This document shows, piece by piece, positions 1-38,108 of a stretch of DNA of 38,108 nucleotides. Source of the DNA: Bdellovibrionota bacterium (GTDB taxonomy: Bacteria; Bdellovibrionota_C; UBA2361; JBIKUX01); contig JBIKUX010000025.1 in assembly GCA_044347345.1 (NCBI GenBank), positions 1 through 38,108 of the forward strand, written 5' to 3'. The stretch's first letter is position 1. Each line of letters opens with the position of its first letter. The notes beneath the pieces were generated by a model. The model was not told the DNA's origin, did no database searches, and worked only from the letters and a program-made list of their open reading frames with translations. The translations under genes and the position numbers were made by a program.

Positions 1-135
1 ACGAATATAACCACGAAAAACCACACGGCTCGCTGGGGGTACCCCCAGCGGTGTTTGCTTCGCAGCTCAGAAAGGAGTTAAAAGATAACAACCGGACTAT
101 GCTTCAGACCGTAGCGAAGAAGGGGGGGCTGATCA
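1..135 (+). mobile_element. Right end of an IS3-family insertion sequence (left end outside the window)
   Basis: The frame from position 3 reads EYNHEKPHGSLGVPPAVF, matching the YNxxRPHSSLGxxxP C-terminal motif of IS3-type transposases. The segment ends ...GAAGAAGGGGGGGCTGATCA at 135; its reverse complement TGATCAGCCCCCCC is a 5'-TG...CA-3' IS3-like inverted repeat end. GC is 71/135 by hand count, clearly above the flanking DNA. Confidence 0.8.
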
Positions 136-209
136 GAATAATCAAAGGTCGCAAGATTAGTTTGCGCGACGGTTTTTTAAAAAAAACCATGTTGAGACTT
201 TTTTGCTGA
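3..209 (+). CDS. IS3-family transposase, 3' end only (partial)
   Basis: Manually translated open frame EYNHEKPHGSLGVPPAVFASQLRKELKDNNRTMLQTVAKKGGLIR... with the first stop, TGA, at 207-209. It is not in the ORF track because the start lies outside the window. Confidence 0.7.
   Translation, partial: EYNHEKPHGSLGVPPAVFASQLRKELKDNNRTMLQTVAKKGGLIRIIKGRKISLRDGFLKKTMLRLFC
148..188. terminator. Possible intrinsic terminator or hairpin between the convergent IS end and the rho gene cluster
   Basis: Imperfect stem GTCGCAA...TTGCGCGAC (148-170) followed by GGTTTTTT-AA-AAAAAACC, itself an inverted repeat (171-188). Confidence 0.3.
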
Positions 210-256
210 AGCTTAGAGCAAGAGATAGAATGAGTAATAGTTCTAATTTAGGCGTT

Positions 257-667
257 TTAACTAAGGAGTATGTTACGAAAGGTACGCATAAACTTTGATC
301 TAGGAATCAATTCATTAAACAGCGACGAGTTACCAAAAGCCTCTAATAAGTCAACTCTTATATGCGGATAAAACCCTATAATTAGCTTTGCTTTGGAATC
401 AAAAGATTCTTTAGCTAATTTGGTAATTTCCTCAATAGAGCCATAGTCAGCCAAATCTATAACTACAACAGCATTATATAATAATTGCTGGCGACTCTCC
501 TCACTTTTCAATCTATTTAATCCAATAAGCTCACCTGACAACCTTTCCACTTCGCCACGGATAAATTCACGGCTAGCCAAATTTCTTACAAAGGCAACTA
601 CACAGGGCTTTGCACCAGACTTTTCATCGGGCTTTAAACGAAGATTACTGTCAGACTCGGGACTCAA
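257..667 (-). CDS. Stand-alone degenerate receiver (CheY-like) domain protein
   Basis: The pattern VVAFV...VVVIDL...IIGFYPH...LIPRSKF follows the receiver fold but lacks the acidic pocket after beta1 and the canonical K-P. Its TTG start overlaps the TGA stop of the upstream regulator (TTGA, 664-667). Confidence 0.6.
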   Translation of the reverse strand: MSPESDSNLRLKPDEKSGAKPCVVAFVRNLASREFIRGEVERLSGELIGLNRLKSEESRQQLLYNAVVVIDLADYGSIEEITKLAKESFDSKAKLIIGFYPHIRVDLLEAFGNSSLFNELIPRSKFMRTFRNILLS

Positions 668-2166
668 ATTTCAAACTCCTGAACTTTAGCAATAAGAGTA
701 GAGCGTGATATCCCGAGGATCCTCGCGGCTTCGCTCTTATTTCCATTAGTGCGCTTTAAAGCATTACGAATCATAACTTGCTCAACAATCTTGAATGCAT
801 CTTGCAAATTTTCTACTCCACTTAAAAGTCTATCAGAAGATAGTGATGGTAAATTATGTGTTAAACTATTCGGTAATTCTTCGATTGTTTGAGAATAACT
901 GCGCGTTTGATTCTTTAGTGCGACTGCTGGATTTACACTAATTGAAAAGTGACTTGGTTCGAGGATTGCGCTCCTCTCACCCGCAATTATTAAGGCTCGC
1001 TCAAGCTCATTTTGTAACTCTCTAACATTTCCGGGCCATGAATGTTGCAGTATCAAATCCATTGCAGACAAAGAAATCTCTACTGCGCCCAACTTACGCC
1101 GCTTCAAGATATTTTTTAGGATAAGTTGAGCAAGTAGTTGAATATCTGAGCCACGCTCTCTTAAAGGTGGAAGTGTAATTGGAACTACTGATAATCGATA
1201 AAATAAATCAGCACGAAACTCTCCTCTTTCAATCATCTCCTCCAAAGGTCGATGAGTAGCTGCTACAATACGAACATCTACGTGACGCTCTCGAGTATCT
1301 CCTACCGGAATAAACGAGCCTTCTTGTACCACCCTTAAAAGCTTTGCTTGTAGCGGGAGTGACAGCTCACCAACTTCATCAAGAAATAGAGTGCCCTTAT
1401 CAGCTACTTGAAATAATCCGGCTTTATCACGAACAGCTCCAGTGAATGCACCACGCACATGACCAAAAAGAGCCGATTCAAGAAGCTGCTCTTGAAAGGC
1501 AGCACAGTTTTGCACAATCAGAGGTTGTGAACTTCTGGCACTCCTATTATGAATCTCTTTCGCAACCAATTCCTTTCCTGTTCCAGACTCTCCGCGAATT
1601 AGTACCGGAACATCAGCAACTGCCACTCTTTCAATTAGGGTAAAGACTTCCCGCATCGAAGAACTATTACCAATGAGCCCTCCGAATTGAGCAGATTCCT
1701 CTTGCCAAGACTGCACGTGACTACGCCAAGCCTCAGTTTCAGCCTTAGCAGATGATAACTCCTGATAAAGAGAGTGAATCCTAAGAGCAGCTCGTACTCT
1801 GGCTAGGAGCTCTAGTTCACGACAAGGCTTAATTAAGTAATCATCAGCCCCTGCATCAAAGCCAGCTACAATATCATCGAGAGTGTCACGCCCTGTAAGC
1901 AGAATAGTCGGTATATACCGAAAAAGTGGATCTTTCTTGAGCATTGACGCCGTCTCAAGTCCTCCAAGACCGGGCATTGCTACATCTAAAATACAGAGAT
2001 CAGGGAGAGATTGCCGCTGAGCAACTAAGCTATGAAGCACTTTGATAACTTCATCCCCACCACTACACTGCGACGCTTGATAACCGGCATCTGTTAATAC
2101 TGCGACGATACTCTCACGAATATCGTCGTCATCATCAGCAAGCAAAATGTGCTTTAAAACTGACAT
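664..2166 (-). CDS. Sigma54-dependent response regulator (NtrC/AtoC family: receiver, AAA+ and Fis-type HTH)
   Basis: Receiver motifs ILLADDD, ILDVAMP and IKP; Walker A GESGTGKE; GAFTGA loop; Walker B LFLDEVGE; FRADLFYRL; WPGNVRELQN; C-terminal GNKSEAARILGISRSTL. Confidence 0.95.
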   Translation of the reverse strand: MSVLKHILLADDDDDIRESIVAVLTDAGYQASQCSGGDEVIKVLHSLVAQRQSLPDLCILDVAMPGLGGLETASMLKKDPLFRYIPTILLTGRDTLDDIVAGFDAGADDYLIKPCRELELLARVRAALRIHSLYQELSSAKAETEAWRSHVQSWQEESAQFGGLIGNSSSMREVFTLIERVAVADVPVLIRGESGTGKELVAKEIHNRSARSSQPLIVQNCAAFQEQLLESALFGHVRGAFTGAVRDKAGLFQVADKGTLFLDEVGELSLPLQAKLLRVVQEGSFIPVGDTRERHVDVRIVAATHRPLEEMIERGEFRADLFYRLSVVPITLPPLRERGSDIQLLAQLILKNILKRRKLGAVEISLSAMDLILQHSWPGNVRELQNELERALIIAGERSAILEPSHFSISVNPAVALKNQTRSYSQTIEELPNSLTHNLPSLSSDRLLSGVENLQDAFKIVEQVMIRNALKRTNGNKSEAARILGISRSTLIAKVQEFEI

Positions 2167-2184
2167 TTTCTACAACACTTGCTC

Positions 2185-3780
2185 TTATCCTTTCATCATA
2201 TCCAAAAATTCTTGATTACTCTTGGTACCATCCATCTTACTTAGTAACCACTCCATAGCTTTCTCTGGCGAGTCGTTCGATAAAAGTTTTCTGAGAAGCC
2301 AAATCTTTTGCAATACTTCAGGATTAATCAGTAATTCTTCCTTACGAGTTTGAGATTTTAATATATCCATGGCCGGAAATATCCGTTTCTCAGAGAGCTT
2401 GCGGTCAAGCACAAGCTCCATGTTTCCAGTACCTTTAAACTCCTCAAATATCACCTCATCCATGCGGGATCCGGTATCAATTAGAGCCGTCCCAATGATG
2501 GTTAAACTTCCGCCCTCTTCACAATTTCGAGCCGCACCGAAAAATCTCTTCGGTTTATGCAAAGCATTAGAATCAACTCCTCCAGACAGAATCTTCCCTG
2601 AGGGGGGCACGACAGTGTTATAAGCTCGAGCTAAACGAGTAATAGAATCGAGAAGAATAACTACATCCCTTTTATGCTCTACAAGCCTTTTGGCCTTTTC
2701 AATAACCATTTCTGCTACCTGAACATGTCGCGTAGCTGGTTCATCGAAAGTCGAACTAACTACCTCACCATCAACAGACCGCAACATGTCAGTCACTTCT
2801 TCTGGTCGCTCGTCTATAAGCAACACAATTAAAATAACCTCCTTGTGGTTCTCTGTAATAGCGTTAGCTATATTCTGAAGAAGAATAGTTTTGCCAGCTT
2901 TAGGTGGCGCAACTATTAGGGCTCTTTGGCCTTTACCTATCGGAGAGAAAAGGTCGATAATTCTTGATGACATGCCCCCAGTGCGACTCTCCAGCTTGAG
3001 CTTAGTACGCGGGTAATCAGCAGTCAGGTTATCGAAGTGAACCTTTGTTTTTAGAGTTTCAAGGGTATCGTGATTAACTGAGTTAACTTTAAGGAGAGCA
3101 AAGTAACGCTCTCCTTCTTTTTCTCGAGGTGGACGAATCTGTCCCTCTATGGTGTCCCCTGTTTTCAAACCAAAACGACGAATCTGTGCCGGAGAGACAT
3201 AAATATCATCAGAGCCAGGAAGGTAATTAGAATCAGGTGCCCTTAAAAATCCAAATCCATCAGGCAAACACTCTAATACCCCTTCTCCGTAAACATTACC
3301 ATTAGAAGCAGTTTGAGAAGTAAGAATAGAGAATATCAGATCCTGCTTTCGCATATTACTGACACCCTCAAGATTAAACTCTTGAGATAGCTTTACCAAA
3401 TCTTCTACCTTCATCCTCTTCAGCTCGTTGAGATTCATCTCACGACGATCACGAAACGAAACTAATGGCTCAACATGCGGCCGACGCGATTGCACATCAG
3501 GCAGACTTTTGAGTTCACTTGTACTTTTACTTTCAGGAATAATGTTATCCCGACTAGCATCGTTTTTCACATCTACAAACGGTAATCCACTAGCCTCAGG
3601 TGAGGTTGTTTTAATTTCAGAAAGTACTTCTCTTTCCTGGGCATTATTAGAGGATAATTCATCAATTTTTCGAGAGCTAGACTCTTCAACAGTAGATAAT
3701 GCTACCTTTCTACGGCGACGATTCACACCGGTGGCTGGAGAAGTCTCAGAATCTTTCATACTCGCTTGTCCTACACTCAT
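2185..3780 (-). CDS. rho: Transcription termination factor Rho with a ~114-aa N-terminal extension
   Basis: [67 protein letters not shown] lies just upstream of the ATG at 3780; the conserved core begins at MNLNELK (ATG 3438). Confidence 0.98.
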
Positions 3781-4374
3781 GGATTCCTATTTTTAAAAGA
3801 CATTAAACAAAAGACGGATATTAATTTTTGATTAAGGACTTGCCTGGCTCGAATTTTACAACCCCCCTCTGGCCGTAATTTCTCTAACCATAATTATCGA
3901 AACAAGGCTCAAACAAATCGCGCTTCGTGATTTTAAATAAAGATTTCTGTTATCAAAGAATGATCTACCACTAATAGCAAAACTGTAATAATTTCTAGGT
4001 TTTCAGTGCGATAAAAGTTAATCTAGCCAGAATTATACTTTAATGACGCGTAATAAATTAAAACGGTTCTATATTTGTTAATTAAATAAAGGTTTATATA
4101 ATTTTTAATTTAACTTCTTTGCTTACCTAAACCAGGTAACCACAAAACTATAACACAATAAGGTTAAACCAAAAATACTAATTATAAAATTTTTGACTAA
4201 GATTAAAAGTTTTTTTTCTGACTTAATGTCGTTAAACTTACCTAATTTACCAAAAGTCTTACAATCTAACTTTTTGTTTAATTAATGCAATTCAACTTGA
4301 AGTCTAGCTTTAAGGTTTTAACTCAACTCACAAGACGAAACTGCTTAAAATTGGAACACATATTACACCATTAA

Positions 4375-4404
4375 AAGGTAGCATTAAATATTCAGTATGG
4401 TCAA
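4375..4404 (-). promoter_or_regulatory. Candidate sigma70 promoter for rho
   Basis: The minus strand reads TTGACC-N18-TACCTT with TGn directly before the -10 element (extended -10). Confidence 0.45.
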
Positions 4405-4860
4405 GCCACTTTAACCTTTTAGGCTGATGAAATGTATTCTATAGAACGACTCGATTCTGCTTTGTTTTCCTTAGGCTATATTCCTCCCATAAATATGCTA
4501 CGGCTAACAAACTATGAGTATTTTTTACTTTTCTTACTTCAATCTAGTCGCAAGATTAAAATTAAATGAAATTATACTCGGAAAACTCGGAGAGACATCA
4601 TTAATTCAATAAATGATGGTGTACCACGAAACTTTGTTACGTGGAGTAACAACTCACAACTCAAATCTATCTAGAAGAAAAGATTAGCTTTCTTAGAGTT
4701 TAGTTGTAAAACTGAACTCAAGGAGTTAGCAATAAGTGCCAACATCCCTTGGAGGAGAAACAAAGGTATTAAAAGCTCTTTGTATAACAGCAACTATGGT
4801 TATCTAGACAAAATTCACTTTTTCTTTACGGTAAACATTACCTAATACGGAAGTTTAAAC

Positions 4861-6924
4861 CTAATTCTTAAAACTAGGACCTCTAGAGATTAAGGATAAA
4901 ACTCGAGAAGTTTCTAGCTTTTCTGCTTGCGCTATCAACGCAGCGGTACGGTCGATTTTAACTTGTGCTACAATTAAACGTGTAGACTCTTCAGCCACAT
5001 CAACTGATCTGATCTTAGAGTATGCTTCAGTATATAGATTAGCGTTACGATCAACAAAATTTAATGCAAAACCAAGACGACTACGAGAGGATTCCACACG
5101 AGATTGGCCTTGAGAGATAGTATCAAACATCCTGTCAACAACTAAACCAGACTCAGTAGCTTTTGTAGTGCTAGAAAGATCTAAATAATTAAGTCTAAGG
5201 CCATTGTTGGAAGTAACTTCATAGTAATATGTAGTAGTAGTGCCAGGTGTTCCTGGAGTGCCAGGGGTTCCTGGAGTGCCAGGGGTTCCTGGAGTGCCAT
5301 TACCAAGCATCACTGAGATTTTACCGGACTCAGTAATACTTAAGACGTCATTTATATTGTCACCATTTAAGTCAAGAACTTGAGTTCCCCGAGAACTTAC
5401 GGCCGATTCCCCATCAGAAATGCTAATCGCTGCCTTAAATGTGCCGTTTCCATTACCCCAGTTAATGCTTACTTTGCCACCGGCGCTACCTAAACCCACC
5501 AGAACATCTAGAAATCCATCTTTATCTAAGTCTACTAATTGGCCGTTTGTAGCTTGACCCATTGCTGCGAAACTAGCAGTATTTGTATAACTAAATGTCC
5601 CATTTCCATTTCCAAGAGCTACAACTAAATAATTTGTTCCTGAAACATAATCCATTTTATCATCATCGTTGACATCACCCGCCTCTACCCACCATCCACC
5701 ATCATGATTAAAACTTTGGGAAGCCGCAAAAGATGTGTTAAAGGGGGACGAAAAACTTGATGTATTTAATGAAAGCCGAGCACCAACACTACCGGTTCCT
5801 ACTCCGAGAAAATCTGGCTTACCATCTCCGTTAAAATCGGCTACCGCAAATTCGCGATTTGCTGCGTTCGCTACTGATACCTGAGCCTTAAATGTTCCGT
5901 TGCCATTGCCGAGTGAGTACCATATGGGGCCCCCTGTGGCCTGAATTTTATCAAGATATGTGTCACCATTAATATCAACTAATTCGATGTTATCACCTGT
6001 AGAATTTCCCCATGAATGAGAAGGTAAGGTATCAGCAAAAGTACCATTGCCATTACCAAGAAGTACTTTACTTTGCCCGCCATCAGTAATAATATCTAAA
6101 TTATTATCTCCGTTAAGATCTAAAACTACTCCAGATTGGCCGCTTTGAGATGTTTGTAATGTAATTGCACTCTTAAAAGTTCCATTTCCGTTACCTTGGT
6201 GGTACACGATAGCGTCACCAAAAACTACTAAGTCAATAAAACCGTCTTCATTAAAGTCTCCTCCTTTAATCTCAGGGTCTGAGCTTGCACTAGCTGTGCT
6301 AACAGTTGTAGTTACTATCGGCGCCTTATAAGTTCGATCAGATCCCCCCGGAGTTCCAGGCGTGCCCGGAGTTCCAGGCGTGCCCGGAGTTCCAGGATTA
6401 GTAATAGTTACTGAAACTGTAACAGTATAACTGCCACTACCTTTGGGCAGGAACGCTGGAACAATACCATGAATTCCAGCACTGCTCTGTGAATAAATCT
6501 CTGTAACGCTTGAATTTATAAGATTCATCCCATTATACTTGGTAGAATCAACGACTCGATTAAATTCATCAACTAAAGCATTAGCTTCAGACTGGAGCGC
6601 ATCTCTTTGAGAAGAAGATAGGGTTGATTGCTTAGCCTGTTCAGTTAACTCTTTAAGCCGTGAGTTTAGGTAACCAAGATGGTTTATTGACGATGAGGCT
6701 ATATTGAGGGCACTAATAGTATCATTTAGGTTTAGTTTACCTCGAATAGCTAGGCTTCTATCATTGTCAAGTCTGAGTTGAAGATCTAAACCAGCTGGAT
6801 CATCGACTGAGCTATTTATGCGAAGTCCGGAGCTAAGACGTTGGGAAGCGGTGGAATAACTTTGCGAGCCACGAGCTAAAGATCTTAAAAGTGGGAGTAA
6901 AGACGGCCTAATTGACGAAACCAC
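4861..6924 (-). CDS. Divergent flagellin with a central seven-repeat FG-GAP/VCBS domain flanked by (PGT)n linkers
   Basis: Flagellin N-domain (QRLSSGLRINSSVDDPAGL, RLKELTEQA, QRDALQSE, STKYNGMNLI) and C-domain (YSKIRSVDVAEE, LIAQA, VLSLI). Seven DxN/DxDG-type loops, most followed by GNGNGTF turns, lie between them. Confidence 0.9.
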   Translation of the reverse strand: MVSSIRPSLLPLLRSLARGSQSYSTASQRLSSGLRINSSVDDPAGLDLQLRLDNDRSLAIRGKLNLNDTISALNIASSSINHLGYLNSRLKELTEQAKQSTLSSSQRDALQSEANALVDEFNRVVDSTKYNGMNLINSSVTEIYSQSSAGIHGIVPAFLPKGSGSYTVTVSVTITNPGTPGTPGTPGTPGTPGGSDRTYKAPIVTTTVSTASASSDPEIKGGDFNEDGFIDLVVFGDAIVYHQGNGNGTFKSAITLQTSQSGQSGVVLDLNGDNNLDIITDGGQSKVLLGNGNGTFADTLPSHSWGNSTGDNIELVDINGDTYLDKIQATGGPIWYSLGNGNGTFKAQVSVANAANREFAVADFNGDGKPDFLGVGTGSVGARLSLNTSSFSSPFNTSFAASQSFNHDGGWWVEAGDVNDDDKMDYVSGTNYLVVALGNGNGTFSYTNTASFAAMGQATNGQLVDLDKDGFLDVLVGLGSAGGKVSINWGNGNGTFKAAISISDGESAVSSRGTQVLDLNGDNINDVLSITESGKISVMLGNGTPGTPGTPGTPGTPGTPGTTTTYYYEVTSNNGLRLNYLDLSSTTKATESGLVVDRMFDTISQGQSRVESSRSRLGFALNFVDRNANLYTEAYSKIRSVDVAEESTRLIVAQVKIDRTAALIAQAEKLETSRVLSLISRGPSFKN
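5239..5298. repeat. 18-bp tandem repeat (~3.3 copies) encoding GT(PGT)6, C-terminal linker of the flagellin insert
   Basis: Plus-strand unit AGTGCCAGG(G/T)GTTCCTGG at 5239, 5257 and 5275, plus a partial copy at 5293. Confidence 0.95.
6347..6396. repeat. 18-bp tandem repeat (~2.8 copies) encoding (PGT)5PG, N-terminal linker of the flagellin insert
   Basis: Plus-strand unit CCCGGAGTTCCAGGCGTG at 6347 and 6365, plus a partial copy at 6383. Confidence 0.95.
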
Positions 6925-7543
6925 TCAACAACACCTTTTTTTACAAAAATATCAAAGCCTTGCTCGACGAAGTTGCTTTTCACTGTCGATTTAAAAAATA
7001 GCCAAAAAACCTTGAGGCTGATTTTAGCTTTTTCTCTATTTGTGTAGTCGGTGTAACGACTGAAAATCTGAACAAATTAACCCGTTTTTCTCTCTCTTTA
7101 CTAGTTGCAAAAAGTAACTCTTTTAATCTGTATACCTTACACTGTACCGAGTAGTTGAGGAGGTTATTCTCCACCAGTTGTAAGGGAAGCAGAGATGTGT
7201 TCTTCGTGTTAAAAACTGGGGTTCTTTACGAAGAAAAGTTTTTTTAATTAACGATGTCAGAGTAATTGAGTTGATGCGAGAGGAAAGTAAAAAACAACAA
7301 TGTCTAGTTATATGAACTAATCACCATTTAATCAAACTACATACTGTTACTAATACCTGCTCAAAAAATACTCTTTGTTATTTTACTCTACAAGAAAAGA
7401 GCAAATATCTTAAACTACAACATGATATACTTCTATGAATAACCCGATACTCTCATACTTAGTAGTATTTATGATCTCCATGATTGTTAAAAATTTATTC
7501 GTAACTAAGTTACAACGCTCGTACCGCTAAACTCATCACTAAC

Positions 7544-8392
7544 TTATAAACGATCTACTATTTTTTTAGCCGCAACCTGTCGGATATAGTTTGGAGAAAA
7601 TTCACAATACTCATTTATACCAATTTTTCTTCCAGGTTGAGAGCAAATTGGATGAAGAAGATTTAAAGCGCTACCGAAATACTTTTGCACTACAGCATTT
7701 TTATTACTGCCTATGCTTGCTGTTATGAGCTCATAACTAGGTAAGTCTTTGGCTATAATCAAATATGGTGAGCTATTTAAATCGCCAACCAAGCCAAACC
7801 TACTCAGTTCAACTAATGAGACAAATTCAGATAAAGAATAGATTGTGCTCGACAATATGGTAGGCTCTGAAAGCACAGATAACTTATCCACATTTGAATC
7901 TAATTGTTCAGATGTATCTAACTGTTTATCTGACTCTAAAGGTACAAATGCTCTTACAGTAAACAATTCTCCTCGCCGAGCATCACTAATTACTAAGACC
8001 TTTGTTACGGTTGGAGATGCTATACTAGGAATGTAATTAACCGGCTCTATGGCTTGAGCTGCTATGGCTTCAAGAAGATCTATCTCAACAACTCGTATAG
8101 GGGTACCATAAATAAACCCACGTACAAATGCATAGCCAAGTCGCAATCCGGTAAAAGAGCCCGGACCACGAGCCAAACGAATTTCCCTCACTTGACTCAC
8201 AGAAGCTCCAAAAGAATCGAGTAATTCTTTTATGCCTCTAGAAAGCTCATCTTCATGACAATAATGATCGTCACTAATCCGTAAAACAACTGAACCTATG
8301 TTCACTTGTTCATCATTAATAATTGGCGCAGCACATAGAGAAAAATTAGGAGAACTAGTATCTATCGCTATAACAAACTGTAAATCACTCAC
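7544..8392 (-). CDS. tsaB: tRNA threonylcarbamoyladenosine biosynthesis protein TsaB
   Basis: IAIDTSS, RGPGSFTGLRLG, DARRGELF; GTGA overlap with the rseP stop. Confidence 0.9.
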   Translation of the reverse strand: MSDLQFVIAIDTSSPNFSLCAAPIINDEQVNIGSVVLRISDDHYCHEDELSRGIKELLDSFGASVSQVREIRLARGPGSFTGLRLGYAFVRGFIYGTPIRVVEIDLLEAIAAQAIEPVNYIPSIASPTVTKVLVISDARRGELFTVRAFVPLESDKQLDTSEQLDSNVDKLSVLSEPTILSSTIYSLSEFVSLVELSRFGLVGDLNSSPYLIIAKDLPSYELITASIGSNKNAVVQKYFGSALNLLHPICSQPGRKIGINEYCEFSPNYIRQVAAKKIVDRL

Positions 8393-9534
8393 CCCACAAG
8401 CCGCCCGATATCATTGAACATAGCAAAAAGCATAAGCGCAAATAATATAAACATTCCTAGTTGTTGCGCTCGTTCGATTACTCTTACACTTAGAGTTGTA
8501 CGAAAAATAGCCTCAATGGTAAAAAACAGCAGATGACCGCCATCAAGAATGGGAATCGGCAGTAGATTTAAAATAGCAAGGCTCACACTCAGCAAAACCA
8601 TATAGCTAAAAACATACTGAGCTCCTCTTTGAGCTGATTGAGCGGCTTGCTGAAGAATGAGAATGGGACCACCGATATTTTTAGCCGAAATAACTCCTGA
8701 GACCATTCCCCACAGACCTCGCAGGGTCATAAAGGATATATGGTATACCTGAAGCACACCATCTCCTATTGCATCGCTAAAACCGACGTCAGTGCGCTTA
8801 ACAGCGGGGACAATGCCCACTTTAAATCTTTTCTCAGGAGCTCTGCCTTCGATGGCAGCTAACTCGGTATCCTCTGAATCGGCTGTAACTGAGATATTTT
8901 CCACCTTACCGTCTCTAACTAAAGAGATGGATATATTAGCAGAGGATGAATTCCCGATCCTGTCAGCCATTTCCTGCCAAGAGGTGACAGCTACACCATT
9001 TACACTTTGTACAACATCACCAGTTCTCAAACCGGCTCTATCAGCAGGAAACCCCGGAATTACTTCACCAATTATTGGCTCTTTTAATGAATCAACCCGT
9101 CCAAAAATAGCAACCGAAGCAACTGCCAAAACTATCGCAAAACCGAAATTAAACATTGGTCCAGCAAGTACTATACTGCTACGCTGAAGATAACTTTTGG
9201 TAAGAAACCATCTGCTCTTATCCTGCAAAATCTCACGCTCTTCTGGCGAGAGCTCATGTAGCTCTGACTCATCAATAGTTGAAAACCGTGGGTCATCGCC
9301 CACCATACGAACAAAACCACCTAGAGGTATAATTCTTATCGAATATAAGGTTTCACCAATCCTTTTCGACCAAAGCCGCTTACCAAACCCTATGGCAAAC
9401 TCCACTACTCCTACACCACACCATTTAGCCACTAAAAAGTGACCCAGCTCATGAACAAAGATTAGTACCGCAAGTACTAAAAGTGCTGATACGAAATTTA
9501 ACAATGAACCCGCGCCTAACAGGACTACATCCAT
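8389..9534 (-). CDS. rseP: RIP metalloprotease RseP (M50, one PDZ domain)
   Basis: HELGH, PLGGFVRM, AGP, PDZ segment PADRAGLRTGD, NLLPIPILDGGH; follows dxr. Confidence 0.96.
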   Translation of the reverse strand: MDVVLLGAGSLLNFVSALLVLAVLIFVHELGHFLVAKWCGVGVVEFAIGFGKRLWSKRIGETLYSIRIIPLGGFVRMVGDDPRFSTIDESELHELSPEEREILQDKSRWFLTKSYLQRSSIVLAGPMFNFGFAIVLAVASVAIFGRVDSLKEPIIGEVIPGFPADRAGLRTGDVVQSVNGVAVTSWQEMADRIGNSSSANISISLVRDGKVENISVTADSEDTELAAIEGRAPEKRFKVGIVPAVKRTDVGFSDAIGDGVLQVYHISFMTLRGLWGMVSGVISAKNIGGPILILQQAAQSAQRGAQYVFSYMVLLSVSLAILNLLPIPILDGGHLLFFTIEAIFRTTLSVRVIERAQQLGMFILFALMLFAMFNDIGRLVG

Positions 9535-9546
9535 ACAACCCCTAAT

Positions 9547-10692
9547 TTAAATCTGTTTTTCTACCCAAGCACGTACTGCAGTGTCTAGTTCAAAAATCTC
9601 ATCAATACTATCATACTTATGCCCTACGTACCGTAACATTGCATCTTCGACCAATTCAAAAATTCGACAAAAAGAAACCCTCTGGGCTAAAAATGCCGCA
9701 ACAGCAACTTCGTTGGCACTATTTAATACCGCTGGAAGACTTCCTCCAACTTTAAGTGCCTCTCGAGCAAAACGTAAGGACGGGAAAACATCCTCATCGA
9801 CTTTCTCAAAGGTAAGAAGCTCTCCTCCCAGTAACGATAAATTTGGTATTGGATGCCTCAATTCAGAATGAGGATAATGAAGAGCATACGAAATAGGAAT
9901 TCTCATGTCAGGTGGAGACATATGAGTTACCAAGCTACCATCGACTAACCTAACACCACCATGTACAATGCTTTGAGGATGCACGATTACTTCGATATGA
10001 TCTCCTGGTATTGAAAAAAGCCAAGAAGCCTCAATGACCTCTAATGCTTTATTCATTAACGTACTAGAGTCGACAGATATTTTTGGCCCCATTGACCAAG
10101 TAGGGTGCTTAAGAGCATCACTGGACGTAACGGACTCCAGCCGTTCCTTTGAAAATCCTCTAAATGGACCACCCGAAGCAGTTAGTAATAAGGAACCAAT
10201 ACAACTCTCTTTAAGACCCTCGATCAAACGAAACAACGATGAATGTTCACTATCAACAGGGATAATAGAACTTCCTTGAGTAGCAGCCGCAGTAATTAGC
10301 AGAGAACCCGCACAAACTAGACTTTCCTTGTTGGCCAAAAGTACTCTTTTGCCCTTAGTTACAGCTTTCCAAACTGGAGCAAGGCCAGCTATCCCTACAA
10401 TAGCTGCCATAACGGTTTGAGAGTCACATTGATCTATAACCAACGACGCAGCATCTTTTCCAATAATCGTTTCCACAGATGCAAATACGTCGTATCTCTT
10501 AACTTGTTCAGTGGAAGCTCCCGTAATACCAACACACCGAGGCCTAAACTCCACTACCTGCTTTGCTAAAAGATCTAAATTTGAATGAGCAACCAAGGCC
10601 TCAACACAAAAGTTATGTGGCGAAGCCCTAACACAATTTAGAGTGTTTGTTCCAATTGAGCCAGTGCTACCTAAAACAACGAGTGACTTCAC
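9547..10692 (-). CDS. dxr: 1-deoxy-D-xylulose 5-phosphate reductoisomerase
   Basis: LGSTGSIG, LANKESLV, PVDSEHS, LTASGGPFR, HPTWSMGPKISVDS, NKALEVIEA. I moved the start from 10752 to the in-frame GTG at 10692, which overlaps the cdsA stop (GTGA). Confidence 0.96.
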   Translation of the reverse strand: MKSLVVLGSTGSIGTNTLNCVRASPHNFCVEALVAHSNLDLLAKQVVEFRPRCVGITGASTEQVKRYDVFASVETIIGKDAASLVIDQCDSQTVMAAIVGIAGLAPVWKAVTKGKRVLLANKESLVCAGSLLITAAATQGSSIIPVDSEHSSLFRLIEGLKESCIGSLLLTASGGPFRGFSKERLESVTSSDALKHPTWSMGPKISVDSSTLMNKALEVIEASWLFSIPGDHIEVIVHPQSIVHGGVRLVDGSLVTHMSPPDMRIPISYALHYPHSELRHPIPNLSLLGGELLTFEKVDEDVFPSLRFAREALKVGGSLPAVLNSANEVAVAAFLAQRVSFCRIFELVEDAMLRYVGHKYDSIDEIFELDTAVRAWVEKQI

Positions 10693-11621
10693 AACCAACC
10701 AAATGACATCAAACATAAAACCATTAATGCTCCGGCAAAAATGCCATCGCACCTATCAAGCACTCCACCATGCCCAGGCAAAAGTCTGCTTGAATCCTTA
10801 ACATTATAGCGTCGCTTAATCAGAGATTTAGCTAAATCTCCGCCCTGAGAGGCTATACCAATCAAAATAGCTGCTCCAAAAATATAAATCACTCCGTCTT
10901 TTATTAAATTAATCCCAAATACATTCTGCAACACCGTGTAGTATAAAAAAGCTGAGACAATTCCGCTAAATAATCCACCTAAAGAACCTTCAATGGTCTT
11001 CTTCGGGGAAATTACAGGAGCTAGTCTGCTCTGCCCCCATCTACGGCCAATAAAATATGCGGCTACATCGTTACTAGCCACCACAAAAAGCAAAAAACAA
11101 AAAAGTCTTGGTACCTCACTTAAGACCATCAGAGCTACTCCTCCACCGCCAAGTAACAAGGCGGTAATCTCGTACTCAAGATGCATCAAGGTTGGTAGAA
11201 TCTGCTTGCGAGATTGCCATACGAGCTCAAACAGTAATATGGCATTTAACTCAGCTATTAAGAGAGGAAAAATTAGCTTTTCTAATCTAACAACAGATCC
11301 ATCCTTAAACAGGACAACTCCTGCAAAAACTGGAAGAAAAAGAGACGCAATAATAATGATTATTACAGAAGCTTTAGGCTGAATGCTACTCGCACTAACA
11401 AAGCAAACAATTTCGAATGTAGCAATAGTTGTTACCAATAAAGCAACAGTAGGAATAATCCACTTAAGTTTAGGATAAAAACTCGCAATAGACAGAATAA
11501 CTAACAATGCAGTAACTAAAACCCCCGCCGTAATTACTCTTGTCTTGGTCGCTGGGATAGTCGCTTTGATAGAATTGGGAAATACCTCTGATGTATTACA
11601 CCCGCCAAGATCATCAACCAT
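10689..11621 (-). CDS. cdsA: Phosphatidate cytidylyltransferase
   Basis: Multi-TM protein with DVAAYFIG, ISPKKTIEG, GDLAKSLIKR, KDSSRLLPGHGGVLDRCD. Confidence 0.95.
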   Translation of the reverse strand: MVDDLGGCNTSEVFPNSIKATIPATKTRVITAGVLVTALLVILSIASFYPKLKWIIPTVALLVTTIATFEIVCFVSASSIQPKASVIIIIIASLFLPVFAGVVLFKDGSVVRLEKLIFPLLIAELNAILLFELVWQSRKQILPTLMHLEYEITALLLGGGGVALMVLSEVPRLFCFLLFVVASNDVAAYFIGRRWGQSRLAPVISPKKTIEGSLGGLFSGIVSAFLYYTVLQNVFGINLIKDGVIYIFGAAILIGIASQGGDLAKSLIKRRYNVKDSSRLLPGHGGVLDRCDGIFAGALMVLCLMSFGWL

Positions 11622-12444
11622 ACCCTATAGCCTTAAGCTGATCGCTAGTTTGACCAAATCGTCGCTCTCTACGACTAAAATCATTAAGGCAACGGTGAAA
11701 CTCTTCTCGACTAAAATCTGGCCACCTAAAAGGGCTAACAATTAATTCCGAATAAGCTAATTGCCACAGTAAAAAATTTGAAATTCTAAACTCATCACTT
11801 GTTCGTATGAGTAAATCTGGATCTGGAACATCAGGTGCATAAAGATGTGAAGCTACAACCTCAGCATTGATATTTTCAGGATCTATCTCACCACTAACTA
11901 CTCTTCTACCTATTTCTCGAACAGCATCTACTATCTCATCTCTACCACCATAAGAAATAGCCAAAAGTAATTCCATGCTGGATAAATGCTCTGTAGCATT
12001 TTCTACATTTTCAACTAATCGCCTAACAGAAGAAGGTAGTGTATCGCGACGCCCAATTACTCTAAGCCTTATTCCATGTTTTACTAAAAGCTCTATTTCA
12101 GATTCTAAATATTGGCGAAATAAAAACATAAGCGCAGATACTTCTGTTTTGGGACGCCTCCAATTTTCACTGGAAAATGCATATAAAGTTAGATAACGAA
12201 TACCTAACCGTCTTGCCTCTTCTACTACCATTCGGACATTACGAGCACCAGCTCTATGACCTTCTACTCTATTTTGAGAATGTGCCTGAGCCCATCGCCC
12301 ATTTCCATCCATAATTATCGCGATATGACGAGGGACTCTCTCGACAATCTGTGAAACATCTGACGACGGTGGTACTTCTTTAAAATTAACGCCCTCTTCA
12401 AGCATTTTTTCAGCATCAGTAACCAATCGATCAGTGGGATGCAT
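11614..12444 (-). CDS. uppS: Undecaprenyl diphosphate synthase
   Basis: PRHIAIIMDGNGRWA, YAFSSENWRRP, YGGRDEI, PDLLIRTS, RISNFLLWQ, RERRFG. Confidence 0.97.
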   Translation of the reverse strand: MHPTDRLVTDAEKMLEEGVNFKEVPPSSDVSQIVERVPRHIAIIMDGNGRWAQAHSQNRVEGHRAGARNVRMVVEEARRLGIRYLTLYAFSSENWRRPKTEVSALMFLFRQYLESEIELLVKHGIRLRVIGRRDTLPSSVRRLVENVENATEHLSSMELLLAISYGGRDEIVDAVREIGRRVVSGEIDPENINAEVVASHLYAPDVPDPDLLIRTSDEFRISNFLLWQLAYSELIVSPFRWPDFSREEFHRCLNDFSRRERRFGQTSDQLKAIGYG

Positions 12445-12510
12445 AGTGCTTTAATAATTTTATTGTCACTAGATTTCTTTTCGCGATTATTTAAAGACAC
12501 CAAAAGATTA

Positions 12511-13071
12511 TTACACTTGTAGAAGATCTTCCTCTTTTTTACTGATTATCTCATCGATTTTCTTACCATATATATCGATAATCTTTTGAACACCCTCCTG
12601 AGACCGCCTAACTTCATCTTCAGAAAATAACTTCTCCTTTTCTCCCTTCTTTAGAGCATCAATTGCATCACGCCTCAATCCCCTAACTACTACTTTAATA
12701 TCTTCACCAGTTTTATGCAGTTTTTTAATTAGGTCCTTACGACGCTGTTCAGTAAGAGGAGGTATGGGTACTCGCACAGTTGAACCTTCTCGCGATGGAT
12801 TTAATCCAAGATCTGCTTCGCGAATAGCTTTTTCTACTGCCTCAGCCGCTCCTATATCAAATACTTGCACTGTCAAAAGCCTAGGCTCAGGACTATTAAC
12901 TAATCCTAATTGAACCAACGGAACAGTAGCACCATAGTATTCGACTAATACCCCATCCAAAAGACCTGTAGAGGCGCGGCCAGTCCGCATTTTTCCTAGC
13001 TCACTTTTTAGGTGTTCAAGAGACGCAGTGCACTTTTTATCTAACTCTCGCTCAATCGTTGCAGTTGACAT
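12511..13071 (-). CDS. frr: Ribosome recycling factor
   Basis: RTGRAS, VEYYG, DLGLNP, IPPLTEQRRKDL; lies between pyrH and uppS. Confidence 0.97.
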   Translation of the reverse strand: MSTATIERELDKKCTASLEHLKSELGKMRTGRASTGLLDGVLVEYYGATVPLVQLGLVNSPEPRLLTVQVFDIGAAEAVEKAIREADLGLNPSREGSTVRVPIPPLTEQRRKDLIKKLHKTGEDIKVVVRGLRRDAIDALKKGEKEKLFSEDEVRRSQEGVQKIIDIYGKKIDEIISKKEEDLLQV

Positions 13072-13155
13072 TATTATCTCCTACTTCCCTCATCCGCTTA
13101 CGATAAACAGAAATTACCTTTGAGCCAATCAAACTCATTAGACAAAGCCTAATCT

Positions 13156-13875
13156 CTATGAGACAAGGGTTCCAATCGACTCACCTTGAACAACCTTTAC
13201 AAGATTACCCTGTGTGCTGATATCAAATACTATGATTGGCAAACGATTATCCATACACAAAGAAATAGCAGCAGTATCCATTACCTTTAAGCCCTGCTTT
13301 AAAACATCCATAAATGTAATTGCAGTGTAAGGCCGTGCTGTTGCATCTCCCTGAGGGTCTTTATCATATACAGCATCAACCTTTGTACCTTTTAACAAAA
13401 CTTCAGCACCTATCTCCATAGCGCGCAAGCTTGCTGCTGTATCAGTAGTAAAATAAGGGTTGCCTGTTCCGCAAGCGAAAATGATAATCCGACCTTTCTC
13501 TAGATGCCGTAGAGCTCGTCTTCGAATATATGGCTCTGCTATCTGACGCATCTCAATTGCAGACATTACTCGCGTCGCTAAACCATGCTGTTCAAGAACG
13601 TCTTGAAGAGCCAAAGCATTCATGGCAGTCGCTAGCATACCCATATAATCTCCTGAGGCTCGATCCAGCCCCTGAGCTCCAGCTTGCACACCTCTGAATA
13701 TATTTCCCCCACCTATTACCACTCCTAGTTCTGTGCCCAGTGACTGTACAGCAGCAATTTCGTTAGCTATGGTAGTGATGGTTTGTGCATCAATTCCACC
13801 ACCCTTAGAACCGGCGAGAATTTCCCCACTCAATTTGAGTAGTACCCTTTTCGCTTGTTTTCTGGTCTGAGCCAT
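13156..13875 (-). CDS. pyrH: Uridylate kinase
   Basis: [45 protein letters not shown]. Confidence 0.98.
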
Positions 13876-14125
13876 AAAATATTTTTAACAAAGTTACTTA
13901 AAGTCTTCTTGTGTCAGATAAGCTAGTTAGCAGAGTACGTTAATTTTGGGTATATTATCTTCTCCAAACTGCAGTGTTTGTACTAAATCCACTGCAAATT
14001 TTTTGATCTTATTTTTTACCTTAAAAAAATCTTCAGTTTAATTTACAAACTAACATTTAAATACGCTTGATAAAAAACCTAGATTGTTTTGCAAGTCATG
14101 CTGTAATTAATAGGCAAATTAACCC

Positions 14126-14776
14126 CTATGAATTAACGGTAAGAGCAGCTACATCAGCAGCTAAATTACTAACTGATTTTTCAACTCCTTCACCAACTTT
14201 ATATCTAATAAAACGACGAACCTCCACTTTCTCACCCACCTTAGCACTAAGCTCGTTTAGCAGATCTAGAACCGTCTTAGATTCCTCTTTTATAAATACC
14301 TGATGAATTAAGCAGTTTTCCTCATAAAACTTTTTCAATTTACCAGGCAGAATTTTCTCTACATTTGCTCTTTGAGGCTCAGACAATTGCGCTGTAAAGA
14401 TCTCTTTTTCCTTCTCGATAACCTCAGTGGGAATATCGCTTTCTCTTACATAAAGTGGCTGCATAGCCGCTACATGCATCGCAATAGATTTCGCCAATTC
14501 CTTAAATTCATCACCTCGAGCCACAAAGTCAGTTTCACAATTTAACTCTACAATCGTACCAACCTGGTCGCCTGGATGGATGTATACACCCAAACAGCCT
14601 TCAGCGGCCGTCTTATCAGCTCGCTTACCAACATTTTTTAAGCCTTTTTTTCTGAGAATTTCAATTGCTGTCTCAAGAACACCACCAGCCTCTGATAAAG
14701 CGGCTTTACAATCCATCATTCCTGCACCAGTTTTTTCACGCAGCTCTTTTACAAGTGCTGCTGTTACCTCTGCCAT
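14126..14776 (-). CDS. tsf: Elongation factor Ts (short, 216-aa type)
   Basis: VKELREKTGAGMMDCKAAL, ELNCETDFVAR, VRRFIRYKVGEG. Confidence 0.98.
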   Translation of the reverse strand: MAEVTAALVKELREKTGAGMMDCKAALSEAGGVLETAIEILRKKGLKNVGKRADKTAAEGCLGVYIHPGDQVGTIVELNCETDFVARGDEFKELAKSIAMHVAAMQPLYVRESDIPTEVIEKEKEIFTAQLSEPQRANVEKILPGKLKKFYEENCLIHQVFIKEESKTVLDLLNELSAKVGEKVEVRRFIRYKVGEGVEKSVSNLAADVAALTVNS

Positions 14777-14889
14777 AGCGACTTACCTCGATAAAATTTT
14801 ATTAAAAAATACTTGTTAAAATGTCTAAACAACCTTGTTACTTTAAAAGCATAAAATGACTTTCTATGCTAAGAACTATACAAAGGAAA

Positions 14890-16107
14890 CTAAATTGATA
14901 CGGTAATAACAGACTTGCCTTCATCATTTAAGGCTTGTCCTGCTCCACTTGGTTCTTGACCTGGCTCAACCGATGAATTTCCCATCTTTACGTCACCACC
15001 ACCGGAACTATTCCTAGCTTTACCGCCACTACTACCATGGCCTCGTCTACCGTGACTACCTCGAGTCGAAACTTCAGTGATTTTACCTGTCGCGTCAACA
15101 TCACTTTCTTCTCTCCTAGGGTTTTCACGCTTGTAAGACTCGTACCCCTCAAGACCCTCTAAAACAGCATCTGCAGCAGATGCAACGAGCAAATCTATCG
15201 CTCTAGTAGAATCATCATTACACGGAATCGCATATTCAACAGTGCTAGGGTCAACATTCGTATCAACAAGAGCAATGACAGCCACTCCGAGTCTCTTAGC
15301 TTCAGCCACTGCAATGTGCTCCTTGTTTACATCTATAACGAAAAGCACGTCTGGTACCCGACGCATATTTCGAATACCACCAATGTTTCCCTCAAGAGTC
15401 TCAAGCTGACGCGTAATGGTTAAACGCTCTTTCTTGTTTAACTTAACTTCACTGTCACCGCTATTTGCTTGATTAAGCAACTCTTCTAAACGCTTCATTC
15501 GGTCAATGGACTTCCGAATTGTTGAAAAATTAGTTAGTGTGCCACCCAGCCATCTTCTTGTAGTAAAATAGGATCCACAGCGCTTAGCATGACGAGCTAC
15601 TGAGGCGCGAGCTTGCTGCTTAGTTCCTACAAATAAAAGAGTTCCACCACGAGAAACAGAATCCACTATAACCCGTCGAGCTTCCGCCCAGCGCTGAATT
15701 GTGATGTCGAGGTTTATTATGTGGATACCCTTTCGCTCAGTAAAAATGAACGGTAGCATCTTCGGATTCCATTTATCAGCTTGGTGCCCAAAGTGCGCAC
15801 CCGCGTTCATTAGACTCTTGACAGTCACAGGCTCAGGTACGTACTCACCTAGCTCTAATTCTGACATATGTTCTGATGTAATAACTGGATAGTGCTTCTT
15901 GTGCCGACGAGGCTGAGTGAATGTTGGCGAATCCGTAGTTAAAGAGGAAGAACCCGTACTGCTATTCTCATCGAAACTAACATCAAAAGGCTCAACCTCT
16001 GAAAGGTCTCTTCTTGCGACTTTATTACCAATCGCGGGTCTGTCGTTTGAAGCTTGTTCAAGGTCTACAGCTTTTTCAATATCAGAATAATCATCAGTTG
16101 CAGTCAT
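14890..16107 (-). CDS. rpsB: 30S ribosomal protein S2 with long N- and C-terminal extensions
   Basis: AGAHFGHQ, WNPKM, LFVGTK, RWLGGTLTN, AVAEA, VDTN, IPCNDD. The start is ambiguous (M1 or M81), but the leader RNA position favours M1. Confidence 0.96.
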   Translation of the reverse strand: MTATDDYSDIEKAVDLEQASNDRPAIGNKVARRDLSEVEPFDVSFDENSSTGSSSLTTDSPTFTQPRRHKKHYPVITSEHMSELELGEYVPEPVTVKSLMNAGAHFGHQADKWNPKMLPFIFTERKGIHIINLDITIQRWAEARRVIVDSVSRGGTLLFVGTKQQARASVARHAKRCGSYFTTRRWLGGTLTNFSTIRKSIDRMKRLEELLNQANSGDSEVKLNKKERLTITRQLETLEGNIGGIRNMRRVPDVLFVIDVNKEHIAVAEAKRLGVAVIALVDTNVDPSTVEYAIPCNDDSTRAIDLLVASAADAVLEGLEGYESYKRENPRREESDVDATGKITEVSTRGSHGRRGHGSSGGKARNSSGGGDVKMGNSSVEPGQEPSGAGQALNDEGKSVITVSI

Positions 16108-16127
16108 TTTAATCCACTATATTAGTC

Positions 16128-16368
16128 TTAGTTTGATTCCTCTCCAACTCCAAACGAATACCACCGAACACACGCTATAATAAAACTGCTTTCTAGGCCT
16201 ACTGTTATCCAATTAACCCCAACTACTAAAAGAGAATTCGAGAGAAATACTCTTGAGTTTACAGCTTTGATTTTACAGTACTCTCTAACTTTTTATATAA
16301 AGTTAGCTAAGGCAGCTTAATGCGAGCTAAAAACGGTAGCACCAAGACATAGGAGTCGATGCGTTATT
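16128..16368 (-). ncRNA. S2 (rpsB) leader-like cis-regulatory RNA with an expanded central region
   Basis: On the transcript, CGACUCC (16358-16352) pairs with GGAGUUG (16151-16145). GGUGC is followed by CUACCG (16339-16334), which pairs with CGGUGG (16166-16161). The 3' end reads GAGGAAUCAAAC. This GGUGC...GAGG...AAAC layout is what I recall for rpsB leaders. Confidence 0.55.
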
Positions 16369-16374
16369 GGGAAA

Positions 16375-16403
16375 AACTTAACATATTCTTAAAAAGATGT
16401 AAA
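16375..16403 (-). promoter_or_regulatory. Candidate sigma70 promoter of the rpsB-tsf operon
   Basis: TTTACA-N17-TAAGTT with a TGn extended -10, placed so that transcription would begin just before the leader stem. Confidence 0.55.
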
Positions 16404-16414
16404 TGCAGACCTCC

Positions 16415-16454
16415 CTTTACAGAGCCTTTCTCAACTTTACAGAGCCTTTCTCAA
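16415..16454. repeat. Perfect 20-bp tandem duplication
   Basis: CTTTACAGAGCCTTTCTCAA at 16415-16434 and 16435-16454. Confidence 0.95.
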
Positions 16455-16545
16455 TCACAATCCGTGTGTTAATTACTCTACTCAAGTATGGTGGAGGATG
16501 CATTCAGAAATGCTTTTACCGTTCAACCAAGGTAGACTTCAACCC

Positions 16546-17124
16546 ATGAACATAAAAAATATCTTAACTTTGCTTATCGGGTCTTTCTACTATACAACCG
16601 TACTTTCATCTTGCTCCCTTTTGGAGGTTAGTGACGAGGAAAAATTCGCAAAGACTCCAAACATACGTCAGGTTAAAGATCTTGAACTTACTTTTTCTCG
16701 GGCATCACTGGGTGGTGAAGAATTTGAACACTACGCTCTATCTGGAGAAATACTTTTTTACGAGTGTGGTGCTATAAAATTTGGTAAATTTTCTCCTATT
16801 GAAAAAGGTATTAAGCCAGTACCCCGTCAGATTGTTAAACCGCTTCGTTTAGCCATTAATCAGACTCTTCTAGCACTAGATGATAATTCAAAATTGCGTC
16901 CAGCCGAGCGCGGCTCATCCCTCAGTGATGCCGGGCTTTTTACCTTAACTTGGCAAGAACAAGGTAAACCAAACGAAAAATCCATAGAAACTTCCTTGGA
17001 TGCAATTGTTAGCCGCACAAAACTAGTAGAAAAGCGTATTTATCATCTTGTTTCCATAATTCGTTCAGTTCCTCCCAATATTTTATGTCGAAATCGTGAA
17101 TTTTTTGGCTTAAAGAGGGAGTAA
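16546..17124 (+). CDS. Putative lipoprotein of unknown function
   Basis: From the in-frame ATG at 16546: MNIKNILTLLIGSFYYTTVLSSC, a signal peptide with lipobox LSS-C. The ORF track start is 16498. Confidence 0.65.
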   Translation: MNIKNILTLLIGSFYYTTVLSSCSLLEVSDEEKFAKTPNIRQVKDLELTFSRASLGGEEFEHYALSGEILFYECGAIKFGKFSPIEKGIKPVPRQIVKPLRLAINQTLLALDDNSKLRPAERGSSLSDAGLFTLTWQEQGKPNEKSIETSLDAIVSRTKLVEKRIYHLVSIIRSVPPNILCRNREFFGLKRE

Positions 17125-17141
17125 CATGACATCTAAACGGG

Positions 17142-18425
17142 GTGGAAAATAACTTTCTTTATACTAATCCTTTAAGTCTAATAACGGGCGATACAGTTAC
17201 AAGAAATTTAGCTGAAGAAGAGAAGTATTCAATAAATACTGATCTTAGCCGTCCCATTAGAATATTTGTAGATGGTAGATCGCTAATTTATCCTGAAATA
17301 TACGAGCGCGGAATTGGGGCATACAGCGAACACCATCTTAGAGCCTTAGGGTTACTTCTCAGTAAATTTAAGAGCGAGTTGCTAGTTGCTTTACCAAGTA
17401 ACGCATTAACAAAATCTTTGTCACCTTGCCTAAAGACGCTATCTGCGACACCAGGAATAATAATCAAACCTTGGTTTGAAGCAAGAAAATTTCAAGTAGA
17501 CCTTTATCATATCATCGACCAAATGACGGTGATTATAGGATACGATTCCCCGCTACTGGCCGCACCCTCCAATATTCCCGTCACTACAACCTTTTATGAT
17601 CTCATCCCTCTAGTCGTTAAAGACCTCCATTTTGACCAGTGGCACCCTACTCTTCAACTTATCTATCAAGAGCGGCTCTTAGAACTAAAAGAAAGTGACG
17701 CTACCATCTTAACAATATCGCAAACTACCGCTCACGATTTACACAACTTACTACAGATTCCTCACTGTAAATTACATACAATTATGGCAGGTGTGCGCCC
17801 TCCATCAGAGTCACTCATTACAGACGACCAACTCTCAAAAAAGTGGGGTATCTCACAACCTTATTTTTTAGTAGTTGGGGGTCTTGAGAAACATAAAAAT
17901 TTTTCCACTACCTACGAAGCTTTTATAAAGCATTGTCAAGCTGGCTTACCGGGCAGTCTTGTAGTTGTTGGAAGCTTAAGTGACCCTGTTAAAGCCACCT
18001 ATGCTGCGCATTCCACTAGCCACATACCTACTCGTGTTCATTTTACCGGATTTATTAATAACAGCGAACTTGACCTGCTTTATAGACTCGCTACTGCTTT
18101 AATATTTCCATCCCTATATGAAGGCTTTGGATTTCCAGTAGCAGAAGCTATGGCACGAGGTTGTCCAGTTATTGTAAGTAACTTAGCATCTCTTCCAGAA
18201 ATAGTGGGAGATGCAGGGATTATTCTACCCTCGCCTAACATAAATAATCTTGCTGAAGCGCTCAAATTTACAATTGAACAGCCTAACAAACTAGAAGATC
18301 TAAGAAAAAAAGGAAAAGAAAACTCTAAAAAATTTACTTGGGATAATGTAGCAAAAGCAACTTTAAATAAGTGGCTCGAACTTATCAACAAGTATCAAAC
18401 GAATGTCCTTAGCTCCATAAAATAA
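17142..18425 (+). CDS. Glycosyltransferase family 4 (GT-B, retaining)
   Basis: [49 protein letters not shown] (Ex7E motif), [14 protein letters not shown]. Confidence 0.93.
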
Positions 18426-18504
18426 TATTAAGAACATCTAATTCCAAGTAGTCAAAAAAACTATTTTATAACTATCTTATGCAGCGATGCCGAACATTAG
18501 CACA

Positions 18505-19281
18505 CTAATGGCAATCTGCACATTTTGACAAAGTAAAAGAACATGTTCCGGCAAAATTATTTACATCATTTGGAACCTGAGGGAAAAATTCATGAATAGT
18601 CTCTCGAAACGCCTCACCTTGGTAGCTAATACTACAAGTAGCGGGAGTTTTTAAACACCTCTTTACTATATGAAAACTGGCGTTATGAGCTTTTGCACCA
18701 GTAAAAGAACTAAAATCTATAGTATACGTTATTTCTGCTTGACCTGTAGAGCATAGCAAGTCTGAATCAATCATTTTAGTTCCAACCATCGTAAGACCAC
18801 CTCGCAAACGCTTACCAACATACCTTAAAGTAGTGGGGCATACTTCTCCAAAAACTGCTCCACCAGTCTCAAGCATTTGCATGAACAAATTGACAGGCGC
18901 ACTGGGAAGTGATTCACCTGGACATGAATTTTCTTTTGGCTTTACTGCTACTCGCCACCAACCAGTAAAAGAACTTGCCTCAACATCAGTGGATTCAACA
19001 TAACCACGCTTTATAGCATCTCTTACTTTACCAAAGCATTCAAAAGGGGCATTCTTCATTCCTCGCTTTATTCTGTAAAATGTGCGGTCTTTTTCAACAG
19101 CTATTACTGGTGGGCAGGACATTACTGACCTATTAGATGAAGTACTATGAGTATTAGAAGCCATCTTGTTGGCGGATCTGCTAACGACTGGTCTTGTCTG
19201 GGCACTCACTACCGTAGAAAAAAGCAAAACCGATATGAATAGAGTTAGGGATAAACTAATAGAACAACGCAACATAACCAT
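18505..19281 (-). CDS. Secreted cysteine-rich hypothetical protein ending in CxxCH
   Basis: Hydrophobic signal peptide ending VSA-Q; ten Cys after the signal; final residues CADCH then stop. Confidence 0.75.
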   Translation of the reverse strand: MVMLRCSISLSLTLFISVLLFSTVVSAQTRPVVSRSANKMASNTHSTSSNRSVMSCPPVIAVEKDRTFYRIKRGMKNAPFECFGKVRDAIKRGYVESTDVEASSFTGWWRVAVKPKENSCPGESLPSAPVNLFMQMLETGGAVFGEVCPTTLRYVGKRLRGGLTMVGTKMIDSDLLCSTGQAEITYTIDFSSFTGAKAHNASFHIVKRCLKTPATCSISYQGEAFRETIHEFFPQVPNDVNNFAGTCSFTLSKCADCH

Positions 19282-19429
19282 TACTCACCACGCGGTACTT
19301 ATCTCTTGTATTTATCACACAAGATTTAAATCTTAATCCTGCACGTCCAAAATATAAAAAGTGACCACCTTAAAATAAGTCACATCTTCTGAGCTAATTG
19401 CATCGCAAAAAAGCGCTAAGTAATAATAA

Positions 19430-20455
19430 TTATGAATTGCGGTAGATGATATCTCTAAGCTGTTTCGCCAAAAGAAAAAACCTCTCTGGGTTTTTTGCAC
19501 GCCCATCTACTAACACCTCATAGTGAAGATGTGGGCCAGTTGACCTACCTGAAGAACCTACCAAACCTATATTATCACCTCTATGCACATAAGTTCCGAG
19601 TTTTACAAAGACTGCAGATAAATGAGCATATCTTGTCACAATTGAGGGAGAATGAGAAACATCAACTACTAGACCATAGGTAGAATCACGGCGCACACTT
19701 ATCACAGAACCTTTACCACTGGCTCTGACCTTTGAACCAAACGGTGCCGCTATATCCAGACCTTCATGTAGACGAATATCTCCAGCAAAAGGAGATGACC
19801 TAAAGCCATAACGAGAGCTAAATTTTCCTTGTACAGGAAGACCAAGTGGGAGAGATCTAATAAATGAATTCAGCGCCTCACTAGAGGAATGAGGAGAAAT
19901 AAACTGCAAATAATCAGACTCGGCAGATGCCGGGATTTTACACCTTAAAGATTTGTCAGTGCAAAGAACTTCTGCGCCTCCAATCCCCTTACCTATAATG
20001 CTCTCATTACTTTTAATATTACTATTTCCATACTGAACACTTAATTTACGATATTTAGATCCTAAAAATCCGGTCTTTAATGCTCCTGCAAGCAAAGACT
20101 TAATCTTTATCGTGATATCCTCATTGTGGTCGTAGTTAAGGTAGGATTTAAATTTTTTTTGTTGGGTATCTTGTGCAAAATATACGACTTGAGGGCGTAG
20201 CCTTTTTTCAGAACGAACTTGCGCTAAACGTTTTTGCAATACTTGCGAGAGATGCTTTACTTTACGGGCATCTTGAGAGGAAGATCTATCAATTAGAAAA
20301 AGGCTTAATCCAGCTCCAACTATGATGCTAGCGGCCATTGTTACAACTATAACTCGAACCTTACATAAATGGAGATAATAAATCTTGTTGACTAATCCAA
20401 AATGAACCCAACATGAGAACAATGGGGTTTTTATCTTTGATGATCTTGGCAACAT
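19430..20455 (-). CDS. M23 family metallopeptidase (peptidoglycan endopeptidase-like) with N-terminal membrane anchor
   Basis: SSRYGFR, HEGLDIAA (HxxxD), TRYAHL, VGSSGRSTGPHLHYEV (HxH). The start is uncertain; I chose ATG 20455 because the track start at 20533 overlaps recN by 47 bp. Confidence 0.88.
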   Translation of the reverse strand: MLPRSSKIKTPLFSCWVHFGLVNKIYYLHLCKVRVIVVTMAASIIVGAGLSLFLIDRSSSQDARKVKHLSQVLQKRLAQVRSEKRLRPQVVYFAQDTQQKKFKSYLNYDHNEDITIKIKSLLAGALKTGFLGSKYRKLSVQYGNSNIKSNESIIGKGIGGAEVLCTDKSLRCKIPASAESDYLQFISPHSSSEALNSFIRSLPLGLPVQGKFSSRYGFRSSPFAGDIRLHEGLDIAAPFGSKVRASGKGSVISVRRDSTYGLVVDVSHSPSIVTRYAHLSAVFVKLGTYVHRGDNIGLVGSSGRSTGPHLHYEVLVDGRAKNPERFFLLAKQLRDIIYRNS

Positions 20456-20486
20456 AACCGCTGAAGAATATGGAGAGTAGCCTCCA

Positions 20487-22127
20487 TCACCATTCAGATG
20501 ATATGAGCTCTCTAGCGGATTCACGCGAAGCATCAGTTATTCGAGCTCCAGCTATCATTCTGGCTACTTCGTCAATTCTCTCCTGATCGCTAAGTACCCT
20601 TACGGTTGTCCCACTCGCTGATTTCTCAACGAGAAGATGATTTTGTGCTAATGACGCTACTTGCGGAAGGTGCGTTATACAAATAACTTGCGATGTTGAG
20701 GCAAGACTACGAAGCATCTTTCCCACAGATCTTGCCACACTACCGGAAACGCCCGTATCAACCTCATCAAAAACTAAAACGTTTATTCCGCCAGTATCAC
20801 GCAAAATCTTTTTTAAAACTAACGTAAGGCGCGACAACTCCCCACCGGAGGCTATTGACCTAAGTGGTAAAGCTACTCCTCGTCTCTCCAAAAGAAATTC
20901 ACCTCGATCTAATCCTCCAACGTGCGGCTCGCTAAGTCGTTCAAGACGCAAAACGACATTAGAATCTGGCATACCTAATTCAGCTAAGTCAGATGCTATC
21001 GCCTCTTCTACAGCACGAGCAGCTGTAGCTCTGGCTATACTAAGCTCGCCTCCTACTTCAATAACCTTAGCCAAAAGAAGCTCAACTTCTTTCTCTTGCT
21101 CAATTAAACTCAATTCATCAGGAAGATGAGCAAGTCTGGCCTTAGCCTCTTTTAAAAGAGAAGCTAATCCAGAGTCATCAGTATGATACTTACGTTCTAA
21201 TCGAGCTAGCTCAGCAAGATTATCACGAGCTATATTTAGTGAGCGATCGTCAATCTCTATATCGGATAACAGACGAGCAAGTTGACTACTGACCTCTGTA
21301 GCTTCCGCAAAGCAACTTCCAATACTATCCCTAATACCAACGAGCCTAGGGTCAAGTTTAACTAACGTTTCAGCTTGCATCAAAGCTCGTCGCAGTGATT
21401 CCAGCACTCCTTGTCTGCTATTATCGAAAAAATCAGCAATAAGATGTCCAACCTCTAAAAGACGCTCTCCTCTGCTTAAACGCTCTACTGTGCCTTCGAG
21501 ATCAGTGCGCATCCCTGGCTTTGGAGCCAGTCTTCCCATCTCTTCAATTCTATGACTCAAAACCTCTTTCATCTCATGCGCCTGCGTGAAAAGAGTTCTG
21601 GTTTTTATGAGATTCTCTTTAGCTACAACAAGTTTATTAAAAACAGAGCGATATTCATCTTTTATACCCTTAACTACCTCACTCAATGCATCAATAAAGA
21701 GTAAGTGTTTCGCCGGATCTAAAAGTCTTACATATTCTGATTGCCCACAGATACTCATCATCCGGGAGCTAACCTCTTGTAAAGTTGCCAATGAAGCGAG
21801 GCGTCCATTAAGATAAACCTTACCTCTACCCTGACCGGTACCAGAACGTGCAATAACCAACTCGTCCCCACTAACGATGTCAGGGAGCCCCTCTCTTTCT
21901 TGATCTGAAATTCCACTTATATCAAACAGCGCATTAAGTTCGAATTGACTAGCCCCAGCTCGCACATCTAGGTTTCTCGACCTACCGCCTAAAATTAACT
22001 CTAAAGCTCGTAAAATAATCGATTTACCGGTACCAGTCTCCCCAGATATAACGTTTAAACCTGGCTCAAAAATTATCGTTTGTTTATCAATAATGGCAAA
22101 ATTTTCGATCTCAAGATGCTGCAACAT
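20487..22127 (-). CDS. recN: DNA repair protein RecN
   Basis: IENFAII, GETGTGKS, long coiled coil, ASGGELSR, VFDEVDTGVSG, QVICITHLPQVA; follows nadK. Confidence 0.96.
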   Translation of the reverse strand: MLQHLEIENFAIIDKQTIIFEPGLNVISGETGTGKSIILRALELILGGRSRNLDVRAGASQFELNALFDISGISDQEREGLPDIVSGDELVIARSGTGQGRGKVYLNGRLASLATLQEVSSRMMSICGQSEYVRLLDPAKHLLFIDALSEVVKGIKDEYRSVFNKLVVAKENLIKTRTLFTQAHEMKEVLSHRIEEMGRLAPKPGMRTDLEGTVERLSRGERLLEVGHLIADFFDNSRQGVLESLRRALMQAETLVKLDPRLVGIRDSIGSCFAEATEVSSQLARLLSDIEIDDRSLNIARDNLAELARLERKYHTDDSGLASLLKEAKARLAHLPDELSLIEQEKEVELLLAKVIEVGGELSIARATAARAVEEAIASDLAELGMPDSNVVLRLERLSEPHVGGLDRGEFLLERRGVALPLRSIASGGELSRLTLVLKKILRDTGGINVLVFDEVDTGVSGSVARSVGKMLRSLASTSQVICITHLPQVASLAQNHLLVEKSASGTTVRVLSDQERIDEVARMIAGARITDASRESARELISSEW

Positions 22128-22153
22128 GACTGAGCCTTAAATTATTCTTTCGT

Positions 22154-23068
22154 TTAACTCGGTATTGGCCGCTCACGATTTGCTAGCCCCCAATTTAACT
22201 TTTCGCGAAGAATTGCAAAATAAGAGAGGGATGGCGACCTAACTAAACGCACTGAATATGGGGAGGGAGAAACAGAAATAATATCACCATGCTCAAGAGT
22301 AAGTAGCATATGACCATCTATAACAGCGTAGGCTTTGTCATCATAATCATTCAAATTTACGTTAATTTGCTCTTTAGCTGGCAACACTATGGGGCGAACA
22401 GTAAGGGAGTGTGGGCAAAGGGGCGTAACAATTACTACATCGAGATCTGGATGGACTATGGAGCCTCCAGCCGATAGAGAATAAGCGGTGGATCCTGTAG
22501 GAGTAGCAATCAACACTCCATCGCCACGAAAGGCCATAACCATCTGACCAGAAACATCGATTGTAAAATTGGGAATTGTGCTCTTAACTCCCTTCATAAT
22601 GCCAACCTCATTAAGAGCTTGACTAGTTGCTACAACGTCACCACCTCGTAATACTGTAGCAGTTAACATTGAACGTTCACCGATAACAGCATTATTATTT
22701 ATAACTGCATCTAAAACGCTTATTAGCTCAGATGGTGCTATCTCAGTTAAAAAGCCAAGTTTACCAAAATTTACACCAAGCATTGCAGGAGAAAAACCGG
22801 TAATTAAACGAGCGACCCCAATAAAAGTACCATCACCTCCCAAGCTAACAATTATGTCGGCTTGTGCAACCATCTCGGCAGAAGAGACGTTAGAAAACAG
22901 TCCCAAATTTAGCTTATCAACATCATTCTTATGACAACCAGCATCAAATAAAAGCTCAAAGGAGTGCTCACTGCACCACTTAGATACCTTGGCCAGATAG
23001 GGTAGAGCTTCTTTTACCCCAGGCCTCAAAACAAGCCCGACCTTATATCTTTGTGGATGATTAACCAC
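22154..23068 (-). CDS. nadK: NAD kinase
   Basis: LGGDGT, GVNFGKLGFL, ALNE, DGVLIATPTGSTAYSLSAGG, PLCPH, LREKLNWG. Confidence 0.96.
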   Translation of the reverse strand: MVNHPQRYKVGLVLRPGVKEALPYLAKVSKWCSEHSFELLFDAGCHKNDVDKLNLGLFSNVSSAEMVAQADIIVSLGGDGTFIGVARLITGFSPAMLGVNFGKLGFLTEIAPSELISVLDAVINNNAVIGERSMLTATVLRGGDVVATSQALNEVGIMKGVKSTIPNFTIDVSGQMVMAFRGDGVLIATPTGSTAYSLSAGGSIVHPDLDVVIVTPLCPHSLTVRPIVLPAKEQINVNLNDYDDKAYAVIDGHMLLTLEHGDIISVSPSPYSVRLVRSPSLSYFAILREKLNWGLANRERPIPS

Positions 23069-23214
23069 GTTTTCTCCTAATCTTTCTCTTTTTAATTAGC
23101 TGGGTCAGTTATTCCTCTGTGGTTTATATCAAACACAGCTTATTTTTTAGATACTAGCTTTTTATCTATTTTATATGACTAGAACTTTAGTTGCACTTTT
23201 ACGATAGTCTATTT

Positions 23215-23874
23215 TTAAAATCTCTTGGATGAAGGTATACCATAATCTGGAGGCATAGAACGCCTAAGAGGTGGGTTTCGAGCCGAGCTACCGTTTTTTA
23301 AAGGATTACCATCAAAGGTGTATGTTTGATTAAAGTTAGCCTTTGGTTGCGCTCGTATAGACTCATCACGGAGCTCTCTTGGAGTTTTAAAGCGCTCCAT
23401 TCTTTCTTTAATAACCTCATTACTACGGTATTCCTCGCTAGCAACAGCTGCCGTAAACCGGCCAGGGACAGATGTTATAGCTTCATATGCTTCATTATAG
23501 TCATTACGCTCTTCGTTAGGTAACGCATCGGTTATGTAGAGAGGTTCATACCCAAAGGCAGAAATAAGCCCATTTCCAAGAAGATAGATAGCATAAGGAG
23601 GAAATACAACAACGCCAGCTACGTTTACCGCTGCCTTACCAAGACCGGAACCGTAAAACCAGTTCTCACCTACTTCACCCAACAGCTCTTTAGCTTCCTC
23701 TTCTGAAAGAGGTTTTTCTGATGTCACTAGCTCTGTCTCTGTTTTTTCTCTTTTTTTAAGAACCCCACAACCCGTATTTACGACTATCACAATCAAATAA
23801 AAAAGAGTTAACACCGTTCCAATTATGCTAGATTCTAATATCCTCACAAAGTTCATTATTTCAAATCTAGCCAT
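23215..23874 (-). CDS. Putative lipoprotein of unknown function
   Basis: Hydrophobic N-terminus ending VNTG-C (lipobox-like); internal Gly-rich hydrophobic segment GLGKAAVNVAGVVVFPPYAIYLLGNGLISAFGY. Confidence 0.65.
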   Translation of the reverse strand: MARFEIMNFVRILESSIIGTVLTLFYLIVIVVNTGCGVLKKREKTETELVTSEKPLSEEEAKELLGEVGENWFYGSGLGKAAVNVAGVVVFPPYAIYLLGNGLISAFGYEPLYITDALPNEERNDYNEAYEAITSVPGRFTAAVASEEYRSNEVIKERMERFKTPRELRDESIRAQPKANFNQTYTFDGNPLKNGSSARNPPLRRSMPPDYGIPSSKRF

Positions 23875-24174
23875 CTAGCTGAATAAAATTCAGATTAAAA
23901 TTTTTCTTTAATCGTAAAGTTTGACTTAGATTAAACTAATACAAAGTAACTAATCACGCAAAACTATCTTTTCATAAAAAAGAGCAAAAACTCTTACCAG
24001 TTATTAATCAGATTTGTTAAGCACCAGATTTACTGCATCTATTAATTGAGACATTTCCTGGAATTATTTTTATTATGGTCATTCGTACGTTAGAGCATTA
24101 GTATTGTTAGAGGGACTCTAAAGAGTTTTCGAAGTAAAATTGTTAAAGCAAAACGATTAGCGATTAAGAGAATA

Positions 24175-25212
24175 ATGATGGCGAAAGATAAGCCTCTAAA
24201 CCAAAAAATTACGCCCCTAAAAGCAATTAAATCTATCTTAAAGATAGGTGGTTACAGTTTTTGTCCCTATTTAATCATAAGTACATGTCTAAATAATAAT
24301 TTAAGCGCTCAAAACTCTGTTGCTAATCCTACTACTACCTCCCCTTCACCACTTCTGCTGTCTCCACTTACTACTGAAGGAGTAGCTAAATATGTTGATA
24401 AAAAGGGACGTAACCCCATTCTTACTGTTCAACAATCTCATCGCCCAGGCGTTGTAACTTTACTGGCTCACGCTGTAGCTCCAAGTAAGGAGTTTGAACA
24501 ATTTCCCATTCAACTAGACTTTTTTATTAATGGAGCGCACTTTACTTCGCAAATATCTTCTCCTTCCTTGCCTCGACCACTCGGTATAGATGTCTCATCA
24601 GAAAGAGCTAAACTACCTTTTAATTACACCGTGATCGCAAGAATAATTCATCCAAATAGTGTCTACACGTCAATGCTTGAGGGAGCTTCTTTTGAACAAG
24701 CAGCGGTTGCAGATAAATCACTGAGCTGTAGTGTAGGTTACGATAAGTTTATATTTGAATCAGATAAAGTAATCACAGAAAGAATTAGTGAAGATTCCTA
24801 TATTTTCTCAGTGCCAGAAGTTTCGTCAAACTCAAAAGTTACAGTAAAATTCTCGCTTCCTTTGGTATCTGAAAATAATAACTCTGAAACTAGAGTAACA
24901 ACGAGCGGAACTGTTACACTACCAAATGAACTTCAAAAAGCCGTAACGGGCACTATTACTGTATTCAATCAAAACAATTCACCTACATCAGGTTCATCAC
25001 CAAAGTATATAATCAGCGATATTTTATTGCGCGACTCAAGTAATGAAGTAGAAGTAGCATGTAGTACTTCATTAAACACTCCCGAAGTTACAACACCAAC
25101 TGTGACTGAAACCCCAGATGACGGCAATGATAATGAAGATGGTGATGACCAAGACGAAAATCAAAACGAGCAAGAGAAGGAGGATCTAGTCATCGAAAAC
25201 GTTTTGTTTTAA
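24175..25212 (+). CDS. Hypothetical, probably exported, S/T-rich beta protein with acidic C-terminal tail
   Basis: 345-aa ORF with no competing ORF; weak signal-like segment ending LSA-Q; T/P linkers; D/E/N/Q-rich tail. Confidence 0.65.
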   Translation: MMAKDKPLNQKITPLKAIKSILKIGGYSFCPYLIISTCLNNNLSAQNSVANPTTTSPSPLLLSPLTTEGVAKYVDKKGRNPILTVQQSHRPGVVTLLAHAVAPSKEFEQFPIQLDFFINGAHFTSQISSPSLPRPLGIDVSSERAKLPFNYTVIARIIHPNSVYTSMLEGASFEQAAVADKSLSCSVGYDKFIFESDKVITERISEDSYIFSVPEVSSNSKVTVKFSLPLVSENNNSETRVTTSGTVTLPNELQKAVTGTITVFNQNNSPTSGSSPKYIISDILLRDSSNEVEVACSTSLNTPEVTTPTVTETPDDGNDNEDGDDQDENQNEQEKEDLVIENVLF

Positions 25213-25216
25213 TCGG

Positions 25217-28200
25217 CTAACCTCGTTCGTGTGGCTTAGCAATAACCGTGTAGATAGTCGGAACAACAAATAGAGTAAACATCGTTCCTATTAACATGCC
25301 CATTACCAATGTAATACCAATACTATTGCGAGCTCCTGAGCCTGCTCCAGTAGCAATAATTAGGGGACAGTGACCAACAATTGTTGCAATTGAAGTCATA
25401 AGTACCGGACGTAACCGAGTTACAGCCCCGTTTATTGCAGCATCTACTTTTGAACAACCTTTTTTTTCTTGAAGAGAATTAGAAAACTCCACGATTAGAA
25501 TTCCATTTTTTGCAATCAAACCTACAAGAGTTACTAATCCAATCTGAGAATAAATATTTATAGTAGTGAGATCCAAAAAAGTACACGACAGAGCTCCAAA
25601 TAATGCTAAAGGAACAGAACCAAACAAAATAATAAATGGGTCCCTAAAGCTCTCAAACTGTGCGGCTAATACTAAGTAAATGAGAATTAAAGCCATAAAT
25701 AATGTAGTAAGTAATGTACTACCCTCCTGTCTCAATTGCCGAGACTCTCCGGCATAATCGATTGAAAATCCTCCAGGAAGACTAGTCGATAATATTTTTT
25801 CAATGAGTGAAAGACCTTGGTCAATACTAACTCCTGGTACCGGCACACCCTGAATTTTAACTGAATTTAATTGTTGAAAACGTTCTAGTGACCGTGGCTT
25901 TACGCCATCTTCAATAGAAGCAACACTCATCAAGGGTATAAGAGTACCATCTGAAACCCTAACTCCTAGCTCACCTAACTGGTCAGGATTAAGCCTAGCT
26001 GTGCGCACAGCTTGAGGGATTACTTTATAGCTACGTCCTCCCATAGAGAATCGGTTAAACGAATTACCACTTGTAAATAATGAGATATCTTGAACAACAT
26101 CTTTTAGCATTAATCCGAGAGACGCTACCTTCTCACGGTCAATTAATACTTCACTCTCAGGCTGATCGTACTTTAAATCAGCATCAGCAAAGATAAATCG
26201 TCCAGACCTTAAAGCAGCATCTACTACCTGCCGCGAAAACTCATATAATTTTGAAGGATCGGCGGTTGATGTAATTACTAGTTCAACGGGAAAATCACTC
26301 CCACCCGGAAGAGGTGGAGGGCTTGTTACTACCCCTCTAATCCCCGGGACAGCAGATAACTTATTCCAAGCCTCCATTTCAATTTTGGCAACATCTCTGC
26401 TTCGCTCAGAAGACGGTTTTAAAACCATCCCTGAAAAACCCCCACTAGGCTTGGCTATCTGAAAAGTAGTATCTCGCTCCTGAAACGACTCATAAATCTC
26501 TTCAACTTTTCGGGTATAAATGAGTGTTTGTTCAAGTGAAGAGTTTGGTGCTGCCTGAATAATTGAAAACAAAACTCCTTGATCTTCTTTTGGAGCGAGT
26601 TCTTTAGTCGAGAAAATATAAAAAGGAACCACAAAACAACTCATCACAGTTGATGTAGTTAAAGTGAGGATGCGGTGCTTTACCAACCATGTCAGTATCT
26701 GTCTGTACTTGTTCTCTAAATTTAAGATTATTCTATCTGTCGCTAATTTAAAGCGTGATGGTGCCGCTTGAAGAGTCAGTAAGCGAGCAGACATCATCGG
26801 CGATAGAGTAATAGCTACAAAACCAGATACTAAAACAGCTCCAGCCAGTGTAAAGGCAAATTCACGAAATATTGCTCCAGTTAGGCCTCCTTGAAGGCCA
26901 ATTGGGGCATACACAGCTGCTAGAGTAATTGTCATCGCAATAGTAGGTCCAACAAGCTCTCGAGCGGCCGTTATAGCTGCAGCTACAGGAGCCATACCGC
27001 TTCTAATATGTCTTTCAACATTTTCAAGCATAACGATAGCGTCATCTACGACCAAACCAACAGCAAGCACAATTGCTAAAAGTGTGAGTAAATTTACGGT
27101 AAACCCCAGCACGTACATAAAAACCGCGGCACCCACTAATGATAGCGGTATTGCAACTACTGGGACTAAAACTCCTCGAGCAGAACCAATAAATAAAAAA
27201 ATTACAAATATAACTATAAGCACTGTCTCAAATAGCGTACTTAAAACCTCATTTATAGAATCTTGTATATATCTGGTTGAATCATAGGGAATTCCCAACT
27301 TCATTCCCGAAGGCAACCCTTCTCTAAGTTCAGGAATCACTTCGCGCACTTTAGCCGCCACATCAAGAGTGTTAGCACTTGGGAAAGCCCATATCCCGAT
27401 AAAGGTAGCAGATTGACCATTAAAACTTACAAGCTCATCGTAATCTTCGGCCCCTAACGCAACGGTAGCAACATCTCTAAGACGAACAAGCTGTGTTCCA
27501 TACTGTTTAATTATAATATTCTCAAAGTCCTCCTCAGTCTTGAGGTCAGTATTGGTTGTAAGATCAACAGAAACCATTTGACCCTTAGTTTTTCCTAATG
27601 CTGCCAAATAATTATTTGAAGATAATGCTTCTGAAATGTCTTGAGAGCTAACTCCTCTGGCTTTCATTAACTTAGGATCTAACCATACTCTCATAGAAAA
27701 AGTTCTGGCACCTAAAATATCAGCTCTTTGAACTCCCTCGATACTAGACAGTTTGGGCTGAATTACTCTGTTCAGATAATCGGTAATCTGATTTGCTTCG
27801 TATGTATCAGAGAAAAAGCTAAGATACATTGCCGCAAAACGGCTATCATTTCGCTCAACTTCTATTACTGGTGTTTCAGCTTCAGATGGTAGCTCAGATC
27901 TAACCTGAGCTACCTTGGCTTGGATTTGAGTGAGCGCATCATTGGTATCAAAATTAAGCCGTAGATGAACTGTTATTGTGCTAACACCAGCAGCACTCTG
28001 AGACTCAATATAATCAATACCATCAGCACTAGCTATAGCTCTCTCAAGAGGGGCAGTAACAAAACCGCCAATTAAATCAGCACTAGCACCGCTATATGTA
28101 GTCCTAACTACCACTACAGCTATATCACTCTTTGGATACTGACGAGTTGGAAGATTAAAAATTGAATAGTAACCTGCGAGAAAAACGATTAAATTTATAC

Positions 28201-28246
28201 AGATTGAGAAAATCGGTCTTTTAATAAAAAGATCAGTAAAATACAT
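25217..28246 (-). CDS. RND efflux permease (HAE1, MexW/MexI-like)
   Basis: FTDLFIKRP start motif (in-frame ATG 28246; track start 28273), GLVVDDAIVMLEN, IAKNGILIVEF, RLRPVLMT. Confidence 0.95.
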   Translation of the reverse strand: MYFTDLFIKRPIFSICINLIVFLAGYYSIFNLPTRQYPKSDIAVVVVRTTYSGASADLIGGFVTAPLERAIASADGIDYIESQSAAGVSTITVHLRLNFDTNDALTQIQAKVAQVRSELPSEAETPVIEVERNDSRFAAMYLSFFSDTYEANQITDYLNRVIQPKLSSIEGVQRADILGARTFSMRVWLDPKLMKARGVSSQDISEALSSNNYLAALGKTKGQMVSVDLTTNTDLKTEEDFENIIIKQYGTQLVRLRDVATVALGAEDYDELVSFNGQSATFIGIWAFPSANTLDVAAKVREVIPELREGLPSGMKLGIPYDSTRYIQDSINEVLSTLFETVLIVIFVIFLFIGSARGVLVPVVAIPLSLVGAAVFMYVLGFTVNLLTLLAIVLAVGLVVDDAIVMLENVERHIRSGMAPVAAAITAARELVGPTIAMTITLAAVYAPIGLQGGLTGAIFREFAFTLAGAVLVSGFVAITLSPMMSARLLTLQAAPSRFKLATDRIILNLENKYRQILTWLVKHRILTLTTSTVMSCFVVPFYIFSTKELAPKEDQGVLFSIIQAAPNSSLEQTLIYTRKVEEIYESFQERDTTFQIAKPSGGFSGMVLKPSSERSRDVAKIEMEAWNKLSAVPGIRGVVTSPPPLPGGSDFPVELVITSTADPSKLYEFSRQVVDAALRSGRFIFADADLKYDQPESEVLIDREKVASLGLMLKDVVQDISLFTSGNSFNRFSMGGRSYKVIPQAVRTARLNPDQLGELGVRVSDGTLIPLMSVASIEDGVKPRSLERFQQLNSVKIQGVPVPGVSIDQGLSLIEKILSTSLPGGFSIDYAGESRQLRQEGSTLLTTLFMALILIYLVLAAQFESFRDPFIILFGSVPLALFGALSCTFLDLTTINIYSQIGLVTLVGLIAKNGILIVEFSNSLQEKKGCSKVDAAINGAVTRLRPVLMTSIATIVGHCPLIIATGAGSGARNSIGITLVMGMLIGTMFTLFVVPTIYTVIAKPHERG

Positions 28247-28288
28247 AAAGTAAAATTTATACCGATAAAACAAATAAAATAAAACGTA

Positions 28289-29464
28289 TTACGAATTTGC
28301 CGGACTTGGATTATACTCATTTTTTAGTGCTGGCTCACTGATAATTTTCACTAAAGAACCTGCTCTAAGCTTAAACGTTCCTGAGTTTACTACCTGAGCT
28401 CCTTCAGTCAAACCGCTAATAACTGCAACAAAGTCACCTCTTCTTCTACCAAGCTGAACAACTTGTTGCCGTAAAACAAAAGTATCTTTATCTCCGTTGT
28501 CTTTACCCTTATCAACTTCCTTTTCAACTACAAATACAGAATTACCATACGGAGCAAAATTAACCGAGGAAGAAGGGATTACTATAACGTCTTCTGACCG
28601 GCGTGATTCTGCTTTTATTCGAGCATACATTCCAGAGCGGAGATTTTTTTCAAGATTTTTAACTAACGCCCTTACTTTTACCTGACGGGTCTTTAAATCA
28701 AATTGATTATCAATAGCTACTATGGAAGCTGTAAATTCTTTAGATAAAATCCCGTCTACATCAAACTTTAAATTTGAGTGAATGGATACATCTCCTACTA
28801 GACTTTGCGGAAAAGCAAAATCAAGAAACAACTCTTCATAAGAGTCCAGTGAAACAATCTCAGTACCCATCGCTACAAATTGACCCATCTTAACATCACT
28901 TATTCCCAAATAACCGGAAAATGGAGCTCTAAGTTCTTTTCGAGCTATTTTTGCTGATATCTTATCTACCTCAGCTTGGCTTTTATTTGCTTCAGCATTA
29001 ACTGCCTCGTATTCAGCTCTTGAGTTAGCATGAACAGACTTTAGCGCAATTATTCGCTGTAAATTTGCTGTAGCAAGAACTGCACTAGCTTGAGCAGCGG
29101 CAAGTTCTGCTTTTTCTATATTTGCATCAAGTGATAATAGGAGAGAACCCTTCTCTACTCTTTGACCAGATACAAAATTAAGTTCTGTGACTATACCTGA
29201 CTCTTGAGCAACGAGTATGATGCCCTTTACCGAGTTTAAACTCCCAACTGTAGAGAAAGTAACAGGCCATGATTGCTTCTCCGCAACAGAAACCGTAACA
29301 GGCTCTACTAATACATCCTGGGTGACGTTAGCCCTGCTAATTTTTATAAACTTAGTTCCTATCAAAACGCCCAAGAGAATAATACTTACAGTCAATCCAA
29401 CGATAAACTGATAAAAAAAGGACTTTAGGATAGCTGGAGGTAATTCTTTCATACGATTATTCAT
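28289..29464 (-). CDS. RND efflux periplasmic adaptor (membrane fusion protein)
   Basis: N-terminal TM, GQRVEKGSLL lipoyl half, helical hairpin, LRAPFSG, LRSGMY, SGLTEGAQVV; adjacent to the permease. Confidence 0.93.
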   Translation of the reverse strand: MNNRMKELPPAILKSFFYQFIVGLTVSIILLGVLIGTKFIKISRANVTQDVLVEPVTVSVAEKQSWPVTFSTVGSLNSVKGIILVAQESGIVTELNFVSGQRVEKGSLLLSLDANIEKAELAAAQASAVLATANLQRIIALKSVHANSRAEYEAVNAEANKSQAEVDKISAKIARKELRAPFSGYLGISDVKMGQFVAMGTEIVSLDSYEELFLDFAFPQSLVGDVSIHSNLKFDVDGILSKEFTASIVAIDNQFDLKTRQVKVRALVKNLEKNLRSGMYARIKAESRRSEDVIVIPSSSVNFAPYGNSVFVVEKEVDKGKDNGDKDTFVLRQQVVQLGRRRGDFVAVISGLTEGAQVVNSGTFKLRAGSLVKIISEPALKNEYNPSPANS

Positions 29465-29588
29465 ATTTATTGCGCAGGGTCAGAGTAAATTACCATGATC
29501 AAGGTAAACAAATATAATCAAAGTAATTTAATATGTAGAGTATACTTTAAGTAATAATTCGGGTTTTCTAAAGCAGATATGCTTATCC

Positions 29589-31511
29589 TTAGAACTTATT
29601 AATAAGCTCACGCCAAAAATAAAGTGGCGCAAAAATAGCAAAAATAATATACGTTAGCACGATATATTGATGGAGTATATTAGACTTAGCGAAGCGAGCA
29701 TTTGCCATGCGGATTGAACGCTTAACAGATCGCGCTGATAGATTAAGTCTGCGAGATAAATTAAATCTTTTTTCATTTTGCAAGTACCTTTTATTTAATT
29801 CAAAGGTATCTCCCTCATCATCCTCCTCACTTTCTTCATCATTCCAATCATGACGCTCATCTGTTTGCTGTGGCTCAATAAGAATATCATCTGAATTTTT
29901 CTCAGAAATTTTTGTTTGTAATTGAAAACTTATAATCTCTTCGGTTTGTTTAAGACTTAATAGGTTTTTATCGTCGCTACTAGATGTGTCAACAGAAAGT
30001 ACCTGAAATCTTTGGAACTCCTCAGTACGGAGTAATTTTTCATTTGAAACAAAACTATGAATAATTTTTTCTGGCTTGTCATTTATCTCATTGAGATTAG
30101 AAATATTTGAGGTTACTTCTAAATCTGTAACCGAATCATAATCAAAGTCAGCTCTTTTATTGGCTAATTCTTCTTCTCTATCAATTACCTGTTTAATTTC
30201 GTTTTCATAGTCACTATCAGAAGAATACTCATTATCACTATCACTAGTTGTTAGTTCTTTTTCCTCCTCTATACTTTGTTTAGAGATCACTTTTTGAAAT
30301 GACTCAGCATCATTCTCCTCAAATTGTCTGATATCATGAGCATGATGTGCTTCTATTATATCTTCTTCACAGATATTAGGGTCAGAATTAAGTATTTCAT
30401 TGGAAGAAAGCAAAGTATCAGCTATTGTACTACTAACTTCTTCTTCTTCTCTCTGCTCACTAAAATCTGGAAGGTTTATCTCAAAATTTGTATTATTTTC
30501 AACGGCAAAATTAGCTAATTTATTACTACTTTCCTCTTTATCAAAACCTACTAGCTGATCAATCTCCTCTTGATCAGGTGGATCTATAAATAATAAATTA
30601 TCGTTTACTTTAGAATTGCTACTTAACTTTTTAAAATCATCACTACTCGTGATAATAGTTGAGTCCTTTATTTCCTCTAATTCATCTTGAGTACTGATTT
30701 GCAAACTTGGCTCTAATTCATCACTAATAGCCAAAAAAGGCGAAGTTAAATCATTATCTTCTTCTTCTTCTTCTGGAAACTCCGATAGGGAAGGAGGTGC
30801 TATATCTTCTCCAAGATCCTTAGGGCTAATAGATTCTATAAATCCTTCTGATATGAGGGATAATAAGGCCTCACGAAAACCAAATTGACTCATGAGTGAT
30901 GCCCGCTTTAGCCCCTCAACGATACTTGGTACATCAAGTAAGCCGTACAATATCGACTCACCACCAAGAAGAGCTCCCGGTTTGATGTTAGTACGACGCA
31001 CTACATAATCTAGGGGAAAAAGCTCATTAAAACGAGATTCATCAGCTTCAAATGAAACCAAATCAATTAGTAATTGACCTACAGAGAGAGCTGGCGAAAA
31101 GTCTCTGTCAAAGGAAGGTACTTCAGAACGAAATTCGTAGTAACCTCCCGCTTTAAAATTGATATTAAAAAGCACATTTAAAACGCGCTCTCGCACCATC
31201 TCCTTAAAGTCATTTGCTGGCATAAAGCCTGGAAATTGACTTACAAGATTTTCATACAGTTCTTTTGGAAGTGATAATTCATCATAAGCCACCTCTGAGC
31301 CAAGAATTTCTCCATCTATCAACCAATCCATAAGAGCTTTGGCCGTAGGCTCTTGGCCCTTCAAAGCATCTACAACTTTACCATTATAGAAAGCGATTCT
31401 TATTACTTCGCCGTTTATTGTCAGATCCAGAGTACCGCTTCGCCTCTTATTAGAAATAAAGCGAAAAACATCACCATAATTTTCGCCATTAAAAATACCT
31501 GTAGAATTCAC
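29589..31511 (-). CDS. DUF4388/PATAN-like domain protein with long acidic region and C-terminal membrane anchor
   Basis: The N-terminus DVFRFISNKRRSGTLDL...IAFYNGKVV...GYYEF...LLIDL fits DUF4388. A long D/E/S-rich middle is followed by a basic patch and the hydrophobic YIVLTYIIFAIFAPLYFW. Confidence 0.75.
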   Translation of the reverse strand: MNSTGIFNGENYGDVFRFISNKRRSGTLDLTINGEVIRIAFYNGKVVDALKGQEPTAKALMDWLIDGEILGSEVAYDELSLPKELYENLVSQFPGFMPANDFKEMVRERVLNVLFNINFKAGGYYEFRSEVPSFDRDFSPALSVGQLLIDLVSFEADESRFNELFPLDYVVRRTNIKPGALLGGESILYGLLDVPSIVEGLKRASLMSQFGFREALLSLISEGFIESISPKDLGEDIAPPSLSEFPEEEEEDNDLTSPFLAISDELEPSLQISTQDELEEIKDSTIITSSDDFKKLSSNSKVNDNLLFIDPPDQEEIDQLVGFDKEESSNKLANFAVENNTNFEINLPDFSEQREEEEVSSTIADTLLSSNEILNSDPNICEEDIIEAHHAHDIRQFEENDAESFQKVISKQSIEEEKELTTSDSDNEYSSDSDYENEIKQVIDREEELANKRADFDYDSVTDLEVTSNISNLNEINDKPEKIIHSFVSNEKLLRTEEFQRFQVLSVDTSSSDDKNLLSLKQTEEIISFQLQTKISEKNSDDILIEPQQTDERHDWNDEESEEDDEGDTFELNKRYLQNEKRFNLSRRLNLSARSVKRSIRMANARFAKSNILHQYIVLTYIIFAIFAPLYFWRELINKF

Positions 31512-31513
31512 GG

Positions 31514-33229
31514 CTATTCCTCTCCTCTTTCAATCATAAAGAAGAAATGACCAGCGGCGACTAAAAAAAGGATCACAGCATATATTACTTGAGTCACTGG
31601 AAATGGAGACAAAAACATCTCTAACTCTGATGGCCAAGATAAAAGAGGTAATAAACAAAAGATAAAGGTGAACGTTACAGGTATTCCAAATATTGGATAT
31701 CCATTCAATGTCCAACAAGCACCAGGAACGCTCGCAGAAACAATACTCACTACATGTCCAATAATTCCCTCTAAAGAGTCTCGCTTGTTGCGTACCTCAG
31801 CAAAAAAAGTAAAACGCACTGCACCAAATGCCGTCAGTAATAGTCCAACTAAGAACATAATTTCAGAATTTCCTGTGAGCCAAATCTGCTGAAAAAAATT
31901 AGTAATCTTGTTAGTTTTAACATTTACGGGGAATCCCGAGTAAGCAAGTATTAAAGATGTGGGAAGATTTATCACTCCAAAACTCTTCTGAGAGTGGATT
32001 TTTTCACGATCAAGAAGAGATTCAACTAAGAGGGGATTAATTTTTCTAGCCTCAACCAAAATTTTAATAGCTTCTTCTTTATCAAACTGATCAAATTTTA
32101 TTTTGTAAAGATTAAATAAAAAATCTGCTGAATTTAATCCGGCATCTCGGGCTTGATTATGTAAGTTGTTAGCTTCATCTATATTACCACGCAAAAATGC
32201 TATCAGACCTCGGACAGCAGTGCTCCATGGATTGACCCCAAGTCGGTGCTCAAAAACATCCAGTTCTGACTCCGCCGCTTCAAGCTTACCAGAATTCAAC
32301 AACAATTGAGCATTAGCATAACGAAAGATAGGATTATTTGGCTGATCACGAACAAGTGACTCAATACGACTACAATCATTAGGATTAAAGGAACCAGAAA
32401 GCACCCGGAGAACACTAATAGTACCATCTTTAGCGAGCCATTCCGTAATATGCTCTCTTAGAGGCATAGCCTTAGCCCAACCACAGATTGTTAAACCTGC
32501 CAAAATTGGAATAGCAGAGCGCCGTTTTAAAAATATGACGGCAACAAATCCCCATACTGATAAACAGGTCAAAGGAGGTAAAAACAAAGCTCCGATGGTA
32601 AGCGCACTAGCAAGTATTGGAGCTAGAGCACCTCGAATATAAGCCGGAACCCACTTTGCTATTCCGTCAATTATCTGCGGAAACCACTTAGCAATAGAAA
32701 GTACAAATACAACATAGGTTGTAATAGTTAGAGCCCAAAGAAACGGATAAATGAGTGTTTTTATCATCCGAAGTGAAACCTCGGTATGATAAAAGACCAC
32801 ATTAATAATTCTATTAAAGTCAAAGTTATTAAGACGAATACCCGCAGATAACATAATAGGAATTGAAGCTCCCTCTATACTAGGAGAAGCAGGAGAAAGG
32901 TCGACAGCGTATTGTAAATACTGAGCAGCTTTGTCTCTATCTGCTCTTTCTAAAGCCTGTTTTGCTTCGTAAATTAGGTACAAAGAATACTCCTCAAGAC
33001 TCTGAAGATTAGCTTGATCTCGTAAAAGTATTAGTGATTCTACCAGCTCACCAGTCTTAATTAAGTTATTTTGACCGATCGCTTTGATAGTCAAGAGCCA
33101 AGTATTTTTTATGACTTCCGGAAGCCGATCATCTTGAGATAACGCCCTGCTATCAGCGTAGCTGTTATTATAATTACAGATAGACAGTAACCCAAAAAAA
33201 ATAATAAAAGGTATAAAAAAACGTACCAT
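31514..33229 (-). CDS. Multi-pass membrane protein with TPR-like repeats
   Basis: Signal-like N-terminus, TPR-like helices (AAQYLQYAVDLSP; YANAQLLLNSGKLEAA; ARKINP), two clusters of TM segments; ends 2 bp before the DUF4388 gene. Confidence 0.75.
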   Translation of the reverse strand: MVRFFIPFIIFFGLLSICNYNNSYADSRALSQDDRLPEVIKNTWLLTIKAIGQNNLIKTGELVESLILLRDQANLQSLEEYSLYLIYEAKQALERADRDKAAQYLQYAVDLSPASPSIEGASIPIMLSAGIRLNNFDFNRIINVVFYHTEVSLRMIKTLIYPFLWALTITTYVVFVLSIAKWFPQIIDGIAKWVPAYIRGALAPILASALTIGALFLPPLTCLSVWGFVAVIFLKRRSAIPILAGLTICGWAKAMPLREHITEWLAKDGTISVLRVLSGSFNPNDCSRIESLVRDQPNNPIFRYANAQLLLNSGKLEAAESELDVFEHRLGVNPWSTAVRGLIAFLRGNIDEANNLHNQARDAGLNSADFLFNLYKIKFDQFDKEEAIKILVEARKINPLLVESLLDREKIHSQKSFGVINLPTSLILAYSGFPVNVKTNKITNFFQQIWLTGNSEIMFLVGLLLTAFGAVRFTFFAEVRNKRDSLEGIIGHVVSIVSASVPGACWTLNGYPIFGIPVTFTFIFCLLPLLSWPSELEMFLSPFPVTQVIYAVILFLVAAGHFFFMIERGEE

Positions 33230-33305
33230 TAGAGTTTAGTGACTAGAGAAGTTGGTAACAAATCAAAAGTAGTTGTTTAAAAAAATTAGATTAAAATACC
33301 TTGTT

Positions 33306-33333
33306 TTATCGGTCGATTTATCAAACTACTTAG
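33306..33333 (-). promoter_or_regulatory. Candidate sigma28 (FliA) promoter
   Basis: The minus strand reads CTAAG-N15-ACCGATAA against the consensus TAAA-N15-GCCGATAA (3/4 and 7/8 matches, exact spacing), about 77 bp upstream of ATG 33229. Confidence 0.5.
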
Positions 33334-33344
33334 AAAGATGTTCC

Positions 33345-34202
33345 TTATTCAAATAGCGATTCTGCACCCTTCTCAACGTTGCTTGTAACTACTTTTGTTT
33401 TACTAAAAGCGCCTATCCGAGCCTCAAAGGGAGATAAAAGATACTGGCTCAAAATACGAAAATACTCCTGCTCAGCTGGTGAAAATCCGTTTGCCCTCTT
33501 AAAAGCGGTATGAAGCATAAAAACTGTATAAGCACCAACATCAGAGACAACTTGAGCCTCACCCTTTTCGTTAACAACAGAATGAGCAAATTGGTAACCG
33601 GCTTCAGCTTTGTTATTTATAACAGTATTGTTAATTTGATCTTGATTAAAATTATCTTCATTTACTTTAGCCACTAAACCTCGACGATAAGGTCTTGTAG
33701 ATATTTCAAGTTCAGTAAAAAGTTCACTTAGAAGATGAATGGTGATAAGAGATGGGGCGTTAGCCCTAGCAGGAGATAAATTAGCCGCTCCTTCTGTAAC
33801 AGAATTATGTTTTATACTTTTTCCTTTAGTATTCTCTTTTTGAACTAAACTTTGCTTACTTGCTCTACAAGCAACACTCAAAGACTTAAAAAAATTCCTA
33901 CACCATTCACAAGCATTTATTTGAGCCTTATCTCCCTGTTTTTTTGCTGTCAAAAGCTGTTCACTTATTTCCTTAGAGATTCTAAACACAACCTCTGAAC
34001 GACCATCATCTCTGAGTGCTTTACAAACTTCTTTGGCCTTCCCAACGGAAAACTGCGGCGGATCCATTAAACGAGGAGTAGCTAAAAATAATATAAAATT
34101 ACTGTTTGGCACTAAACTAAGCCAAACACCAATAAGAGCTAATAGACTTTTTAAGACTACCCTTCTAAAGATTGGGTGGTTATCTTTTTGTAAAATTGAC
34201 AC
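33345..34202 (-). CDS. Hypothetical membrane-anchored or exported helical protein
   Basis: 285-aa ORF co-oriented after dut; N-terminal hydrophobic segment; four Cys including CEWC. Confidence 0.6.
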   Translation of the reverse strand: MSILQKDNHPIFRRVVLKSLLALIGVWLSLVPNSNFILFLATPRLMDPPQFSVGKAKEVCKALRDDGRSEVVFRISKEISEQLLTAKKQGDKAQINACEWCRNFFKSLSVACRASKQSLVQKENTKGKSIKHNSVTEGAANLSPARANAPSLITIHLLSELFTELEISTRPYRRGLVAKVNEDNFNQDQINNTVINNKAEAGYQFAHSVVNEKGEAQVVSDVGAYTVFMLHTAFKRANGFSPAEQEYFRILSQYLLSPFEARIGAFSKTKVVTSNVEKGAESLFE

Positions 34203-34249
34203 TGTCTCTAAAATGAAACCTACCCTCTATCCCAGTCCAAGAAAGCTAA

Positions 34250-34684
34250 CTAGCTACCCGTGGAGCCAAAGCCTCCACTACCTCGCTCAGTTTCACCTAA
34301 CTCACCTGCAGTAAGGCATTCCTGCAACACTCCCTTAAGATGAGGAACCACCACCATCTGCGCAATCCTATCTCCCTCTCTGATCGAAAAAGAACTTGGA
34401 GAATGATTCCGCAGCAAAACTATCACTTCACCGCGATAAGATGAATCAATAACTCCACCGTGTGTGTACACTTGTTTCGATGCCAAACTACTACGATCAG
34501 AGATCAATCCGACCCAACCATCTGGTATAGCCAAATGGAGACCTGTGGATACACCGATCTGCACACCAGATTCGAGCGTAAAAGATATACAAGACATAAT
34601 ATCAAAGCCGGCGTCACCGCTTCGCGGTGAGCAGAATTGAACCCCACTTTTACGAGCCTTATCAGATAAGAAAAACCGAATCAT
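34250..34684 (-). CDS. dut: dUTP diphosphatase (trimeric dUTPase)
   Basis: AGFDI, DRSSLA, GVIDSSYRGE, GDRIAQ, RGSGGFGSTG. Confidence 0.96.
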   Translation of the reverse strand: MIRFFLSDKARKSGVQFCSPRSGDAGFDIMSCISFTLESGVQIGVSTGLHLAIPDGWVGLISDRSSLASKQVYTHGGVIDSSYRGEVIVLLRNHSPSSFSIREGDRIAQMVVVPHLKGVLQECLTAGELGETERGSGGFGSTGS

Positions 34685-34709
34685 AAAAAAAGCTAAAAGC
34701 CACTATCTA

Positions 34710-36893
34710 CTAAAGTCCTTGTTTTTCAACCTCAACTAAAGCTTCTTTGCGTGACAGGCGAATTTTGCCAGTAGGACGATCAATTTCAAGCACCTTAACC
34801 CAGATTGATTCTCCCTCTTGAATAACATCCGAGACCCGATTAACTCGCCCTTCCTCAAGCTGAGAGATGTGAACCAAACCCTCCGTCCCCGGGATAATCT
34901 CTACAAAAGCTCCGAAATCAACTATTCTCTTTACTACTCCACGATAAAGCTTACCTACCTCAGCCTCTTTGGTAAGATTTTCTATAATACTCCGAGCTTC
35001 ATTTATGCCAGTTTCACTACTACTAGCGATTCTAACAATTCCATCATCACCAATATCTATTTTAACTCCACAAGATTCAGTAATTGAACGAATAGTTTTA
35101 CCACCAGGTCCAATAACCTCTCTAATTTTATCTACGGGAATTCGTATTGTTTCTATTCTTGGAGCATATTTGCTTAAGCTAGAGCGTGGGACATTAACTA
35201 CCTCACTCATCTTAGCAAGAATATGCAATCTAGCTGTTTTTGCTTGATTAAGCGCAACTTCTACTACGGCTTTAGCAAGCCCTTTTATTTTAATATCCAT
35301 CTGCAATGCGGTAATGCCCAAAGATGTTCCGCATACCTTAAAATCCATATCACCTAAATGATCTTCGTCTCCGAGTATGTCAGTAAGAACAACGAATTCA
35401 TCACTACCACGTACCATCAGTCCCATAGCAACACCAGCTACCGGTGCTTTAATAGGGACGCCTGCATCCATTAAAGCAAGAGATGCCCCACAAACAGTCG
35501 CCATAGAGGAAGACCCGTTACTCTCGGTAATTTCAGATACAACTCTAATAACATAAGGAAACTCCTTAGCAGACGGGATTACAGCTTTGATAGCTCGCTC
35601 TGCTAAAGCGCCGTGCCCAATCTCACGCCGCCCTGGGCCACGTAGTGGCTTAACCTCGCCAACTGAATACCCGGGAAAATTGTAATGAAGAAGAAAAGTT
35701 TTTTCTGTCTCGCCGACAAGATTATCAAGCTTTTGAGCTTCCTGTTCTGTGCCTAATGTTGTAACAACAATTGCCTGAGTCTCACCCCGAGTAAACAGCG
35801 AAGAACCATGAGTTCTTGGTAAAAATCCAAGCTCAATACTAATCGGGCGAACGGTAGTAAAGTCGCGCCCATCTAACCTGAGCTTCTTATCGAAAGCCAA
35901 AGAACGGACAGATTCAAAAACCTCATCCTCAAAGATTTTATTAAAGACCTTTAATGCGACGTCCTGGTTTAAGGAAACACTTTGGTCTAATAGAGCGTCT
36001 TTATTACTTCCGTCTATATTTGCTAATGATTCAAAAAACTTGGTCTGTGCAGTTTCTCTCACTGCACGAATAGAATCTCGGCGAGCCGCTTTTTCAGATA
36101 CTTGTACCGCTCTGCCAAGCTCAGATCTAATTGACCTCCTTAATGATTCAACGACTCCCTCCGAAATTCCAGACTTAGCTGAAATACTGTCAACAATGGA
36201 AGGAACAACAAATGTTGTTTTCCTTGTATTACACTGCACAGCTAACTCATTTTGCATTTCAATAAGGGGCTGCATCTCCTTATGAGCAAAAAACAAGGCT
36301 TCAACAACCTCATCTTCAGAAACTTGGTCAGCTCCTCCCTCCACCATTACAATAGCGTCCTTAGATCCAGCTACAATAAATGATAAGTCTGCTCCGTTAG
36401 CTTCTGATGTACTCGGATTTATCACTAACCGCCCCTTGACTCGAGCCACTCGGACACCAGCGACAGGACCTTCAAAAGGAACGTCAGCGATACTTAAAGC
36501 TGATGACGCACCCAAAAGTGCCAGCATATCAGGGTCATGCTCGCCATCAGCTGACAATACAGTAGCTACAACTTGAATTTCTCTTCCGTAACCTTCAGGG
36601 AAAAGTGGCCTACACGGTCTATCGATTAGCCGAGATACCAATATTTCTCGCTCACTTAGCTTGCCCTCTCTTTTAAAAAAACCTCCTGGGATTTTTCCAC
36701 CCGCATAAGTCTTTTCTATATAGTCGATAGTAAGGGGCAAAAAATCTCCGCCTTTATCCTCTCCAACACACGCAGAAACTAAGACAACAGTTTCACCACA
36801 TCTAACGAGGGCAGAGCCTTGCGCCTGCTTCGCAATTCGCCCTGTTTCGATATAATAGGACTTACCGTTTATTGTCCGCTCAACTATATGCAT
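34710..36893 (-). CDS. pnp: Polyribonucleotide nucleotidyltransferase (PNPase)
   Basis: DFLPLT, GGFFKREG, RLIDRP, FTRGETQ, RREIGHG, ESNGSSSMA, EDHLGDMDFK, KH motif IGPGGK, S1 motif FGAFVE. Confidence 0.98.
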   Translation of the reverse strand: MHIVERTINGKSYYIETGRIAKQAQGSALVRCGETVVLVSACVGEDKGGDFLPLTIDYIEKTYAGGKIPGGFFKREGKLSEREILVSRLIDRPCRPLFPEGYGREIQVVATVLSADGEHDPDMLALLGASSALSIADVPFEGPVAGVRVARVKGRLVINPSTSEANGADLSFIVAGSKDAIVMVEGGADQVSEDEVVEALFFAHKEMQPLIEMQNELAVQCNTRKTTFVVPSIVDSISAKSGISEGVVESLRRSIRSELGRAVQVSEKAARRDSIRAVRETAQTKFFESLANIDGSNKDALLDQSVSLNQDVALKVFNKIFEDEVFESVRSLAFDKKLRLDGRDFTTVRPISIELGFLPRTHGSSLFTRGETQAIVVTTLGTEQEAQKLDNLVGETEKTFLLHYNFPGYSVGEVKPLRGPGRREIGHGALAERAIKAVIPSAKEFPYVIRVVSEITESNGSSSMATVCGASLALMDAGVPIKAPVAGVAMGLMVRGSDEFVVLTDILGDEDHLGDMDFKVCGTSLGITALQMDIKIKGLAKAVVEVALNQAKTARLHILAKMSEVVNVPRSSLSKYAPRIETIRIPVDKIREVIGPGGKTIRSITESCGVKIDIGDDGIVRIASSSETGINEARSIIENLTKEAEVGKLYRGVVKRIVDFGAFVEIIPGTEGLVHISQLEEGRVNRVSDVIQEGESIWVKVLEIDRPTGKIRLSRKEALVEVEKQGL

Positions 36894-37186
36894 AAGTTCT
36901 CTTAGTTTTTCTGTTTATATCATTATGGAGGAGTCATAATTCAGCACCTAAAAAGTAATTACAAGAGCTGAACTAGTAAATGTGCGGTGGCTCTTATCTT
37001 TTCTAACCATTAATAATTGCTTCTTGCATACACATATGCACCATGCTCATAAAAATTTAAAATAGCATGGAAGCTAAACTTAGGTATTACCAAGCCTTTT
37101 AAGAGGTTTTTTCAAAATATAACAGATACCAGCTAAGCTATATTAGTTTTTTTGCCCGCTGGTTTCTTAATCCGATAACTCTTTAA

Positions 37187-37507
37187 TTACTTTCTAAGCC
37201 CTAGGGAGCCAATCAGGGCTTTGTACTGACCTGGGTTTGTTTTACGCAAATAAGCTAGTAGACCTTTGCGCTCTGATATTAAACGCATCATACCGCGCCG
37301 AGAAGAATTATCTTTGTGATTTTTAGCGAAATGTACCTTTAACTGCTCTATTCTTTGAGTCAATAATGCTACTTGAACAGTACACGAGCCAACATCAGCT
37401 TCGTGATTTCTGTATTTCTCAATTACTTCGTTTTTTGAACATTGATTAATCGGAACTACTAACGACTGAAAATCTACTACTGCCGTTTTTCCTTTTTTAG
37501 AATTCAT
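37187..37507 (-). CDS. rpsO: 30S ribosomal protein S15 with N-terminal extension
   Basis: GSCTVQVALLTQRI, HKDNSSRRG, LLAYL, LGLRK; directly upstream of pnp. Confidence 0.93.
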   Translation of the reverse strand: MNSKKGKTAVVDFQSLVVPINQCSKNEVIEKYRNHEADVGSCTVQVALLTQRIEQLKVHFAKNHKDNSSRRGMMRLISERKGLLAYLRKTNPGQYKALIGSLGLRK

Positions 37508-37722
37508 ATTACACTTCTATCTTAACAAACCGTAACGCAAACACTATAAATATTTGCTTCCTATATCTTATAACCTCACCGTAATGTCAAACTAATTCTT
37601 CTAGGCTACTAACTTGAGTCCTATTAAATTAACCCTCAGGCAAATAACTTGAACAGCAGGCATATAGCTTAAATCTTTACAAAAACTAAAGTTAACGTAA
37701 TGAATTTAATAGTTTAGTAATA

Positions 37723-38108
37723 TTAATTTGTCTCCGTATATTCGTCATCTAAAAATTCATCATCTGGAACCTCTTCCTCAGTGGATTCACAGCTACCTAA
37801 GCTTGAAACTTTTTCAATTAGCTCGTTTATTGCACTAGTAACGTAGGGAATAATTGACTTCGGTACAATCCGAACTGGCTTACCTCTAAAACTCCTGTCT
37901 CGCCCCGATACCAATGGCCGCAAAGGAGATTGCGACTGAGGAGAAGGAGATGAGCGAGAAGAAGAATGAGACGGAGGAGGAGGTGGTGGTGGTAGTGATA
38001 TCTCTCTATTTCGCGCTAATTCTTTTCTTGGTAACAACGCTAGTGAAGCACGGTCTTGCACCTTAAATGCAAAGCGTAAATCTTTTAAGCACTTGGAGCG
38101 TCTCTTTT
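37723..38108 (-). CDS. Hypothetical protein, 3' part only (start outside the window)
   Basis: The frame of the 112-aa track ORF stays open to the window edge (KRRSKCLKDLRFAFK before the GTG); poly-Pro/Ser linker and acidic C-terminus. Confidence 0.55.
   Translation of the reverse strand, partial: KRRSKCLKDLRFAFKVQDRASLALLPRKELARNREISLPPPPPPPSHSSSRSSPSPQSQSPLRPLVSGRDRSFRGKPVRIVPKSIIPYVTSAINELIEKVSSLGSCESTEEEVPDDEFLDDEYTETN

Follow-up and report, generated by a model that had tools for sequence, protein, structure and literature searches.

A predicted seven-bladed integrin-type propeller in the middle of a flagellin from the phylum Bdellovibrionota

It is through the outer domains of its flagellins that a flagellum meets its surroundings; the protease of flagellinolysin aside, we know of almost no such domain with a demonstrated activity. 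A gene in the DNA analysed here (a stretch of 38,108 nucleotides, in the following called the window) appears to encode a flagellin whose outer domain is a propeller of the integrin and lectin type, which raises the question of what such a domain does on, or off, a flagellar filament. The gene is one intact open reading frame of 687 amino acids without internal stops (4861-6924, minus strand). An in-frame TGA (6925-6927) lies immediately before its GTG start codon, so a longer N-terminus is excluded. Its neighbours are housekeeping genes (tsaB-like, rseP, dxr and rho) and no flagellar genes adjoin it; an Rfam scan of the window gave 0 matches.

4861..6924, minus strand: whole open reading frame of the propeller-flagellin; GTG start at 6922-6924, stop codon (4861-4863) included
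6932..6937, minus strand: likely ribosome-binding site AAGGTG, 7 nt upstream of the GTG, as read from the sequence

The termini of the protein were subjected to a Pfam HMM scan, which bore out the preliminary description in assigning them to the flagellins:

6508..6888, minus strand: Flagellin_N region, D0/D1 N-terminal helices (residues 13-139; 72.5 bits)
4891..5139, minus strand: Flagellin_C region, D1/D0 C-terminal helices (residues 596-678; 32.3 bits)

Both scores exceed the Pfam cut-offs (26.6 bits for Flagellin_N, 23 bits for Flagellin_C), and a profile search of the genome contigs places Flagellin_N at 6508-6891. The Flagellin_N score is nevertheless far under the 107-135 bits reached by the paralogues. 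In the AlphaFold (AF2) model of the full protein (mean pLDDT 78), helices are formed by residues 6-31, 43-97, 104-127, 586-638 and 643-680, with a pLDDT of 85-96 in many blocks. Foldseek places flagellar filaments of known structure among its best matches (9n59_A, E 1.7e-12; 7sn4_A, E 2.5e-12), with TM-scores of only 0.25-0.3 because the outer domains differ. Like Salmonella FliC (1ucu/9gnz) and the flagellins of E. coli O157:H7 (7sn4), Azotobacter vinelandii (9n59) and Geovibrio thiophilus (9au6), the modelled protein has a terminal D0/D1 helical core, and its variable region interrupts the D1 hairpin as in canonical flagellins (Foldseek E 1.7e-12 to 2.7e-11). Unlike the Ig-like or beta-folium D2/D3 domains of canonical flagellins, however, the outer region is predicted to be a single calcium-loop beta-propeller of 350 residues. 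None of the 23 flagellar NCBIfam models listed reached its cut-off (best score 92.4 bits, cut-off 332); the flagellin subfamilies compared were PRK12802, PRK08869, LafA, FliC/FljB, Hag and FlaA/B, with cut-offs from 282 up. Judged by its architecture, the protein is a flagellin outside every curated NCBIfam subfamily. An identity as FlgL was rejected: TIGR02550 gave 49.7 bits with a cut-off of 127.2, flagellin models score higher than FlgL, and the genome has its own flgK-flgL pair on contig C3.

The region between the two flagellin domains contains the following features:

5284..6336, minus strand: seven-bladed FG-GAP / integrin-alpha-type beta-propeller (residues 197-547; HMM and model)
6232..6258, minus strand: calcium-type loop 1, DFNEDGFID (residues 223-231; D223 and D231 invariant in 40 sequences)
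6094..6120, minus strand: calcium-type loop 2, DLNGDNNLD (residues 269-277)
5950..5976, minus strand: calcium-type loop 3, DINGDTYLD (residues 317-325)
5812..5838, minus strand: calcium-type loop 4, DFNGDGKPD (residues 363-371), in the blade without a GNGNGTF turn
5650..5676, minus strand: calcium-type loop 5, DVNDDDKMD (residues 417-425)
5506..5532, minus strand: calcium-type loop 6, DLDKDGFLD (residues 465-473)
5347..5373, minus strand: calcium-type loop 7, DLNGDNIND (residues 518-526)

FG-GAP_3 matches with 129.6 bits (Pfam cut-off 26.9; E 6.3e-38) in 7 stretches, and FG-GAP with 38.4 bits (cut-off 22.1). All seven loops are intact and follow the pattern D-x-[DN]-x-D-x-x-x-D, and a GNGNGTF turn is found in five blades; the turn of blade 4 is degenerate, and the last blade ends in GNGT, which leads directly into the linker. 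The preliminary description had counted exactly seven loops between the flagellin domains, five such turns and a final GNGT, and was accurate on each of these, with the loops present at the sequences it quoted; its domain limits (5299-6346, about residues 194-542) agree with the modelled propeller. The structure prediction of the monomer that it had proposed yielded a closed seven-bladed propeller, mostly with a pLDDT of 80-95 in the propeller blocks. Residues 197-547 of the model superimpose on the entire propeller of integrin alpha-IIb (residues 32-485) with a Z-score of 30.0 and an rmsd of 2.6 A over 317 residues (VIA-align). As predicted by the model, the middle of this flagellin is thus a closed seven-bladed ring of the integrin type.

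Seven FG-GAP blades, a closed ring and calcium-type hairpin loops are shared with integrins alpha-IIb (3nid/9e8a), alpha-V and alpha-5; the alpha-IIb structures align with Z-scores of 28-30 and rmsd values of 2.6-3.0 A over 310-318 residues. Foldseek also retrieves seven-bladed lectins along with integrins, among them the fungal lectins PVL (2bwr_A, target-normalised TM 0.56 at 23% identity, a likeness of fold only) and AAL2 (4tqj). Sequence identity to integrins and lectins is only 13-23%, and the protein differs from integrins in having neither a beta-subunit partner nor a thigh domain. It also has a complete calcium-type loop in all seven blades, unlike integrins, which have three or four, and PVL, which has two. 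The aspartates of the loops do not vary among 40 aligned family members. Within the blades, the columns of low entropy are those of the calcium and GNGxGTF motifs, whereas the remaining positions have high values; the regional means are 1.42 bits for the N-terminal core, 1.73 bits for the C-terminal core and 2.36 bits for the propeller. A conserved surface patch on the propeller was sought by alignment and column entropy, and none was found.

Two linkers connect the propeller to the core:

6347..6396, minus strand: N-side linker (Pro-Gly-Thr)5, an 18-nt tandem repeat (x2.8, 100% matches)
5239..5299, minus strand: C-side linker (Gly-Thr-Pro)6, a separate 18-nt tandem repeat (x3.4, 97% matches)

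In the model, the pLDDT falls below 50 over residues 161-195 on the N side and 552-574 on the C side. Of 80 family copies, only that of the window has its propeller flanked by two (Pro-Gly-Thr)5-6 linkers; the codons of the two differ, and their DNA is at most 80% identical. A collagen-like triple helix was rejected for the Gly-Thr-Pro linkers (Pfam Collagen, 17.8 bits with a cut-off of 27.2); it is also unlikely in view of the five to six triplets per linker and the antiparallel course of the two strands within a subunit. Recombination between the linkers, which would excise the propeller, was likewise rejected, given the identity of at most 80% between the arrays and the lack of joints in contigs from RNA libraries. 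These contigs cover the gene as follows:

4784..7167, no strand assigned: RNA-library contig cover; four metatranscriptome libraries of one study, 0 differences

Both linker repeats interrupt the metatranscriptome contigs. DNA can be present in libraries of this kind, and identical contigs are thus no proof of transcription. Nor does the absence of contigs from 7473-8400 and from the greater part of 4351-4784 discriminate between RNA and DNA, and contig depths in RNA libraries cannot rank genes.

The architecture is not confined to the window. The domain-architecture search suggested in the preliminary description identified full-length relatives (E <= 1e-120) in 56 of 124 genomes of the phylum, corresponding to 31 of 73 high-quality genomes and 39 of 64 genera. 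The same architecture was found in at least 45 of the 120 database matches listed, and the named relatives are almost all metagenome-assembled genomes of uncultured Bdellovibrionota. Unannotated homologues had been guessed at before; the database, the phylum genomes and related loci all showed this guess to be right by a wide margin. Against a family profile of 40 rows, of which the window protein is itself one, the protein scores 564.6 bits (E 7.2e-170; profile positions 10-621 of 622). On these comparisons, it belongs to a large propeller-flagellin family that is common in its phylum, in uncultured freshwater bacteria. An integrin- or lectin-type propeller is fused to flagellin in about half of the phylum genomes searched, and such genes have multiplied into arrays in which the core stays constant and the propellers vary. 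The highest number per genome is 18 intact copies (genome G009), which lie in tight tandem arrays with spacers of 8-13 nt (counted by hand). Tandem paralogues are 88-92% identical in the core vs 32-36% in the propeller; this comparison rests on dN and amino-acid identity, dS being saturated (at least 1, often not computable).

The window copy is an unusual member of this family. Its core is the most divergent of all, with 27-36% identity to the 79 other members (median 32% vs 48% for random family pairs), and its branch in a D0/D1 tree measures 1.51 changes per column vs a median of 0.32. With such a core, it may no longer co-polymerise with the other flagellins. Its propeller, in contrast, is conserved as usual (29% vs a typical 32%). 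The tree, which also served to ask whether the propeller was inserted only once, was calculated by a quick method from 81 long and 8 short rows and, with so few short rows, the at least three to four changes between long and short forms that it requires are weakly supported. An orthologue of the window copy was sought at five loci of relatives; the seven copies found there are all 27-30% identical to it, and none is orthologous or syntenic. Two relatives have one copy each with a TAA stop.

The reading given in the preliminary description presupposed a flagellar export system, and export and assembly genes are indeed present in the genome. Contig C3 carries flgI, a rod-binding gene, flgN, flgK, flgL and a gene for a FliI-like ATPase, and the genome contains one FliS and two FliD. 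There are six short flagellin frames, five of them intact (266-287 aa); the sixth, on contig C63, is a decayed propeller copy with two blades left and two in-frame stops. A multi-flagellin system is also known from Bdellovibrio bacteriovorus of the same phylum, for which the accessible text of Iida et al. 2009 (PMC2791853) describes six flagellins, FliC1-FliC6, of 29-31 kDa and without an outer domain, in a membrane-sheathed filament. Unlike FliC1-FliC6 as described there, the propeller-flagellins are extra genes of about twice the size. The complex of FliS with flagellin residues 575-687 was modelled with a score of 0.84, vs 0.08 for the best of 3 controls, on a scale that is only rough here, since a custom alignment was used. 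Of 80 solved complexes, 58 attained the mark of this scale, as did 2 of 110 mismatched pairs; as solved FliS-flagellin complexes exist, recall by the model is possible. At least 90% of the contacts agree between runs, the partner pLDDT is at least 61, and the modelled contact surface for FliS consists of flagellin residues 636-679.

A precedent for a working module in this position is flagellinolysin FliA(H) of Clostridium haemolyticum, a flagellin with a zinc metallopeptidase in its hypervariable region, which was found by experiment to polymerise and to be active (Eckhard et al. 2017, PMC5595980, as far as the sections consulted go). The same source reports that the functional domain is displayed in thousands of copies per filament. 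In both proteins, the hypervariable region is a complete domain from non-flagellar proteins; the insert of flagellinolysin is enzymatic, whereas that of the propeller-flagellin is predicted from sequence and model to have a non-enzymatic, binding-type fold. FG-GAP is absent from the top-10 table of that paper, the full list of which comprises 61 domains. An AlphaFold survey of flagellin outer domains (Fields et al. 2024, PMC11532411) contains a beta-propeller cluster, #55, named "WD40-repeats", for which the authors note non-flagellin cellular homologues and suggest co-option. Our family is possibly this cluster, to which the accessible text of the survey devotes one descriptive sentence without FG-GAP or calcium loops, taxonomy, copy numbers or a test. 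The preliminary description, which knew of no characterised example and held that an architecture already described would count against its reading, therefore needs qualification: our literature searches found no characterised example either, but the survey (in the text accessible to us) already lists a "WD40-repeats" cluster, if only in one sentence.

We consider it about an even bet (a probability of roughly 0.5) that the protein is a modular flagellin whose propeller is a variable and multivalent module at the surface, where it either binds a ligand or varies as an antigen. As there is no Sec-type start, the protein would be exported through the flagellar type III channel, as an unfolded chain whose C-terminus is chaperoned by the FliS of the genome. 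The core helices would then dock into the filament, in which the protein would probably join the five intact short flagellins as a minor or an alternative subunit, and the propeller would fold outside the cell around calcium. We infer that the predicted binding domain is displayed on the filament in this way. The exit point of both linkers should be the 3-4 turn in the last blade. This turn belongs to the face that, in integrin propellers, bears the conserved calcium and FG-GAP loops; with the linkers on this face, the variable loops (4-1 and 2-3) would be directed outwards from the filament axis, an orientation that assumes the integrin topology by analogy. In the window copy, the two matched linkers may form a two-stranded stalk that carries the propeller outwards. 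If the propeller is indeed part of the filament, the flagellum of these bacteria would be a multivalent calcium-dependent binding surface, which would bear on attachment to prey or particles in freshwater, and the family would provide a natural scaffold that displays a folded domain of about 38 kDa on filaments.

The propeller might also sit in the filament as a structural outer domain that binds nothing, which we regard as unlikely. It could then make the filament thicker or stiffer, alter its hydrodynamics or fill the space between core and sheath, and the variability among paralogues would reflect weak constraint, or escape from phages or grazers, rather than ligand choice. Many flagellins do not need their outer domain for motility, and no ligand of these domains is known, according to the part of the survey available to us (PMC11532411), and the conserved positions here are the fold-determining calcium loops and GNGxGTF turns, with no conserved surface patch. 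Moreover, the flagellum of the model relative B. bacteriovorus is sheathed (PMC2791853, accessible text); a membrane sheath in this lineage would hide the outer domain, so that the propeller would not be exposed. On the other hand, up to 18 copies with near-identical cores and very different propellers seem costly as mere filler. The best-matching solved FG-GAP propellers are also binding modules (integrins, the lectins PVL and AAL2, and LGI1), although a shared fold is not a shared function.

Display on a filament would not apply if the protein were exported through the flagellar export gate without polymerising and were released in soluble form or loosely attached, for which the closest analogy is FlaC of Campylobacter. 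The window copy has several properties that would fit: a D0/D1 core more divergent than any other in the family next to a normally conserved propeller, a retained C-terminus with the FliS docking site of the model, a gene outside any flagellar cluster, and long flexible linkers that no other copy has. However, Flagellin_N and Flagellin_C still score above their cut-offs and many helical blocks are confidently modelled, and the core of the other family members is canonical and strongly conserved, as fits polymerisation. We doubt that this explanation holds for the window copy. Should the propeller-flagellins be absent from the filament, they would represent a large new class of substrates of the flagellar export gate.

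Going beyond the modular flagellin that we favour, the family could constitute a variable receptor repertoire on the flagellum, in which a few to at least 18 genes combine one interchangeable polymerisation core with differing propellers and are switched or mixed. The filament would then be coated with differing multivalent faces for the recognition of prey, particles or surfaces, or for evading flagellotropic phages. The window copy would be the most derived form, and its 18-nt arrays could change in length by slippage. If true, the flagellum would be an organelle for adhesion or sensing that can be programmed, but we rate this reading as a rather long shot. That the gene is a redundant paralogue turning into a pseudogene without present function, as its long branch, its low core identity, the decayed copy in the same genome and the TAA-stop copies in two relatives might indicate, is very improbable in view of the fully open 2064-nt frame, the seven intact calcium loops in a confidently modelled propeller, the near-perfect in-frame 18-nt repeats of both linkers and the identical contigs in RNA libraries.

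The 200 nt that precede each of 78 long and 8 short genes of the family were scanned for promoters with the E. coli-type sigma-28 consensus (TAAA-N14-16-GCCGATAA). No convincing sigma-28 promoter was found for the window gene in this region, the best match to the E. coli-type consensus having 4 mismatches of 12, and a scan of the minus strand near the gene for sigma-70 promoters and terminators gave nothing usable. Among the long genes, 33 of 78 have a match to the E. coli-type consensus with at most 3 mismatches of 12, vs 69 of 390 shuffled sequences. In addition, the motif GCCGAT occurs upstream of 17 long genes, in several cases with TTAAG about 15 nt before it, a pattern that is suggestive of a promoter signal for part of the family.

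The propeller-flagellins are a flagellin variant whose outer domain is an integrin-type calcium propeller. The following features of the window are referred to in the text:

4861-6924, reverse strand: propeller-flagellin, one uninterrupted frame of 687 codons
6347-6396: N-side linker, 18-nt tandem array, 2.8 copies, 100% matches
5239-5299: C-side linker, 18-nt tandem array, 3.4 copies, 97% matches
6980-7174, reverse strand: 64-aa ORF within the upstream spacer (620 nt) of the flagellin gene
2185-3780, reverse strand: rho, 531 aa, about 118 residues ahead of Rho_N
664-2166, reverse strand: NtrC-type sigma-54 activator (receiver, AAA+, Fis-type HTH), directly downstream of rho
14890-16107, reverse strand: ribosomal protein S2 frame, 405 aa, S2 domain only at residues 99-318

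As read from the sequence, the propeller-flagellin gene starts with a GTG. This codon immediately follows a TGA in the same frame and has AAGGTG 7 nt before it. In Pfam, Flagellin_N (residues 13-139, 72.5 bits), Flagellin_C (residues 596-678, 32.3 bits) and, in seven stretches, FG-GAP_3 (129.6 bits, E 6.3e-38) all exceeded their curated cut-offs; the FG-GAP model scored 38.4 bits. None of the curated NCBIfam cut-offs was reached, flagellin models scoring at most 92 bits, and an identity as FlgL was rejected (49.7 bits against a cut-off of 127.2). The calcium-type loops begin at residues 223, 269, 317, 363, 417, 465 and 518, and all seven follow the pattern D-x-[DN]-x-D-x-x-x-D. GNGNGTF is found in five blades, the turn of blade 4 is degenerate, and blade 7 ends in GNGT. 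The preliminary description, which had placed seven such loops, five with GNGNGTF turns and the last with GNGT, between flagellin termini, is borne out in every detail by the frame, the Pfam matches and the loop positions.

Proteins combining Flagellin_N, Flagellin_C and FG-GAP make up 45 of the best 120 protein-database matches to the window protein (about 600-660 aa, plus one of 886 aa; 29-34% identity over 61-99% of the window protein). The remaining matches are ordinary FG-GAP/VCBS proteins that align with the propeller only. A family alignment of 40 rows was made from 38 of the 45, the window protein and the second copy of its own genome, omitting seven proteins of lower coverage (61-73%). 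It contains invariant calcium-loop aspartates and canonical flagellin motifs. The AlphaFold2 model of the window protein built from this alignment has a mean pLDDT of 78 and a pTM of 0.55. Its two ends form long helices, and strands run through residues 203-539 (block pLDDT mostly 80-95); pLDDT is below 50 at residues 161-195 and 552-574. The top PDB matches in Foldseek are solved flagellar filaments (9n59_A, E 1.7e-12; 7sn4_A, E 2.5e-12), followed by seven-bladed propellers, namely PVL lectin 2bwr_A (target-normalised TM 0.56, rmsd 4.7 Å, 23% identity), AAL2, CRTAC1, LGI1 EPTP and integrin alpha-V. With VIA-align, the complete integrin alpha-IIb propeller matches residues 197-547 of the model (Z 30.0, rmsd 2.6 Å, 317 residues), and Z is 28-30 for some 50 propellers of integrins, LGI1 and dehydratases. 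Absence of a closed propeller had been set beforehand as grounds for giving up the proposal; judged by the integrin alpha-IIb alignment, the predicted ring of the window copy is closed.

A profile derived from the family alignment was searched against 41 genomes of the window's order, many of which contain full-length copies. One genome (G009) has 18 intact copies, counted by hand, and carries operon-like tandem arrays of full-length genes separated by spacers of only 8-13 nt:

C33:32962-40377: four propeller-flagellin genes
C33:54734-58379: two propeller-flagellin genes
C45:28536-34059: three propeller-flagellin genes
C4:22367-26060: two propeller-flagellin genes

With at most 10 candidates scored per genome, matches at E <= 1e-120 were found in 56 of 124 genomes of the phylum (31 of 73 high-quality genomes; 39 of 64 genera). 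All of the best 79 family loci listed are from MAGs; the labels are Bdellovibrionales, Bdellovibrionota or Oligoflexia for 49, Planctomycetota lineages for 4 and generic for the rest. As to the taxon of the window's genome, 8 of 120 listed matches to its Rho protein bear an organism name, 6 of them MAGs of Bdellovibrionota, Oligoflexia or "Deltaproteobacteria" and the other two Pseudomonadota and SAR324; cultured organisms were not among them. The propeller-flagellin architecture is genuine and widespread, and its model is confident. The Planctomycetota-labelled members (L023, L026, L046 and L086, from MAGs named Bythopirellula, Pirellulales or Planctomycetota) could reflect horizontal transfer or mis-binning. 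In the core tree, L023 and a copy from one genome of the window's order form a pair. L026 and L046 are nested among copies of unnamed "bacterium" MAGs, in a clade made up chiefly of same-order members and Bdellovibrionota-labelled ones.

Propeller-flagellins have barely been noted in print and are known here from sequences and models. Full-text literature searches, judged by titles and abstracts, yielded no paper on the FG-GAP/VCBS propeller-flagellin architecture. Eckhard et al. (2017, PMC5595980) identify 61 types of domain in the hypervariable regions of flagellins; FG-GAP does not appear in their top ten, the full 61 being in the supplement. Fields et al. (2024, PMC11532411) grouped 16,948 AlphaFold models of flagellins by outer domain into 682 clusters. 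They mention "the WD40-repeats in cluster #55" in one sentence and note cellular homologues; the membership of this cluster is listed in their supplementary data. According to Iida et al. (2009, PMC2791853), the single flagellum of B. bacteriovorus is sheathed and built from six flagellins, which measure 29-31 kDa.

Tandem paralogues within single MAGs are 88-92% identical in the columns of the D0/D1 core, the flagellin terminal helices (dN 0.065-0.116), and 32-36% identical in the propeller columns (dN 0.66-0.81); no omega is claimed because dS is saturated. By column entropy, only the calcium loops and GNGxGTF turns of the propeller are conserved, and the intervening stretches are near maximal entropy. 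In integrin propellers, the lower face carries the calcium (1-2) and FG-GAP (3-4) loops, and ligands bind on the upper face, which the 2-3 and 4-1 loops form. Both linkers of the window protein exit the propeller at a 3-4 turn and, by analogy with the integrin layout, the variable face would be oriented away from the filament. By inference, propeller-flagellins would be incorporated into the filament, would be exposed there unless covered by a sheath, which is possible, and would bind ligands. For the window copy, secretion without polymerisation has to be taken seriously as an alternative.

The core of the window copy is 27-36% identical (median 32%) to those of 79 other long members, as against 48% for random family pairs, and its propeller is ordinary in this respect (29% vs 32%). 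In the core tree the window copy is set apart by a branch of 1.51 changes per column, the median being 0.32. Housekeeping genes (tsaB-like, rseP, dxr, cdsA, uppS, frr, pyrH) lie upstream, and rho and then the sigma-54 activator downstream. Seven copies from five loci of relatives are all only 27-30% identical to the window copy, and thus no orthologue was found among them.

The window propeller is flanked by Pro-Gly-Thr repeats, NPGTPGTPGTPGTPGTPGG on the N side and GNGTPGTPGTPGTPGTPGTPGTTTT on the C side. The codons of the two arrays differ, and identity between them is 80% at most; neither is therefore a copy of the other, and they are two repeats expanded independently to the same peptide and a matched length. 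Such linkers occur in one of 80 distinct long family ORFs, the window copy itself, and nothing in the family alignment corresponds to its residues 181-206 and 545-572. The outer flanks of the linkers are beta-prone (YTVTVSVTIT and TTTTYYYEVT). We interpret the arrangement as a two-stranded stalk that would keep the propeller off the core. A collagen triple helix is unsupported (Pfam Collagen 17.8 bits, cut-off 27.2).

The window's own genome (2.53 Mb, 95.8% complete) has nine Flagellin_N matches, namely five short flagellins, three propeller-flagellins with the window copy among them, and FlgL. Its flagellar genes include:

Five short flagellins, 266-287 aa, intact
Contig C3: second propeller-flagellin, 636 aa
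Contig C63, about 59169-60300, forward strand, outside the window: decayed third propeller-flagellin (L005)
Contig C32, 46542-47213 and 49367-50056: FliD paralogues L107 and L108, open frames of 487 and 472 aa

The decayed copy retains a canonical N-terminal core and two blades and has two in-frame stops, one within a calcium loop; its decay is evidence that the family undergoes birth-and-death turnover. About 6 kb separate the C3 copy from a cluster comprising flgI, a rod-binding gene, flgN, flgK and flgL, with a FliI-like ATPase alongside. There are one FliS and two FliD cap genes, the latter about 2 kb apart; that two caps serve two kinds of flagellin is speculation. FliS modelled in complex with the window protein's residues 575-687 scored 0.84 (best of three controls, 0.08) and so passed a mark that 58 out of 80 solved complexes attained, as did 2 out of 110 mismatched pairs; these counts are approximate since our own alignment was used. 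The runs share at least 90% of contacts, with a partner pLDDT of at least 61 and the interface at residues 636-679. Because FliS-flagellin complexes have already been solved, the score shows likeness to these and not binding by the window copy. Regulators of the NtrC type, to which the sigma-54 activator downstream of rho belongs, govern flagellar genes in some bacteria.

The propeller-flagellin stretch was found, whole or in part, in 23 runs from 20 lake or freshwater metagenome studies; four of the runs may be the source sample, and four are metatranscriptome libraries of a single study. Metatranscriptome contigs are identical (0 differences) to 4784-7167, broken at both linker repeats, and also cover rho and parts of other genes. 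They are compatible with transcription, of which contig presence alone is no proof, and depths cannot rank genes. These contigs reach 7167, within the 64-aa ORF, which has no Pfam match; this stretch may simply be the 5' leader. In two runs they continue up to 4350/4351, which puts their end some 570 nt ahead of the rho start codon, in the AT-rich 1-kb spacer between rho and the flagellin gene (GC 0.31), where no ORF of at least 60 aa was found. Most close relatives of the window Rho are shorter, at 417-418 aa, and align with only 79% of it; one of 510 aa covers 99%. The S2 frame has either N- and C-terminal extensions or a true start further in.
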